A stretch of DNA of 64,000 nt, taken from assembly GCA_001915925.1 (NCBI GenBank), contig MNRL01000019.1:12448-76447 (forward strand), written 5' to 3'. The notes beneath the pieces were generated by a model. That model was not told the origin of the DNA and did not search any database. It was given only the letters and a program-made list of their open reading frames with translations. Both the position numbers and the translations under genes were made by a program. This document shows positions 1-64,000 of the stretch, in pieces. Source of the DNA: Clostridium sp. CAG:354_28_25. GTDB taxonomy: Bacteria > Bacillota > Clostridia > TANB77 > CAG-508. Each line of letters starts with the position of its first letter. Within the stretch, counting starts at the first letter, position 1.

Positions 1-20
1 TAGGATTTGCAATATTTTAG

Positions 21-82
21 CAATAGGGATTAGAGGGACGTTCTTAAAATCCCGGTTTTACCGGGATTTTAAGAATAGTCCT
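21..82. repeat. Composite head-to-head copy of the GGGATTT/GGGGACGTTC/AAATCCC palindromic repeat family (AGGGATTAGAGGGACGTTCTTAAAATCCCGG + TTTTA + CCGGGATTTTAAGAATAGTCC); perfect 15-bp inverted repeat at 41-55/61-75
   Basis: Direct reading; matches the unit seen at 27268, 43631, 45028 and elsewhere. Confidence 0.7.
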
Positions 83-181
83 TTTTTAGTGCAAACATGC
101 AAAAGACTGGAGAAGACTTAGCAATTACTTTACTTATAAGCAAATAAATGGTATACTTTTAAGCGATAAAAGGAGAAAAAA

Positions 182-1171
182 ATGAAAGATATAATAATAT
201 TAGGAATAGAATCAAGTTGTGATGAAACATCTGTAGCAGTTGTAAAAAATGGTAGAGAAGTTTTATCAAATGTAATAAATACACAAATAAGTATTCACGA
301 ATTATATGGAGGAGTTGTGCCAGAAATTGCATCCAGAAATCATGTAGAGAATATTTCACCTGTAATGAAAGAAGCACTAAAAGAAGCAAACGTAAAAATC
401 GATGATGTAGATGGAATCGCATGTACATATGGACCAGGCTTAGTAGGAGCACTACTAGTAGGAGTGTCTTATGCAAAAGCATTAAGTTATGCAGCTAATA
501 AACCACTTATTGGTGTAAATCATATCCAAGGGCATATTGCAGCAAACTATATAACATATAAAGACTTAGAACCACCATTTTTAACATTACTAATATCAGG
601 AGGAAATACACAACTTGTTTTAGTAAAAGATTATACAAAATTTGAAATATTAGGAAAAACTAGAGATGATGCAGTAGGAGAAGCTTTTGATAAAATAGCA
701 AGGGTTATAGGCTTAGGATATCCTGGTGGACCTAAAATGGATAAACTAGCACAAGAAGGAACTCCAAATATAGTTTTACCTAAAGTTCATATAGATGGTT
801 TAGATTTTAGCTTTAGTGGATTGAAAACAGCAATCATTAATTTACATCATAAAACACCTGATATAAACAAAGCAGACTTAGCAGCAAGCTTCGAAAAAGA
901 TGTTGCTGAAATCTTGTTAGAAAATACAAAAAAAGCTGTAAAGGAGACAAATATAAATAAAATAGCATTAGCAGGAGGTGTTTCTGCCAATAGCTATATT
1001 AGAAAAGCATTTAAAGAATTAGAAGAGAAAGAAGATATAAAAGTATATTATCCAGAACTTAAATTGTGTACAGACAATGCAGCAATGATAGCATCAGCTG
1101 GATATTATAATTTCTTAAAAGGTAACTTCTCAGATTTAAAATTAAATGCTGTACCAAATTTAAAATTATAA
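182..1171 (+). CDS. tsaD: tRNA N6-adenosine threonylcarbamoyltransferase TsaD (Kae1/YgjD family)
   Basis: 329 aa, [31 protein letters not shown] motifs; RBS AAAGGAG upstream; extended -10 TGGTATACT at ~149-157. Confidence 0.9.
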
Positions 1172-1192
1172 TAATTAGAAAGAGGATGAAAA

Positions 1193-1882
1193 ATGTCAAT
1201 CTATGCAATTTCGGACTTGCATTTATCATTTAATGCAGATAAACCAATGGATATATTTGGGTGGCAAGATTATGAAAATAAGATAAAAGAAGATTGGGAA
1301 AGTAAAGTAAAAGAAGATGATTTAGTAATTTTAGGTGGAGATTTTTCTTGGTCAATGCAACTTCAGGATACATTCAAAGATTTTGAATTTATTCATAATT
1401 TGCCTGGAAAAAAACTATTACTAAAAGGTAACCACGATTATTGGTGGGGAACTTTAACAAGTATGAGAAAATATATAAATAGTATTGGTTTTACAGATAT
1501 AGATTTTATATATAATAATAGCTATGAATTTGAAGATAAAATAATTTGTGGAACTAGAGGATGGAATTTTAGTGGTATTCAAGAAGAAGACGAAAAGATA
1601 TACAATAGGGAAAAACAAAGGCTAAAATTATCTTTAGAAGATGGTGTAAACAGATTTGGAAAAGATAAAGATATTATAGCGTGCTTACATTATCCACCAT
1701 TAAAGATAGACGAAATCTCAGATTTTGTAAGAATAATGGAAGAATATAATGTAAAGAAATGTATTTATGGACATTTACATGGTCCTGCGCATAAATTTGT
1801 AGTAGAAAAAAATCTTGATGGAATAGAATATATTATGACAAGTTGTGATTATACAAATTTTAAATTGCTAAAAATTTATTAA
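1193..1882 (+). CDS. Calcineurin-like metallophosphoesterase
   Basis: ISDLHLS...GGDF...GNHDYW motifs. Confidence 0.7.
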   Translation: MSIYAISDLHLSFNADKPMDIFGWQDYENKIKEDWESKVKEDDLVILGGDFSWSMQLQDTFKDFEFIHNLPGKKLLLKGNHDYWWGTLTSMRKYINSIGFTDIDFIYNNSYEFEDKIICGTRGWNFSGIQEEDEKIYNREKQRLKLSLEDGVNRFGKDKDIIACLHYPPLKIDEISDFVRIMEEYNVKKCIYGHLHGPAHKFVVEKNLDGIEYIMTSCDYTNFKLLKIY

Positions 1883-1899
1883 TTGTAGGAGGAAGAGGA

Positions 1900-2304
1900 A
1901 TGAAAACATTAAAAGCTGGAACAGTATTAATAAATTTACAAAATCAAGAAATATGTTTGGTATATAATAAAAATGACAAGAGTTATGCATTCCCAAAAGG
2001 ACATTTGGAAAATGGTGAAACGTTAAAAGAGTGTGCAATAAGAGAAACAGAAGAAGAAACTGGCCACACATGTTCAATAATTAACGAAAAAGAAATTGGA
2101 ATTTTAAAATATATAACTCCTGCTGGGGAAAATGTGGAGCTTCACTTATATCTAGCAAAAGATACAGGACTAGTTACTAGAAAAATTAATCCTAAAGATA
2201 AGGAAGAAGCGCTATGGGTGGATATAGAAAAAGTCGAAGAAAAAATATTATATCAAGATTTAAATAGATTATGGTTAGACATGAAAAATAAAATAACTAA
2301 GTAA
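1900..2304 (+). CDS. NUDIX hydrolase
   Basis: Nudix box GHLENGETLKECAIRETEEETG; RBS GGAGGAAGAGG. Confidence 0.8.
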   Translation: MKTLKAGTVLINLQNQEICLVYNKNDKSYAFPKGHLENGETLKECAIRETEEETGHTCSIINEKEIGILKYITPAGENVELHLYLAKDTGLVTRKINPKDKEEALWVDIEKVEEKILYQDLNRLWLDMKNKITK

Positions 2305-2342
2305 TATTTGTAAAATTATTGTAATATTTCTGCTCAAATGAC

Positions 2343-2370
2343 TTGCAATATGCATAATTTGTGATATAAT
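2343..2370 (+). promoter_or_regulatory. Sigma-A-type promoter for tig (TTGCAA -35 at 2343-2348, TATAAT -10 at 2365-2370)
   Basis: Hexamers read from sequence, 16-bp spacer. Confidence 0.45.
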
Positions 2371-2424
2371 ATGAAAGCACGAAAAAAACTATAAGTATTA
2401 AAAATGCGAAAGGGTTGAAAATAA

Positions 2425-3708
2425 ATGAGTATAAAAGTAGAAAAAACAGATAACAAAAATGAATTAAAATTAGAATTTACAGTAGCAGCTGAAAAATTTG
2501 AAGATGCAATGAAGAAAGTGTATTTCCAAACAGCTAAATATTTTAATATACCAGGATTCAGAAAAGGTAAAGCACCAATGAAGATAGTAGAAAAATATTA
2601 TGGAGAAAGTATTTTCTACGAAGATGCTTTTAACGAAATATTAAAAGAAGAATATGATAAAGAATTAAAAGAAAATGATATAACAGCTGTAAGTTATCCA
2701 GAATTCGATATAAAACAAATGGAAAAAGGAAAAGACTTAATATTTACAGCTACAGTTCAAGTAAAACCAGAAGTTAAATTAGGAAAATATAAAGGTATAG
2801 AACTTAAAAAAGTAGAGTATACTGTAAAAGATGAAGATATAGACCACGAATTAGGACATATGCAAGAAAGAAATTCTAGAATTGTTACAGTAGAAGATAA
2901 ACCAGTAGAAAAAGGAAATATTGCTGTAATAGATTTTGAAGGATTTGTAGACGAAAAAGCATTCGAAGGTGGAAAAGCAGAAGGTTATGAACTAGAAATA
3001 GGAAGTAATACATTTATTCCAGGATTTGAAGATCAAATAGTAGGAATGAAAGCTGGAGAAGAAAAAGACGTTAAAGTTAAATTCCCAGATGAATATTTCT
3101 CTAAAGATTTAGCTGGAAAAGATGCTACATTTAAAGTAAAAGTAAATGAAATAAAGAAAAAAGAATTACCAGAATTAGATGATGAATTTGCTAAAGATGT
3201 TAGCGAATTTGATACATTAAAAGAATTAAAGGCAAGTATAAAAGAAAAATTAGAAAAAGAAAATGAAGAAAAAGTAAAATACGAAACACAAGATGCTGCA
3301 GTAAAAGCTGTTTGTGATAATACAGAAATTGATATTCCATCAGGAATGATAGATTCTGAAATAGATAACATGGTAAATGATATGAAATCTAGATTACAAT
3401 ATCAAGGTTTAACATTAGAAAATTACTTAAAAATGGTAGGAAAAACAGAACAAGAATTCAGAAAAGATTATGAAGAACAAGCTAAAGAAGCTGTTAAATC
3501 AAGATTAGTAATCGAAGCAATAGTAAAAGCAGAAAAAATCGAAGCAGACGAAAAAGATGTAAATGCAAAAATTGAAGAAATGGCTAAAAACTATGGTAGA
3601 GAAGCAAAAGACTTAGAAGAAAACGAAGCATTAAAGAATTACATAAAAGGAAGTCTAGAAACAGAAAAAGCAATAGAATTTGTAGTAAAAAATGCGAAAA
3701 TAAAATAA
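2425..3708 (+). CDS. tig: Trigger factor
   Basis: 427 aa; N-terminal ribosome-binding GFRKGKAP motif; upstream of clpP-clpX. Confidence 0.95.
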   Translation: MSIKVEKTDNKNELKLEFTVAAEKFEDAMKKVYFQTAKYFNIPGFRKGKAPMKIVEKYYGESIFYEDAFNEILKEEYDKELKENDITAVSYPEFDIKQMEKGKDLIFTATVQVKPEVKLGKYKGIELKKVEYTVKDEDIDHELGHMQERNSRIVTVEDKPVEKGNIAVIDFEGFVDEKAFEGGKAEGYELEIGSNTFIPGFEDQIVGMKAGEEKDVKVKFPDEYFSKDLAGKDATFKVKVNEIKKKELPELDDEFAKDVSEFDTLKELKASIKEKLEKENEEKVKYETQDAAVKAVCDNTEIDIPSGMIDSEIDNMVNDMKSRLQYQGLTLENYLKMVGKTEQEFRKDYEEQAKEAVKSRLVIEAIVKAEKIEADEKDVNAKIEEMAKNYGREAKDLEENEALKNYIKGSLETEKAIEFVVKNAKIK

Positions 3709-3718
3709 AGTAATAAAA

Positions 3719-3755
3719 GGAGTTTAATATTTTAAGTATTAAACTCCTAAATTAT
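3719..3755 (+). terminator. Hairpin after tig (11-bp perfect stem GGAGTTTAATA/TATTAAACTCC)
   Basis: Inverted repeat 3719-3729/3737-3747; weak U tract. Confidence 0.5.
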
Positions 3756-3877
3756 TCAGTGTGAAATTAGCTACAGCTGTAAGGAAATAAGATTTGAATT
3801 ATAATTTAATAAAAAAATTTGCATTTATAATAAATATGATATAAAATAATGTAAGTTTTCAAAGGAGGAGTTTTAAT

Positions 3878-4495
3878 ATGGATAAAAAAGAATTAAATAG
3901 TTTAGTACCATATGTAATAGAACAAACAAGTAGAGGAGAAAGATCATATGATATTTTCTCTAGACTATTAAAAGATAGAATTATATTTTTAGGAGAACAA
4001 GTAGATAGTTCATCTGCAAGTGTTGTAATAGCACAATTGCTATTCTTAGAATCAGAAGATCCAGAAAAAGAAATACATTTATACATAAATAGCCCAGGAG
4101 GTTCTATAACTGACGGAATGGCTATTGTAGATACAATGAATTATATTTCTTGTCCTGTTTCTACTATTTGTGTTGGATTAGCTGCAAGTTTTGGTGCAGT
4201 ATTATTAGCAAATGGTGAAAAAGGAAAAAGATTTGCAACACCAAATTCAGAAATATTAATTCACCAACCATTAATAGGTGGTCAAGGTGGAGGTATTTCT
4301 GGTCAAGCAACAGAAATAAAAATATACTCAGATCATATGATGAAAACAAGAGAAAAATTAAATAAATTATTAAGTGAAAAAACAGGTCAACCAATAGAAG
4401 TTATTAATAGAGATACAGAAAGAGACAATTATATGACAGCTGAGGAAGCATTAAAATATGGTCTTATAGATGGAATTATGGACAAAAGAAGATAA
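3878..4495 (+). CDS. clpP: ATP-dependent Clp protease proteolytic subunit
   Basis: 205 aa; catalytic Ser/His/Asp context ([15 protein letters not shown]); promoter TTGCAT-17-TAAAAT at ~3819-3852. Confidence 0.95.
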
Positions 4496-4538
4496 AGGAA
4501 GTTGCTAAAGATAACATAAAAAGAAGGAGCGCTTTATT

Positions 4539-5858
4539 ATGCAAAAAAATGATAATAATAAAAATATTAGATGCTCATTTTGTGGTAAAACACAAGATAG
4601 TGTAGATAAAATAGTAGCAGGACCAGGAGTATATATTTGTAATGAATGTATACAAGTATGCTCAAATATTATAGAAAATGAATATTATGAAGATGATGAA
4701 GATTTATATACAACTGTAGAAGAAGATGTTGTACCTACACCAGAAGAAATAAAAAAAGTTTTAGATGAATATGTAATAGGTCAAGAAGACGCTAAAAAAA
4801 CGTTATCTGTAGCTGTATATAATCATTATAAAAGAATAAACAATGAAGACGAAAAAAATAATAAAGATGATGTAGAAATAAAGAAAAGCAATATTCTATT
4901 ATTGGGGCCAACTGGTTCTGGAAAAACATTACTTGCACAAACTTTAGCTAAAATATTAAATGTTCCTTTTGCAATAGCCGATGCAACAACTTTAACTGAG
5001 GCTGGTTATGTAGGAGAAGATGTCGAGAATATTTTACTAAAATTAATTCAAGCAGCAGATTATGATATAGAAAAAGCCGAAAGAGGAATTATCTATATAG
5101 ACGAAATAGATAAAATCTCAAGAAAGTCAGAAAACCCATCTATAACAAGGGATGTAAGTGGAGAAGGAGTTCAACAAGCCCTATTAAAAATAGTTGAAGG
5201 TACAACAGCATCTGTTCCACCACAAGGTGGTAGAAAGCATCCACATCAAGAACTAATACAAATAAATACAGAAAATATTTTATTTATCTGTGGTGGTGCG
5301 TTCGAAGGGTTAGAAAAAATTATAGACCAAAGAACTGGTAAAAAAGCCATAGGATTTGGTGCAGAAAAGAAAGAAATTGTTAAAAAGAATAGAACAGAGG
5401 TATTTAAAGAACTATTACCACAAGATTTATTAAAATTTGGATTAATCCCAGAATTTGTAGGAAGATTACCAATTGTAAGTACACTAGAAGAATTAGATAA
5501 AGATGCATTAGTTAATATATTAACTAAACCAAAAAATTCTTTAGTAAAACAATACAAAAAACTATTAGCTATGGATGGAGTAGAACTAGAATTTGAACCA
5601 GAAGCAGTAGAGGCAATAGTAGATAAAGCAATAGAAAGAAAAACTGGGGCTAGAGGTTTACGTTCTATTATAGAAGAGATTATGAGAGATATTATGTTTG
5701 ATATTCCATCTAATCCAAAGATAGAAAAATGTATTGTAACAAAAGAGACCGTAATAGGTTTAGCAAAGCCAGAAATAATAATAAATGAAAATAAAGAACC
5801 TAAAAGACAAGTCGTTAAAAGAAGAAAAATTCAGCCAAATGAAATAGAAACTGCTTAA
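4539..5858 (+). CDS. clpX: ATP-dependent Clp protease ATP-binding subunit ClpX
   Basis: N-terminal C4 zinc finger CSFCGK..CNEC; Walker A GPTGSGKT. Confidence 0.95.
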
Positions 5859-5874
5859 AAATAAAAAATAAAAA

Positions 5875-5927
5875 TAGAAGGAGTAGTATTAATAGATTAT
5901 ATGCTAAAAATCCTTCTATTTTTTTCG
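5875..5927 (+). terminator. Rho-independent terminator after clpX (TAGAAGGA...TCCTTCTA + T7)
   Basis: Inverted repeat followed by TTTTTTT. Confidence 0.5.
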
Positions 5928-6001
5928 TGTATAAGTTGAAAAAAAGATTAAGTTGTGATATATATAGTTTTACAAATAATAGGTGAAAAAGAGAAAAGAA
6001 A

Positions 6002-7033
6002 ATGAAGAATATAAAAGATTATAATTTAGACGAACTAAAAAAAGAATTTCAAGAATTAGGAGAAAAACCATATAGAGCAGAACAAGTTTTTATGTGGCTA
6101 TATAAAGAAAAAGTAAAAGAATTTGATGATATGACGAATATATCAAAAGAGCTAAGACAAAAATTACAAGAAAATTATACAATGTGTAATTATAAGATAG
6201 CAAAAAAATTAGTTTCAAAAGATGGAACTAAAAAATATTTATTTGATATATTAGACGGGAATATGATAGAAACAGTTTTAATGGAATACCACCATGGTAA
6301 AACATTATGTGTTTCATCACAAATTGGTTGCAAAATGGGGTGTAAATTCTGTGCATCAACAGGAATTCCATTTGTTAGAAGTTTAAGTAGTGGAGAGATT
6401 GTAGAACAAATCTTAGCAGTAGAGCAAGAAGAAAATACAAAGATATCAAATATTGTTTTTATGGGAATTGGTGAACCATTCGATAATTTTGATAATGTAA
6501 TAAATGCTATTGGAATTTTAAATAATCCAAAGGGATTAAATATAGGTGCAAGACATATAAGTATTTCTACTAGTGGAATTGTACCTAAAATTTATGAGTT
6601 GGCAGACAAAAAAATACAATGTACATTATCAATATCATTACATGCAACAAATGACGATAAAAGATCTGCTATGATGCCAGTTAACAATGCATATCCAATT
6701 AAAGAATTAATGAAGGCATGTAAATATTATATAGAAAAAACAAATAAAAGAATTTCTTTTGAATATGCTTTAGCAAAGGATAATAACGATAATTTGGAAG
6801 ATGCTAAAGAATTAGTAAAATTATTACATGGAATGCTTGCACATGTAAATTTAATACCAATTAATAAAATAGAAAATGGGAAATTTGTAAAATCTACAGA
6901 TAATAATATAATTAGATTTAGAGATTATTTAAATGCACATGGAATTGTAGCAACAATAAGAAGAGAGTTAGGTTCAGACATAGAAGCTGCATGTGGACAA
7001 TTAAGAAGGAAGACGATAGAAGAAAAACGTTAG
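6002..7033 (+). CDS. rlmN: 23S rRNA (adenine2503-C2)-methyltransferase RlmN (radical SAM)
   Basis: CVSSQIGCKMGCKFCAST radical-SAM cysteine motif; conserved rlmN-stp-prkC order. Confidence 0.9.
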   Translation: MKNIKDYNLDELKKEFQELGEKPYRAEQVFMWLYKEKVKEFDDMTNISKELRQKLQENYTMCNYKIAKKLVSKDGTKKYLFDILDGNMIETVLMEYHHGKTLCVSSQIGCKMGCKFCASTGIPFVRSLSSGEIVEQILAVEQEENTKISNIVFMGIGEPFDNFDNVINAIGILNNPKGLNIGARHISISTSGIVPKIYELADKKIQCTLSISLHATNDDKRSAMMPVNNAYPIKELMKACKYYIEKTNKRISFEYALAKDNNDNLEDAKELVKLLHGMLAHVNLIPINKIENGKFVKSTDNNIIRFRDYLNAHGIVATIRRELGSDIEAACGQLRRKTIEEKR

Positions 7034-7043
7034 AGGTGATAAA

Positions 7044-7775
7044 ATGAAATGTTTTGCTAAAACCGATTTAGGTAAAGCAAGAGAATTAAATGAAGATTCA
7101 TATTATATTCCAGCAGAAGAAAATGAATTAAGAATATATATGTTGGCAGATGGAATGGGAGGATATAATGGAGGAGAAATTGCAAGTAAACTTGCAATAG
7201 ATTCTGCGAGGAAATATCTAACCAATAATTTTAATACGATACCACATGATAGAATAAATATTGAAGAACTAGTAAGAAGTAGTATGGAATATGCGAATAT
7301 GGTAGTATTCGAAAAATCAAAAGAAGTACAAGAATTAGAAGGAATGGGTACAACTTTGGAATTAGTTTTAGGCTATGGGAATAAAATATATATAGGTCAT
7401 GTTGGAGACAGCAGAATATACAGAGTAAGAAAAAACATTATAAGAAAATTAACAACAGACCATAGTTATGTTGAAAAATTAGTAAAAGAAGGAACAATAA
7501 CAAGGGAAGAAGCAGAAAATCATCCTAAAAAGAATATGCTTATGAAAGCTTTAGGATGTACTCCTTATGTAGAGCCAGATGTAACAACTAAAGGTTTTCT
7601 TAAAGGAGATAAACTTGTCTTAACATCAGATGGGTTAACAAATATGGTATCAAACCAAGAAATATACGATATAGTAACAAATGATGTAGAAAATGCTACT
7701 ACGAAGTTGGTCGAATTAGCAAACAATAGAGGAGGATATGATAACATAACGGTTGTTATTGTATATAATGATTAA
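7044..7775 (+). CDS. stp: PP2C-family Ser/Thr protein phosphatase (Stp/PrpC)
   Basis: ADGMGG..GTT..DGLT PP2C motifs; partner of prkC. Confidence 0.9.
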   Translation: MKCFAKTDLGKARELNEDSYYIPAEENELRIYMLADGMGGYNGGEIASKLAIDSARKYLTNNFNTIPHDRINIEELVRSSMEYANMVVFEKSKEVQELEGMGTTLELVLGYGNKIYIGHVGDSRIYRVRKNIIRKLTTDHSYVEKLVKEGTITREEAENHPKKNMLMKALGCTPYVEPDVTTKGFLKGDKLVLTSDGLTNMVSNQEIYDIVTNDVENATTKLVELANNRGGYDNITVVIVYND

Positions 7776-7789
7776 GGAGAGATGGAAGA

Positions 7790-9775
7790 ATGGACCTAGA
7801 GGGGAAAATATTAGGTAACAGATACGAGATAATAGAGAAAATAGGCAATGGTGGAATGGCAACGGTTTATAAAAGTAAGGACCGTGTTTTGAATAGATAT
7901 GTAGCAGTAAAAATATTAAGGGATGAATTTACTACAGATGAAGAGTTTATAAAGAGATTTAGAATAGAAGCACAATCAGCGGCGAGCCTTACACATCCAA
8001 ACATTGTATCTATATTTGATGTAGGTAATGAGGGAAGTTTATATTATATCGTAATGGAATTAATTAAGGGTAAAACATTAAAAGAGATAATTACAGAGGA
8101 AAACGGACCTTTACCTTGGAAATGGTCTTTAAATGTAGTAACTCAAATTGCATCAGCATTAGAGACCGCCCATAAAAATAATATTGTTCATAGAGATATA
8201 AAGCCACATAATATTATAATAACAGAGGATGGAATAGCAAAAGTTACAGATTTTGGAATAGCAAAAGCAGTCTCAAATTCTACAATTACAGCTTTTGGAA
8301 CAACAATAGGTTCTGTACATTATTTTTCACCAGAGCATGCAAGAGGAGGATATACAGATGCAAAATCTGACCTATATTCTTTAGGTGTTGTAATGTATGA
8401 AATGTTAACTGGTAGAGTTCCTTTTGATGCAGATACACCTGTATCTGTAGCATTAAAACATATGCAAGAAGACCCGATTGAGCCAAAAGAGTTAAATGAT
8501 AATATTCCTCAAGTCGTAAATGATATTATAATGAAAGCAATGCAAAAGGATGTAAATTTAAGATATCAATCTGCAACAGAAATGCTAAAAGATTTGAATG
8601 CGGCCTTAAAAAATCCAGATGATAATTTTGTACATATTGGAAGTAACATAGGAGCTGCGACACAAAGAATTTCTACTCAAGAAATAGCAGAAGCAGAAAG
8701 AAAAGCAAAAGAAGCTAATAATCCTAATAATGGGAAGAAACCAAATAAGTTTATAGAATTTGTAAAAAAACATAAAGCATTATCTTTTGTAATAGGAGCA
8801 ATTATATTATTCTTCGTTGCATTTGGTGCTACAATGGGAATAGTAGAATTAGTAAATCCAAATGATGTTCAGATTCCTGATTTAGTAAATAAAACTCAAG
8901 ATGAGGCAGAACAAATTGTAAAAGACTTAAAACTAAAGCTAGTTGTAAAATCAGAAGAATATAATGAGAATGTTGAAGAAGGGAAGATAATATCTCAAGA
9001 CCCTACGTACCAAGAGAATTATACAATAAAGGAACATAGTGAAATTTCTGTAGTTATAAGTAAAGGTACAGAAACAGTAGAAGTTCCAGATGTTGTTGGT
9101 AAAACAAGAGAAGAAGCAGAAAAACTATTAAAAGACGCTGGACTAGTAGCAGAGATAACCGAAGAAAATGACGAAAAGGTAGAAGCTGGAATCGTATTAA
9201 GTCAAGATATAGAAGATGGCGAAACTGTTAATAAAGGAAGTACTGTAAAATTAGTTGTAAGTAAAGGTAGTGCAATCGTAAATGTAGAAGTTCCAAGTCT
9301 TGTAGGAAAAACTGAACAAGAAGCAAGAAATTTATTAACAGAAGCTGGGTTAAAAGTTAACGTAGTTAATGATGAAGATGAATCTAAAAATGATGGAGTT
9401 GTATTAAGACAGAGTAAAGATGCTGGTACAGAAGTACAAGAAGGAACTACAATTACAATTACAGTTAATAAGGTTTCAGAAGCCAAAGAAGCAACATTTA
9501 CAATTGATGTAGAAGCAATTACAGGTGGATATGAAGAAGAAACAGGAAATAGTACAAGTGGAAACACAGCAAAAACAGTTGATATAACAATTACAGTAGG
9601 TGGAAGCGAAGCTTTCCAACAATCTAATGTAGATAAAAAGACTACTATAACAGCAAGAGTTAGTGGAAAAGGTTCAAAAGAAGTTGTTGTAACATTAACA
9701 AACTCAAGAGGAGAAAGCTATAGAAGATCTACAACATTTAATTTTAATAATGCAACGACATATACATTTAATTAA
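7790..9775 (+). CDS. prkC: Ser/Thr protein kinase PrkC with TM segment and three PASTA repeats plus C-terminal domain
   Basis: Kinase motifs HRDIKPHNI, DFGIA; repeated PASTA-like VPDVVGKT/VPSLVGKT blocks. Confidence 0.95.
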   Translation: MDLEGKILGNRYEIIEKIGNGGMATVYKSKDRVLNRYVAVKILRDEFTTDEEFIKRFRIEAQSAASLTHPNIVSIFDVGNEGSLYYIVMELIKGKTLKEIITEENGPLPWKWSLNVVTQIASALETAHKNNIVHRDIKPHNIIITEDGIAKVTDFGIAKAVSNSTITAFGTTIGSVHYFSPEHARGGYTDAKSDLYSLGVVMYEMLTGRVPFDADTPVSVALKHMQEDPIEPKELNDNIPQVVNDIIMKAMQKDVNLRYQSATEMLKDLNAALKNPDDNFVHIGSNIGAATQRISTQEIAEAERKAKEANNPNNGKKPNKFIEFVKKHKALSFVIGAIILFFVAFGATMGIVELVNPNDVQIPDLVNKTQDEAEQIVKDLKLKLVVKSEEYNENVEEGKIISQDPTYQENYTIKEHSEISVVISKGTETVEVPDVVGKTREEAEKLLKDAGLVAEITEENDEKVEAGIVLSQDIEDGETVNKGSTVKLVVSKGSAIVNVEVPSLVGKTEQEARNLLTEAGLKVNVVNDEDESKNDGVVLRQSKDAGTEVQEGTTITITVNKVSEAKEATFTIDVEAITGGYEEETGNSTSGNTAKTVDITITVGGSEAFQQSNVDKKTTITARVSGKGSKEVVVTLTNSRGESYRRSTTFNFNNATTYTFN

Positions 9776-9776
9776 A

Positions 9777-9808
9777 AAAGATAAAGCAATTAGCTTTATC
9801 TTTTTTAT
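9777..9808 (+). terminator. Rho-independent terminator after prkC (AAAGATAAAGC/GCTTTATCTTT + T-run)
   Basis: 11-bp perfect stem then TTTTTT. Confidence 0.8.
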
Positions 9809-9924
9809 ATATAGTAAATGCAATAAAATTTGAAATTAACATAAAAATATGATAGAATAGATAAGAAAAATTTGGTATTAACCACTTGCAAACAAACCAA
9901 TAAATAATTTTAGGAGGTAGAAGT

Positions 9925-10605
9925 ATGTATATTGCAGAGGCTCGGGCGTATAATGATGGGATAGAGTTTTATCCTAATAATGGAAAAGTAATTTTTGCTA
10001 AACGATGTAATGGAAAAGTTGTAGTAGAAAGCAGAACCAGTTCTTATATAGAAAAACAAGAAGACATTTTCAAATTTAAAATACTTTTACTACTTTTTTT
10101 TGCAGTAAATGTTGTGATTTTTAGTATAATTGGAAAATTAAAAATTCCGAATATAGAAGTCATATTAGTAGCTTTTTTTGTTTGGGAGGTAGTTCTGTTC
10201 TTTTATATAGAAAAAAACAAAAATAAGAACAATACCCAGTCATTTAAATATCATGCAGCGGAACATAAAGTTTTAAACTATGTAGATAAATATGGGAAGA
10301 ATGCTGTATTAGATGTAGAAAAAGTTATGAATATGAGTTCAATTTCATTTCGGTGTGGTTCAACTGTTCTTACGGTAGGACTTATATTTGCTACATTATT
10401 TCTTGTAGGTAAAGCATTTATTCCTTGGCTGATTTTAAAAATAGTATGGCTTGTGATTTCGGGATATATTGCTTTAAAATTATGGGCAAATGGAAAATGT
10501 GATTTTTTGCAAAAATTAGTGGTGCTACAACCAACATATGAAGAGGTTGAAGTAGCAGTGGAAGGAATGAAAGAATATTTAAGATTACAGCAAAGCGAAG
10601 ATTAA
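9925..10605 (+). CDS. DUF1385 (YqhQ-like) membrane protein
   Basis: KYHAAEHKV signature of DUF1385; hydrophobic segments. Confidence 0.6.
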   Translation: MYIAEARAYNDGIEFYPNNGKVIFAKRCNGKVVVESRTSSYIEKQEDIFKFKILLLLFFAVNVVIFSIIGKLKIPNIEVILVAFFVWEVVLFFYIEKNKNKNNTQSFKYHAAEHKVLNYVDKYGKNAVLDVEKVMNMSSISFRCGSTVLTVGLIFATLFLVGKAFIPWLILKIVWLVISGYIALKLWANGKCDFLQKLVVLQPTYEEVEVAVEGMKEYLRLQQSED

Positions 10606-10725
10606 CCGACAATTTGTGATTACAAGACAAAGGAGCAGTGTGAATCTGCTCCTTTGTCGTATATAATATTGATAAATTATTTTATTTTTGATAATATAAA
10701 ACAGATTAATTAGAAGGTGATAAAT

Positions 10726-11463
10726 ATGGAAAATGAATATAAAAGGAAATTTTTTATAGGCTATTCAAATTGTGACAGAAAAGTAAATTTAAGTGTGTTA
10801 AATTCGTTATACCTAATACAAGATATGATGACAGAGTATTTTGGATTTCTAAAAAGTGATAATATAATTTTAAAGAGCGAAAATAATGCAATATGGGTAC
10901 TAGCCAAAACAAAAGTGCACTTTAATAAATATCCAAAATGGAGAGATTTAATTGAAGGAACTGTTTTTACCACAGGAATAAAGCCAATTCGTGTAGAAAC
11001 CGAAGCACAATTTAAAGATAAAGATAATAATGTATTGTTTTATGCAAATCAAGAAACTTGTGTTATAGATTTAACAGATAGAAAAATAAGAAAAATTAAT
11101 ACAGTTAATTATCCAACAGGTGTTCAAATAAAAGAAGGTATAAACAAAGAAAAATATTTAAGATTAAACACAGAATTTACTGAAGCTGATAAAGTATATG
11201 AACAGAAAATACATTCAACAGATATAGATTTTAGTTACCATACAAATAATGTATCATATGTTAAATATATTCTGAATTCATTAAATTCAGATTTTATAGA
11301 TAGTCATAAGATAACAGACTTTGAGATACATTATATAAATGAAAGCAAAGAGGGACAAAAGTTATCTATTTATAAAAAAATAAAAGATAATGAAATAGAG
11401 TTTCTTATAAAAGAAGAAAACAGAGAAATAGCAAGAGCTAATTTAAAATATATAAAAGAATAG
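10726..11463 (+). CDS. Acyl-ACP thioesterase
   Basis: Tandem hotdog organisation typical of PF01643; start moved to ATG 10726 downstream of AGGTGA RBS (the ORF-track GTG at 10717 overlaps the RBS). Confidence 0.6.
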   Translation: MENEYKRKFFIGYSNCDRKVNLSVLNSLYLIQDMMTEYFGFLKSDNIILKSENNAIWVLAKTKVHFNKYPKWRDLIEGTVFTTGIKPIRVETEAQFKDKDNNVLFYANQETCVIDLTDRKIRKINTVNYPTGVQIKEGINKEKYLRLNTEFTEADKVYEQKIHSTDIDFSYHTNNVSYVKYILNSLNSDFIDSHKITDFEIHYINESKEGQKLSIYKKIKDNEIEFLIKEENREIARANLKYIKE

Positions 11464-11472
11464 GAGAATATT

Positions 11473-12141
11473 ATGGAAAAAATAAGTAATATAGAAAGAA
11501 GAAATAATTCAAATAAAAAAATAAAACAATTAGGAATAGCTTGTCTTGAAACTTTACCAGTAATAGAAGATAGTACACAAGTAAGCCTAAAAGATATAGA
11601 TACAATCTGTAAAAGAGCTATAGCTTGTTTAATATCCACTCAATTAGCTATAGATATATCTGAAAACAATGATTATGATAGTTCTAAGACTTTTTTTCTA
11701 AATATGTTAAAACAATATGGCGTTCAAGATAATTTAATAGAAAAAGAAAAAAGAATATTTAATGGAAAATATAGTAAACAAGACGTAATTGATGTTGTAT
11801 GGTCTTACGAGGCTTATTGGTCATTAGTTTGGACATTAGGGTTAGTAGAGAATATCGATTATCCAAACCAGATTTGCGATTGTGAAAAAGCAATTATGCT
11901 AGTTAGCACTTGTAAAACATATGACGATTTTAAATGTAAATGTAAAATAAGAGATATAGAAGAAATTTTAGATATGTTAGATTTATATTATCGTTATGAT
12001 TGGGCTGTAACTGAAAAAAGAATTAATCCAGATACACTTATAGCAGATTTAAATCCAGATGTAGTTGTTGAACGCAGAAAAGGACTTGAATGGTTAATAG
12101 CAAACGAAGAAGATTGGGACGAAATTTCTTTAGATACATAG
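11473..12141 (+). CDS. Hypothetical protein
   Basis: 222-aa ORF with coding-like composition. Confidence 0.5.
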   Translation: MEKISNIERRNNSNKKIKQLGIACLETLPVIEDSTQVSLKDIDTICKRAIACLISTQLAIDISENNDYDSSKTFFLNMLKQYGVQDNLIEKEKRIFNGKYSKQDVIDVVWSYEAYWSLVWTLGLVENIDYPNQICDCEKAIMLVSTCKTYDDFKCKCKIRDIEEILDMLDLYYRYDWAVTEKRINPDTLIADLNPDVVVERRKGLEWLIANEEDWDEISLDT

Positions 12142-12201
12142 TATTGAATTAACAGATACATATGATATAATCAATCTATCAAAAAATGGGAGGTTGAAGG
12201 A

Positions 12202-12405
12202 ATGAACGAATACAAATTTATTCCAACACCAGTATTCCGGGATCCAATTTTAAGATATCTTATTTTCTTTAAAGGTAAGATTTTACCTATTGGATATTTG
12301 GTGGAAGATATTGGTGGAGTTGAAGTGATAGTTTTCAAAAAAGAAAACTTGGCTTTAACAGATGATATTTTTAAGAAATATCTCGAAAGAAGTAGCACAG
12401 TTTAG
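12202..12405 (+). CDS. Hypothetical small protein (67 aa)
   Basis: RBS GGGAGG upstream; hairpin after stop. Confidence 0.4.
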   Translation: MNEYKFIPTPVFRDPILRYLIFFKGKILPIGYLVEDIGGVEVIVFKKENLALTDDIFKKYLERSSTV

Positions 12406-12487
12406 GCTGTGCTACAGCCATTTATAAAAATATTTAAAAAATAAAATAAATATGGTATAATGTACAAAAAATAAGAAAAGGAGAATT

Positions 12488-13345
12488 ATGCAAGGAAAAA
12501 TAATAAGTAATATATCAAATTTATATTATATCGAAGCAAATGAAAAAATGTATACTTGTAATGCAAGAGGTAAATTAAAAGATGAAGGAATAGTTGTTGG
12601 AGATATAGTAGATTTTGATGAGAATGAGAATATAATAGAAAAAATAGAAGAAAGGGATAATTATATTAAAAGACCTAAAATTTCAAATATAACCCAAATA
12701 GTGTGTGTGTTATCCGCGAAAAATCCAAAACCAGATTTATTAATGCTAGATAAACAACTAGCATATGCCGAATATGTTGGTATAAAGGCTGCAATTGTAA
12801 TTAATAAAATAGACTTAGACAAGGAAAAGGTAGAAGAGATAAAAGAAATTTATAAAAATATAGGTTATCCAATGGTAGAGACAAATGCAAAAGAAAAAGA
12901 GGGAATAGCTAGCCTAAATAAGATTTTAGAAAACAATATAAGTGTATTTGCTGGAAATTCAGGAGTCGGAAAATCTACTTTATTAAATAGCATTTTTGGA
13001 AAAGAATTAACCAAAGCTGGACTAATAAGTGATAAAAATAAAAAAGGTAAAAATACTACAACAAATATTGCATTATATAAAATTAAAGAAAATGAATATA
13101 TTGCAGATACACCAGGTTTTTCAACCTTTGATATTTCTGAAATCGAATCCGATAAATTAGCAGAATATTTTAAAGAATTTAAGCAATATATAAAAGATTG
13201 TGAGTATATAGGGTGTAGACATATTAAAGAAGAAAACTGTGGAATAAAAAATGCATTGCAAAAAGGAGAAATAACAGAAAGTAGATATCAAAATTTCATA
13301 AAAATATATGAGAATTTAAAAGATAAGGAGGAACACAAATGGTAG
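12488..13345 (+). CDS. rsgA: Ribosome small-subunit-dependent GTPase A
   Basis: GNSGVGKSTLLN P-loop, C-terminal Cys/His zinc motif CRH..C; followed by rpe. Confidence 0.9.
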   Translation: MQGKIISNISNLYYIEANEKMYTCNARGKLKDEGIVVGDIVDFDENENIIEKIEERDNYIKRPKISNITQIVCVLSAKNPKPDLLMLDKQLAYAEYVGIKAAIVINKIDLDKEKVEEIKEIYKNIGYPMVETNAKEKEGIASLNKILENNISVFAGNSGVGKSTLLNSIFGKELTKAGLISDKNKKGKNTTTNIALYKIKENEYIADTPGFSTFDISEIESDKLAEYFKEFKQYIKDCEYIGCRHIKEENCGIKNALQKGEITESRYQNFIKIYENLKDKEEHKW

Positions 13346-13998
13346 AGATTTCAGCATCAATATTAGATGCAAAGGAAGATGAAGCAGCAAAAATATTTTA
13401 TAATTTAGAGGTAGCAAAGATAGATTATTTCCATATAGATGTTATGGATGGAAAATTTGTAGAAAAAAATACTGTAGATAAAATGAATCAGTATTCAAAT
13501 ATATTAAAGCAAATTACTACATTACCATTGGATGTTCATTTAATGGTAGAAGATGTAGAAACATATATAAAATTATACAGTGCAATTGAGCCAAATATGA
13601 TAACTTTTCATTTAGAGGCAATTAAAGATAAAGAAAAAATCTACGAAATGATTAAATTAGTAAAAGACAACAATTGTAAAGTTGGTATTGCCATTAAACC
13701 TAATACAGAAGTAAAGGAAATATATGAATTTTTACCATATATAAATACAGTATTAGTGATGACAGTAGAACCAGGTAAAGGTGGACAAGCTTTAATTCCA
13801 GAGACTTTAAGAAAAATTAGAATATTAAAAGAATACTTAAATCAACATAATTTAGATACATATATTGAAGCTGATGGTGGTATAAATCTTGATACAATAG
13901 ATGAAGTAAAAGAGTCTGGAGTAGATATAGCCGTTGTCGGAAATGGAATATTAAAGACCGAAAATTATAGAACAACTGTAAGTAAATTAAAAAACTAA
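13339..13998 (+). CDS. rpe: Ribulose-phosphate 3-epimerase
   Basis: 219 aa; HIDVMDG..HLMV..EADGG motifs. Confidence 0.9.
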   Translation: MVEISASILDAKEDEAAKIFYNLEVAKIDYFHIDVMDGKFVEKNTVDKMNQYSNILKQITTLPLDVHLMVEDVETYIKLYSAIEPNMITFHLEAIKDKEKIYEMIKLVKDNNCKVGIAIKPNTEVKEIYEFLPYINTVLVMTVEPGKGGQALIPETLRKIRILKEYLNQHNLDTYIEADGGINLDTIDEVKESGVDIAVVGNGILKTENYRTTVSKLKN

Positions 13999-14014
13999 GC
14001 TTATATAAATAGAG

Positions 14015-14045
14015 AAACGTAGCAATTAATTTGCTACGTTTTCTT
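14015..14045. terminator. Bidirectional terminator between rpe(+) and the 14026..15207(-) gene (AAACGTAGCAA/TTGCTACGTTT)
   Basis: 11-bp perfect stem, T-run on + strand. Confidence 0.7.
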
Positions 14046-15207
14046 CACCTTTTACTTCTTTATGTTTATGTCCATTAAAAAATAAATTATAAATAATAAT
14101 TCCAAATCCTAAAATAGAAATAAATATTGTTACTACAATTCCTACAAAAGGTATCATTTTTAAAGCACCGATTACAACTGCAATTAATATTGCTAGTAAA
14201 TATTCTAATGGCATTTTAGAGAATTTTTTGTTATTATAAATTCTTCTAGCTAAAATTGATGCAAATATGTATGGAGAAATTCCAATCATAAATACATATA
14301 ACATTAGCAATAATAATCCAGCACTAAATCCTATTTGTGCGGTAATAAGTATAATAGATAAAATAGGAATAGCAATTAAAGCAATTAGGCCAGCTAAAAA
14401 TACTTTTCCAAATTTGTGTGATAAACAAGAAGAAGCTTTTTCTAAACTGCTCTCTAAGAAGAATCTATAAAGTAGATATACTAAACTTGCTGCAAATATA
14501 CTATTTACAATATTTATAACTATGCTCCAAATTGTAGTTCTTGCATTTGATGAGGTTGATGTAGTTAAATGAGTAATTTCTCCACCAACTGCTCCGCTAG
14601 GAAATTCTACTTCATTTTCAGAAACATATGTTAGTTTACCAGTAATAGAACCTTGTACAGAATCTGTAGAGATAATAAATTCTGGTGCATATACATATGC
14701 ATTTCTTCCTACAGCACCTTGAAGAGACAATTTTGAACTCATTACATATAAATCTCTAAAAGGACCATAGCCTTCAGGTATGTTAAGTTCATTACAAACA
14801 GCATATAGTGAAGTTGCTGAAGTATTAAAGTCTATTTTATCCGCTACTATATAAGCGTTTGAATTTATGTAAGAGTGTTCACCAAAAGTAACATTACTTG
14901 CGCAAACAAATAGATCTCCATCAACTTCTCCATTTATTGTAACATTCTTTCCAAAGATATAAACATTTCCATCAACGATTTGATTCATATTAATATCATT
15001 TCCATATAAATATAAATCATCATCGACTACTGTAGTTGTATTTTCAGAAGAATCTACTGCATATGGTGTTGCTGTTACATCTTCTTGTGTTTCATTTGTA
15101 TCTGCAAAACATGTAGTGCTAATTGATAATATAATAACTAGAAACAAAGTTATTATAAAGTTTTTTAATTTTTTCATTGGTATACCTCCTAAAATTACTT
15201 TAATCAA
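14026..15207 (-). CDS. Membrane protein with N-terminal signal/TM, beta-helix-like repeat region and C-terminal polytopic domain
   Basis: Repetitive G-x-V/I-x-G-D segments then 4-5 hydrophobic helices; family not recognised. Confidence 0.5.
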   Translation of the reverse strand: MIKVILGGIPMKKLKNFIITLFLVIILSISTTCFADTNETQEDVTATPYAVDSSENTTTVVDDDLYLYGNDINMNQIVDGNVYIFGKNVTINGEVDGDLFVCASNVTFGEHSYINSNAYIVADKIDFNTSATSLYAVCNELNIPEGYGPFRDLYVMSSKLSLQGAVGRNAYVYAPEFIISTDSVQGSITGKLTYVSENEVEFPSGAVGGEITHLTTSTSSNARTTIWSIVINIVNSIFAASLVYLLYRFFLESSLEKASSCLSHKFGKVFLAGLIALIAIPILSIILITAQIGFSAGLLLLMLYVFMIGISPYIFASILARRIYNNKKFSKMPLEYLLAILIAVVIGALKMIPFVGIVVTIFISILGFGIIIYNLFFNGHKHKEVKGEENVAN

Positions 15208-15242
15208 AATATATATTATGAGTTTTGGTTTGTCAATACAAA

Positions 15243-15884
15243 TTAAATTTTGTGTTCTGATTTATATTTTTTACAGAACTGTTTAATTGTACAAGTGTCA
15301 CAATTTGGTTTTCTTGCCATACAAGTATTCCTACCATGCCATACAAAAAGATGGTTAATATCTTTTAAATATTCTTTAGGAAATATTTTTAATAAATCTT
15401 GTTCGATTTTTGTCGGTTCCTTTTCATTTGAAAGTCCTATCCTATTAGAGATTCTTTTGGCATGTGTATCTACAGCAATACCATTTGCAATACCAAAAGC
15501 TTCTAATAATATTACATTAGCACTTTTTCTACCAACACCTGGAAGAGTTATAAGTTCTTCCATAGTATTAGGAACAATTCCATTAAAATCATTCAGAATT
15601 TTATTAGCACATGCACGTGCATTTTTAGCTTTATTTTTGTAAAATCCACAAGGATGAATTATCTCTTCTAATTCGTGTATATCACAATTGGCAAAAGCTT
15701 CAATTGTTGGATATTTTTTAAACAATGCTGGTGTAGTTAAATTAACTCTTTCATCTGTACATTGTGCTGATAACATTACAGCAATTACTATTTGAAAAGG
15801 TGTTTTAAAATCCAAACTACAAGTTGCATCAGGATATGTATTTTTTAAAATTTGTACTAATTCTATAGCATCTTTTTTTCTCAT
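15243..15884 (-). CDS. nth: Endonuclease III (DNA glycosylase/AP lyase)
   Basis: HhH-GPD (LPGVGRKSANVIL) and C-terminal 4Fe-4S C-x6-C-x2-C-x5-C cluster. Confidence 0.9.
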   Translation of the reverse strand: MRKKDAIELVQILKNTYPDATCSLDFKTPFQIVIAVMLSAQCTDERVNLTTPALFKKYPTIEAFANCDIHELEEIIHPCGFYKNKAKNARACANKILNDFNGIVPNTMEELITLPGVGRKSANVILLEAFGIANGIAVDTHAKRISNRIGLSNEKEPTKIEQDLLKIFPKEYLKDINHLFVWHGRNTCMARKPNCDTCTIKQFCKKYKSEHKI

Positions 15885-15992
15885 AATTACCCTCCTTTAC
15901 GACAAATTATATCATAATTATTTATCAACATAAAGTAATCACATGAATAATTATTTTTTCATATTATATATAAAAAAAGGAGGTAATACTTT

Positions 15993-16142
15993 ATGTGTAA
16001 AATATTGAAAAAGACTTTGGCTGTAATATTAATAGGTTTAGGAATTGGAATATTATTAGTATTATTACTTCCTTTTGCGGGATGGCTTTTTGTAATAGGT
16101 GTTGCAATTATTATAGTTGGAATTATATGGCTTTCTAATTAA
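15993..16142 (+). CDS. Small hydrophobic peptide (49 aa, two predicted TM helices)
   Basis: Strong RBS AAAGGAGG 8 nt upstream; MCKILKKTLAVILIGLGIGILLVLLLPFAGWLFVIGVAIIIVGIIWLSN. Confidence 0.4.
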   Translation: MCKILKKTLAVILIGLGIGILLVLLLPFAGWLFVIGVAIIIVGIIWLSN

Positions 16143-16184
16143 CAACTATAAATATAGAAAACAATTGAAAAGGAGGAGATAGGA

Positions 16185-16259
16185 ATGACGATTGTTGTAA
16201 AGAAAGTTCCAAAATTTTTAAGAGGATTTGTAAAATTGATATTTAGGATTAAGGATTAA
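16185..16259 (+). CDS. Small basic peptide (24 aa)
   Basis: Strong RBS AAGGAGGAG; followed by hairpin 16266-16295. Confidence 0.3.
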   Translation: MTIVVKKVPKFLRGFVKLIFRIKD

Positions 16260-16320
16260 TACATAAAAATATCGCCAGATTGCTCTGACGATATTTTTAA
16301 TATTGGTAATATATATCATG

Positions 16321-16346
16321 AAAAAAGGGTTATTTTATAATAACCC
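16321..16346 (-). terminator. Rho-independent terminator of rpmB (GGGTTATT-ATAA-AATAACCC + T6 on minus strand)
   Basis: Direct reading. Confidence 0.75.
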
Positions 16347-16362
16347 ACAAATAGTATATAAA

Positions 16363-16560
16363 CTAAGCTCTTTTAACTTTTCCAGAACGTAAACATTTTG
16401 CACATACTTTAATTTTCTTTGGTTGACCATCTACTATAGTTTTTACAGTTCTTAAATTGGGTTTCCAAGTTCTTGAAGCTCTATTACTAACGTGAGAACG
16501 TGTTATGCTAAGTTTGTTTCCATGAGATAATGTTTTTTCACAAATTGCACATTTTGCCAT
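16363..16560 (-). CDS. rpmB: 50S ribosomal protein L28
   Basis: 65 aa MAKCAICEKT..; conserved position upstream of recG. Confidence 0.9.
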   Translation of the reverse strand: MAKCAICEKTLSHGNKLSITRSHVSNRASRTWKPNLRTVKTIVDGQPKKIKVCAKCLRSGKVKRA

Positions 16561-16692
16561 GATTTATTGCACCTCCTATTAAGATAATAAATTGACTGTT
16601 TATAATCTTACCATATAATAACAAAAAAAACAAGACTTTTTATAAAAAATAGTATATAATATACAAAATTATACTTCAATTAGGAGGTAAAA

Positions 16693-18744
16693 ATGGCTGA
16701 GTTAAGCAAAGAAGTACAATATATAAAAGGTGTTGGTCCTAATAGGGTAAAGCTTCTAAATAATCTAAATATTTTTACTTTAAAAGATTTAATTACATAC
16801 TATCCAAGAGATTATGAAGATAGAAGTAAACCTGTAAAGATAGAAGATTTAGTAGATGGTGAGGAAGCTCTAATTGCAGCGATACCAGTTGCTAGGATGA
16901 ATGAAACAAGAATAAGAAATAGGAAAATGGTTATATATAAACTTATAGTAGAAGATGAAACAGGAAGATGTTTAATTACATGGTATAACCAAAGCTATTT
17001 AAAGAATAAATTTAAGGTTGGAGAAATTTATCACTTTTTTGGTAAAGTAAAAAGAATTCAAAATAGGATAGAAATGGTATCACCTGTTTTTGACGAAGAA
17101 ACTAAAAATAAAAATACAGGAAAAATAATACCTATATATCCACTAACATACAATTTATCTCAAAATGTGTTAAGAGGAATAATAGAAAATGCAATTACAT
17201 TAGTTAATAATTCATTACCAGAAACATTACCAAAATACATTTTAGATGAATATAAATTGTTAGGAATAAATGAGTCTATCCATAAAATACACTTTCCAGA
17301 GAATTTTGATGAATTTGAAAAGGCAAGAAAAAGGCTAGTATTTGAAGAGTTATTGGGCATGCAACTTGCTCTATTAAATTTGAAGAACAAATATGAAGCA
17401 GATACTAATGGTATTCAGTTTGATAAAAATGTAAAGATGTCAGACGTAATTAATGCTCTTCCATTTAAATTAACTAAAGCTCAATTAAGAGTTTTAGAGG
17501 AAATAGATAAAGATATGGAAAGCAATAAAAATATGAATAGATTATTGCAAGGCGATGTTGGTTCTGGAAAAACAGCAGTTTCAATTATCGCATCATATAA
17601 AGCTGTTAAATGTGGTTACCAAGTAGCAATTATGGCGCCAACAGCAATTCTCGCAAGTCAACATTTGGAGAGCTTTAAAGAGATACTAGACCAGTTTGGA
17701 ATTAGATGTGAACTTTTGATATCGAGTATAACTAAAAAGAAAAAGGAAGAGATTTTAGAAAGATTAAGAAATGGTGAAATAGATATATTAATAGGTACAC
17801 ATGCATTATTAGAAGAAAATGTAGTATTTAAAAATTTGGGTTTTGTAGTAACAGACGAGCAACATAGATTTGGTGTAAAGCAACGTACTACAATAGTAGA
17901 AAAGGGTCAAAATCCAGATGTATTAGTTATGACAGCAACTCCTATTCCAAGAACATTAGCTTTAATTTTATATGGTGATTTGGATATATCTATAATTGAT
18001 GAATTACCTCCAAACAGAAAGAAAATTGATACTTTTGCAGTTACAAAAGGAATGGAAGAAAGGGTAAACAACTTTATAAAAAAACAAGTTGATGAAGGTA
18101 GACAAGCATATATTGTATGTCCATTAGTAGAAGAAAATGAAGAAATGAATTTAAAATCTGTAACAGCTTTGGCAGAAAAATATAAAAATGAAGTGTTTAA
18201 AGATTACAGAGTAGAATATTTGCATGGAAAAATGAAAAATAAAGAAAAAGACGAAATTATGGAAAAATTTAAGAATGGAGATATTGATATACTTATTTCT
18301 ACTACGGTAATCGAGGTTGGTGTAAATGTTCCTAATGCAAGTTTAATGGTTGTTGAAAATGCCGAAAGATTTGGCTTAGCACAATTACATCAGTTAAGAG
18401 GAAGAGTTGGAAGAGGCGAATACCAGTCTTATTGTATTTTAAAATACCAAGGAAATTCTGATGTTATTAGAAAAAGAATGAAAGTAATGACAGATACAAA
18501 TGATGGATTTATAATTTCGGAAAAAGACTTAGAACTTCGTGGTAGTGGAGAATTTTTTGGAACAAGACAACATGGTCTTCCAGAATTTAAGATTGCAAAT
18601 CTGTTTGAAGATATGCCTGTGCTAAAACAAGTTCAAGCATTAGCTATAAAAATAACAGAAGAAGATCCTAAATTAGAGTTAGAAAAAAATAAAGAATTAC
18701 GATTATTAATAGAAGAGAAATTTAAAAACAGAGTAGAGATATAG
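16693..18744 (+). CDS. recG: ATP-dependent DNA helicase RecG
   Basis: 683 aa; DVGSGKT, DEQHRFG, QLRGRVGRG helicase motifs. Confidence 0.95.
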   Translation: MAELSKEVQYIKGVGPNRVKLLNNLNIFTLKDLITYYPRDYEDRSKPVKIEDLVDGEEALIAAIPVARMNETRIRNRKMVIYKLIVEDETGRCLITWYNQSYLKNKFKVGEIYHFFGKVKRIQNRIEMVSPVFDEETKNKNTGKIIPIYPLTYNLSQNVLRGIIENAITLVNNSLPETLPKYILDEYKLLGINESIHKIHFPENFDEFEKARKRLVFEELLGMQLALLNLKNKYEADTNGIQFDKNVKMSDVINALPFKLTKAQLRVLEEIDKDMESNKNMNRLLQGDVGSGKTAVSIIASYKAVKCGYQVAIMAPTAILASQHLESFKEILDQFGIRCELLISSITKKKKEEILERLRNGEIDILIGTHALLEENVVFKNLGFVVTDEQHRFGVKQRTTIVEKGQNPDVLVMTATPIPRTLALILYGDLDISIIDELPPNRKKIDTFAVTKGMEERVNNFIKKQVDEGRQAYIVCPLVEENEEMNLKSVTALAEKYKNEVFKDYRVEYLHGKMKNKEKDEIMEKFKNGDIDILISTTVIEVGVNVPNASLMVVENAERFGLAQLHQLRGRVGRGEYQSYCILKYQGNSDVIRKRMKVMTDTNDGFIISEKDLELRGSGEFFGTRQHGLPEFKIANLFEDMPVLKQVQALAIKITEEDPKLELEKNKELRLLIEEKFKNRVEI

Positions 18745-18936
18745 TTAATTTGACTAGCCCGTATTAGTTTGATATAGGGCTAATTTAAGTATAGTAGTGT
18801 AGTATAGATACCGTGTAGCAATAAAAGAAGTACTACATTTACAATATTATGTAAATATGATATAATATAAAATGGAACCAAAAATTTATACATTCCCAAT
18901 ATATGGGAAATACAAAAGAAGGGAGCATATTTATTT

Positions 18937-19554
18937 ATGACAGAAAACACAAATGAAAAGGAATTAAAAGAGAAACGGAGCCGCTATTCAGATGTGGCTG
19001 TAATCTTACGTCAGTTGTATGGCGTAAGAATGACAGGAATGCCGGGTTATATATTATTGCAGGATGTACTGTATAAGTATCTGGAAAATAAAAACCTGAC
19101 AATCGATGAACTCGTTGAGTGGGCGTGTAAACACTTTGTGTTTACAATCTCAGTAGACGACGCATATGATGAAATTCTTCAGGTAGTGACACAGCAGCTA
19201 CCGGAAGCCGAGAACGGCGAGGAAGATGTAATGATGCTTCTTCCAAAAGTTTTGAGCGAAGCGACTGACTTGTATGAAAAACGTATGCTTTTCGGAAAAA
19301 TAACAGAAGCAGTGCATAAGCTGAAAATTTCTCCTATGATTAAACAGGATATAATTTCTATCCTGTTTGAAATCAAAAGAGGAAAAACAATCGATCAGGC
19401 ATTGGAAAAGCTGGCAAATGAGGATGTGGCAGGAGTTACTGAAGCGGAAAGACTAAAGGAAAAAGCAAAAAGAAAAAAAGAATTGCACAATATAATTTTA
19501 GTAGCTTTTTCTTCAGAGGTAGAATTGCTGGAGTTTGCTGAAACAATTGAGTAG
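18937..19554 (+). CDS. Hypothetical protein encoded in a visibly higher-GC islet
   Basis: Codon usage richer in G/C than neighbours; inverted repeat TTCCCAATATATGGGAA at 18892-18908 upstream. Confidence 0.5.
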   Translation: MTENTNEKELKEKRSRYSDVAVILRQLYGVRMTGMPGYILLQDVLYKYLENKNLTIDELVEWACKHFVFTISVDDAYDEILQVVTQQLPEAENGEEDVMMLLPKVLSEATDLYEKRMLFGKITEAVHKLKISPMIKQDIISILFEIKRGKTIDQALEKLANEDVAGVTEAERLKEKAKRKKELHNIILVAFSSEVELLEFAETIE

Positions 19555-19713
19555 CGACTAAAACTGCTAGGAGCCTACAGGATATGCTAAATATCTTGTG
19601 GGCTCTTGGTAATTTATGCAAAATATGAAGAATTAGATATTAATTTATTGACTTTTATAAAGAAAATAAATAAAATAAAGATATAGTGAAAAATATAAAA
19701 AAGGATGTAAAAA

Positions 19714-19911
19714 ATGGATGTAAAAATTATATTATCAATTGTAGGAGCATTAATATCATTAGCAGCTGTTGTTTTAATATATAATGCTCGAAAGATTGTA
19801 AGGGAAAGATTTAGTTTTGGGGACCAAAACAGTGGAACTTTAGCAGTAAAAACTATTGGAATGGTCTTATTTTGTGTAGGAATGTTAATAATATTTTTTA
19901 ATTTAACATAA
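19714..19911 (+). CDS. Small membrane protein (65 aa)
   Basis: Two hydrophobic helices. Confidence 0.4.
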   Translation: MDVKIILSIVGALISLAAVVLIYNARKIVRERFSFGDQNSGTLAVKTIGMVLFCVGMLIIFFNLT

Positions 19912-19932
19912 GAAACAAGGGGGAATTTACAA

Positions 19933-20412
19933 ATGAAACAATTAAGTTCAATGCTATCATTGCTTTTTGCAGGGCTATTTTGGGTATTTAGAGTAGTGCT
20001 TGCATATACAACTGCAACAGGAAAGGATTTAGGATTTCCAGTACAAGATTTTACAACAGAAGTAGTTTTACTATTCGTGGTTTTAATATTACTTGTATTT
20101 GTTTATAAGAGAAATTTAATAGCTGGAATAATTTATTTACTAGTGTATGCTGGTTATTTTGGACCACAATTGTTTAATGCAATCATGACTATTGCAACAG
20201 CTGATGCAGGAGTTGATATTTATACTTATGATACAATATTAGCATCTACAATAGGTATTGCAGTTGCACTATTTGCATGTTTAAATATTTTAGTAGATAA
20301 GAATAGATCAGCACATCCAACAGATAAGAAAACAGATTGGTTTTACAAAAATGAACAGTATGATAGAAAATTAGATGATAGAGCAGATAAAAACAATTAT
20401 AGAACTTTATAA
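19933..20412 (+). CDS. Membrane protein (159 aa)
   Basis: Four hydrophobic segments; RBS GGGGGAA. Confidence 0.5.
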   Translation: MKQLSSMLSLLFAGLFWVFRVVLAYTTATGKDLGFPVQDFTTEVVLLFVVLILLVFVYKRNLIAGIIYLLVYAGYFGPQLFNAIMTIATADAGVDIYTYDTILASTIGIAVALFACLNILVDKNRSAHPTDKKTDWFYKNEQYDRKLDDRADKNNYRTL

Positions 20413-20498
20413 TATATATGACTATTTATAAAGCAAATTTTTAAGGACAGACTAGTAAAAATGGTCTGTCTTTATTTATAATAAAAGGGGAATAAGTT

Positions 20499-21200
20499 AT
20501 GAAAAAGAAAAGAATAATAGAAATAATCTTAATAATATTACTATTTTGTGTGGTACTAATATTAGAAAGAATATTTTATCACATTCAAATTAATTCGATA
20601 AAGAGTAATCTGGATATTATAGAAGAATCATTAAGTGAAATTATAGATGAAGAAAATGATGGAGATGTTAGATATATAGATGAGGTTAAAACATATACAT
20701 ATGTAAATTTAAGAATAAATATGCCATTAAACTTAGTAGATTTAGAAAAATATTTTGAAGAGCCAATACAAAGTGACATGGATAAAAATGGTATAGGTGA
20801 AATAACTGGAGATGGAATGCCTTTAGATGACAATGGAATTCCATATGCAGCAGATATAGAAATTGAAGTAGAAAAATCGGAGATAGATGTATTAAAAAAT
20901 ATATTAAATTCGTATAAACTTCCAAGTGGTAGTTACTTAGAGATTGATGGGGAAGTTGTAGAAGAATATGGTGACTTAAATGTAGTAGAATTACAAGTAG
21001 ATAATCTAAGTAAAGAAAGAGCAGAAAAAGTATTTAATGATCTAAAAGAAAAGATGAAGGATAAGTATGTATATACTTCTGTATATAATTATAATTTTGG
21101 GAAGATTGATAAAATATATTTTTGTGGAGAGAATATGGAAGAAATGCAAGGAATAATAGATCAATATATAGAAGAAAATAATATCGAAAATATTATTTAG
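20499..21200 (+). CDS. Hypothetical protein with N-terminal TM anchor
   Basis: ORF; acidic extracytoplasmic region. Confidence 0.5.
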   Translation: MKKKRIIEIILIILLFCVVLILERIFYHIQINSIKSNLDIIEESLSEIIDEENDGDVRYIDEVKTYTYVNLRINMPLNLVDLEKYFEEPIQSDMDKNGIGEITGDGMPLDDNGIPYAADIEIEVEKSEIDVLKNILNSYKLPSGSYLEIDGEVVEEYGDLNVVELQVDNLSKERAEKVFNDLKEKMKDKYVYTSVYNYNFGKIDKIYFCGENMEEMQGIIDQYIEENNIENII

Positions 21201-21309
21201 TGTTAAAGCAGGCTATGTGTGAGATAGCTTGCTTTTTTATGTAAAATAGCATATAATATTGTCGCAAAAGAATGTCCAAACATTTAAATGATACTTTGCA
21301 ATAAGACAG

Positions 21310-21747
21310 GTGAAAGATATGATTAATATAAAAGAAAATATAAATAATATTGATGAATTTAACTATTTATATGATGCTGTAGGTTGGGGACATTATGATA
21401 AAGAAATATCTAAAAAATCACTTGAAAATACAGTATATTCAATTTCTATCTACGATAATAAAAAAATAATAGGATATGGCAGAATTATTGGAGATGGAAT
21501 TTGCTTTATATATGTCCATGATATAATGGTTGTACCAGAATATCAGGCTAAAAAGATAGGAACAACAATAATGAACAAGTTACTTGAAAAAGTAGAAAAA
21601 ATTAAAAATGAAAATCCGAATGTAAGAGTATACTTAGGAGCATCCAAAGATAAAGAAGAATTCTATAAGAAGTTTGGTTTTATAACAAGAAAAGATGCTG
21701 GCTTAGGGGCTGGAATGATTTTAAAAAGAGATGAAGATATTAAATAA
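21310..21747 (+). CDS. GNAT family N-acetyltransferase
   Basis: Acetyl-CoA-binding context VPEYQAKKIGTTIM. Confidence 0.65.
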   Translation: MKDMINIKENINNIDEFNYLYDAVGWGHYDKEISKKSLENTVYSISIYDNKKIIGYGRIIGDGICFIYVHDIMVVPEYQAKKIGTTIMNKLLEKVEKIKNENPNVRVYLGASKDKEEFYKKFGFITRKDAGLGAGMILKRDEDIK

Positions 21748-21765
21748 ATATTAAGAGGAGAAGAT

Positions 21766-22170
21766 ATGGATTATAGGTATGAAACAAATGATAAAGCCAG
21801 GGAATTCCATAAAAAAAGAACAGCATTTATAGTAATCAAAGATAAATTATATTATATCAGAAATAGTGAACAGTCTCATTGGGAATTTTGCAAAAAGAAA
21901 GGTGTTTCTAAAGAACAGTTTAACAAAATGACAAGAGGTTATTATATAGATGGAAATATAGTTTTTTATAAAGGAAATTTTACATATGATGAAGATCTTA
22001 TAAAAGATGGATTAAAATACATAATGAAAATAAAAGAAGATTGTAAGTTAGGTGAAATGCAAATATATTTTGGACTAAGAATTCCAAAAGAAAACGAACC
22101 TTGGGAATATGATTACTATTATGGAAAAATAACAGCTGATAATCAGATAATAAAAAACAATATAAAATAA
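21766..22170 (+). CDS. Hypothetical protein
   Basis: 134-aa ORF with RBS GAGGAGAAG. Confidence 0.45.
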   Translation: MDYRYETNDKAREFHKKRTAFIVIKDKLYYIRNSEQSHWEFCKKKGVSKEQFNKMTRGYYIDGNIVFYKGNFTYDEDLIKDGLKYIMKIKEDCKLGEMQIYFGLRIPKENEPWEYDYYYGKITADNQIIKNNIK

Positions 22171-22193
22171 AAAACAAGGAGAAGTAATATCTT

Positions 22194-22862
22194 ATGAAAA
22201 TAGAGCAATTGGTAAAAGAATTAATAGAGATATGCAAAAATAATGAATTAAATAAGATATACATATGCGGAAATGGGGCAAGTGGTAAAACCACACTTAG
22301 CAAAAAAATCCAAGAGGAAGCATTAAAATATGGTAATGTAAATTTAATTTCAACAGATGATTTTCTAGCAAATACAAAAATGAGAGTAAATGCGGTAAGT
22401 AATTGGATTGAAAACGAAACTGAATATACAGGAAGATATACATCATCTAATTATGAATCATATTTTTTAAAAAATGTTTATGAAATTATATACAATATTG
22501 ACCATGGTGTAGATTGTTTTTATTTTCCTAAAAGATATAAAGAAAAAAATAATATAAGACAATTAAAATCAAATTACTTCTTAACAATTATAGAAGGTGT
22601 TGGTACTGTATTTTTAGAAAAGGAAAAAAATAAATCTTTAACAATATTTTTAAAATGTAATAAAGAAAATGAAATAAAAAGAAGAAAATCTAGAACAGAG
22701 CAACTAAATAGAGATCCAATAGAATTATATGATGAAGAAAGAAGTAGTCAATTCAGAGTAAATGTATTAAGTCATATAAATGAATTTGATTTAATTATAG
22801 AAAATGATGAAGATTTTAATTATACAATACTAAATAAAGGAAGTGATAAATTTGAATATTAA
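22194..22862 (+). CDS. P-loop NTPase (uridine kinase-like/AAA kinase)
   Basis: Walker A GNGASGKTT near N-terminus. Confidence 0.55.
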   Translation: MKIEQLVKELIEICKNNELNKIYICGNGASGKTTLSKKIQEEALKYGNVNLISTDDFLANTKMRVNAVSNWIENETEYTGRYTSSNYESYFLKNVYEIIYNIDHGVDCFYFPKRYKEKNNIRQLKSNYFLTIIEGVGTVFLEKEKNKSLTIFLKCNKENEIKRRKSRTEQLNRDPIELYDEERSSQFRVNVLSHINEFDLIIENDEDFNYTILNKGSDKFEY

Positions 22863-23742
22863 CTGGTATCCAGGCCATATGGCAAAAACGAAAAGACAAA
22901 TACAAGAAGACCTAAAACTAATAGATGTAGTAGTAGAACTATTAGATAGCAGAATACCAATATCTAGTAGAAATCCGGATATAAATACAATAGTAAAAGG
23001 AAAAAAGAAAATAATTGTGTTAAATAAAAGTGACTTAGCTGATGAAAAAGAAACAATAAAATGGGTAGAGTATTTTAAATCACAAAAAATTCCAGCAGTA
23101 ATTACAGATGCCAATAGCGGAAAAGGAATAAAAGAAGTTATAAAACAAGCAGAATTAATAATGAAAGATGAACTAGATAAAAGAGAAGAAAAAGGAAGAA
23201 GTGGTAGAAAAATTAGAATAATGATACTAGGAATACCAAATGTAGGAAAATCATCTTTTATAAATAGACTAGCTAATAAAAATTCCCTAGAGGTAGGAAA
23301 TAAACCAGGTGTTACAAGAAAAAAACAATGGATAAAAATTAGTAATAGCATAGAACTTTTAGATACGCCAGGAGTTCTATGGCCCAAATTTGAAAGTGAT
23401 GAAGTAGCACTTAATTTAGCATATACAGGAACAATAAAAGATGATGTATTAGAAAAAACAGATGTTGCATTCTATTTTCTAAAATATATGTTAGAAAATG
23501 AAATAGATAAATTAGTAGCAAGATATAACTTAAGCAAACAAGAAATATTAAATTCATTAGAAAATCAAACTAGACCAGAAAATGAGATAATATATGATAT
23601 AATGTTACAAATAGGAAAATCACGCGGAGCAGTTGTTTCTGGTGGGAATGTAGATGATGTAAAAACCGCCAATATAATATTAGAAGACTTTAGAAGTGGT
23701 AAATTAGGAAGACTAACATTAGAAAAGACTCCGGTCAAATAA
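22843..23742 (+). CDS. rbgA: Ribosome biogenesis GTPase A (YlqF/RbgA)
   Basis: WYPGHMAK start motif, circularly permuted GTPase (DARIP-like, GIPNVGKSS); true start may be TTG 22852. Confidence 0.85.
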   Translation: MINLNINWYPGHMAKTKRQIQEDLKLIDVVVELLDSRIPISSRNPDINTIVKGKKKIIVLNKSDLADEKETIKWVEYFKSQKIPAVITDANSGKGIKEVIKQAELIMKDELDKREEKGRSGRKIRIMILGIPNVGKSSFINRLANKNSLEVGNKPGVTRKKQWIKISNSIELLDTPGVLWPKFESDEVALNLAYTGTIKDDVLEKTDVAFYFLKYMLENEIDKLVARYNLSKQEILNSLENQTRPENEIIYDIMLQIGKSRGAVVSGGNVDDVKTANIILEDFRSGKLGRLTLEKTPVK

Positions 23743-23758
23743 GAAAGGTAGGGAAAAA

Positions 23759-24169
23759 ATGGAGAATATAGCAGAGCCCAAAAGAACTCCAGAAGAAGTT
23801 AATTTTTTAAATCCATTGGTTTGGGCATATGTAGGTGATAGTGTTTATGAACTATTTATTAGAACAAATTTAGTAAATAATTCGAATGAAAAAGTACATA
23901 AATTACATGTTAGTGCAATCAAATTTGTTAAAGCGGCAGGACAGGCTAAAATTTTAAAAGCGATAGAAGAGGAATTAACAGATGATGAAAAAAACATAGT
24001 TCGAAGAGCAAGAAACACTCAAAACCATCATATAGCCAAAAATGCTACGCCAGCAGAATATGCATATGCAACAGCATTTGAAGGACTAATTGGATACTTA
24101 TATTTAACGAAGCAAGACGAAAGATTAAAATATATATTAAATAGAGCTTTAGAGGAAGGAAATAAATAG
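23759..24169 (+). CDS. mrnC: Mini-ribonuclease III
   Basis: LVWAYVGDSVYELFIR RNase III-like catalytic motif, 136 aa. Confidence 0.8.
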   Translation: MENIAEPKRTPEEVNFLNPLVWAYVGDSVYELFIRTNLVNNSNEKVHKLHVSAIKFVKAAGQAKILKAIEEELTDDEKNIVRRARNTQNHHIAKNATPAEYAYATAFEGLIGYLYLTKQDERLKYILNRALEEGNK

Positions 24170-24170
24170 T

Positions 24171-25271
24171 ATGAATGAAGAAAAGAAGAAATATTATTCT
24201 AGAATATTATTTAAAACAGGAGTATTAATATTTACTTTAGTTTTATTATACTTGGCATATAAATTTGCAATGTTTTATGTACCATTTATAATCGCGTTCT
24301 TAATTGCAACAATGATAGAACCATTAATAAAATTTTTTATGAATAAATGTAAAATGAAAAGGAAGGCTTCAGCGACTATTTCTTTAATATTAGTTGTTGT
24401 AATAATTGGTTCTTTACTTGCAGTGTTAATTTCTGCAATAATATCAGAATCAAAAGTATTACTTAATAATCTAAATTCATCAATGGATGGCGTATATAAT
24501 TGGGGAATGGAACTTATAAATAATTTTACTAGTGGAGAAATAGTTGTACCACAAGATTGGATTTCTACTGTACAAGATTCTTTAGGTAGTATTATAGATG
24601 TTGTAAAAAACATAGTGTATAGTTTCGCAACAGGAGTAATTAATTTTGCAGGACAAGTTCCAGGAGCAATTACATATACGATTATAACAATTCTTGCAAT
24701 AATATTTATGTGTTTTGATAGAGATTATGTTAAAAATTTATTAAAACAACAAATACCAAAGAAATGGCTTGAAAAAGCAAATGAAATAGTAGTAAAATCA
24801 TTAAAAATAATTTGGAATTACATAAAAGCAGAAGCAAGATTGTCATTATTATGCTTTATATTAATTACTATTGGATTAAATATTCTAAATTTATGTGGAT
24901 TTAATATAGAGTATGTCGCAATAATGTCTATCTTAATAGGATTTGTAGATTTGCTACCACTATTTGGTGCAGGTTTTGTTATGGTTCCTTGGACGGTAGT
25001 ATTATTAATACAAGGAAATGCACCTGCAGGAATTGCTGTGTTTGTTTTATGGCTTGTATGGTCTGTTATAAAACAATTCTTAGAGCCAAAATTTGTAAGC
25101 AAACAAATGGGAATGCATCCAATATTTACATTACTTGGAATGTATACAGGATTTAAATTGTTTGGTGTAATAGGTTTATTATTAGGACCAATTATATTCT
25201 TAGTTATACGAGAAGTATTTGCTAATAATGTTAATAAAGGTATATTAAAAGACTTTTTTGAATTAGAATAG
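24171..25271 (+). CDS. AI-2E family transporter (sporulation integral membrane protein YtvI-like)
   Basis: 366 aa polytopic membrane protein with UPF0118/AI-2E topology. Confidence 0.65.
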   Translation: MNEEKKKYYSRILFKTGVLIFTLVLLYLAYKFAMFYVPFIIAFLIATMIEPLIKFFMNKCKMKRKASATISLILVVVIIGSLLAVLISAIISESKVLLNNLNSSMDGVYNWGMELINNFTSGEIVVPQDWISTVQDSLGSIIDVVKNIVYSFATGVINFAGQVPGAITYTIITILAIIFMCFDRDYVKNLLKQQIPKKWLEKANEIVVKSLKIIWNYIKAEARLSLLCFILITIGLNILNLCGFNIEYVAIMSILIGFVDLLPLFGAGFVMVPWTVVLLIQGNAPAGIAVFVLWLVWSVIKQFLEPKFVSKQMGMHPIFTLLGMYTGFKLFGVIGLLLGPIIFLVIREVFANNVNKGILKDFFELE

Positions 25272-25321
25272 GGATTTTTGGGACGGTCCTAGGGATTTGG
25301 GGACGGTCATAAAATCCCTGT
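25269..25321. repeat. Tandem copy of repeat family: TAGGGATTTTTGGGACGGTCC + TAGGGATTTGGGGACGGTC + ATAAAATCCCTGTA; first TAG is the ytvI-like stop
   Basis: Direct reading; core variant GACGGTC instead of GACGTTC. Confidence 0.7.
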
Positions 25322-25335
25322 AGAAGGGCGTATAT

Positions 25336-26025
25336 ATGAATAATGAAGAAATTAGAAAAAAATTAATAGAACTAAGTGATGCCAAATATAAAGAATTTCA
25401 TTCTGGGCTATGCCCAGGAATGGATACAGAAATGCTTGGAGTTAGTATTCCAAAGGTAAGAAAACTGGCAAAAGAAATTATTAAAGATAATCCAGCAGAA
25501 TATTTAAAACAACCAGCAGAGGAATATTATGAAGAACTTTTATTACAAGCATTGGTAATTGCAAATCTAAAAATAGAATTAGAAAAAAAGAAAGAATATA
25601 TAATTAATTTTGTACCAAAAATAAATTGTTGGGCAGTTTGCGATAGTTTTTGTGCCGGTCTAAAAGATGCAGACAAAAATCAACAATTCTTTTGGAAAAT
25701 TATAAGTAAATATTTTAAATCTAACAAAGAATATGAAATAAGGTTTGCTATTGTAATGTTATTAGACCATTATGTAAAAGAAGAATATATAGACAAAATT
25801 TTTGAAGTCATAGATAATATCAAAAGTGAAGAATATTATGTGGAAATGGGAATAGCATGGCTTGTGGCAGAAATGTACATAAAATTTCCAAAACAAACGA
25901 TGAAATATTTAAAAAATTGTAATTTAAATAAATTTACATATAATAAAGCATTACAAAAAGCAAGAGAATCATATAGAGTAAGTAAAGAAGAAAAAGAAAT
26001 TTTAAATAAGATGAAGAAAAAATAA
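25336..26025 (+). CDS. DNA alkylation repair enzyme (AlkD/AlkC-like HEAT-repeat glycosylase family)
   Basis: 229 aa, helical repeat protein matching the DNA_alkylation family pattern. Confidence 0.6.
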   Translation: MNNEEIRKKLIELSDAKYKEFHSGLCPGMDTEMLGVSIPKVRKLAKEIIKDNPAEYLKQPAEEYYEELLLQALVIANLKIELEKKKEYIINFVPKINCWAVCDSFCAGLKDADKNQQFFWKIISKYFKSNKEYEIRFAIVMLLDHYVKEEYIDKIFEVIDNIKSEEYYVEMGIAWLVAEMYIKFPKQTMKYLKNCNLNKFTYNKALQKARESYRVSKEEKEILNKMKKK

Positions 26026-26040
26026 TAGGAGGAATATATA

Positions 26041-27270
26041 ATGAAAAAGCCAGAATTATTAGCACCAGCAGGGTCATACGAAAAGGCAAAGACAGCATTT
26101 AGATATGGAGCAGATGCTGTATATTGTGGTACATCATCACTATCTTTAAGAACAAGAGCAGAAATGAATGATGAGGCATTAGCAAAAACAATTGAATATG
26201 CACATAGTATAGGAAAAAGAGTACATGTTGCACTTAATATATTTGCTTGGGATACTAACTATGAAGAGATAAGAAAACAAGCAAAAATGTTACAAGACAT
26301 GAAGGCAGATGGAATAATCGTTGCAGATGGTGGAGTTGTGGAAACTGTAAAAGAATATGCACCAAATGTAGATATACATATAAGTACACAAGCAAATGTA
26401 GTAAGCTTAGAGTCAGCTAAGTTTTGGTATAAAAATGGGGCAAAAAGAGTAATTTTAGCCAGAGAATTAAACAAAGAACAAATAAGATATATGATGCAAA
26501 ACAAACCAGAAGATTTGGAAGTAGAAATGTTTGCACATGGTGCAATATGCTTTGGTTATTCAGGAAGATGTTTCTTAAGTGATTTCTTGGCTTGTAGAAG
26601 TGCAAACTTAGGGGATTGTGCACAAAGTTGTAGATGGGCATATAATTTATATGTAGAAGAGGCAAATAATCCAGGAAATTTAATGCCTGTAGAAACAGAT
26701 GAAAAAGGAACATATATCTTTTCATCAAAAGACTTATGCTTAATACACGAAATACCAGAAATTGTAGATATGGGACTTGATAGCTTAAAAATAGAAGGAA
26801 GATTAAAAACAGAATATTATTTAGCCACAATAGTAAATACATATAGAACAGCAATAGATGATTACGTAAAAGATCCTAAAAATTATAATGCAGATAAATA
26901 CATGCAAGAACTTGAAAAAACTAAAACAAGAGGATTAACAACTTTCTATTTTAATGACAGAAACAATAAAGATTTCCAAGAATATGAAGGAAAACAATAT
27001 AATCCAAATTTTGAATTTGGAGGAAAAGTAGTAGAAACAGTTAATGGAAAAACATCTGTAGAAATAAAGAATAAATTATCTGTTGGTGACGAAATGGAAA
27101 TTATAATTCCGGGAAAAATAGAAGTAGTAAAATTTGCAATAGAAAAATTATGGGATTATGAAACAGACGAAGAAATAGAAACTATAAATCCAGGAGTAAA
27201 AGACCAAAAAGTAAAGATGCAATTACCAATAGAAGTAAAAGAAGGTTGGATATTAAGAAGAAAAAAATAG
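26041..27270 (+). CDS. Peptidase U32 family protein
   Basis: N-terminal ELLAPAGS..AV.AGADAVY U32 signature. Confidence 0.85.
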   Translation: MKKPELLAPAGSYEKAKTAFRYGADAVYCGTSSLSLRTRAEMNDEALAKTIEYAHSIGKRVHVALNIFAWDTNYEEIRKQAKMLQDMKADGIIVADGGVVETVKEYAPNVDIHISTQANVVSLESAKFWYKNGAKRVILARELNKEQIRYMMQNKPEDLEVEMFAHGAICFGYSGRCFLSDFLACRSANLGDCAQSCRWAYNLYVEEANNPGNLMPVETDEKGTYIFSSKDLCLIHEIPEIVDMGLDSLKIEGRLKTEYYLATIVNTYRTAIDDYVKDPKNYNADKYMQELEKTKTRGLTTFYFNDRNNKDFQEYEGKQYNPNFEFGGKVVETVNGKTSVEIKNKLSVGDEMEIIIPGKIEVVKFAIEKLWDYETDEEIETINPGVKDQKVKMQLPIEVKEGWILRRKK

Positions 27271-27298
27271 GGATTGGGGGACGTTCCTTAAATCCCTA
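27268..27298. repeat. Single unit of repeat family TAGGGATT-GGGGGACGTTCCTT-AAATCCCTA (TAG = stop of the U32 gene)
   Basis: 8-bp inverted arms around the GGGGACGTTCC core. Confidence 0.75.
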
Positions 27299-27328
27299 TA
27301 TAAGAAAAGTGTTATAAGGGGGATACAT

Positions 27329-28396
27329 ATGATTAAATTAGATGAAGAAGCTATTTTAAAAAAGGTTGATGAAATTAGAGCTGAAAAAGCTGATTCAAAA
27401 GAGTTATTAGCATTAATTGGTGGAGATGAATTAGAAAAGATATTCGAGAAATATAGTATAGAAGCAATTATAGATACATTAATTCAGGAAAAGAAAACGC
27501 ATTCTTTATATGAGGATGATGAAAATGGATTAACTGAGTTAGAAGGACTATTAAATAAAAAAATCACAGGAAAGTTAGGAAAATTCTATATGATGAAACC
27601 AGAATATATTATATCTTTACCACCAGAAGAGCAGGAACATATGGCAGAAAGTATTTCTGAAGGTAATATAGATTTAAAAAATGCTTTGATGACATTATGG
27701 AAAAATGGGATAGAAACAAAAGCATGTGGTGGAGTAAGAACAAAAGAAGAGGAAACACCTTATATATATGTAAATGTTTCATTAAAAAATAGTGATATTT
27801 TAGGAAGATTAAATAATATTACCCAAAAGGGAGAAAATTATCTGGATTTATGTTTTGATGCAGGAGATGATAGTTTAGACATTGTAATAAAAGGTGAAAA
27901 TGTATATCAAGATGTAGTAGAAGAATTTCAAAAAGAACCACCTAAAAAAAACATTCTTGATTTTCTAGCAGAGGAACAATTATTAACAAGTACAGTTCTT
28001 GCTAAGCATATAGAAAATAATCAGCAATTAAAGTATACAGAAAAAGATGTTGAAGAGATTGTATTAGATACCGCAAAAGAGCACAAAGAACAAGCAGATA
28101 GAAATGAAGCTTTATTAAGAGAAAAATATGAAAATGAGATTAGAAGATTATCAAAGAAATTAGAAGAAGAGAAAAAAGAAAATGAAGAATTATCAGGTGC
28201 ATTAGAAAAAAAACAAGAAGAAAAAGAAAATTTACAACAAAAATATGATAAATTATATGAAACACATGGAAGATTAAAAAATTTTATTGTACGCAAAATA
28301 GGTAAGATACCGTTTTTAGGTAGAAGAGTTTTAAAACTTATGGAGACAGAAGTAAGAGCTTTACCAGAAGGAAAAGATGATACAGAGAGAGAATAG
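27329..28396 (+). CDS. Hypothetical protein with C-terminal coiled-coil/charged region
   Basis: 355-aa ORF bracketed by repeat copies. Confidence 0.5.
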   Translation: MIKLDEEAILKKVDEIRAEKADSKELLALIGGDELEKIFEKYSIEAIIDTLIQEKKTHSLYEDDENGLTELEGLLNKKITGKLGKFYMMKPEYIISLPPEEQEHMAESISEGNIDLKNALMTLWKNGIETKACGGVRTKEEETPYIYVNVSLKNSDILGRLNNITQKGENYLDLCFDAGDDSLDIVIKGENVYQDVVEEFQKEPPKKNILDFLAEEQLLTSTVLAKHIENNQQLKYTEKDVEEIVLDTAKEHKEQADRNEALLREKYENEIRRLSKKLEEEKKENEELSGALEKKQEEKENLQQKYDKLYETHGRLKNFIVRKIGKIPFLGRRVLKLMETEVRALPEGKDDTERE

Positions 28397-28417
28397 GGGA
28401 AATTTAAAAATCCCTAT
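28394..28417. repeat. Degenerate arm-only copy TAGGGGAAATTTAAAAATCCCTAT (TAG = stop of the 27329 gene)
   Basis: TAGGG/CCCTA arms without the GACGTTC core. Confidence 0.4.
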
Positions 28418-28434
28418 TCTATCGAGCAGCAAAC

Positions 28435-28476
28435 AAAAGGGGACACTCTTAAAAAGAAAGAATGTCCCTTTTGTGC
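28435..28476. terminator. Bidirectional terminator hairpin GGGGACACTCTT..AAGAATGTCCCTTTT between convergent genes
   Basis: 11-bp stem with one mismatch, A-run and T-run on either side. Confidence 0.6.
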
Positions 28477-28477
28477 A

Positions 28478-29284
28478 TTATTTTTTAGAAAATGATGAAG
28501 AAATTATTAATCCAATTAAACAAGATAATATAGATAATATTCCAGTTGTATTAAAACTTATGTTAGGAAAAAGAATGAACACAGAACCCAAAACAAATCC
28601 TAATATAGAATAATATGTTTGTGAATGATATTTATTAAGTAAAAATTGTATTAATTTCATACATAAGAATCCACCAATAAGCAAACCAATTCCCATAGGA
28701 AGTAATATTCTCATATTCATTATAGATACTGCATAAAGATATGTTTCATAAACTCCAAGTAGCATTAAAATAACAGTGCTACTAACTCCAGGAACCACAA
28801 CGCCAATACTCATTAAAAAGCCAGCTAGTATTAAAAATTCAAAACTATAGTTATCACCATAATATATTCCAACATTACTAGACATTTTATTTTCTAATAA
28901 AAGCAATAAAATAGCAATAATAAATGATACTATAAAAAATAAGATATATCGTAATTTGAATTTTTCTTTTGAATTACAAATTTTAAATATAGAAGGAATA
29001 CAGCCTAAGATAAGACCAATAAAGGTAAATGATGTAATTTCTGGATATCTTTCGAATAAAAAGAGAATAATATTGCTAAAGATAATTATTCCAGTGAGAC
29101 CACCTAATATAAAAGGAGTAAGAAATTTAATATTAGTCTTCCAATCTTTAAAAAAGTTTAATATACTATTTAAAAGAGTTTCGTAAATACCAAAAATAAC
29201 ACATAATACCCCACTGCTTATACCAGGTATTATTGCGCCAGCACCAATAAGGATACCTTTAATGTAATTAAAAAGAAATTTCAT
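28478..29284 (-). CDS. DUF368 family membrane protein (undecaprenyl-phosphate transporter-like)
   Basis: Two PGISSSG/PGVSST repeats typical of DUF368. Confidence 0.7.
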   Translation of the reverse strand: MKFLFNYIKGILIGAGAIIPGISSGVLCVIFGIYETLLNSILNFFKDWKTNIKFLTPFILGGLTGIIIFSNIILFLFERYPEITSFTFIGLILGCIPSIFKICNSKEKFKLRYILFFIVSFIIAILLLLLENKMSSNVGIYYGDNYSFEFLILAGFLMSIGVVVPGVSSTVILMLLGVYETYLYAVSIMNMRILLPMGIGLLIGGFLCMKLIQFLLNKYHSQTYYSILGFVLGSVFILFPNISFNTTGILSILSCLIGLIISSSFSKK

Positions 29285-29325
29285 AATACACCTCTAATAT
29301 ATGTATATGGAAGGAAGTAAATAAT

Positions 29326-29772
29326 ATGACAAATAAAGAAGTTATTGAAGCATATACAAAAACTAAAGAAAGCCTAAATCCAATTCTAGATGAACTTCAA
29401 GAGATGAATGGATTTGTATCTAGGAATGATATTATAGAAATTGCTAACTATCTAGATATTTCTGAAAAAGAGATAATGGTGCTTTTAAAATATAAGAAAA
29501 ATATTAAACTAGAAAAACAAGGTGAAAATATAGTAATTGTATGTAAAGGGCCAAACTGTTTAAAGAAAGGTTCATTAGATATAATAAAAGAAATTGAAAA
29601 AGAATTTAATGTAAAAGAAGGCCATACAAGTAAAGATGGAAAAATTACATTAGACACAAAAAATTGTTTTAAAAAGTGTGGTTTTGCTCCAAATGTACAA
29701 ATAAATGGAAAATTATATAGTAATTGTTCAAAACAAAATATTGTTAAACTTTTAAAAGATATGATATATTAA
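29326..29772 (+). CDS. NuoE-like thioredoxin-fold [2Fe-2S] ferredoxin
   Basis: C-x4-C ... C-x3-C pattern (CKGPNC .. CFKKCGFAP). Confidence 0.6.
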   Translation: MTNKEVIEAYTKTKESLNPILDELQEMNGFVSRNDIIEIANYLDISEKEIMVLLKYKKNIKLEKQGENIVIVCKGPNCLKKGSLDIIKEIEKEFNVKEGHTSKDGKITLDTKNCFKKCGFAPNVQINGKLYSNCSKQNIVKLLKDMIY

Positions 29773-29795
29773 TAAAGAGAAAGGAAGGGAAGATT

Positions 29796-30350
29796 ATGAA
29801 AAAAGTAGCTGTAATGATTGCTGATGGAACTGAAGAGATTGAAGCTCTTACCGTAGTAGATGTTATGAGAAGAGCAAATATCAAATGTGATATTGTAAGT
29901 GTTAATGGAAGAGAAATAAAAAGTTCGCACAATATAGAAATATTAGCAGATAAAGTAATAGATGAATCTATTAAAGATTATGATATGATTGTATTACCAG
30001 GTGGTTTGCCAGGAGCATATAATCTAGCTGAAGATAAATTGTTAATAGAAACTTTAAGAGAATTTAGTAAAGATAGTAACAAATATATTGGTGCAATATG
30101 TGCATCACCAGCTATTGTTTTATCTAAAGCAAATATAGAAGAAGGAAAAAATATAACATCATATCCAGGTAAAGGATTCGAAGATTTATTAAAGAAAGCA
30201 AATTACACCGAAAATTTAGTAGAAGTAGATGGAAATATTATAACAAGTAGAGGACCTGCAACAGCAATGCTATTCGCATATAAACTATTAGATGTTTTAG
30301 GTCATAATTCTAAAGAAGTAAGTGATGGAATGCTTTGGAATTTATTATAG
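29796..30350 (+). CDS. DJ-1/PfpI family protein
   Basis: AICASP nucleophile elbow, 184 aa. Confidence 0.8.
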   Translation: MKKVAVMIADGTEEIEALTVVDVMRRANIKCDIVSVNGREIKSSHNIEILADKVIDESIKDYDMIVLPGGLPGAYNLAEDKLLIETLREFSKDSNKYIGAICASPAIVLSKANIEEGKNITSYPGKGFEDLLKKANYTENLVEVDGNIITSRGPATAMLFAYKLLDVLGHNSKEVSDGMLWNLL

Positions 30351-30354
30351 TGAA

Positions 30355-30378
30355 AAAAGGAACGTCCCTAAATCCCGA
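30355..30378. repeat. Reverse-orientation copy AAGGAACGTCCCTAAATCCCGAAGG that supplies the GGAGG RBS of the next gene
   Basis: Reverse complement of GGGATTTAGGGACGTTCC. Confidence 0.6.
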
Positions 30379-30391
30379 AGGAGGAGAAATA

Positions 30392-30799
30392 ATGGAATTT
30401 GAAAGAGGAATAAATTATTATGAATTAGACGGAATGAATGTTGTTCATCATTCAAATTATATAAGGTATATGGAAGAAGCAAGGATATATTTATTAGATA
30501 AAATGGGGTTACCATACAAAAAAATAGAAGATAATGGAATAATGATTCCAGTTTTAGAAGTTAATTACAAATATAAGTATCCTGCGAAGTTTGGAGATAT
30601 AATAGTTGTAAAAGTAGATATATCTGAATTTGATGGTATAAAATTAGGTATGAAATATGAAATTAGAAATAAAGAAACAGGAAAAGTTTTAGGAATAGGT
30701 GAAACTAAACATTGTTTTACAAATTCTAATATGAGACCAATATCATTAAAGAAGGTAAACAAAGAGTTTTATGATATATTTGAAAAATATGCTAAATAA
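30392..30799 (+). CDS. Acyl-CoA thioesterase (4HBT/YbgC-like hotdog)
   Basis: Start placed at the second Met with GGAGGAG RBS; hotdog-fold motif. Confidence 0.65.
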   Translation: MEFERGINYYELDGMNVVHHSNYIRYMEEARIYLLDKMGLPYKKIEDNGIMIPVLEVNYKYKYPAKFGDIIVVKVDISEFDGIKLGMKYEIRNKETGKVLGIGETKHCFTNSNMRPISLKKVNKEFYDIFEKYAK

Positions 30800-30972
30800 A
30801 TTAAGAAAAGATACATAGAAAGTTGCTATGTATCTTTTCTTATATATAAATGATTTTCTTATTGAAATGTAAGTACTAATGTGCTATTATTGCAAAAGTA
30901 TGTTTTACAAGTAAGTTATATCATAGAAATAATGGTATAAAAATGAATTCTAGAATTTAGGAGGATTAAGAA

Positions 30973-31398
30973 ATGAAAGAAAATTTAAAGAATGTAGCTC
31001 GGTTAATACCTTATGCGGTGTATGCTTTTTTAATCTCAGCTGTAATACTAAAGCTATGGTACGAAAATAAAAATTGGTTAATCATATCTATTTTATGTAG
31101 TGTATCTAATATTACAGCTAATATAATTTTTAACTATAAAATATATTCCGATGAAACACAGCAGGGTCAGGCTAAGATTATTAATTTTAAGACAAAATTA
31201 ACAGAAAAAAATAAAACTAGCATGAAGATGATTATAATAGATAGTATTATTACAATAGTCGGGGCCTATTTTATTTTTGCTTTTTTCATAGGAGTATTGT
31301 TTGAAGTGGAAAATTGGGCAGAAATGGTGAAATTTCCAGTAACATTTTTTGCTGTAACATATATTGAGTGTCACTATACATATTCTAAAAGCGAGTAA
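30973..31398 (+). CDS. Membrane protein (141 aa)
   Basis: Four hydrophobic helices; terminator 31408-31445. Confidence 0.45.
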   Translation: MKENLKNVARLIPYAVYAFLISAVILKLWYENKNWLIISILCSVSNITANIIFNYKIYSDETQQGQAKIINFKTKLTEKNKTSMKMIIIDSIITIVGAYFIFAFFIGVLFEVENWAEMVKFPVTFFAVTYIECHYTYSKSE

Positions 31399-31564
31399 CA
31401 ATTCTAACGAACGGTGCAAGTTTAACTTGTACCGTTTTTCTTTATATATAAATATGTAGATGCTTTATGTATAAAAAGAAAAATTTAAAAATAATTTTGT
31501 AAAAATATATCACAAAAAAAATATTAATGGTATAATTATTAAAAATATACCAAGGAGAATCCTT

Positions 31565-32848
31565 ATGCTAAACGAAGTATTAGAAAATTCAAAGAATGAA
31601 TTAATGCAAATAATTCAAAAAAGCGAAGCCTTGCAAAAAAGAAAAGCAGAGTTAGAAGAGGAAATGCAACAAACTAAGGCAGATATCATAAGTTTAAATC
31701 AAGAAAATCGAAGTCTTTCTGTCTATAGAAAAAGAAATCCAATAATTGAATTTTTTATGAAAACTTTTTCTAAAAAATATAAGCAAGAACTAAAGGCTTC
31801 AGCTAGTAATAGTAAAGAATTAACAAAATTAAATGAAAAAATGACAAACCTTAGGTCAGAAAAGAGAAAATTAGATTTAGATGAGCAAACATTAAATCCA
31901 GAAAGAGCAAAGGGTCAACTTGAGAAAATGGAAAATACAGATTTAGCAATACATATGTTAGTTAATGCAAAACCAGAACTAACTAAAAATCCAGAATTTA
32001 TGAAGGATTTGATTAATAGAAATATGCAATATATAGAGTATGATAATTCTAATGAACCAGAATTATATATGCAATATATAGAAAAAATGATTCAAAAATT
32101 AGAAGAAGCCAAAGAAAGAAATAATGCAAACGAATTTACAATAAATATAACTATTAATACTGCAAAAAAGATATTAGAAGAATTAAATTCACCCAAAGAA
32201 GTAGAAGAAGGAAAATATAAAATACCTAGAAGATTTTTGTTCGAAGGTTTAAGAAAATCTGGTAAAAAGGATTTAGAATTATTAGAAAAAGGCGAAATGA
32301 TAGATATATTATCAGTAGGAAGAGATTATTTACGCGAAGATGGATGCTACAAACAAGAATATGGTAAAAAGCTAGAAGAATTATATGAAGATAAAGATAG
32401 ATTTTTAGTTATACACTATATAAATGCGTCATATCACTTTAGAGCAAAAGATGAGACTATGGCAATTAGAGATAATATTTATAAAGAGGGATTACATTCT
32501 TCAATCCAAGGAATGGATTGTATTAATACTTTAGATAGAACAGCGCATGGTACTTTTGAAGAAGATAAATCTTTTATGGAGCTTATGTCACCAGACCATA
32601 AAATGATAATAATGCTACCTAAAAAAGCATTAAATAAAAATTCAGAAGAACCAATATGGGGTTCAGACTTCCCAGAGGCAGATATACAACATCCAGGATA
32701 TATTTTCCCAGAGTATATATATGGCTATATTAATCCAGATACAGAGGAAATAGAAGAGAATCCAATTCCAGTAGAAAACAGAAAAAAATATAAGTATCAA
32801 TTCTTAAATGGACAAACTAGTTGTGTAGATGATAGAGTTAAATATTAA
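31565..32848 (+). CDS. Hypothetical protein, N-terminal coiled coil plus uncharacterised C-terminal domain
   Basis: 427-aa ORF, RBS AAGGAGAA; family not recognised. Confidence 0.5.
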   Translation: MLNEVLENSKNELMQIIQKSEALQKRKAELEEEMQQTKADIISLNQENRSLSVYRKRNPIIEFFMKTFSKKYKQELKASASNSKELTKLNEKMTNLRSEKRKLDLDEQTLNPERAKGQLEKMENTDLAIHMLVNAKPELTKNPEFMKDLINRNMQYIEYDNSNEPELYMQYIEKMIQKLEEAKERNNANEFTINITINTAKKILEELNSPKEVEEGKYKIPRRFLFEGLRKSGKKDLELLEKGEMIDILSVGRDYLREDGCYKQEYGKKLEELYEDKDRFLVIHYINASYHFRAKDETMAIRDNIYKEGLHSSIQGMDCINTLDRTAHGTFEEDKSFMELMSPDHKMIIMLPKKALNKNSEEPIWGSDFPEADIQHPGYIFPEYIYGYINPDTEEIEENPIPVENRKKYKYQFLNGQTSCVDDRVKY

Positions 32849-32874
32849 AAAAAGGACTATGTTAGTCCTTTTTT
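32844..32874. terminator. Bidirectional terminator A-run/GGACTA-TGT-TAGTCC/T-run between convergent genes
   Basis: Direct reading. Confidence 0.7.
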
Positions 32875-33566
32875 AGTTTGGCTTCTAATTTTTTTATAGC
32901 TTTAGTTTCTATTCTTGAAACATATGACCTAGAAATGCCTAAATCTTTTGCGATTTCATTTTGAGTTTCTGGTTTATGACCATTAAGTCCGAATCTTCTT
33001 ATAAGTATTTCTTTTTCTCTATCTTTTAATATTTTATCTATATTTGTATAAAGTTTTTCTTTTTTTAAACCTAAATCTACTTCATCTTCTATGCTCTTAA
33101 TATCAGCCTCTAAGACTTCTTGCAATGTTACAACATTATCATCTTTATCTTTACCAATTGGATCACTTAGTTTTACTTCTGCTTGAAGTTTTTTAGAAGA
33201 ACGTAAGAACATTAATATTTCGTTATCTATGCATTTGGCAATGTATGTAGAAAGTTTTACACCTTTATCGTGTTTAAAACTATTTATCCCTTTTATAAGA
33301 CCAATAGTGCCTATAGAAATTAAATCATCTTGCTCTATGTTAGAGGTAGAATATTTTTTTGCTACATGAGCTACTAAACGCAGGTTTTTTTCTATTAAAA
33401 TATTTCTGGCTTCAGTATCACCAGCTTTAAATTTATCTAAATAATATATTTCTTCTGATGGTGAAAGAGGTTCTGGAAACAAACTAGAACTTTGAATATA
33501 TCCAACAACAAAAACGGCAGAACTTAAAAAAGAAATAAATCCAGCCAACGAAATAGTAGAGAACAT
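32862..33566 (-). CDS. sigK: Pro-sigma-K (sporulation sigma factor SigK), uninterrupted
   Basis: NLRLVAHV..SIGTIGLIKGI..DPIGKDKD..GISRSYVSRIE closely match SigK; start set at Met preceded by GGAGG (the ORF-track 5' extension lacks an RBS); short ~20-aa pro-sequence. Confidence 0.85.
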   Translation of the reverse strand: MFSTISLAGFISFLSSAVFVVGYIQSSSLFPEPLSPSEEIYYLDKFKAGDTEARNILIEKNLRLVAHVAKKYSTSNIEQDDLISIGTIGLIKGINSFKHDKGVKLSTYIAKCIDNEILMFLRSSKKLQAEVKLSDPIGKDKDDNVVTLQEVLEADIKSIEDEVDLGLKKEKLYTNIDKILKDREKEILIRRFGLNGHKPETQNEIAKDLGISRSYVSRIETKAIKKLEAKLKKD

Positions 33567-33849
33567 ACATATACCTCCATAAAAATCACTATATGAAAAG
33601 TATATGTTTAAAAACGATTTTTGTGCCTGGACCATTGAAATTTAAATATATACACATAATTACAATAATTTTATCATAAAATTTAAAAAAGTACAAATAC
33701 TAGAATTATATAAACAAATTAAAATTAATAACTTTAACAAAGCATTCATAAGATAAAACAGAAAAAACACAAAAATTGCACAAAAAAGATATTGAAAACA
33801 AATTAAGAATGTGTTAAGATACTATTAAATTAAATAAACGACAAACAAA

Positions 33850-34050
33850 AACTTCCCTGCATAGTGCGTGTAGACTGGAATTTTAGAACCAACAAATTTT
33901 ATAAGGGAGTCCGCCTTTAAATGTGGCGTGCAAGCTTACACTTCTATTTAGTAGTAAGAAGCCCACAAGCATTTAACAAGACACCCACCTACGCGAGTAG
34001 GCTCTTAAAATTTCTAAACTTCTTACGGCTAAGGCGGGGTAAGTTTTTTT
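33850..34050 (+). ncRNA. Candidate structured non-coding RNA or leader (GC-rich, ends in intrinsic terminator CTTAC-GGCTAAGGCGGGG-GTAAG + T7); second hairpin GTGGC-AAA-GCCAC at 34096-34120
   Basis: About 45-50% GC island without an ORF in a 27% GC genome; alternative pairing CCGCCTT(33911-17)/AAGGCGG(34031-37) competes with the terminator stem. Confidence 0.3.
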
Positions 34051-34147
34051 ATGTATATAACAACTATGGTAGTGCAAAGCGCGAAGAAATTGTGTAGATG
34101 TGGCAAAGCCACTTTTCTTATGTATATAAAAAATGGAAGGATTATTT

Positions 34148-34984
34148 ATGACGATAAACGAAATAGTAAAAAAAGGAATAATTAATTTAAAAGAAAAAAA
34201 TATAGAAGAACCGCTATTAAAAATGAGGATTTTGGTAGCCTCAGTTTTAAATAAACCGAAAGAATATGTTATGGCTCATTGTGAAGATGAATTAGACGAA
34301 ATTCATAAAAAAAAGATATTAGATGGAATTGAACAGTTGAGAAATTATATTCCAATACAATATATAACCAATAATCAAGAATTTATGAAATTAAACTTTT
34401 TTGTTAATCAAAATGTACTAATTCCAAGAAGCGATACAGAAATTTTAGTAGAAGAAGTTATAAATACATATAAAAATGAACATGTAAAAATATTAGATAT
34501 GTGTACAGGAAGTGGCTGTATTGCAATTTCTTTAAAAAAATATATGCAAAATTCAGAAGTTTATGGTATAGATATAAGTAAGGAAGCATTAAAAGTTGCA
34601 CAAATAAATGCACAGAGTAATAATGTTGATGTGAAATTTAAATGTTCAGATATGTTTGCAGATATACAAGATAAAGATTTTGATGTAATTGTATCAAATC
34701 CACCATACATAAAAACACAAGTTATTAACACACTAGATAAAGAGGTAAAAAATGAACCAATTATAGCGTTAGACGGTGGAGAAGATGGCTTATATTTTTA
34801 TAAAAAAATTATCAATGAAGCATTTAATTTTTTAGCTGATAATGGTATGATTTTTTTAGAGATTGGATATGACCAAAAAGAAGAGCTTACTAAATTAATA
34901 AAAGCAGATAAAAGATATGAACTTGTAAAAACTAAAAAAGATTTAGGAGATAATGATAGAATAGTAGTTGTAAAGAAGGTGTAA
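34148..34984 (+). CDS. prmC: Release factor glutamine methyltransferase PrmC (HemK)
   Basis: NPPY motif (VSNPPYI), SAM-binding DMCTGSGCIA; start at the Met after GGAAGG RBS. Confidence 0.85.
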   Translation: MTINEIVKKGIINLKEKNIEEPLLKMRILVASVLNKPKEYVMAHCEDELDEIHKKKILDGIEQLRNYIPIQYITNNQEFMKLNFFVNQNVLIPRSDTEILVEEVINTYKNEHVKILDMCTGSGCIAISLKKYMQNSEVYGIDISKEALKVAQINAQSNNVDVKFKCSDMFADIQDKDFDVIVSNPPYIKTQVINTLDKEVKNEPIIALDGGEDGLYFYKKIINEAFNFLADNGMIFLEIGYDQKEELTKLIKADKRYELVKTKKDLGDNDRIVVVKKV

Positions 34985-34986
34985 AA

Positions 34987-35856
34987 ATGTCTTTCTCATC
35001 TGAAATAAAAGAAGAATTGAGTAAACTGAATAATTTAAAGGATAAGCAAGCTGTTTATTATGAATTAGTTGGTTATTTAATAACTAAAAATACAAAAGTA
35101 GAAAAAAAGGTAAAGTTTTCTACAGAAAACGAATTTAATATTAATAGATTTAATAAACTCCTAAATAATATGGGGATAAAATATAAAATAGAAATGCAAG
35201 GAAATTTCTATGTAATTACATTTAGTAAACCAGAAAATTTAATTAATTGTTCTTTTAAGTCAAATTATGTAGCTTTTAATAAAACAGATGAAATGGAAGA
35301 CAAAGATATAAGAGCTTTACTTAGGGGAGCCTTTATGGGTTCTGGTTTGGTAAGTGAGCCAAGTAGTACATATCATTTAGAAATTAATTTTAGTAATTTA
35401 GAGAATCTTTTAATTATAAGAGATTTTATGAAGAAATATAATATAACAGCAAAAACACTTAATAGAAATGGGAGTATTGCACTGTATATAAAAGAGGGGG
35501 AAGATATATCCAATTTTTTAGCTTGTATTGGTGCAAGTGGTGCAATGCTTAAATTTGAAGAGATAAGAGTAATAAAAGAAGCTAGAAATAATGTAAACAG
35601 AATGGTAAATTGTGAAGTGGCTAATTTAAATAAGACAGTTAATGCGGCTACTAAACAGATAGAAGCAATCAAGAAATTAAAAGCTAGTAAAAAATTTACA
35701 AATTTATCTGATGAATTAAAGGAGATTGCAGAACTCAGGTTAAAAAATCCAGATGCTAGCTTAATAGAATTAGGGAATATGCTAAAAATGCCAGTAGGAA
35801 AATCTGGAGTAAATTATAGATTGAACAAATTAATAAAAATAGCAAAGGAAATATAA
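34987..35856 (+). CDS. whiA: Sporulation/cell-division regulator WhiA
   Basis: LAGLIDADG-like N-domain plus C-terminal HTH; 289 aa. Confidence 0.8.
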   Translation: MSFSSEIKEELSKLNNLKDKQAVYYELVGYLITKNTKVEKKVKFSTENEFNINRFNKLLNNMGIKYKIEMQGNFYVITFSKPENLINCSFKSNYVAFNKTDEMEDKDIRALLRGAFMGSGLVSEPSSTYHLEINFSNLENLLIIRDFMKKYNITAKTLNRNGSIALYIKEGEDISNFLACIGASGAMLKFEEIRVIKEARNNVNRMVNCEVANLNKTVNAATKQIEAIKKLKASKKFTNLSDELKEIAELRLKNPDASLIELGNMLKMPVGKSGVNYRLNKLIKIAKEI

Positions 35857-35857
35857 G

Positions 35858-36976
35858 ATGGAAAATATAGGTATATATGTACATATACCTTTTTGTATGC
35901 GCAAATGTTATTATTGTGATTTTTGCTCATATCCAGGGAAATTGGAAAAACAAGAAGATTATGTACAAGCACTAAAAGAAGAAATAAAAGAAAGAAGCAA
36001 AAGAGTAAAAAATTATGTAGATACAATATATATCGGTGGTGGAACACCATCAATTATAGATGCGTCATATATAGCAGAAATTTTAAATTGTATAAGGGAT
36101 AATTATAAGGTAAAAAAGAATGCAGAAATAACAATCGAGGTAAACCCAGGTACTGTAACAGAAAACAAGTTACTATTATATAGGGAAGCAGGAATAAATA
36201 GATTAAGTATAGGATTACAATCTACTAAAGATAAGTTATTAGAAGAAATAGGAAGAATACATAAATATGAAGATTTTTTAAATACATATAAACTAGCCAA
36301 AGAAATCGGATTTAAAAATATTAATGTGGATTTAATGATTGGACTTCCTGAGCAAACTTTGCAAGATGTTGAAGATAGCCTTATAGACATTATTACTTTA
36401 AATCCAAAACATATTTCTGTATATTCATTAATTTTAGAAGAAAATACGAAATTAGAGGTTTTAGTTAATTTGGGAAAAATTGATTTACCAACTGATGAAG
36501 TAGAAAGAGAAATGTATTGGAAAGTTAAAGATGTTTTGGAAGCTAATGGTTATGAACATTATGAAATCTCTAATTTTGCCAAAAAAGGATATAAATCTAA
36601 ACATAATTATAATTGCTGGAAACAACATAATTACCTTGGTTTCGGTGTAGCAGCACATTCTTATTATAATAATATAAGATATTCTAATACAAATAGTTTA
36701 GAAGAATATTTGCAAAATCCAGAGAACAAAAAGATAGAAGAAACACAAGAAATAGAAGATGCTAAAAAAGAATATATGATGTTAGGCTTAAGAACTATAG
36801 AAGGTGTGAGTATATCAGAATTTAAACAAAAATATGTAGACAACCCATTGTATCTATTTAAAAATGAGCTTAATAAACTTACAGAAGAAGGCTTAGTAGA
36901 GATTGATTTAGATAATATAAAACTTACAAATAAAGGATTAGACTTAGCAAATTTAGTTTGGGAAGAATTCGTATAA
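35858..36976 (+). CDS. hemW: Radical SAM heme chaperone HemW (HemN-like)
   Basis: HIPFCMRKCYYCDF radical-SAM motif at N-terminus. Confidence 0.85.
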   Translation: MENIGIYVHIPFCMRKCYYCDFCSYPGKLEKQEDYVQALKEEIKERSKRVKNYVDTIYIGGGTPSIIDASYIAEILNCIRDNYKVKKNAEITIEVNPGTVTENKLLLYREAGINRLSIGLQSTKDKLLEEIGRIHKYEDFLNTYKLAKEIGFKNINVDLMIGLPEQTLQDVEDSLIDIITLNPKHISVYSLILEENTKLEVLVNLGKIDLPTDEVEREMYWKVKDVLEANGYEHYEISNFAKKGYKSKHNYNCWKQHNYLGFGVAAHSYYNNIRYSNTNSLEEYLQNPENKKIEETQEIEDAKKEYMMLGLRTIEGVSISEFKQKYVDNPLYLFKNELNKLTEEGLVEIDLDNIKLTNKGLDLANLVWEEFV

Positions 36977-37114
36977 TTGGTATAAATGTAGCTTTACATA
37001 ATTGAAAAAAGACAGAAAAAATGATAAAATAAACTAAATTAGTTTGTTTAGCTAGAACAATTAATCTGGCAGATAAATTAATTAGTCAAATGGTTATATA
37101 GGAGGAAAACATCA

Positions 37115-38047
37115 ATGAAGAGGTATGAATTTTACTACCAATCAGCAGACAAAAAAACAAATATCCATGCTGTAAGGTGGATGCCTGAGGGGAAGCCTGT
37201 GGGAATTATACAAATTGCCCATGGTGTTACAGAGTACATCTTGCGATATGAAGATTTTGCAAGATATTTAACAGACAAAGGATTCATTGTAACAGGTAAT
37301 GACCATTTAGGTCATGGAAAGTCCATTGCTGATGGGGCTAAACCGATGTATTTTGGACCAAAAGGATCATGGAAGTGGGTCGTTGAGGATATCAAGATGC
37401 TTAAAAACATTACTGTGGAAAGGTATCCGGACTTACCATATGTTATGCTAGGTTTCTCATTGGGTTCATTTGTAGTAAGAACCTATCTGATTAATCATCC
37501 AGGAGATTTGGATGTTGCTATACTAATGGGAACAGGTCAGATGCCTCCAGTGGCAATCAAGATTGCAAAACTTGTAGCAAATATGGAGGCAAAAAAGGCT
37601 GGAGAAGATAACTCAACTCCGACCATCCATAATTTGACCTTTGGAACATACAACAAAATCTTTGCTCCGAACAGAACGGAGTATGATTGGTTGTGTAGCA
37701 ATGAAGAAGCCTTGGATGAGTACATAGCAGATCCTCAAAGAGGAGGAGATTTCTCTGCAGGCCTTTTTAGAGAATTACTTGACGGTATGCTTTATTCCTC
37801 ACATGAGAAAAATGTGTGGAATATGGATAAAAGTTTGCCTATATTACTTATTTCCGGTGAAATGGACCCTGTAGGGGACTGCGGAAAAGGTGTACAGGCG
37901 ACAGAAAAGGTGATGCGCAAAGCCGGAGTCAAGGATATTGAAGTGAAGATGTATCCTGGATTAAGACACGACATTTTGCATGAGGCGATAAAAGAGCAGG
38001 TGTATGCCGATGTGTACAACTGGGTAACCAAGAAACTGAACAAATAA
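37115..38047 (+). CDS. Alpha/beta hydrolase (lysophospholipase/monoacylglycerol lipase-like), higher-GC islet
   Basis: GFSLGS nucleophile elbow, HG oxyanion motif; GC-rich codons; own GC-rich terminator. Confidence 0.7.
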   Translation: MKRYEFYYQSADKKTNIHAVRWMPEGKPVGIIQIAHGVTEYILRYEDFARYLTDKGFIVTGNDHLGHGKSIADGAKPMYFGPKGSWKWVVEDIKMLKNITVERYPDLPYVMLGFSLGSFVVRTYLINHPGDLDVAILMGTGQMPPVAIKIAKLVANMEAKKAGEDNSTPTIHNLTFGTYNKIFAPNRTEYDWLCSNEEALDEYIADPQRGGDFSAGLFRELLDGMLYSSHEKNVWNMDKSLPILLISGEMDPVGDCGKGVQATEKVMRKAGVKDIEVKMYPGLRHDILHEAIKEQVYADVYNWVTKKLNK

Positions 38048-38063
38048 AACCATTTGACAGTGT

Positions 38064-38090
38064 AAGGGGGCAATGCCCCCGTTTTTTTGT
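38064..38090 (+). terminator. GC-rich intrinsic terminator GGGGGC-AAT-GCCCCC + T7
   Basis: Direct reading. Confidence 0.85.
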
Positions 38091-38116
38091 TTTCACAAAA
38101 AATTCACAAAGAAATT

Positions 38117-38143
38117 TTAGCAAAAGGTATTGACATTTGCTAA
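38117..38143. promoter_or_regulatory. CIRCE-like inverted repeat TTAGCAAAA-N9-ATTTGCTAA overlapping the -35 TTGACA (38130-38135)
   Basis: Shares TTAGCA/TGCTAA ends and 9-bp spacer with CIRCE. Confidence 0.4.
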
Positions 38144-38169
38144 AATTGAATATAATATATTTAAAGAAT

Positions 38170-38196
38170 TTAGCAATCAGACACAAAGAGTGCTAA
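38170..38196. promoter_or_regulatory. CIRCE operator TTAGCAATC-N9-GAGTGCTAA (HrcA binding site)
   Basis: 17/18 match to TTAGCACTC-N9-GAGTGCTAA, immediately upstream of hrcA. Confidence 0.85.
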
Positions 38197-38200
38197 AGAG

Positions 38201-39250
38201 GTGAAAATATTGAGAAAGAAAGATTTAGACGAAAGAAAAAAGAAAGTATTACAAGCAATAGTAGAAGAATATATTAATACAGCAGAACCTGTAAGCTCTG
38301 GAAGTATAACAAAAGGCCATGGACTAGATTATAGTAGTGCAACAATAAGAAATGATATGGCACAATTAGAAAGTATAGGTTTTTTAGATAAACCACATAC
38401 TTCAGCAGGAAGAGTGCCATCTGCAGAGGGTTATAGGTATTACGTTAATGAACTATTAAAAGAAGATAATTTAACGTTGGAAGAAATTAAATATATTCAG
38501 AATAAATTAAAAATTAAAGTTAATGAAATAGAAGACCTAACTAAAGTTGCAACAACTACTTTATCAGAGATAACACATTATACAACAGTTGCAGTTGGTC
38601 CAAAAGCAGACAAACAAATTATAGAAGAAATTAAATTTGTTTCTTTAGGACAAAGAATGTTGATGGTTGTAATTGTAACAGATACTGGATTGGTAAAAGA
38701 AACTATTATCAAATTTGACGAAGATATAACAGAAAGCCAAGTAGATACTTTAAATAATTTATTTAATACAAGATTAAGAGGAAAACCTTTATCTAAAATA
38801 GACAAGCCAATGGCAGAATATATTTTCTCAGAAGTTCATTATAGTATAGGAATTATGAAGGCTATTATAGAGCAAATAAATAGGATAGTAGAAGAAGAAA
38901 ATAACAATATATTTTTGGAAGGTGCGAAAAAATCTTTTGACTTACCAGAATTTAAAAGTATGAAGGTAGCAAAGAATTTTGTCAATTTACTAGATGCTAA
39001 AGATGAAATGGTAGAAATATTTAATTCTGGAGATGCAGAAGATATTAATGTATTTATTGGTGATGACGATGAAAATAGTAATCTAAAAGATTTTAGTATT
39101 ATAACTTTTAAACATACTATTGGAGATAAAGACCTAGGAACAATAGGAATAATAGGACCAAAAAGAATGGATTATGCAAAGGTTATATCTGTAATGAAAT
39201 ATATAAGTAAAAAATTAAATGAAGATAATAATAAGAAAGAAGGTATGTAA
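38201..39250 (+). CDS. hrcA: Heat-inducible transcription repressor HrcA
   Basis: LDERK..VLQAIVEEYI..AEPVSSGSI N-terminus; may start at TTG 38210. Confidence 0.9.
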   Translation: MKILRKKDLDERKKKVLQAIVEEYINTAEPVSSGSITKGHGLDYSSATIRNDMAQLESIGFLDKPHTSAGRVPSAEGYRYYVNELLKEDNLTLEEIKYIQNKLKIKVNEIEDLTKVATTTLSEITHYTTVAVGPKADKQIIEEIKFVSLGQRMLMVVIVTDTGLVKETIIKFDEDITESQVDTLNNLFNTRLRGKPLSKIDKPMAEYIFSEVHYSIGIMKAIIEQINRIVEEENNNIFLEGAKKSFDLPEFKSMKVAKNFVNLLDAKDEMVEIFNSGDAEDINVFIGDDDENSNLKDFSIITFKHTIGDKDLGTIGIIGPKRMDYAKVISVMKYISKKLNEDNNKKEGM

Positions 39251-39251
39251 A

Positions 39252-39755
39252 TTGGCAGAAAAAAAAGAAAATAAAAAGGAACCAGAAGTAATAAAAGCAG
39301 ATGAAATGGTAAAAAAAGAAGAGCTAGTAAAAAAAGAGCAAGAATATGATGAATTAATGGACAGATATAAAAGGGTACTAGCAGAATTTGAAAATTATAA
39401 AAAAAGAAGTGCAAAAGAAAGAGACCAATTATATAACTCTATTATGGGAGATATAATGACTGGAATTTTACCAGTATTAGATAATTTAGAAAAAGCAGTA
39501 CAAGTAGAAACAAAAGATACTGGATATAAGCAAGGTGTTGAACTTGTATATAAACAATTACAAGATTTGCTAAAAGCAAACGGAGTAGAAGAAATAGAAG
39601 CAGTAGGAAAAACTTTTGATCCAGAATTACACGAAGCAGTAAGTTCTGTAATTGACGAAAACTTAGGTGAAAAAGAAATAAAAGAAGATTACAGAAAAGG
39701 ATACAAAATCGGAGATAGAGTTATAAGACATTCTATGGTCGTAGTAGCAAACTAA
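39252..39755 (+). CDS. grpE: Nucleotide exchange factor GrpE
   Basis: Conserved C-terminal GrpE core; start placed at TTG after GAAGGT RBS rather than the ORF-track ATG inside hrcA. Confidence 0.75.
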   Translation: MAEKKENKKEPEVIKADEMVKKEELVKKEQEYDELMDRYKRVLAEFENYKKRSAKERDQLYNSIMGDIMTGILPVLDNLEKAVQVETKDTGYKQGVELVYKQLQDLLKANGVEEIEAVGKTFDPELHEAVSSVIDENLGEKEIKEDYRKGYKIGDRVIRHSMVVVAN

Positions 39756-39765
39756 GTTAGCTGTA

Positions 39766-39880
39766 TGAACAAAGTGAGTTACAGATAACTTATGCAATCG
39801 AACAAAAGTGAGATTGTAATCATTAGAAAAAAAGTGAAACATAGAAATTTTATTTAACCGAACGAAGCAAGTTTGTAAAC
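39766..39880. repeat. Array of 3-4 direct repeats of GAAC(A)AAAGTGAG(T/A)T-like units (39766-84, 39799-821, 39827-44, 39859-80)
   Basis: Direct reading of the grpE-CYTH intergenic region. Confidence 0.5.
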
Positions 39881-39900
39881 TAATAAAAAGGAAAATAAAT

Positions 39901-40494
39901 ATGAATAAAGAAATAGAAAGAAAATTTGCTGTAAAGTATTTACCAGAAAATTTAAATGTAGAAAGCATTGTGCATATAAAACAAGCTTTTATATATAGGG
40001 ATAAGTTAACACTTATAAGAATAAGAGACATAAAGGAAAGTTATCCAAAAGATAAGCAAATATATATTTATACACTAAAAACAAAAGGTGATATTGAATA
40101 TAATAATAATTATGATGTTGCTAAAAAATATGAAATAGAAAATGAAATTGATAAAGAATTATTTGATAAGTTAATCAAAAATAAAATTAGTAACATAATA
40201 GAAAAAACAAGAATTAAAATACCAATAGAAAACAACCTAAAAGTTGAAATAGATATATATTATGATTATTTAGAAGGATTACTTACAGCAGAAATAGAAT
40301 TTCCAAACGAAGAATTAGCCAATAAATTCCAAAAACCAGCTTGGCTAGGTAAGGAATTAGGATATAAAAAATTATCAAATAGAAAATTAGCAGAAATGAC
40401 AAAAGATGAATGGCAAAAAGAAGTTACAAAAGAAATGATAGAAAACAATAATATTATAATTAAACAATTAAAAGATAATTATAATATAAAGTAA
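39901..40494 (+). CDS. CYTH-domain protein (triphosphate tunnel metalloenzyme) inserted between grpE and dnaK
   Basis: EIERKF N-terminal signature of the CYTH family. Confidence 0.7.
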   Translation: MNKEIERKFAVKYLPENLNVESIVHIKQAFIYRDKLTLIRIRDIKESYPKDKQIYIYTLKTKGDIEYNNNYDVAKKYEIENEIDKELFDKLIKNKISNIIEKTRIKIPIENNLKVEIDIYYDYLEGLLTAEIEFPNEELANKFQKPAWLGKELGYKKLSNRKLAEMTKDEWQKEVTKEMIENNNIIIKQLKDNYNIK

Positions 40495-40527
40495 GTTATT
40501 AAGTTTTAAAATTTATATATTTTTTAG

Positions 40528-42408
<1,881 letters not shown>

Positions 42409-42415
42409 TGTTTAA

Positions 42416-42441
42416 TATTGGAGGTTTAAAAGCCTCCAATA
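42416..42441 (+). terminator. Stem-loop TATTGGAGG-TTTAAAAG-CCTCCAATA between dnaK and dnaJ (partial terminator/attenuator; includes the dnaJ RBS-like GGAGG)
   Basis: 9-bp perfect stem, no U-tract. Confidence 0.4.
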
Positions 42442-42470
42442 ATTAAGCTTGTTATAAATTGGAGGATATA

Positions 42471-43625
42471 ATGGCAGAAAAAAGAGATTATTATGAAGTT
42501 TTAGGAGTTAATAAAAATGCAACAGATGATGAACTAAAAAGGGCTTTTAGAAAAATGGCTAAAAAATATCATCCAGATGCAAATCCAAATAATAGAAAAG
42601 AAGCAGAGGAAAAGTTTAAAGAAGTAAATGAAGCTTATGAAACACTTTCTGATCCTCAAAAAAGAAAGATGTATGACCAATTTGGCTTTAATGGTCCACA
42701 AGGATTTGGTGGTCAAGGAGCTGGCCAAGGTGGATATTATTCATATACTTCTAATGGGTTTGATGGATTTAGTGGCTTTGGAGATTTTGGCGATATATTT
42801 AGTTCATTCTTTTCTGGGTTTGGTGGTTCTTCTGGAAGAAGTAATAGAAATGGTCCAAAAAGAGGTAGAGATTTAAGACATGATTTAGAGATTACTTTTG
42901 AAGAAGCATATTCAGGAATAAAAAAGGAATTTGTTATAAATAGAAATGAAAAATGTACAACTTGTAACGGAAGTGGTGCAAAACCTGGAACAAATCCTGT
43001 AACATGTCCAAATTGTCATGGAACTGGTCAAGTAACACAAGTTCAAAACACAATATTAGGACAAATGCAAACAACTAGAACTTGTTCTGAATGCCATGGA
43101 ACTGGTAAAATTATAAAAGAGCCATGTACAACTTGTAGAGGAAGAGGAACAGTAAGGAAACAAGCAAAAGTTACTATAAATATTCCAGCAGGAATTGATG
43201 ATAATCAAACATTAATCTTGAAAAAAGAAGGAGAGCCAGGTGAAAGAGGCGGAGAAAATGGAGATATCTATGTAACAGTACATTTGAAGAGACACAGTAT
43301 TTTTACTAGAAAAGATAATAATGTATTATGCGATATTCCAATTACGATAACTCAAGCTACACTTGGTGCAGAACTAGAGATACCAATGGTAAATGGCGAA
43401 AAGGTAAAATATAAAATACCAGAAGCAACTCAAACAGGAACAAGATTTACTATACGAAATAAAGGATTTAAAGCTATTAATGGAAATTGGCAGGGAGATT
43501 TTATATTTACTGTTAATGTACAAACTCCAAAAAAACTAACAAAAGAACAAAGAGATTTATTGTTACAACTTGCTAAAACTATGAATGAACAACCTCCAGT
43601 AAAGAAAAGAGGATTATTTGGATAG
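42471..43625 (+). CDS. dnaJ: Chaperone DnaJ
   Basis: J-domain HPD (KYHPDAN), G/F-rich linker, four CxxCxGxG zinc-finger repeats; start at the Met after GGAGG. Confidence 0.95.
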
Positions 43626-43630
43626 AAATT

Positions 43631-43661
43631 TCGGGATTTGGGGACGTTGTTTAAATCCCGA
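43631..43661. repeat. Single unit TCGGGATTT-GGGGACGTTGTTT-AAATCCCGA located 6 nt after the dnaJ stop
   Basis: Perfect 9-bp inverted arms around the core. Confidence 0.8.
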
Positions 43662-43781
43662 TTAATATATATGAATCAAAAATGTCAAGATAGAATTTAT
43701 ATTTCTTTTCTTGACTTTTTTGATGCTAGTAAAAAAATTTAGCCAGACGAATGTATGATATTTCGTCTGGCTAAAAGATGG

Positions 43782-44480
43782 TCATTTAATCGGAACATAC
43801 AAGCTTTTGTCGTGTTTGTAACCACTATCTTTTAAAGCTGCTACCATTGGATTAATATTGGTATCATCCTTTATTAGATAAGTGTCACCGTCACCTGCAT
43901 AAACTAACAACAGGTGGTTCTCATTGTCTGTATTAAATTTTCCCACTTTACTTTTATCAATATGTGGAAATTTAATACTTGCCATCGGATAGAACATCCG
44001 GTGAGCTTTCTGGTCATAAATGCCAGTAAATGGGATTTTGGATGAAGGTGTTAAAAAGTCAAAAATTCCAAGGTCCCATCTCTCTAGTCTAAGGAGAGTA
44101 TGAGCAGTGGATGCATTTAATTGCCCAATCACATTTATCATGTGATACCACTCGGTTTGATCCTTTGTATATAGTGGCATATGATTTGAAGTAAGTCTTA
44201 CCGGCAAGATATCGTCAGACACCTTTTTAAAATTAAAACTTTTTAAGAGGGCATCAAGCCCAAAGAGTGCCGGAATAATAAATGTTCCGAATCCAGCAGC
44301 AAAGATATAGAAATCTTTATTTTTGGAATGATTAAAGATTCTGCCCTTTGTTTCTGCCGGAAAAATGTTGAAACGTTCTCCTTTAAGATTTTTGAAGGTT
44401 ATTCCCTCCTTAGGAATTTTAAAAGCCCGTCCAACAAGTTCTACACCATCTACTTTAGTAATCATTTTTCCATCCTCCAT
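43782..44480 (-). CDS. Hypothetical protein, higher-GC islet gene
   Basis: 232 aa; GC-rich codon usage; own terminator 43735-43775 on the minus strand. Confidence 0.5.
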   Translation of the reverse strand: MEDGKMITKVDGVELVGRAFKIPKEGITFKNLKGERFNIFPAETKGRIFNHSKNKDFYIFAAGFGTFIIPALFGLDALLKSFNFKKVSDDILPVRLTSNHMPLYTKDQTEWYHMINVIGQLNASTAHTLLRLERWDLGIFDFLTPSSKIPFTGIYDQKAHRMFYPMASIKFPHIDKSKVGKFNTDNENHLLLVYAGDGDTYLIKDDTNINPMVAALKDSGYKHDKSLYVPIK

Positions 44481-44631
44481 TGTTGTTGATTGGAATCTAA
44501 ACAGCTTGTTATCGCAAAAATTATATCATAATTTACATAAAAAAGCAACATCTTGCAAAAACACAAAAATTATGTTAAGCTAGTGAAGATAACAATATAA
44601 CAATTTCCTAATCAATAAAGGAGGAAAAAAT

Positions 44632-44937
44632 ATGAAACTTTTAAACGAACTAGTACAAAAAGATTTTACCGAGAAGATTTCCGATGGAATTGGAAAAGCA
44701 ATCTTGTTTCCAAAAGAAGCAAGCTGTATCCGGATAGAACCGGGAAAAGAAATTGAACTGCATCACCATGATAAGGACCATGAGATATATATGGTTTTAC
44801 ATGGAGAGGTTGTAATTTTAGGAAATCTATATAAGAAAGGAGAGTTTCATGTTTGCAATTGTGGCGAATCACACAATTGTAGAAATTCGGGAGCCACCGA
44901 AACCATATTGTTAACAATGAAGATAGACGCGGAGTAA
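44632..44937 (+). CDS. Cupin-domain protein
   Basis: HHHDKDHEIYMVLHGE cupin motif; GC-rich. Confidence 0.6.
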   Translation: MKLLNELVQKDFTEKISDGIGKAILFPKEASCIRIEPGKEIELHHHDKDHEIYMVLHGEVVILGNLYKKGEFHVCNCGESHNCRNSGATETILLTMKIDAE

Positions 44938-45027
44938 TCCGCGTCATTTTCATACTTATATATTACCTCAACTTAAACCGAAAATTACTTAGTTAATCTT
45001 ACGCATAGTTATAATTTGAATCAAAAG

Positions 45028-45058
45028 AGGGATTTTAAGAACGTCCCCAAAATCCCTA
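45028..45058. repeat. Reverse-orientation unit AGGGATTTT-AAGAACGTCCCC-AAAATCCCT
   Basis: 9-bp inverted arms around GAACGTCCCC. Confidence 0.8.
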
Positions 45059-45123
45059 AAGTACATATTGGCAAAAAGAAAATGTAGTGATATAATTTAG
45101 AAAAAATATGCGAAGAGGTAAAA

Positions 45124-46233
45124 ATGAAATACGAAGGACAATACGAAAAGCTAAATTTGCCAGCTTATATGAAATTTGGAATAGAAATAGAAGCTAATAA
45201 TGTTCAAACGAAAAATGGGTTATATGCTGGCGAAAGTGCGAAGTTTATAACCGATAGAAACTGGCATATGGCAACAAAATGGGAAGAAAGTTTAGTTGGA
45301 GAAAATGGAGCAGAACTTGTTTCACCAATTTTAACAGATACGGAAACTACATGGAGGAATATAGCAGAAATCTGTAGTAAGATTAAAGAATTTCCAAAAG
45401 ATAAAAGTAAAGAAGTTAAGGCAGACGAGAAATGTGGATTACATGTGCATTTTGATGCAGAATATTTATCAAGTGATCCTAAAAAAATGAAAAATTTTCT
45501 TAATATATATGCTGAAGCCGAAGAACTTATATATAAAATGTGTAATGATAAAAATGATCCAATACGACCTAAAGCTATAAACAAAAATTTTCATGGATTA
45601 TCAAATGTTATTTCTGCTATTTGGAGAAATGGTATGGCAACACCTACTAGCAAAAAAATATTGAAAAAGCTTAATAATGGAACGTTAAAGGTATCACATA
45701 AAAAATTTGGAAAATTAAGAATGGTTGCTAGTAAATTTAAGCTAGACGAAAGAAGATATGCAGGGCTTAATCTAACTAATATTGGAAATAGCAAGAAAAA
45801 TACCATAGAATTTAGGATGGCTAATGGAACACTTAATCCAGAAGTAATAAAACAAAATGTATTTTTATATGCATCAATTATAGATACAGCTGTGAAGATG
45901 ACAGAGAAACCAGAAAAATATGAACAAAAAATGCAAAAGTTTTTAAATCACGATGTTACAGAACAAGAAAAAGCACAAAGTTTTTTAAATTTGATTATAG
46001 ATTCTGACGAGGATAAAAAGATATATTTAGATAGATGGGAATCTGTAAAAGATGCTAAAGTTTTTTCTAAAAATGCTAGAAAGGGATTTGCAACAACTTT
46101 TAAAAGAGAAGAATTTAAAGATATAGCAACAAGAACTAAGGGAAGCAAGATAAGAGCAACATTTAATAAAATAAAAGATTTTGTATATGCCAAAGAAGAA
46201 AGAGGAGATAAAGAAGATAATGTTAGAACTTAG
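45124..46233 (+). CDS. Amidoligase-family (PF12224-like, GS-type) enzyme with lysine-rich C-terminal tail
   Basis: FGIEIE, ELVSP, GLHVHFD and TIEFRMANGT motifs in the order typical of the putative amidoligase family. Confidence 0.55.
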   Translation: MKYEGQYEKLNLPAYMKFGIEIEANNVQTKNGLYAGESAKFITDRNWHMATKWEESLVGENGAELVSPILTDTETTWRNIAEICSKIKEFPKDKSKEVKADEKCGLHVHFDAEYLSSDPKKMKNFLNIYAEAEELIYKMCNDKNDPIRPKAINKNFHGLSNVISAIWRNGMATPTSKKILKKLNNGTLKVSHKKFGKLRMVASKFKLDERRYAGLNLTNIGNSKKNTIEFRMANGTLNPEVIKQNVFLYASIIDTAVKMTEKPEKYEQKMQKFLNHDVTEQEKAQSFLNLIIDSDEDKKIYLDRWESVKDAKVFSKNARKGFATTFKREEFKDIATRTKGSKIRATFNKIKDFVYAKEERGDKEDNVRT

Positions 46234-46648
46234 ATATAGAAATGCTTTTAAAGAAGTAGATGAAATATTAAGGTATACAGATATAGATTTAGTAAATAAG
46301 ATTCCTAAAAAGTTTATTGATTTTTTGAGAGCGAATATGAATAATGACTACGAATTTAATGTACAAGAAGGACTCCGTTTAAATAAACAAAAACTATCTG
46401 AAGAAGCTAATAATATCTTGGCTTTAATATATAGAGATTATTGGTCAACAGAAGAAGAAAAAGAAGAATTTAGAAAAAAGGATGAAGAAGAAAGAAAATT
46501 AAATGAAGAAAAATTGAAGCATATATTTGACAGAAAGGATAATGATCCAATAGAAGAAAAAAAGAATAATAAACTTATAAAAATAGAACATGAAAGCTTT
46601 ATAAAAAGATTATTTTCAAGGTTAAAAAGATTTTTTTGGAAGAATTAA
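46220..46648 (+). CDS. Partner protein of the amidoligase (about 142 aa, basic C-terminal helix RLKRFFWKN); paralogous to 55545..55955
   Basis: RBS AGAGGAGA 10 nt upstream of ATG 46220, overlaps the amidoligase stop; clear similarity to the 55545 ORF. Confidence 0.55.
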   Translation: MLELRYRNAFKEVDEILRYTDIDLVNKIPKKFIDFLRANMNNDYEFNVQEGLRLNKQKLSEEANNILALIYRDYWSTEEEKEEFRKKDEEERKLNEEKLKHIFDRKDNDPIEEKKNNKLIKIEHESFIKRLFSRLKRFFWKN

Positions 46649-46826
46649 AAAAGGCGTAATTATTTTTGCGTCTTTTTAATTATGTCAAATAAAATTGTTG
46701 TAATTAGTAAAAGCATAATTTTCTACTAAAAAATATTGCAAAGTTATGTCAAATTATTTTACAGAATTATGAGTTATATGATATAATGCAAACTATGAAA
46801 GCATAAAATAAAATAGGAGATATTAT

Positions 46827-47669
46827 ATGGAAATAATATTAGGTAAAACAGCCGGTTTTTGCAATGGAATTACACGAGCAGTAGAGACTGCTAAAGAGGA
46901 ATTAAAAAATACAGAGAACTTAGATTGTTTAGGAGATTTATTACATAATAATCAAGTGCTAAATAAACTAAAAGCAAATGGACTTAGAATAATAACTGAT
47001 ATAAAAGAAGCCAAAGAAAGAGTACTAATAAGAGCTCATGGTGTAAAAAAAGAAGTTTATGAATATGCAAGTAAAAATAATATAGAATTAATAGATTGTA
47101 CATGTCCAAAAGTACTAAAAATTCATGATTTGGCAGAAGAATTGTCAAATAAAGATTATTATATTTTAGTAATTGGCGAGAAATCTCATGCAGAAGTCGT
47201 GGGAACATTTAGTTTTTGCAAAAATGGCGAAGTAATAGAGAATATAGAACAATTGCAAGCACGAATTGATGATTTGAATAAAAAAGAAAAATTGGCAGTA
47301 TTAACACAAACAACATATAATTTACAAAAATTTTTACAAATAGAGCAATATTTAAAAGAAAATATAAAAACAAGGCTGGAAATATATAATGGTATTTGTA
47401 ATGCTACAGAAAGTAGACAAAAAGAGACAGAAAAAATATCTAAAGATGTAGAATATATGGTCATAATTGGAGGCAAAAAAAGCTCTAATACAAATAAATT
47501 ATATGAAATTGCACAAAGAAATTGCAAAAATGCTATTAAAATAGAAGAAGTATCAGAGTTATATAATGAGAATTTTGCAAATATAAATAAAATAGGTGTG
47601 ATGGCAGGTGCTTCAACACCACAGGAAAGTATAGAAGAAGTTATAAACTATTTAAAGGAGAGGAATTAA
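46827..47669 (+). CDS. ispH: 4-hydroxy-3-methylbut-2-enyl diphosphate reductase
   Basis: GFCNGIT N-terminal cluster cysteine motif; 280 aa. Confidence 0.85.
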   Translation: MEIILGKTAGFCNGITRAVETAKEELKNTENLDCLGDLLHNNQVLNKLKANGLRIITDIKEAKERVLIRAHGVKKEVYEYASKNNIELIDCTCPKVLKIHDLAEELSNKDYYILVIGEKSHAEVVGTFSFCKNGEVIENIEQLQARIDDLNKKEKLAVLTQTTYNLQKFLQIEQYLKENIKTRLEIYNGICNATESRQKETEKISKDVEYMVIIGGKKSSNTNKLYEIAQRNCKNAIKIEEVSELYNENFANINKIGVMAGASTPQESIEEVINYLKERN

Positions 47670-47670
47670 C

Positions 47671-48594
47671 TTGAATATAGAAAAAACTTCAAGCGAATTA
47701 GAAAAATGTATATCAAAAGAATCAAAAATATATAAAAATGAATTAATGTCAAAACATACTTCATTTAAAGTTGGTGGAAAAGCTGATATATTTGTAAATA
47801 CTAAAAATGAGCAAGATATAAAAAGCATATTAGAATATGCAAATAAAAATGAAACTCCTATAACAGTTATTGGAAATGGTAGTAATCTATTAGTAAAAGA
47901 CGGTGGTATAAGAGGAATTGTCTTAAGAATAGATATACAAGATTTTAATATAGAAAAAATTAGCGATGAATATATAATAACAGTTGGTGCTGGTGTAAAA
48001 AATGGTTTTGTAGCACAAAAATTATTAATAGAGGAAATAGAAGGGTTCGAATTTGCAGCTGGAATCCCAGGTTCTATTGGTGGTGCAATCAGAATGAATG
48101 CAGGTGCACATGGTGGAGAAATGAAAGATATCGTTTTAGAAACTAAGTGTATGGATATGAATGGTAATATAAAAATATTATCTAATGAGGAGCAAAAATT
48201 CCAATACCGAAATAGCATTTTTAGTTGTAACAAATATATAATTTTAAGCACCAAATTAAAATTAAAAAAAGGAAGATATAAAGAAATAAAATCGAAGATG
48301 GACGAATATACTATATGGCGTAAAGAACATCAGCCATTAGAATATCCATCAGCAGGAAGTACATTTAAAAGAGGAACAGATTTTATTACCGCAAAGTTAA
48401 TAGATGAATGTGGATTAAAAGGATACAATATAGGTGGTGCAGAAGTATCAACAAAACATGCTGGTTTTGTTGTAAATAAAGGAGATGCAAAAGCAAAAGA
48501 TATATTAAATTTAGTAAAATACATTAGTGAAAAAGTCTATGAAAAATTTGGCAAAAAGATTGAGCTGGAGGTACAAGTAATAGGAGAAGATTAA
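47671..48594 (+). CDS. murB: UDP-N-acetylenolpyruvoylglucosamine reductase
   Basis: FAD-binding and GAEVS motifs; TTG start after AAGGAGAGG. Confidence 0.9.
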   Translation: MNIEKTSSELEKCISKESKIYKNELMSKHTSFKVGGKADIFVNTKNEQDIKSILEYANKNETPITVIGNGSNLLVKDGGIRGIVLRIDIQDFNIEKISDEYIITVGAGVKNGFVAQKLLIEEIEGFEFAAGIPGSIGGAIRMNAGAHGGEMKDIVLETKCMDMNGNIKILSNEEQKFQYRNSIFSCNKYIILSTKLKLKKGRYKEIKSKMDEYTIWRKEHQPLEYPSAGSTFKRGTDFITAKLIDECGLKGYNIGGAEVSTKHAGFVVNKGDAKAKDILNLVKYISEKVYEKFGKKIELEVQVIGED

Positions 48595-48628
48595 GAAAAC
48601 TGAACTTGAAAGGATGTATTAATAAAAA

Positions 48629-50185
48629 ATGAAAGGTTTTATAGAGTGGTTTAGACCAAATGCAAGAATTAAAAGATGGATATTTCTTATTCTTGTAGGA
48701 ATAATACTGGCATGTTATGGAATATCTACAATTATTGTAAGTGAAGAACTTGAAATAGCGCAGTTATTATTAATTATTTTATCATTTATTGTAGGTTTTA
48801 CTTGTATAGTTCTAGGAATTGTATTTATGCAAAAAAGGACTATGGAGATGTTAATAGAATCTACAGATTCAAGAGTAAAAAATAATAGAAAACATATAAA
48901 TATAAATTCATTAATATTTAACAAAAAAATTTATTCAGAAGGACCAAAAATTGTAGTAATAGGTTCTGGCAATGGGCTTGAAACAGTTGTAAGAGGATTA
49001 AAGCAATATACAGATAATATAACAGCAGTTGTTACGGTATCTTCATATGGTAATATGAAGAAAGAAAGCATAAATTCTATGCCTATAGAAGATATAAAAA
49101 ATACAGTAATTGCATTAGCTAGGGATGAAGAATTAGCAAGTAAATTAATGTCTTATAAATATAAAAGTGGAGATTTAAAAGATATTAGTTTTAGTGATTT
49201 ATATTTTACTACGATGCAAGATTTATCTAAAGATTTTACAGAAGCTATAGCAAATTCTAATGAGATTTTTAATATTATAGGAAGAGTTTTACCAATTACA
49301 AATGATGAAATGAGAATATGTGCAGAACTTGAAAATGGAATGATAATAGAAGAAAAAGATGAAATAAAAAAAGTAGTTTATGATAAAATTACAAGAATTA
49401 ATAGAGTATTTATATCACCACCAAATTGTAGGGCAACTCCAGAAGTTGTACAAGCAATAAAAGAAGCGGATTGCATTGTAATTGGTCCAGGAAGTTTATA
49501 TACAAATGTAATACCAAATTTGTTAGTAAATGGTGTATATAAAGCAATGAAAGATAGTAAAGCAATAAAAATATATGTAAGTAATATTATGACAGAACCA
49601 GGTCAAACAGATAATTACTCATTAGCTGACCATATAAAAGCAATAATAGAGCATACTGGTAAAAATGTTATAGATTATTGTATTTACGATACAGGAGAAA
49701 TAATTCCAGAGTATATTAAAAGATATAATTTAAAGGGTTCAGAATTAGTAGCACAAGATGTTGCAAAGGCAAGAACTTTAGGAGTACGTTTATTACAAAG
49801 GGATTTAGCTTGTGTAGAAAATGGATATATAAGACATAATTCAGATTTAGTTGCTAAAGCAATTTCAGAATTGATTTGTGATGACTTAAAATATAGGGAC
49901 AAACAATCAGATCCACAATATATGCTATTAAAATCTAAATTAGAATATGAAAAACAATTTAATAAAATAAAAAATAGACCTAAGAGAAAAAGAAAAATGA
50001 ATGAAAATAAAAAGGAAAGAAAAAGTAAATTTCTATCTAAATATGGTAAACGTATAGAAGCTATGCGTAATACTGAGGAGGTCAAACTAAAAAACAGAGA
50101 AATTTTACTAAATGAAAATAAAGATAAGGAAGAGGAATTTATAGAGAAATTTATAGAAAAAGTTGAACAAAACAAGAAAAAATAA
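48629..50185 (+). CDS. YvcK/CofD-like (UPF0052, gluconeogenesis factor family) protein with N-terminal double-TM segment and about 110-aa Lys/Glu-rich C-terminal extension
   Basis: IVVIGSGNGL..GPGSLYTNV core motifs; extra hydrophobic N-terminus and charged tail. Confidence 0.7.
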   Translation: MKGFIEWFRPNARIKRWIFLILVGIILACYGISTIIVSEELEIAQLLLIILSFIVGFTCIVLGIVFMQKRTMEMLIESTDSRVKNNRKHININSLIFNKKIYSEGPKIVVIGSGNGLETVVRGLKQYTDNITAVVTVSSYGNMKKESINSMPIEDIKNTVIALARDEELASKLMSYKYKSGDLKDISFSDLYFTTMQDLSKDFTEAIANSNEIFNIIGRVLPITNDEMRICAELENGMIIEEKDEIKKVVYDKITRINRVFISPPNCRATPEVVQAIKEADCIVIGPGSLYTNVIPNLLVNGVYKAMKDSKAIKIYVSNIMTEPGQTDNYSLADHIKAIIEHTGKNVIDYCIYDTGEIIPEYIKRYNLKGSELVAQDVAKARTLGVRLLQRDLACVENGYIRHNSDLVAKAISELICDDLKYRDKQSDPQYMLLKSKLEYEKQFNKIKNRPKRKRKMNENKKERKSKFLSKYGKRIEAMRNTEEVKLKNREILLNENKDKEEEFIEKFIEKVEQNKKK

Positions 50186-50202
50186 TAATTGGAGGCATAC
50201 AA

Positions 50203-52239
50203 ATGAAAATAATGGTAAATAAAGGAGAATTTAAAGATTTAATTCAAAGAGAATGGATAATAGCTAATGGAATAGGAGGATTTGCAGCATCTACAGTTAC
50301 AGGTGCCAACACAAGAAAATATCATGGGTTATTGGTTGCAGCACTAACACCTCCGGCAAGACGATTTTTAGTATTATCTAAGGTGGATGAATCTATAGAA
50401 TTTAATGGATGCAAATATCCTTTATATACTAATATTTGCGATAATTATATTTCTGATGGTTATAAAAGAATAGAATCATTCGAGAAAAAATATGTACCAA
50501 CATATACATATAAAATAGACGATATTTCTATCCAAAAGACTATAAGTATGCAATATGGTAGAAATACAGTTGTTATATTATACAATATTAAGAATGGAAA
50601 TTATGATTCAAAATTAACATTGGCTCCAATAATAAATTATAGAGATTTTCATCAAGTTAATAAAGATACAGAATTCAATTTGAAAGAAAATATAAGTGGC
50701 ACAAAAGTAAGAATAGTTGTAAAAAATGAAAGTCAAACACCATTTTATATGAAATGTTCAGAAGGAACATATATAGAACATCATAATGATATATTTTATA
50801 GGATGTTTTATATGGAAGAAGAAAAAAGAGGGTTTGACCCAATAGAAAACCATGCAATTCCAGGTAGATATGAGATAGAATTAAAACCAAATGAAGAGAA
50901 AAATATATCATTTGTATTTTCATTAGAAGAGAATATAGACGAAATAAAAGCAGAGGATGTTATTAAGCAAGAAGAGGTAAGATTAAAGAAGATAGTAACA
51001 GATACGGGCTTAATAAATGAAAATACAGAGGATAAAGAATTAATAGAAGATTTTATAATTACTACTGATAGCTTTATTGCATACAGACCATCATTTGGAC
51101 TTCATACTATAATTGCAGGTTACCCATGGTTTTTAGATTGGGGTAGAGATAGTTTAATAGCATTTGAAGGATTACTACTTAAAACAAAGAGATTTGATAT
51201 AGCAAAAGAAGTTTTACTAACATTTATTAGAGATATAAAATATGGGCTTGTACCAAATGGATATTCCGGATATGATAACAGACCATTATATAATAGTGCA
51301 GATGCTTCATTATTACTTTTTGAAGAAATAAAAAAATATATTAATTATACGAATGACTATAAATTTATAAAGGACAATTTTTATATTTGTTTAAAGAAAA
51401 TAATAGAGGCATATATTACAGGAATAGATGTAGATGATAATAATATTTATATGGAAAGAGATGGTTTAATTCATTCTGGAACAATAAATACCCAAAATAC
51501 ATGGATGGATGTAAAGATTGGAGATTTTGCAGTAACCCCTAGAAATGGAAAAGCAGTAGAAATAAATAGTTTATGGTATAATGCTTTAAAAATAATGGAA
51601 GAGCTTGCAAAAAAATTCGAAACTAAAAAAGTTGCAGAAATGTATGCAGAATTAGCAGAAAAAACTCAGAAATCATTTAATAGAAAATTTTATAATTCAG
51701 ACAAGAAATCATTGTATGATGTATTAGGTGATGACAGAATAAGACCAAATCAATTATTTAGTTTATCACTTAGTTACCAAGTTTTAAATCCAGCAGGAAA
51801 AAATGCTAAAGAAATTTTAAAAACTGTAACTAATGAACTATATACAAAACATGGATTACGTACTTTAAATAGAAAGGATAAGCAGTATATTGCTACATAT
51901 GAAGGAGATTCATACAGAAGGGATATAAGTTACCACCAAGGAATAACTTGGCCATGGCTTTTTGGATTATATAATGATGCATACAAGAATGTAATAGCTA
52001 ATACAAAAGAGGGGAAAGTTAAAGGTGAATTGCAAAAGCAGTATGACTTATTCGTTAAAAATTTAAGAGTAACAGCTAAAACAATGATGTATAAAGAAGG
52101 GTGTATATTAAGTATTGCAGAACTATATGACTCTAAACCTCCATATTTACCTAAAGGCGCTTTTTCACAAGCTTGGAGTGTTGCAGAAATATTTAGAATA
52201 ATATTAGATTCAAAAACAGAAGAAGAGGAAGGAAAATGA
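50203..52239 (+). CDS. Glycogen debranching enzyme (amylo-alpha-1,6-glucosidase, GDE_C family)
   Basis: 678 aa; GYPWFLDWGRDS motif. Confidence 0.8.
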   Translation: MKIMVNKGEFKDLIQREWIIANGIGGFAASTVTGANTRKYHGLLVAALTPPARRFLVLSKVDESIEFNGCKYPLYTNICDNYISDGYKRIESFEKKYVPTYTYKIDDISIQKTISMQYGRNTVVILYNIKNGNYDSKLTLAPIINYRDFHQVNKDTEFNLKENISGTKVRIVVKNESQTPFYMKCSEGTYIEHHNDIFYRMFYMEEEKRGFDPIENHAIPGRYEIELKPNEEKNISFVFSLEENIDEIKAEDVIKQEEVRLKKIVTDTGLINENTEDKELIEDFIITTDSFIAYRPSFGLHTIIAGYPWFLDWGRDSLIAFEGLLLKTKRFDIAKEVLLTFIRDIKYGLVPNGYSGYDNRPLYNSADASLLLFEEIKKYINYTNDYKFIKDNFYICLKKIIEAYITGIDVDDNNIYMERDGLIHSGTINTQNTWMDVKIGDFAVTPRNGKAVEINSLWYNALKIMEELAKKFETKKVAEMYAELAEKTQKSFNRKFYNSDKKSLYDVLGDDRIRPNQLFSLSLSYQVLNPAGKNAKEILKTVTNELYTKHGLRTLNRKDKQYIATYEGDSYRRDISYHQGITWPWLFGLYNDAYKNVIANTKEGKVKGELQKQYDLFVKNLRVTAKTMMYKEGCILSIAELYDSKPPYLPKGAFSQAWSVAEIFRIILDSKTEEEEGK

Positions 52240-52728
52240 GAATATTAGGAATTGACCCTGGGTTTGCAATAACACGGGTATAGCATAATAGATTACATAG
52301 GAAATAAATTTAAACTAGAAACATCTGGTGCAATATTAACAGAAGCTGGTGAATCTTTTCCGCTAAGGTTAGAGAAGATTTACACAGATTTAAATAATAT
52401 AATAAATACATATAAACCAGATGCGATGTCAATAGAAGAGCTATTTTTTAATAATAACGCAAAAACAGCTATTAATGTTGCTCAGGCAAGGGGAGTGATA
52501 TTAATAACAGCAAGAATAAACAAATTAGATATATTCGAATATACACCATTACAAATAAAGCAAGCAGTGACAGGATATGGTAGAGCAGATAAAATGCAAG
52601 TACAAAGAATGGTGAAAATGATATTAAATACAGAAAAATTACCAAAATTGGATGATATAACAGATAGTATGGCAATAGCAATTTGCCATGCACATTCATC
52701 TAAGTTTTCATCTCAATTTAAATTATAA
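52237..52728 (+). pseudogene. ruvC: Holliday-junction resolvase RuvC interrupted by an apparent +1 frameshift near 52274-52282
   Basis: MRILGIDPGFAITRV* then in the next frame YSIIDYIGNKF...AICHAHS; a single extra base restores the ITGYS reading. Confidence 0.7.
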
Positions 52729-52755
52729 TATGAATAGATGAATAGGAACAGGTGT

Positions 52756-52805
52756 TTTTGGGACGTTCCCAGACAGGGATTTTGGGGACGTTCCTTAAAT
52801 CCCGA
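52756..52805. repeat. Double-core copy TTTTTGGGACGTTCCCAGACAGGGATTTTGGGGACGTTCCTTAAATCCCG
   Basis: Direct reading between ruvC and holA. Confidence 0.8.
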
Positions 52806-52819
52806 AAAGGAAGATGGAT

Positions 52820-64000: not shown

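Follow-up and report, generated by a model that had tools for sequence, protein, structure and literature searches.

Three consecutive genes of the window (the whole 64-kb stretch of DNA that was analyzed) terminate with a TAG with which a repeat arm begins, and the question arises whether the repeat itself provides these stops. The AI-2E/YtvI-like gene (24171-25271; Pfam AI-2E_transport on the orthologous gene) stops at 25269-71, the U32 peptidase gene (26041-27270) at 27268-70, and a gene of 355 aa (27329-28396) at 28394-96, as the first-pass annotation had read them. At the first stop, a partial unit of left arm and core (TAGGGATTTTTGGGACGGTCC, 25269..25289, + strand) adjoins a full copy (TAGGGATTTGGGGACGGTCATAAAATCCCTG, 25290..25320, + strand; covariance-model match 25289-25324, 46.7 bits, E 4e-13), with the start codon of an alkD-like gene 15 nt further on; folded jointly, the two reach -23.7 kcal/mol. 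The U32 gene ends in a full copy (TAGGGATTGGGGGACGTTCCTTAAATCCCTA, 27268..27298, + strand; model 27267-27302, 47.7 bits). One arm word had been attributed to all three stops, which holds only in part: the third opens TAGGGGAAATTTAAAAATCCCTA (28394..28416, + strand), a degenerate copy with both arms but a lost core, and not TAGGGATT, although the remnant is still a repeat arm. It scores 14.1 bits (E 0.034) and folds no better than shuffles; in the sister species L009, L014, L015, L056, and L057 a full copy is located at the end of this gene.

The repeat is a near-perfect palindrome of ~31-35 nt with the consensus TAGGGATTTGGGGACGTTCCTTAAATCCCTATTT. Its unit of 27 nt, GGGATTT-GGGGACGTTCC-TTAAATCCC, is a near-perfect palindrome (31 nt including the TA flanks), usually with TA at the left and TATTT at the right. 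A metagenome scan with ~85 unique full copies gave T-A-GGGATTTGGGGACGTTCCTTAAATCCC-T-A-T-T-T; position +3 is a T in 91% of them. The start of the palindrome is TAGGG, whichever its orientation. A frequent form is an array of several units of left arm and core, closed by one right arm; most copies are singletons, with same-orientation partial units at 31% of copies and an inverted partner within 70 nt downstream in 8/85 and upstream in 12/85. The consensus RNA folds better on the sense strand (-18.8 kcal/mol, z -4.7) than on the opposite one (-13.0).

The 64-kb window contains 14 core motifs, every one between genes or at gene ends, and the covariance model finds seven full copies with E <= 1e-9. 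There are nine occurrences of the exact word TAGGGATT (2.5 expected) and eight of the arm-plus-core pattern (0.3 expected). By extrapolation, a genome of 1.7-1.85 Mb would carry several hundred copies. The family is restricted to a single clade of uncultured Clostridia from the human gut, with no hits in 516 kb of 65 more distant species and none in viral contigs. With Rfam 15, 6S RNA was the sole match in the window at the gathering threshold, and no covariance model of a curated RNA family matched over the copies at E <= 1.

The remaining copies of the window show the variety of their positions. A full copy (23-59) with an inverted degenerate partner forms a tail-to-tail pair with a T run at its end (23..88, + strand; 39.6 bits). 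The copy at 43630..43665 (+ strand, 43.7 bits) is placed 7 nt past the TAG stop of dnaJ (42459-43625, Pfam-confirmed), and the spacer TAGAAATTT looks like an eroded arm. Another full copy (45023..45059, - strand, 44.4 bits) is antisense to both of its neighbors, the cupin (44632-44937) and amidoligase (45124-46233) genes identified by Pfam. A partial unit and a full copy (52750..52809, + strand; model 52773-52809, 39.1 bits) follow ~20 nt past the TAA stop of a ruvC fragment, the single TAA case among the repeat-adjacent genes of the window. Two more TAG stops, of gpr (56046-56981; TAG 56979-81) and glgP (TAG 63929-31), had been listed as close to copies; they are indeed 9 and ~10 nt upstream of one, but neither is inside it. 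In detail, gpr is followed by a core fragment and a copy with a T run instead of the right arm (56991..57034, + strand; model 56999-57034, E 0.0025), a position where strains L092 and L093 have a different array, and glgP by two tandem units of left arm and core (63939..64000, + strand) in an array that exceeds the window end and has, in other strains, 2-3 units with one right arm at the end.

Two stops within arms had been overlooked. The DJ-1/PfpI gene (29796-30350) ends with the TAG (30348-50) of a degenerate reverse copy (30348..30377, - strand), which reads TAGTGAAAAAAGGAACGTCCCTAAATCCCG on the + strand. In ytxC (57088-57936, minus strand), the 3′ end includes a full copy (57094-57130; 36.7 bits) and an isolated arm (together 57080..57130, - strand); the full copy codes for the last residues, SGSRDVPKNPY, and the stop TAG (57090-57088) lies in the isolated arm, with the exact TAGGGATT at 57083-57090 of the minus strand.

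The stop codons differ markedly between gene ends with and without a copy. Among de-duplicated gene ends, with genes called by a crude longest-ORF rule, TAG is found at 51% of the repeat-adjacent and 19% of the other ends (36 TAG, 33 TAA, and 1 TGA vs 111, 444, and 35, respectively; odds ratio 4.6, p = 1.9e-8), so that TAG is not equally frequent at genes without adjacent copies. Within the window, it terminates 8/9 genes with a core not more than 35 nt from the stop and 11/55 of the others (Fisher p = 1.3e-4). TAG had also been taken for the rarest stop, which it is not: TGA is rarest (5-8%) and TAG amounts to ~19%, both in the clade and in repeat-free relatives. An arm starting exactly at the stop is the commonest arrangement (14/63), and it reaches ~23/63 when the eroded arms TAGGA, TAGTG, and TAAGG are included. 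About half of the gene-proximal copies follow an ordinary TAA by 2-20 nt, and therefore the donation of a stop is frequent but not the rule.

Five orthologous gene ends were compared with and without copies, namely those of AI-2E/YtvI, U32, the 355-aa gene, DJ-1, and the unlinked AccB. Copy-bearing ends have TAG and repeat-free ones nearly always TAA, in agreement with the earlier proposal that the arm provides the stop. At the four linked sites, TAG was found in 28/28 filled and 1/33 empty rows, although the rows are phylogenetically non-independent and four of the five sites lie within 5 kb; the AccB loci add to the filled-TAG and empty-TAA classes alike. For instance, AI-2E/YtvI orthologues without the repeat stop with TAA, and the DJ-1/PfpI stop reads TAGGG in other strains and TAA in the repeat-free L017-L020. 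At each of the five sites, the C-termini agree to the last residue (LKDFFELE, RRKK, MLWNLL, and LFKIK among them). These alignments show that the TAG of a flush copy has taken the place of an ancestral TAA while the C-terminal residues were kept.

The U32 site is the clearest case. The empty site reads RRKK-TAA-actaaag and the filled one RRKK-TAG-copy-...TAA-actaaag, and the former TAA persists ~41 nt downstream of the insertion; the site also shows an echo of 12-14 nt. Since this TAA lies downstream and not upstream of the copy, the copy was inserted immediately after the final sense codon, ahead of the original stop.

The presence of copies is patchy among species whose U32 is 89-99% identical, and the number of repeat units differs between strains. 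Closely related species have acquired or lost copies at individual sites; within the species, no presence/absence polymorphism was seen. The flanks had no direct repeat above permutation controls that would indicate a target-site duplication, and the T at +3 in 91% of the copies contradicts such a duplication of TA at TA|A. Among 1,449 ORFs in ~0.8 Mb around the copies, no IS200/RAYT-like or HUH-plus-Y ORF was found with the query sequence used, and the genes bracketed by copies are housekeeping genes.

With respect to the upstream gene, 63 copies are sense and 7 antisense; even the convergent gpr and ytxC each have a co-oriented copy. A terminator-like T tail follows 47/86 copies (55%), whereas the other strand has one in 16% and random positions in 21%. 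It is missing from the copies at 25290, 27268, and 28394, none of which was recognized as a terminator.

These results are most probably explained by a REP-like family of one gut Clostridia clade that was inserted behind genes, with the flush copies donating their TAG. Copies would arrive by insertion, as the clean insertion of ~41 nt at U32 suggests, and would be tolerated nearly only 0-20 nt behind genes, where a copy with its own stop could sit flush with the 3′ end of the gene or even slightly inside it. Sense transcription would put the copy at the 3′ end of the mRNA, where a hairpin of 12-14 bp may form. Given the U tail behind about half of the copies, these are probably intrinsic terminators or 3′ stabilizers, a role predicted from sequence. 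Operon-internal copies, including the three considered here, are tail-less and would more probably be neutral passengers, or else modulators of termination or coupling.

Flush stops could also arise by deletion, a possible though unlikely route in which copies land a few nt past a TAA and later small deletions remove the spacer and the TAA until the gene reaches the TAG of the element; in a compact, deletion-prone genome, this TAG would be the last deletion point sparing the protein. Many copies are placed 2-12 nt behind a TAA (e.g., TAA-aa-TAGGG and TAA-tataa-TAGGG), arrays and arms are unstable between strains, a 1-nt change in L012 makes DJ-1 terminate at the following TAG of the array, and no target duplication or other mark of an insertion site was seen, all of which would fit this route. 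It is opposed by the former TAA of U32, which is downstream of the copy, and by the identity of the C-termini at five sites, which would need very precise deletions.

It is quite doubtful that the repeat is a self-contained module of stop codon and hairpin or terminator, placed precisely at stops in Firmicutes by a non-RAYT mechanism, so that the flush TAG reflects targeting or selection and not tolerance. Such targeting might be, for example, the recognition of a stop codon with an A-rich context. If true, termination and 3′-end formation would have been rewired at hundreds of genes. An improbable explanation is that selection maintains the hairpin as an RNA signal paired with UAG, through tuning of RF1-dependent termination, ribosome stalling or rescue, translational coupling to the following gene, or read-through, the combination of TAG and hairpin being retained for regulation. 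The sense bias (63 vs 7), the G-U pairs stabilizing the sense-strand hairpin, and its start within the footprint of the ribosome at the stop are compatible with a signal, as is the lowered translation that a passage of PMC12306157 attributes to E. coli REPs <16 nt from the stop. On the contrary, decay affects copies at stops (28394 has lost its core and 30348 its right arm), half of the copies are behind TAA at variable distances, sister species differ in the presence of a copy at the same housekeeping gene, and neither recoding machinery nor extended downstream ORFs were seen.

A preference of the element for inserting beside pre-existing TAG stops, without donating any, is very improbable. 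A weak enrichment does persist when flush TAGGR ends are left out (18/52 vs 111/590, p = 0.01), but eroded arms such as TAGAATT and TAGTGATT account for it; moreover, repeat-free lineages and outgroups have TAA at the five sites apart from a single empty row with TAG, U32 retains its former TAA, and TAG and TAA alternate by strain of the same species at glgP in front of the same array. Finally, copies acting as recombination sites that bound mobile gene cassettes, as integron attC or Xer sites, can hardly be credited: copies are placed at three consecutive gene junctions, the block 25336-28396 had been described as cassette-like, and the presence of alkD between ytvI and U32 varies, but this reading is unsupported because the order ytvI-alkD-U32-hypothetical is kept in species without copies at the junctions, the junction lacking alkD in L018-L021 is copy-free, copies are placed behind hundreds of unrelated housekeeping genes, no integrase or recombinase was found among annotated neighbors, and the consensus has no GTTRRRY core site.

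The stop-donating repeat can be compared with several known systems. Bacterial MITEs such as the Correia elements of Neisseria or the pneumococcal RUP and BOX, as well as the mycobacterial MIRUs, are non-coding, intergenic, and dispersed, and they may extend into gene ends and change 3′ UTRs; the ends of MIRUs overlap flanking stop and start codons, and BOX elements are modular with a variable number of internal units. These elements have 40-150 nt or more, and MITEs have target duplications, whereas the present repeat has a unit of ~31 nt and no duplication was detected; its arms serve as inverted repeats, but without target-site duplication above controls it is not assigned to the MITEs.

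Pairs of uptake sequences form rho-independent terminators in Neisseria and Haemophilus. The repeat resembles such terminators in its sense hairpin with G-C base pairs at the foot and a T run, seen in 55% of the copies. It differs from plain ones in its short T tract (TATTT) and in the operon-internal copies without a tract, and convergence could not explain a 27-nt sequence common to hundreds of sites.

Inverted tail-to-tail pairs, as in REPINs (Bertels and Rainey 2011, PMC3116915), exist at 23-88 of the window and at the DJ-1 site of L015, among others, but such pairs are not predominant (a partner at only ~9-14% of copies). According to ref. 17 as quoted in PMC12306157, E. coli REPs within 15 nt of the stop codon down-regulate translation. 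Similarly, the stable hairpin of the repeat starts in the footprint of the terminating ribosome and a large part of the copies begin not more than 20 nt from the stop. The E. coli hairpin comes after the stop, however, whereas here the stop is often inside the predicted hairpin.

The closest likeness is to the GTAG-REP/RAYT systems (PMC3733652; Nunvar 2010, PMC2817692), which are high-copy extragenic palindromes of 20-40 nt, mostly just downstream of genes, with some copies inside gene 3′ ends and no target duplication. The repeat, too, is a 20-40 nt imperfect palindrome capable of a stem-loop, high-copy, dispersed, and extragenic (14 cores per 64 kb and ~85 unique metagenome sites). It departs from the GTAG-tagged superfamily in that GTAG is there an unpaired tag outside the stem: TAG is carried by ~40-47% of copies and preceded by G in only 29%, the G of TAG is the first stem base, and the TA pairs with a mirrored 3′ TA and is thus part of the palindrome. 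No RAYT, the Y1 (HUH) transposase whose single-copy gene is flanked by REPs, was found in ~0.8 Mb around the copies, and direct arrays of left arm and core closed by a single right arm are common, unlike in REPs. The host belongs to the Clostridia, whereas the REP surveys covered Proteobacteria, Cyanobacteria, Chloroflexi, and the PVC group, with Firmicutes unmentioned. A 2013 study of Proteobacteria and other phyla (Di Nocera, De Gregorio, and Rocco, PMC3733652) already reported the use of REP termini as TAG stops, the terminal TAG of GTAG-tagged REPs being "often" the stop codon of the flanking ORF. Conclusively, the donation of TAG by the repeat is real, and it resembles a behavior already described for the REPs of other bacteria.

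In the window, three consecutive genes end with a TAG which is at the same time the first triplet of a repeat arm, an arrangement put forward in the first-pass annotation and confirmed by sequence reading and the ORF listing. The YtvI-like gene (24171-25271; its orthologue is annotated as Pfam AI-2E_transport) stops at 25269-71, where the TAG opens the arm TAGGGATTTTTGGGACGGTCC and the full copy TAGGGATTTGGGGACGGTCATAAAATCCCT then follows (region 25100-28600 read). The stop of the Peptidase_U32 gene (26041-27270) at 27268-70 opens the arm TAGGGATTGGGGGACGTTCCTTAAATCCCTA. That of the 355-aa gene (27329-28396; no Pfam match) at 28394-96 opens TAGGGGAAATTTAAAAATCCCTA, in a copy which has kept both arms and lost the core. 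With a covariance model built from ~60 independent copies, the copies at the YtvI-like and U32 gene ends scored 46.7 bits (E 4e-13) and 47.7 bits (E 2e-13), respectively, and the core-less one 14.1 bits (E 0.034). Four other positions of the window also gave full copies in this search (E <= 1e-9), along with weaker fragments, and 14 instances of the core GGGACG[GT]T lie in these 64 kb.

Two more gene ends, both absent from the first-pass annotation, are formed by copies. The DJ-1/PfpI gene (29796-30350) takes its stop TAG from a copy in reverse orientation; being a palindrome, the element starts with TAGGG in either orientation. At the same gene end in L012, one of the compared loci, a 1-nt difference moves the stop downstream by two codons, onto the second TAG in a TAGGGAAATAGGGACG array, which shows that arrays offer back-up stops. 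The reading frame of ytxC (57088-57936, minus strand) runs across an entire copy, which encodes ...SGSRDVPKNPYLQ. At its C-terminus (57088-57130, minus strand), YtxC takes SGSRDVPKNPY from this copy, continues with LQ and terminates with the TAG of another arm, an isolated one, so that the end of YtxC is a repeat-derived protein tail.

Contrary to the initial assumption, TAG is not the rarest stop codon. In the clade and in 65 repeat-free relatives TGA is the rarest (5-8%) and TAG accounts for ~19-20%; a crude gene call of the window gave 42 TAA, 19 TAG and 3 TGA (64 genes). Within the window, eight of the nine genes with a core <=35 nt from the stop end with TAG, versus 11 of the 55 other genes (p = 1.3e-4). 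The pattern used for the metagenome scan leaves out the left arm and is therefore free of any TAG bias; the scan yielded 112 loci, all from the human gut. Across all repeat-bearing loci, after removal of redundant ends, the repeat-adjacent gene ends comprised 36 TAG, 33 TAA and 1 TGA, versus 111 TAG, 444 TAA and 35 TGA at non-adjacent ends (odds ratio 4.6, p = 1.9e-8). TAG is thus not equally frequent at the two kinds of gene end, and its proposed association with the copies holds. The commonest position is an arm starting exactly at the stop (14/63, or ~23/63 when eroded or TAAGG variants are counted). At non-flush copies a residual TAG excess is found (18/52, p = 0.01), part of which is due to eroded arms, e.g., TAGAATT or TAGTGATT.

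The organism is one of the uncultured Clostridia represented by gut MAGs, and its relatives are labeled 'Clostridium sp.', 'Clostridia bacterium' or Ca. Scatovivens. Orthologous U32 loci, 80 in all and drawn from different species, were compared for the presence of a copy at the gene end (filled or empty). In repeat-free species the site reads ...AGAAGAAAAAAA-TAA-actaaagataagg, and in filled species ...AGAAGAAAAAAA-TAG-GGAAAT...AAATCCCTAT-AGAAGAAAAAA-TAA-actaaagataagg. The filled allele is a clean insertion of ~41 nt with the old TAA left downstream. The gene ends of YtvI, the 355-aa protein and DJ-1 obey the same rule, and over the four linked sites TAG is present in 28/28 filled rows versus 1/33 empty rows, rows which are not phylogenetically independent. 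The AccB gene end, an unlinked site picked afterwards as a test, enlarges both classes beyond this tally: the flush copy of locus L139 provides TAG, and TAA is found in three repeat-free lineages. A split BLAST search for more such alleles recovered only the already known sites.

An enrichment of TAG could also arise if copies inserted beside TAG stops that were already present. Filled alleles carry TAG, empty ones almost always TAA, and the C-terminal residues are the same in both, which rules out this explanation as the main cause. The comparison with repeat-free orthologues, a check proposed in the first-pass annotation, therefore supports the donation of stops by the arm. This applies to the YtvI-like, U32 and 355-aa genes, where the TAG opens the arm and the empty orthologues have TAA. 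It does not extend to gpr and glgP, which had been listed with them: in both, the TAG precedes the copies without belonging to them, and in other strains this array at glgP is preceded by TAA.

The consensus of the element is T-A-GGGATTTG-GGGACGTTCC-TTAAATCCC-T-A-T-T-T (~85 unique sites). Folding of the sense-strand RNA gives a stem of 14 bp, including two G-U pairs, and an energy of -18.8 kcal/mol, versus only -13.0 for the opposite strand. The two sides of the outer flank pair (A-T vs C-G) vary independently, so that covariation between them is not supported. According to neighbor counts, 31% of the copies have at least one partial unit (left arm plus core) in front of them in the same orientation, and an inverted partner is found at ~10-14%. 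Copies behind genes are 63 in sense and 7 in antisense orientation. In the convergent pair gpr/ytxC each gene has a co-oriented copy, and orientation thus follows transcription. A terminator-like T tail follows 55% of the copies; for random positions the figure is 21%, and for the other strand 16%. The copies at the YtvI-like, U32 and 355-aa genes lack the tail and were not flagged as terminators. Copies mark likely transcript 3′ ends.

The number of units varies among strains of one species. Downstream of glgP (window 63929 onward), the same-species loci L089-L096 carry tandem units which differ in number (2-3) and sequence; in L093, two extra small ORFs of 37 and 72 aa precede pgi, the latter matching DUF6290. 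The loci L010 (5228-5290) and L011 (2185-2240) bear (TAGGGAAA)n runs downstream of U32, with an 8-nt unit, TAGGGAAA / TAGGAAAA, between the stop and the copy. These runs seem to be derived from the left arm and expanded like a microsatellite.

The presence of copies is patchy among species with 89-99% identical U32 proteins. For instance, L015 and L016 have a copy at the U32 site and L014 and L057 do not; at the YtvI site, copies are limited to the window species, L009 and L056. No copy was detected by the covariance model in 516 kb from 65 species with U32 <=75% identical, nor in viral contigs (IMG/VR), and the plasmid collection gave no relevant match. Direct and inverted flank-to-flank matches were no better than permutations, giving no sign of a target-site duplication, and a scan for the gene's last 15 nt downstream of the copies produced no signal either. 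A TA duplication at TA|A of the TAA stop was ruled out, as T and not A follows the right-hand TA (+3). In the filled U32 allele of L009, L015, L016 and L056, the last ~12 nt of the gene and the old TAA are repeated directly after the element; this echo of 12-14 nt resembles a target duplication, and 60+ other sites lack it. In ~0.8 Mb around copies, phmmer with an IS200 TnpA query and an HUH/Y motif regex revealed no IS200/RAYT-like ORF, a weak negative.

The reading of 25336-28396 as an integron-like cassette was rejected, since the order ytvI-alkD-U32-hypothetical is conserved in species without copies at those junctions and the alkD-like gene (window 25336-26025) is missing between YtvI-like and U32 in the related loci L018-L021 at a junction without a copy. 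The latter gene is thus accessory. No recombinase was annotated near the ytvI-alkD-U32 copies, and the genes bracketed by copies are housekeeping genes.

Other features of the window include a 6S RNA gene (33851-34044; Rfam RF00013, 102.7 bits). The ruvC gene (52236-52728) appears frameshifted: the N-terminus MRILGIDPGFAIT is read from ATG 52236, which overlaps the TGA of the upstream GDE gene, and the remainder (GYSIIDY..., Pfam RuvC positions 61-148) lies in a different frame owing to a single additional C (ACA-C-GGG). L089, L090 and L094, the three further assemblies that were checked, have exactly this sequence. The alternatives are a conserved +1 frameshift and a pseudogene that has become fixed. 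The minus-strand DUF4912 gene contains imperfect tandem repeats at 60416-60584 (five 49-nt copies of GTTGTTTTTGTAG...-type) and differs in length among strains (317-326 aa). An apparent split of holA was a gene-calling difference, the sequence itself being unchanged.

The repeat has no match in Rfam, and a literature search for the motif returned no paper containing it. The family is thus REP-like and previously undescribed, and its hosts form a lineage of Clostridia that is common in the human gut but uncultured. The filled and empty orthologous sites show cleanly that a dispersed repeat can overwrite housekeeping stop codons and bias stop-codon usage. Copies also affect gene-end annotation, as in ytxC with its repeat-encoded tail, and, because array length differs between strains, they are usable as strain-typing markers. 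In Escherichia coli, translation is reportedly lowered by REPs <16 nt from the stop (PMC12306157). Repeat-supplied stops have already been reported for GTAG REPs (PMC3733652), which limits the conceptual advance unless insertion proves to follow a new mechanism; the interest would be greater only if flush placement reflects a new, stop-targeted mechanism. Unlike GTAG REPs, the Clostridia family is without the unpaired GTAG tag, and in contrast to REP/RAYT systems no RAYT was detected for it in the ~0.8 Mb around copies. It also differs from REPs in forming direct arrays closed by one right arm, and its hosts are Clostridia, a group not listed in the REP surveys. The repeat is best classed as a new family, REP-like in character, whose copies donate TAG stops.

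Follow-up and report, generated by a model that had tools for sequence, protein, structure and literature searches.

The structured interval between sigK and prmC in a gut Clostridium is almost certainly a 6S RNA gene

The window analysed here, a 64-kb stretch of DNA from Clostridium sp. CAG:354_28_25, contains a structured interval flanked by the divergently oriented sigK gene on one side and by a prmC–whiA–hemW gene row on the other (Table 1). Although the sigK reading frame delimited mechanically on the minus strand (32862–33635) amounts to 257 aa, its likely start is the ATG at 33566, which is preceded by GGAGG; the corresponding 234-aa form fits the SigK profile (positions 8–230 of 235) and is intact, without an intervening element. 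The neighbouring 427-aa ORF (31565–32848, plus strand), which has no Pfam or NCBIfam match and appears by eye to be rich in lysine and glutamate, is found in the nearest relatives only, with 55–87% identity. At the other end of the locus, an alpha/beta hydrolase gene (PF12146; 37115–38047, plus strand) lies between hemW and hrcA–grpE–dnaK; it contains the stretch of highest GC content in the window (0.46 over 194 nt at 37836), and a horizontal origin is possible. A second GC-rich patch, at 19026–19338, lies inside a 205-aa ORF without family match.

Table 1. Coordinates of the genes, RNA segments and signals at the locus
Feature	Position	Strand	Evidence or remarks
sigK, divergent neighbour, outside the 6S element	32862–33566	−	NF004471, 303 bits (cut-off 252)
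6S promoter, sigma-A-type	33792–33820	+	−35 TTGAAA (33792–97), 17-nt spacer, extended −10 TGT-TAAGAT
Predicted 5' leader	33827–33850	+	Start placed at about 33827, 7 nt past the −10
6S RNA (ssrS)	33851–34044	+	RF00013 match, minimum-energy fold, covariation
Closing stem, 5' strand	33855–33874	+	Pairs with 34021–34039, 17 bp; helices 1 and 2 paired in 100% and 91.5%
Helix P2 ('downstream' helix), 5' strand	33877–33886	+	Pairs with 34005–34014; helix 3: 99.1% paired, 3 compensatory pairs
Central bubble, 5' side	33887–33904	+	AACCAACAAAUUUUAUAA; holds the predicted pRNA start
Apical (terminal) arm	33905–33986	+	Helices 4–7: 90–99.6% paired, 13 compensatory pairs
Central bubble, 3' side	33987–34004	+	Small hairpin CCUAC-GCGA-GUAGG (33988–34001)
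Closing stem, 3' strand	34021–34044	+	Holds AAGGCGG and both arms of the terminator proposed earlier
T7 run	34044–34050	+	Directly 3' of the closing stem; probable termination site or 6S 3' end
Variable spacer	34051–34147	+	Small hairpin at about 34073–34089; hairpin B (34100–34112) and TTTTCTT; second repeat copy
prmC ribosome-binding site	34135–34140	+	GGAAGG, in the spacer
prmC (release-factor glutamine methyltransferase)	34148–34984	+	TIGR03534, 287 bits (cut-off 199)
whiA	34987–35856	+	prmC–whiA–hemW row
hemW	35858–36976	+	prmC–whiA–hemW row

The interval between sigK and prmC differs from its surroundings in composition. Its GC content is 42.3% over 33851–34044, whereas the window as a whole has 28.0% and the intergenic segment next to it (33567–33850) 19.4%; just two other places in the 64 kb reach as high a level. 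The GC excess described in a previous sequence-only reading of this DNA is therefore real, its figure of 45–50% being a slight overestimate. The same reading had found no ORF there. Two mechanical ORFs, of 58 aa (33921–34097) and 44 aa, do overlap the region, but neither is conserved in related genomes, where the longest ORF at the equivalent place measures 0–58 aa and mostly less than 20 aa, so that the region is still rightly called non-coding; a coding role for the 58-aa ORF was rejected on the grounds that the relatives do not retain it.

An Rfam scan, which the sequence-only reading had itself proposed as a check, settled what the element is. The 6S/SsrS family (RF00013) matches positions 33851–34044 of the plus strand with a score of 102.7 bits (gathering score 46.4; E = 1.5e-19), and the match spans model positions 1–187 out of 187, i.e. 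it is untruncated and corresponds to an RNA of 194 nt. It is the sole match above the gathering threshold across the window. When the segment 33500–34250 was scanned with a permissive E-value, the only other matches were at chance level, namely mir-280 (23 bits) and c-di-GMP-I-UAU (20 bits), the latter being the best-scoring cis-regulatory family in that segment (gathering score 65.9; E = 0.11). 6S RNA is a long-known and nearly universal bacterial small RNA, which binds the housekeeping RNA polymerase and holds it back. Members of the family are rods of about 160–200 nt made up of a closing stem, a large central bubble and an apical stem, and both the minimum-energy and the consensus folds give this architecture for the 194 nt of the element. 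The region between sigK and prmC is thus almost certainly the ssrS gene coding for 6S RNA, and the stretch is an ordinary, clearly recognisable member of an RNA family that is already known. An sRNA had been one of the options entertained for the region, and this option was right in kind.

We then turn to the relatives of the window. A search with PrmC yielded 80 loci from genomes of uncultured gut Clostridia, the PrmC identity ranging from 47 to 95%. Among the first 20 loci scanned with Rfam, 11 contain a full-length 6S RNA upstream of prmC (74–104 bits), and a twelfth copy, cut at a contig end, scores 55 bits. A covariance model built from 12 copies and run on all 80 loci detected 6S in 36 of them, upstream of prmC and on the same strand in 35 cases out of 36; no match was obtained within 3 kb upstream of prmC in the other 44 loci. 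The sole 6S copy carried by the strand opposite to prmC (L012:1–161, minus strand) lies about 2.8 kb upstream of it, adjoins sigK and is truncated where the contig ends. The order prmC–whiA–hemW is kept in all 80 loci, and sigK adjoins 6S in the closer relatives only. In four loci (L039, L025, L054 and L064), 6S lies about 2 kb from prmC, with unrelated genes in between. In L039 (986–2896), the inserted gene codes for a 636-aa acidic protein whose repeat tail is very long and rich in Asp/Glu; in L025 (1427–2878), the intervening gene codes for a 483-aa protein whose N-terminus, as read from the sequence, is hydrophobic and prepilin-like.

These loci bear on the proposal that the element is the relic leader of a lost prfA gene, which would once have stood between it and prmC. 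The adjacency of prfA and prmC is common in other bacteria, and the window does lack a release-factor gene, as the sequence-only reading had stated: the motif GGQ[HN][VI]N is found nowhere in the 64 kb. However, prfA is not to be expected at this place, since a search for the GGQ motif within 3 kb of prmC revealed no release-factor gene in any of the 80 related genomes. Genes that do intervene between 6S and prmC are unrelated insertions; in particular, the L039 and L025 ORFs, considered as candidates for a prfA located in the 2-kb gaps, are not release factors. Furthermore, strong purifying and compensatory selection acts on the element (see below), which is therefore not decaying. A relic leader is therefore scarcely credible: prfA is not linked to prmC in this clade, and nothing has been lost at the locus.

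The minimum-energy fold of the 6S element is a rod with a central bubble (−52.7 kcal/mol, z = −2.3; z = −2.95 with the 5' leader added). The consensus fold derived from 33 distinct homologues comprises 57 pairs, for which 96.5% of the 1787 pair cells contain standard pairs and 22 of which are compensatory, i.e. changed on both sides. The alignment used was fitted to the 6S model, which biases these figures somewhat favourably, but the margin over the controls is still very large: sliding the 3' partners by 1–3 columns gave 38–45% pairing and 3–10 compensatory pairs, and none of 500 column shuffles reached the observed covariation score. The fold can be described as follows: (i) the closing stem, for which the more distant loci provide most of the support because it is nearly invariant in the nearest relatives, is lengthened in the lineage of the window by the pairing of ACUU (33851–54) with AAGU (34041–44), with 56.5% of the cells paired and some covariation; (ii) the apical arm consists of helices 33905–11/33980–86, 33917–24/33969–76, 33928–30/33964–66 and 33935–42/33950–58; (iii) the small 3'-bubble hairpin (−6.7 kcal/mol, present in 97% of the ensemble) corresponds to helices 8 and 9, with 100% pairing and, in 8 sequences, a pair that covaries from GC to AU. 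A candidate helix that would collapse the central bubble in the manner of B. subtilis 6S-1 (33894–33901/34006–34013) is possible in the window sequence; it is paired in 72.5% in the relatives, with zero covariation. Note that two terminator-like calls on the minus strand, at 33982–34002, are the 3'-bubble hairpin read in reverse and not real terminators.

The same segment had been interpreted as a riboswitch or attenuator leader of prmC, in which a terminator (34022–34050) would alternate with an antiterminator formed by 33911–17 and 34031–37. Part of this description stands: CCGCCTT (33911–17) and AAGGCGG (34031–37) are exact complements, each of them unique in the window, the T7 run exists and is part of a conserved U-tract, and prmC follows the element on the same strand. 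More generally, a GC-rich structured RNA that precedes a gene and ends in a run of T resembles such leaders. The proposed helices, however, fare poorly. The supposedly canonical terminator stem, in the coordinates of which one G had been counted twice, pairs CTTAC (34022–26) with GTAAG (34039–43); with 5 bp and a 12-nt loop, it folds weakly (−4.7 kcal/mol, z = −0.35; 66 of 200 shuffles fold as well), and the terminator scan made no call at 34022–34043. When both helices were tested on a 37-sequence alignment, the terminator was paired in 55% of the cells, compared with 35–55% for the slid controls, and the antiterminator in 72.7%, compared with 70.8% for shuffled columns, without covariation, so that its pairing reflects base composition only. 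Hence, while the region is conserved and its 6S fold covaries, the homologues lend no support to the two alternative stems. Their segments have another place in the 6S structure, CCGCCTT spanning an internal loop of the apical arm, AAGGCGG and GTAAG belonging to the closing stem. In addition, the sequence is that of a full-length 6S RNA, no cis-regulatory family comes near its threshold, and the element is independent of prmC in its position: the gene lies about 2 kb away in four loci and on the other strand in L012, 6S has no match within 3 kb upstream of prmC in 44 of the 80 loci, and about half of the adjacent 6S–prmC pairs have a separate promoter between the two. With neither helix exceeding its controls, we rejected the riboswitch or attenuator identity, which is very improbable. 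The structure being that of the trans-acting 6S RNA, the region is neither a riboswitch nor the relic of a lost gene.

The 6S gene would be transcribed on its own from a sigma-A extended −10 promoter (−10 hexamer at 33815–20), which is the sole TG-bearing promoter-like site detected by the promoter scan on the plus strand between 33700 and 34148. The pattern TTGNAA-17/18-TGn-TAnnAT is present upstream of 33 out of 35 homologous 6S genes, with the TG in all 33. The distance between the −10 and the first model position is 30 nt in the window and varies from 16 to 53 nt among the homologues, pointing to a 5' leader of varying length. In the window, the primary transcript is predicted to carry a leader of about 23 nt, which is probably trimmed; in B. 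subtilis, the 11-nt leader of 6S-1 is removed by RNase J1 (PMC10578484). Folding indicates that the A-run at 33846–50 in the leader is able to pair with the 3' U-tract, thereby extending the closing helix.

At the other end, the transcript would terminate at the T7 run by means of the closing helix and the U-tract. At least 5 consecutive T follow the GGGG of the closing stem within 16 nt in 31 of the 35 homologues, suggesting that the long-range closing helix itself acts as the terminator stem. Such a combination of a long-range helix and a U-tract differs from a textbook intrinsic terminator, and 3'-end formation by the closing helix is uncertain. In many of the more distant loci (L021, L030, L011, L053, L046, L042, L027 and L057), a second hairpin, of the canonical terminator type, is located 10–100 nt past the 6S U-tract, which suggests that the 6S end often terminates leakily and has a backup.

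The best conserved part of the RNA is TTTTAGAACC (33881–90), the longest run of positions with at least 95% conservation in 31 distinct homologues. Just beyond, C 33893 is the predicted start of product-RNA (pRNA) templating, with 5'-GUUGGUUCUAAAAUU as the product. In a sequence-level test, this C was found to have an A next to it, and the predicted product (GUUGGUUC...) carries GG at positions 4/5. The assignment relies on the analogy with C40, the pRNA start of B. subtilis 6S-1 (PMC8876501), and on the hallmarks of pRNAs, namely an A adjoining the start and GG at pRNA positions 4/5 or 5/6 (PMC8414754). By analogy with E. coli and B. subtilis, the 6S RNA would mimic an open promoter and sequester the RNA polymerase bearing the housekeeping sigma factor as growth slows; upon a nutrient upshift, the polymerase would copy a short pRNA off the 5' side of the bubble, starting at C 33893, and pRNA synthesis would refold the 6S RNA and free the enzyme. 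Polymerase escape through the transcription of a short pRNA from the 5' bubble side (PMC8414754) and the refolding of 6S RNAs when the polymerase copies the pRNA (PMC8876501) are both documented. This refolding uses segments other than those of the switch pairing discussed above, the candidate for it in the window being the bubble-collapse helix 33894–33901/34006–34013.

The element has much in common with the Firmicute-type 6S-1 RNA (bsrA) of B. subtilis, which belongs to the same Rfam family and is about 190 nt long. Both are rods with a closing stem, a P2 helix, a central bubble and an apical arm, both have a preformed small 3'-bubble hairpin, and they share three features that are predictions in our case, namely a pRNA start at a C near position 40–43 followed by an A, a promoter of the sigma-A type and a leader of short length at the 5' end. 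The 5'-bubble template segment of B. subtilis 6S-1 is AGUUUUGACCGAAC, which its counterpart in the window, UUUUAGAACCAAC, resembles. The two differ in that the leader is predicted to be longer here (about 23 nt versus 11 nt), the 64-kb window contains a single 6S copy and the gene neighbourhood is another one. 6S RNAs of the B. subtilis type characteristically carry a small 3'-bubble hairpin in the free state (PMC8876501). In contrast, the 9-bp 3'-bubble hairpin of E. coli 6S RNA forms only after pRNA synthesis, whereas the hairpin predicted here is already present in the free RNA.

The spacer that separates 6S from prmC is much less constant. The second hairpin reported there, GTGGC-AAA-GCCAC (hairpin B), is real but occupies 34100–34112 and not 34096–34120; with its TTTTCTT tail, which extends to 34119, it was called terminator-like by the terminator scan (−6.8 kcal/mol, z = −1.8). 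Hairpin B is present in the window and in L007, L002, L003 and L004, and absent in L001, L005 and L006. In L006, the whole hairpin-bearing segment is missing, leaving 21 nt between 6S and the prmC start codon, and the seven closest genomes differ from one another by insertions and deletions in the spacer. The absence of the whole segment in L006 and of the second hairpin in L001 and L005 indicates a spacer prone to insertions and deletions, which perhaps arise via slippage between repeats. A 17-nt direct repeat (34044–60 and 34113–29, TTTTTTTATGTATATAA and TTTTCTTATGTATATAA) brackets a 52-nt segment that contains two small hairpins; it includes TTATGTATATA, which recurs after both hairpins (at 34049 and 34118), as the sequence-only reading had correctly pointed out. 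We rejected the 17-nt repeat as a functional motif: allowing up to 2 mismatches, 2 matches were found for 1.24 expected, i.e. no excess over chance, and the nearest relatives either lack the second copy or carry a degenerate version of it. On the strength of these sequence comparisons, the spacer is fast-evolving DNA, in which hairpin B and the repeat are lineage-specific and lie outside any conserved element or regulatory switch.

If the locus contains no switch, it may nevertheless connect 6S and prmC in another way, through transcription of prmC across the 6S gene, and in this limited sense the idea of a leader for prmC may retain some value. The 6S gene of this lineage would then double as the 5' part of a prmC–whiA–hemW transcript produced by read-through, which we hold to be a genuine possibility, though one falling somewhat short of an even chance. 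Such read-through is compatible with the 6S identity, provided that neither the T7 run nor hairpin B stops every transcript and that 6S RNA is cut from the co-transcript. Several observations are in its favour. The promoter scan recognised no sigma-A-like promoter on the plus strand between 33821 and 34148, the same holds for the 6S–prmC interval of close relatives devoid of hairpin B, and in the clade of the window neither the spacer nor the last 40 nt of 6S contains a recognisable prmC promoter. In L006, L074, L067 and L059, only 21–32 nt separate the end of 6S from the prmC start codon, which leaves no space for a promoter. The absence of a recognisable promoter in the window and its close relatives, together with these short spacers, suggests that read-through into prmC–whiA–hemW may occur. 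The co-orientation of 6S and prmC in 35 of the 36 loci bearing 6S goes in the same direction, and there is a precedent in E. coli, where ssrS is co-transcribed with ygfA (PMC2848244).

Other observations weigh against read-through. Two successive terminator-like signals intervene in the window, the closing stem with its T7 run and hairpin B with TTTTCTT. About half of the more distant loci possess a good promoter of their own in the spacer (TTGnnn-17-TGnTAAAAT), so that a transcriptional linkage is not family-wide; a prmC promoter with the −10 TAAAAT, or with TAATAT, TATAAT or TAAGAT, is found in L020, L024, L030, L032, L035, L053, L057 and L068. A simple promoter scan may also overlook weak promoters or promoters that do not depend on sigma-A, and GTGGCA-17-TATATA at 34100–34128 matches 8 of the 12 promoter positions by eye. 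As for TATGTATATAA, it was rejected as a prmC promoter, its TG being in the wrong register for an extended −10, while any start site that it produced would coincide with the ribosome-binding site.

The comparison with E. coli ssrS–ygfA can be carried further. In both cases, an RNA of the same family, and presumably of the same mechanism, is directly followed by a protein gene on the same strand, and the short or promoter-less spacers in the clade of the window suggest, at the level of sequence, the same arrangement. The downstream gene differs, being prmC (followed by whiA and hemW) here and the gene for 5-formyl-THF cyclo-ligase in E. coli, and co-transcription is something that we only infer in the present case. 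With these reservations, we tentatively propose, as a view with a little over one chance in three of being right, that 6S constitutes the promoter-proximal part of a 6S–prmC–whiA–hemW transcription unit in these gut Clostridia.

The identity of the element by itself has little significance beyond annotation: the correct label for the region is ssrS (6S RNA) and not an unknown regulatory element. Two small points may still appeal to those who study 6S RNA, namely the closing helix as a putative terminator stem and the linkage with prmC. A literature search found no description of a 6S–prmC linkage, and its recurrence within one clade of Clostridia, where some spacers cannot accommodate a promoter, makes it a possible second instance of a 6S RNA co-transcribed with a downstream protein gene. 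If so, the locus would be a Firmicute counterpart of the unexplained ssrS–ygfA coupling of E. coli, and the synthesis of the release-factor methyltransferase and of the WhiA regulator would be coupled to 6S transcription and to imperfect termination at the end of the 6S gene.

Follow-up and report, generated by a model that had tools for sequence, protein, structure and literature searches.

An amidoligase-family gene overlapping a gene for a predicted amphipathic-helix partner protein in gut Clostridia

We describe a pair of overlapping genes in Clostridium sp. CAG:354_28_25 that, judging from its sequence signals, appears to be a self-contained two-gene operon with its own promoter, an enzyme gene, an overlapping partner gene and a terminator. 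The pair lies in a 64,000-nucleotide stretch of contig MNRL01000019.1 (the window). Its first product is a predicted catalytically intact carboxylate-amine ligase with a glutamine synthetase (GS) fold, and its second, which we call B, is a putative helical, non-enzymatic protein whose family is so far undescribed. Among gut Clostridia, the two genes are neighbours in some 45 species-level genomes, and B is produced in fixed coupling with the amidoligase. Our best reading, which we hold tentatively, is that B tethers or regulates the amidoligase at the membrane.

The two proteins

The first gene had originally been assigned to the amidoligase family on the basis of four ordered motifs. All four (FGIEIE, ELVSP, GLHVHFD and TIEFRMANGT) are present in the open reading frame, and the assignment was confirmed with Pfam: Amidoligase_2 (PF12224) scored 71.2 bits against a gathering threshold of 22, with residues 40–251 covering positions 50–243 of the 245 in the profile. 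A match to PHROG 2443 ('amidoligase enzyme') was obtained at E 1.5e-20, every amidoligase homologue listed carries PF12224, and the predicted fold is GS-like, as in the GS/GCL catalytic class. When an amidoligase profile was compared with the six-frame translation of the window, the sole match was at 45091–46230. Among 58 aligned sequences, 60–86% identical, 82 columns are invariant, which looks like steady purifying selection. Residues E21, E23, E64, H107, H109, E229 and R231 are invariant in this alignment; we take them to be the metal- and ATP-binding positions of GS (ExE strand, Glu, HxH and ExR). Loops 155–170 and 192–211 are conserved but were predicted with low confidence, and the latter includes an invariant DERRY. 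The putative amidoligase family is said to have been defined by Iyer et al. in 2009 (Mol Biosyst 5:1636), as cited in PMC11318856. PF12224 proteins occur widely among bacteria, plasmids and phages. Such ligases spend ATP in joining an amine to a carboxylate. We know of no PF12224 member with a demonstrated substrate or partner.

The last 120 or so residues of the enzyme had been described as a lysine-rich tail. This description did not hold, since lysine makes up 16.7% of the tail compared with 13.3% of the core, and the net charge of the tail is merely +4. Residues 252–312 are conserved within this amidoligase subfamily, including its B-less relatives. The following segment, 313–362, was detected in 35 B-linked amidoligases and in none of 27 B-less ones (0/27); it is not detectable in six B-linked long amidoligases, and its correlation with B is partly phylogenetic. 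A B-docking module common to this tail and to other B partners, among them a 491-aa protein described below, was considered and discarded: a tail profile matched amidoligases only, and a BLAST search among the B partners for a shared docking module returned nothing.

Structure prediction gave B a confidently folded helical N-domain (residues 1–108), separated by a disordered, low-confidence linker (109–126) from a cationic amphipathic C-terminal helix (127–139). The amphipathic, basic C-terminus that had been noticed in the partner is thus present as the predicted helix IKRLFSRLKRFFWK, with a hydrophobic moment of 0.87. All 128 family members compared (128/128) have such a terminal helix, as expected of a membrane anchor, with a mean hydrophobic moment of 0.74 compared with 0.46 for shuffles. 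The last 20 residues carry a net charge of about +5, and of at least +3 in 96% of members. These predictions point to the cationic amphipathic terminal helix as a constant feature of the B family. In a sample gathered with a DNA pattern for YRDYWAT, and so biased toward that motif, the positions conserved family-wide are E12, K27-I28-P29 and Y71-R72-x-Y74-W75, while T20, L24, F32, F35, N39, L69, I70 and E80 are conserved solely in amidoligase-linked B. The family comprises 4,665 clusters and is common in abundant human-gut Clostridia, and it is unannotated in every library searched. It has no Pfam model, a Pfam scan of the 128 members yielding scattered single matches only. A PDB profile search with B returned nothing under E 0.15. 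For the family there was neither a solved relative nor a fold match, and no catalytic family was detected for B.

Operon layout and genomic context

The positions of the operon and of its surroundings are given in Table 1. Of the 12 consensus positions, 11 are matched by the promoter-like site, whose −10 element is of the extended type; as a consensus match, it suggests a promoter. The terminator-like hairpin folds as RNA at −13.3 kcal/mol (z = −4.9 relative to shuffles). The proposed translational coupling of the two genes was borne out: the start codon of B precedes the amidoligase stop so that the genes overlap by 14 nt. The overlap is kept in 40 of 43 orthologous pairs, the Shine-Dalgarno sequence of B falling within the amidoligase gene, and an AAGGAG-type motif upstream of the ATG of B is retained among the orthologous pairs. 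With its own predicted promoter and terminator, the pair has the compact coupled bicistronic layout of toxin-antitoxin operons.

Table 1. Positions of the amidoligase-B pair and associated features in the window
Feature	Position	Strand	Remarks
Repeat copy	43630..43663	+	Directly 3' of dnaJ
Variable islet	43782..44937		Separates dnaJ from the pair, outside the module; 232-aa protein and 101-aa cupin
Islet gene, 232 aa	43782..44480	-	
Islet gene, 101-aa cupin	44632..44937	+	
Islet terminator	44926..44945		
Repeat copy	45023..45058	-	~34-nt palindromic intergenic repeat (GGGATTTnGGGGACGTTCnTTAAATCCC); upstream of the operon, outside it
Promoter-like site, sigma-70/sigma-A type	45068..45096	+	TTGGCA, 17 nt, TATAAT; TG before the -10 hexamer
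Amidoligase gene	45124..46233	+	369 aa; predicted GS-like carboxylate-amine ligase
Shine-Dalgarno sequence for B	46202..46207	+	GAGGAG, within the amidoligase coding sequence; sequence reading
Partner gene B	46220..46648	+	142 aa
Intrinsic-terminator-like hairpin	46643..46681	+	Followed by a U-run; operon end
491-aa protein gene	54060..55535	+	Non-amidoligase; 10 nt upstream of B2
B2, B-family paralogue	55545..55955	+	136 aa; BLASTP, B profile

The original prediction had portrayed the pair as a repeat-flanked module inserted, together with a higher-GC islet, between dnaJ and ispH. The repeat copy upstream of the pair is indeed present, and folds at −14.9 kcal/mol into a hairpin on the minus strand, where it is terminator-like. 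However, it is a single upstream copy of a genome-wide, dispersed intergenic hairpin of about 34 nt, found at gene 3' ends in eight copies in the window; a pattern search gave four matches at up to three mismatches compared with zero expected, and no copy downstream of the pair. The two nearest copies, in inverted orientation, enclose the islet rather than the amidoligase pair. The two-gene islet does exist, but its GC content (0.35–0.37) differs only marginally from that of dnaJ (0.30–0.34). Its 101-aa protein matches Cupin_2 (E 1.3e-7) and is missing in four genomes (L012, L014, L015 and L132); the 232-aa protein has no Pfam match and is 34–89% identical where DnaJ is 92–99% identical. The location between dnaJ and ispH applies to the window species and its five closest representative genomes (L011–L015), but to none of the others.

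Virtually every amidoligase orthologue of at least 39% identity has B directly downstream, and the suggested co-occurrence of the partner with PF12224 was found. Since the pair is kept together in about 45 species, we consider it a real two-part system. In L007, L056, L059, L060 and L219, B adjoins longer, more distant amidoligases, with the genes arranged differently. A natural deletion allele (L180) lacks both genes together, the amidoligase is retained without B in two genomes (L040 and L055), and a disrupted amidoligase accompanies an intact B in five genomes, if the disruptions are real. Flanking genes vary in most genomes carrying the pair, and close relatives have a common context. Genes common to the window and to the flanks of L016–L060 were sought to calibrate species divergence, and none was found. 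Thus cassette mobility and ordinary synteny loss both fit the variable flanks, and the common context of close relatives means that the variability may stem from rearranged genomes and not from a mobile cassette.

The original prediction had also called for a check of phage or conflict context in other genomes, and this came out negative. B had no match in 50,697 phage records or in a plasmid collection, and the phage relatives of the amidoligase are partial and 24–35% identical. In PADLOC, the amidoligase had no match and B had only AriA, at a non-significant E 0.014. The 147 neighbouring genes sampled from L016–L060 match 159 different Pfam families; among them were found no mobile-element or defence signature and no envelope-biosynthesis genes consistently near the pair. 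The annotated genes around the window pair include no phage-like genes or phage-type partners. A phage, plasmid or defence origin was rejected on the absence of B from the phage and plasmid collections, the low identity of the phage relatives of the amidoligase, the lack of a significant PADLOC match and the lack of a signature in the sampled flanks. A literature search for an amidoligase toxin-antitoxin system or a description of the partner found nothing specific.

A paralogous pair had been proposed at 54060–55955. This was correct for the small protein, B2, which is 31% identical to B (BLASTP, E 8e-21) and matches the B profile (E 9.7e-36), but not for its 491-aa neighbour, which has no similarity to the amidoligase (best E 0.44). 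The 491-aa protein has no match in Pfam, NCBIfam or PADLOC, its homologues are restricted to close relatives, and its residues HGYAH...EEGNAD resemble an HExxH...ExxA[ND] signature in degenerate form. In the index of the assembly collection, 3,779 blocks contain the B2 sequence in exactly this form. B2 adjoins gpr. A sporulation-specific role was dropped, the promoter of the amidoligase operon being vegetative-type and the contexts varied.

Elsewhere, the partners of B are several HExxH proteins as well as one transglutaminase-like and one HipA-like protein. A match to the PADLOC candidate PDC-M03A is found among the partners, and one B member, on an IMG/VR contig, adjoins a Zot-like ATPase. 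In a neighbour-joining tree, B sequences group largely by partner type. From this repertoire, B proteins may quite generally serve as adaptors or controls of enzymes that modify proteins. It is possible, though in our view doubtful, that the B family represents a modular system, hitherto undescribed, of gut Firmicutes, in which a membrane-anchored common subunit serves interchangeable enzymes that make or break peptide bonds or modify proteins. If this were true, the system would form a class of its own among membrane-associated conflict or regulatory systems, and the amidoligase with B and the 491-aa protein with B2 would be two instances of it in one genome.

Possible roles of the pair

In the reading that we prefer, B would bind the enzyme, probably via its clade-specific N-domain positions and the extra C-terminal helices of the enzyme (about residues 313–360). 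The C-terminal helix of B would then lay the complex onto the cytoplasmic face of the membrane, in the manner of MinD and FtsA, and the membrane-located ligase would modify a membrane-proximal carboxylate. Possible targets are a membrane-associated protein and the peptide part of an envelope precursor. In other genomes, the B family would act as a reusable adaptor for the HExxH, transglutaminase-like and HipA-like partners. With a partner coupled to it in translation and the membrane as a plausible place to act, the amidoligase would become experimentally tractable. In favour of this reading are the intact enzyme motifs, the operon signals, the linkage of the two genes, the grouping of B by partner type, the positions and the enzyme segment specific to linked pairs, and the amphipathic terminal helix beyond its linker. 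Several points run counter to it: a helix of this cationic amphipathic kind may be an effector that damages membranes rather than an anchor, two genomes have the amidoligase without B, the correlation of segment 313–362 with B is partly phylogenetic, and no envelope-biosynthesis genes recur near the pair in the neighbour-gene sample. A HipA-like kinase partner suits a conflict or toxin role better than an envelope enzyme.

The pair could alternatively be a toxin-antitoxin-like or conflict cassette acting in addiction or abortive infection, in which one product would do harm and be neutralised or controlled by the other. In one version, the amidoligase would modify an essential target and be restrained by B; in the other, the B helix would damage the membrane and be restrained through modification by the enzyme. 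The compact overlapping unit with its own predicted promoter is consistent with such a cassette, as are its variable flanks, its hypervariable spot beside fast-evolving genes and the joint loss of both genes in L180. Partners of B such as the PDC-M03A match and other enzyme classes typical of effectors, and the member beside the Zot-like ATPase, also fit, and the five disrupted amidoligases with intact B would be those in which a toxin gene decayed first, provided that the disruptions are real; taken as a whole, the patterns of gene decay are ambiguous. However, neither protein matches a PADLOC model, B has no copy in the phage and plasmid collections searched, the pair is surrounded by ordinary housekeeping genes that show no sign of an island in the neighbour-gene sample, and the flanks may have been varied by genome rearrangement, since close relatives have a common context. 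The strong conservation of the amidoligase resembles steady purifying selection, and its presence without B in two genomes fits poorly. We regard a cassette as rather unlikely.

An improbable alternative is that B is the substrate, covalently modified or processed by the amidoligase and, elsewhere, by a peptidase, transglutaminase-like or kinase partner, either as a tag resembling that of PafA/Pup or as a precursor with a matured C-terminal cationic peptide. Every recognised partner of B belongs to a class of protein- or peptide-modifying enzymes, the conserved N-domain, variable linker and short C-terminal peptide resemble a leader followed by a core, and E12 and E62 are near-invariant carboxylates. 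Yet E12 is as conserved in B paired with non-ligase enzymes, the extreme C-terminal residues of B are variable (K, R, N or S) whereas Pup has a fixed Gln/Glu end, and B, folded and of about 150 aa, is large for a peptide precursor. Exporter, immunity and proteasome-type genes were not consistently near in the neighbour-gene sample. Derivation from a prophage amidoligase of the phiEco32/PHROG 2443 kind, with a surface change excluding superinfecting phages and B merely incidental, is very improbable. The PHROG 2443 match and the existence of distant phage homologues are in its favour, and a surface-modification role proposed for phage amidoligases is cited in PMC11318856. On the other hand, the phage matches are partial and of low identity, mobile-element and phage-like genes were absent from the sampled flanks and from the annotated window neighbours, respectively, and the gamma-glutamyl cyclotransferase partner of prophage amidoligases is absent here. 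The linkage to B is too tight and too wide to be incidental, and the pair is consistently absent from the phage genomes searched.

Comparison with known systems

The window enzyme belongs to the same HMM family as other PF12224/PHROG 2443 proteins, and has the same predicted GS-like fold and the ExE, E, HxH and ExR motif set. It differs from PF12224 at large in being chromosomal, short, stand-alone and extended by a C-terminal helical segment, and from the phage forms in its coupling to a protein of the B family, of which the phage records contain no member; neither the phage or prophage location nor the phage-type partners of a phage amidoligase module were found. Its identity to YbdK/GCS2 ligases and to glutamine synthetase is only 9–13%, its NCBIfam score for YbdK/GCS2 is 17 bits compared with a cut-off of 176, and it is without the N-terminal beta-grasp domain of glutamine synthetase. 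With regard to PafA/Dop-Pup, B is unlike Pup, a small and disordered tag whose C-terminal Gln/Glu is conserved; it is folded and has a variable basic amphipathic end, and there are no proteasome or Mpa genes among the neighbours sampled here.

The pair resembles type II and type VII toxin-antitoxin systems in its overlapping genes, its own predicted promoter, its patchy, relocating distribution and its joint loss. It differs from them in that no known toxin-antitoxin or defence model was matched (neither protein matches a PADLOC-DB anti-phage model), no DNA-binding antitoxin domain was detected, and the sampled neighbours of the pair show no mobile-element context. MinD and FtsA have C-terminal membrane-targeting amphipathic helices. 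In B, likewise, a flexible linker leads to a short cationic amphipathic helix at the terminus, an analogy for which we claim no homology, and its hydrophobic moment exceeds that obtained for FtsA and MinD sequences in the same calculation. MinD and FtsA are enzymes that carry the helix themselves, whereas in the pair described here it is carried by a separate, coupled subunit with a predicted role at the membrane.

The amidoligase and its linkage to B

The two reading frames of the original prediction, of 369 and 142 aa, are present as claimed, the second running from its ATG at 46220 to 46648. The larger product scored 71 bits against Pfam Amidoligase_2 (cut-off 22), also matched PHROG 2443 ('amidoligase enzyme'), and carries motif residues E21, E23, E64, H107, H109, E229 and R231, which are invariant among 58 homologues. 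The assignment to a glutamine-synthetase (GS)-like fold stands: the protein is a predicted intact carboxylate-amine ligase, and belongs to a known but functionally uncharacterised family. Its supposed lysine-rich tail was not borne out (16.7% Lys vs 13.3% in the core; tail net charge +4). Residues 252-312 are common to all relatives, partnerless ones included, and segment ~313-362 was seen only in short B-linked enzymes (35 with B, 0/27 without). Conservation is high in loops 155-170 and 192-211 (W167, R168, D208-E-R-R-Y212), yet both are modelled with low confidence; they are inferred as candidate substrate or partner contacts. An A7 tract in the gene reads A6 in metagenome contig L221; the missing A would frameshift the gene and reflects either sequencing error or a homopolymer of variable length.

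With each species represented by a single genome, a scan with the amidoligase recovered 76 loci. In ~45 species-level genomes, from the guts of humans, mice, chickens, rabbits and sheep, B lies directly downstream on the same strand of amidoligase orthologues down to 39% identity, an adjacency that confirms the co-occurrence of the partner family with PF12224. Three apparent exceptions hold a B that was missed by ORF calling but seen by tblastn; only L040 and L055 truly have an amidoligase without B. The B start codon falls inside the amidoligase gene in 40/43 pairs, with an AAGGAG-type Shine-Dalgarno before the ATG; most overlaps measure 11 nt, those of the window's clade 14 nt. Longer, more distant amidoligases (534-762 aa) also adjoin B, in other gene orders (L007, L056, L059, L060, L219). 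Another small family, c12 (125-155 aa; without Pfam matches), occurs near such enzymes whether or not B is present; the window lacks it. Amidoligases of RF39-like Bacilli MAGs (~27% identity) have no B.

In the deletion allele L180, amidoligase codon ~26 is joined to B codon ~66 via a 12-nt microhomology, GAAGCTAATAAT, and a further 1-nt deletion is present. The module is polymorphic for presence or absence; since the deletion spans both genes, the pair is dispensable, its two members having been lost together.

Coordinates of features in the window and at comparison loci (L numbers, from other genomes or metagenome contigs)
Feature	Position or locus	Detail
197-aa protein	39901-40494	
Islet after dnaJ	43782-44937	
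232-aa protein	43782-44480 (-)	
Extended -10 promoter upstream of amidoligase-B pair	45068-45096	near-consensus; putative, consensus match
Amidoligase	45124-46233 (+)	
A7 tract	45481-45487	
B	46220-46648 (+)	
Terminator of amidoligase-B pair	46643-46681	predicted
491-aa protein	54060-55535	
B2	55545-55955 (+)	
6S RNA	33851-34044	
ruvC	52236-52728	
holA	52839-53843	
Palindromic hairpin repeat	24-57, 25289-25322, 27267-27300, 30346-30376, 43630-43663, 45023-45058, 52774-52807, 56999-57032	~34 nt
Natural deletion allele	L180:1-1685	corresponds to window 44478-47254
Frameshifted amidoligase orthologues	L045:2419-3487, L046:2285-3380, L047:8001-9087, L055:8001-9081	
c12	L007:6468-6935, L056:5729-6175, L058:7271-7708, L059:9019-9474, L060:6606-6989, L082:6569-6949, L219:3251-3598	
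530-aa protein with HEILH, upstream of B	L108, L118, L137, L183, L197	gap ~101 nt
385-389-aa protein with HELIH, upstream of B	L095, L106, L208	15-nt gap or 3-nt overlap
440-aa protein with HEIQH, upstream of B	L125, L148, L211	gap 135-153 nt
303-aa protein with HEIGH, upstream of B	L151	13-nt overlap
331-aa protein, PADLOC PDC-M03A match, HipA-like GNDDIKTDN motif, upstream of B	L136, L175	no gap
868-aa LRR + Transglut_core protein, upstream of B	L028	spacing ~7 nt

The B family and its other partners

B was left unassigned by Pfam, NCBIfam and PHROG searches, its profile matched no PDB sequence, and 128 members scanned one by one had no Pfam family in common. A profile of 14 members, run against 1.84 billion proteins, returned 4,665 representative clusters at E <=1e-3 (3,058 at <=1e-10), nearly all of them stand-alone proteins of ~145-155 aa, with a few tandem doubles. 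The AF2 model (pLDDT 86 overall, >94 over residues 1-100) consists of five helices, a low-confidence linker (109-126) and a terminal helix (127-139). The mean hydrophobic moment of this helix is 0.74 vs 0.46 for shuffles, exceeding them in 128/128 members, and the last 20 residues carry a mean net charge of +4.9 (128 members). A predicted cationic amphipathic terminus is shown to be conserved family-wide. All B proteins conserve E12, V13, K27-I28-P29, Y44, Q57, Y71-R72-x-Y74-W75 and F103; conservation of T20, L24, F32, F35, N39, L69, I70 and E80 is restricted to the amidoligase-linked clade. Neighbor-joining places the B partners of short amidoligases together in one large clade and most B partners of HExxH proteins in a second. 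At the level of sequence comparison, B is shown to diverge according to partner type and to be a predicted non-enzymatic helical protein, obligatorily co-translated with the amidoligase.

A paralogous pair had been proposed at 54060-55955. Its small protein is indeed a B relative (B2, 31% identity to B), beginning 10 nt after the 491-aa protein; the latter is unrelated to the amidoligase. It reads HGYAH...EEGNAD. At this place other B partners show an unbroken HExxH and, after it, an ExxA[ND]-like motif; the 491-aa protein may be a zincin-like protein deprived of its catalytic Glu. Further partners were found at metagenome loci retrieved with a DNA pattern of the B motif YRDYWAT, a sample biased toward that motif; the HExxH partners had zero Pfam matches.

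Possible roles of B

B would have one face that is constant, another that is specific to the partner, and a membrane anchor, a combination that points to a tethering or regulatory subunit. It would recruit the ligase to the inner side of the membrane, and at other loci would recruit other enzymes there likewise. We propose this role tentatively. No account of the B family or of its coupling to the amidoligase turned up in Pfam, NCBIfam, PHROGs, PADLOC, PDB or the literature searched; the family possibly defines a new modular system.

The main rival, a toxin-antitoxin-like or conflict cassette, appears rather doubtful. Its architecture, its variable location between genomes, the joint loss of both genes and the effector-like partner repertoire of the B family would fit such a cassette, but purifying selection is steady, and island, mobile-element and defence-model signals are all absent. 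The 147 neighbouring genes (L016-L060) matched 159 Pfam families, the commonest (four each) being prfB domains, Peptidase_M23, ZIP and HTH_3; no integrase, phage or defence pattern was found among them, and PADLOC has models for neither protein. The phage or defence context of the original prediction was therefore not recovered. B was not found in 50,697 phage or 72,556 plasmid records, and a motif scan of IMG/VR yielded one true member (L095); a prophage remnant is highly improbable. It is also unlikely that B is a substrate or precursor: its C-terminal residues are variable, and E12, an invariant carboxylate, is just as conserved in B proteins with non-ligase partners.

Gene neighbourhood and unusual reading frames

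The window derives from a spore-forming gut Clostridium of low GC (~27%). Its genes run hemN-like, hydrolase, hrcA, grpE, 197-aa unknown, dnaK, dnaJ; 232-aa unknown (minus strand), cupin, amidoligase, B, ispH, murB, cofD-like; glycogen-debranching enzyme, ruvC, holA, 60-aa ORF, 491-aa ORF, B2, gpr. The 197-aa protein (no Pfam match) is kept between grpE and dnaK of the hrcA-grpE-dnaK-dnaJ heat-shock cluster in close relatives. Insertion of the pair between dnaJ and ispH holds only for the window species and its five nearest representative genomes, L011-L015; elsewhere the flanks differ. Close relatives share flanks, and the variation may include ordinary loss of synteny. Judged by genome comparison, the dnaJ-ispH interval is a variable spot. 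The islet's cupin is absent from L012, L014, L015 and L132. The 232-aa protein, without a match in Pfam, NCBIfam, PHROGs or PADLOC, is 34-89% identical between genomes with DnaJ 92-99% identical, and is thus fast-evolving or repeatedly replaced.

This islet is bracketed by two inverted copies of the hairpin repeat. The pair itself is not a repeat-flanked module as proposed, the repeat being a dispersed intergenic hairpin with no copy 3' of the pair. All eight copies in the window are intergenic at gene 3' ends, look like REP elements or terminators and match no Rfam family. 6S RNA (RF00013, 102.7 bits) was the sole Rfam family found in the window.

A frameshift near 52261-52274 splits ruvC, placing its N-terminal 13 codons, nuclease start included, in another frame; the identical 100-aa gene call occurs in four independent assemblies. 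In holA, one frame is open full length with DNA_pol3_delta N and C domains, and no ATG, GTG or TTG start precedes 53334, so gene callers give the C-terminal half only; a non-canonical start codon is possible. In four species, the amidoligase gene carries a +1 frameshift (extra C) around codon 95, which always creates a zero-frame CGG (CCT-CGG-A twice, AAA-CGG-A/C twice), a codon accounting for 33 of 108,075 in the frameshift-bearing genomes. The frame 3' of it is intact, conserved over species-level divergence, and without a plausible start codon of its own. Assembly artefact is a possible explanation. The amidoligase frameshift has the look of a programmed +1 shift at a hungry codon rather than of decay; Ty1 and prfB are the comparison cases.
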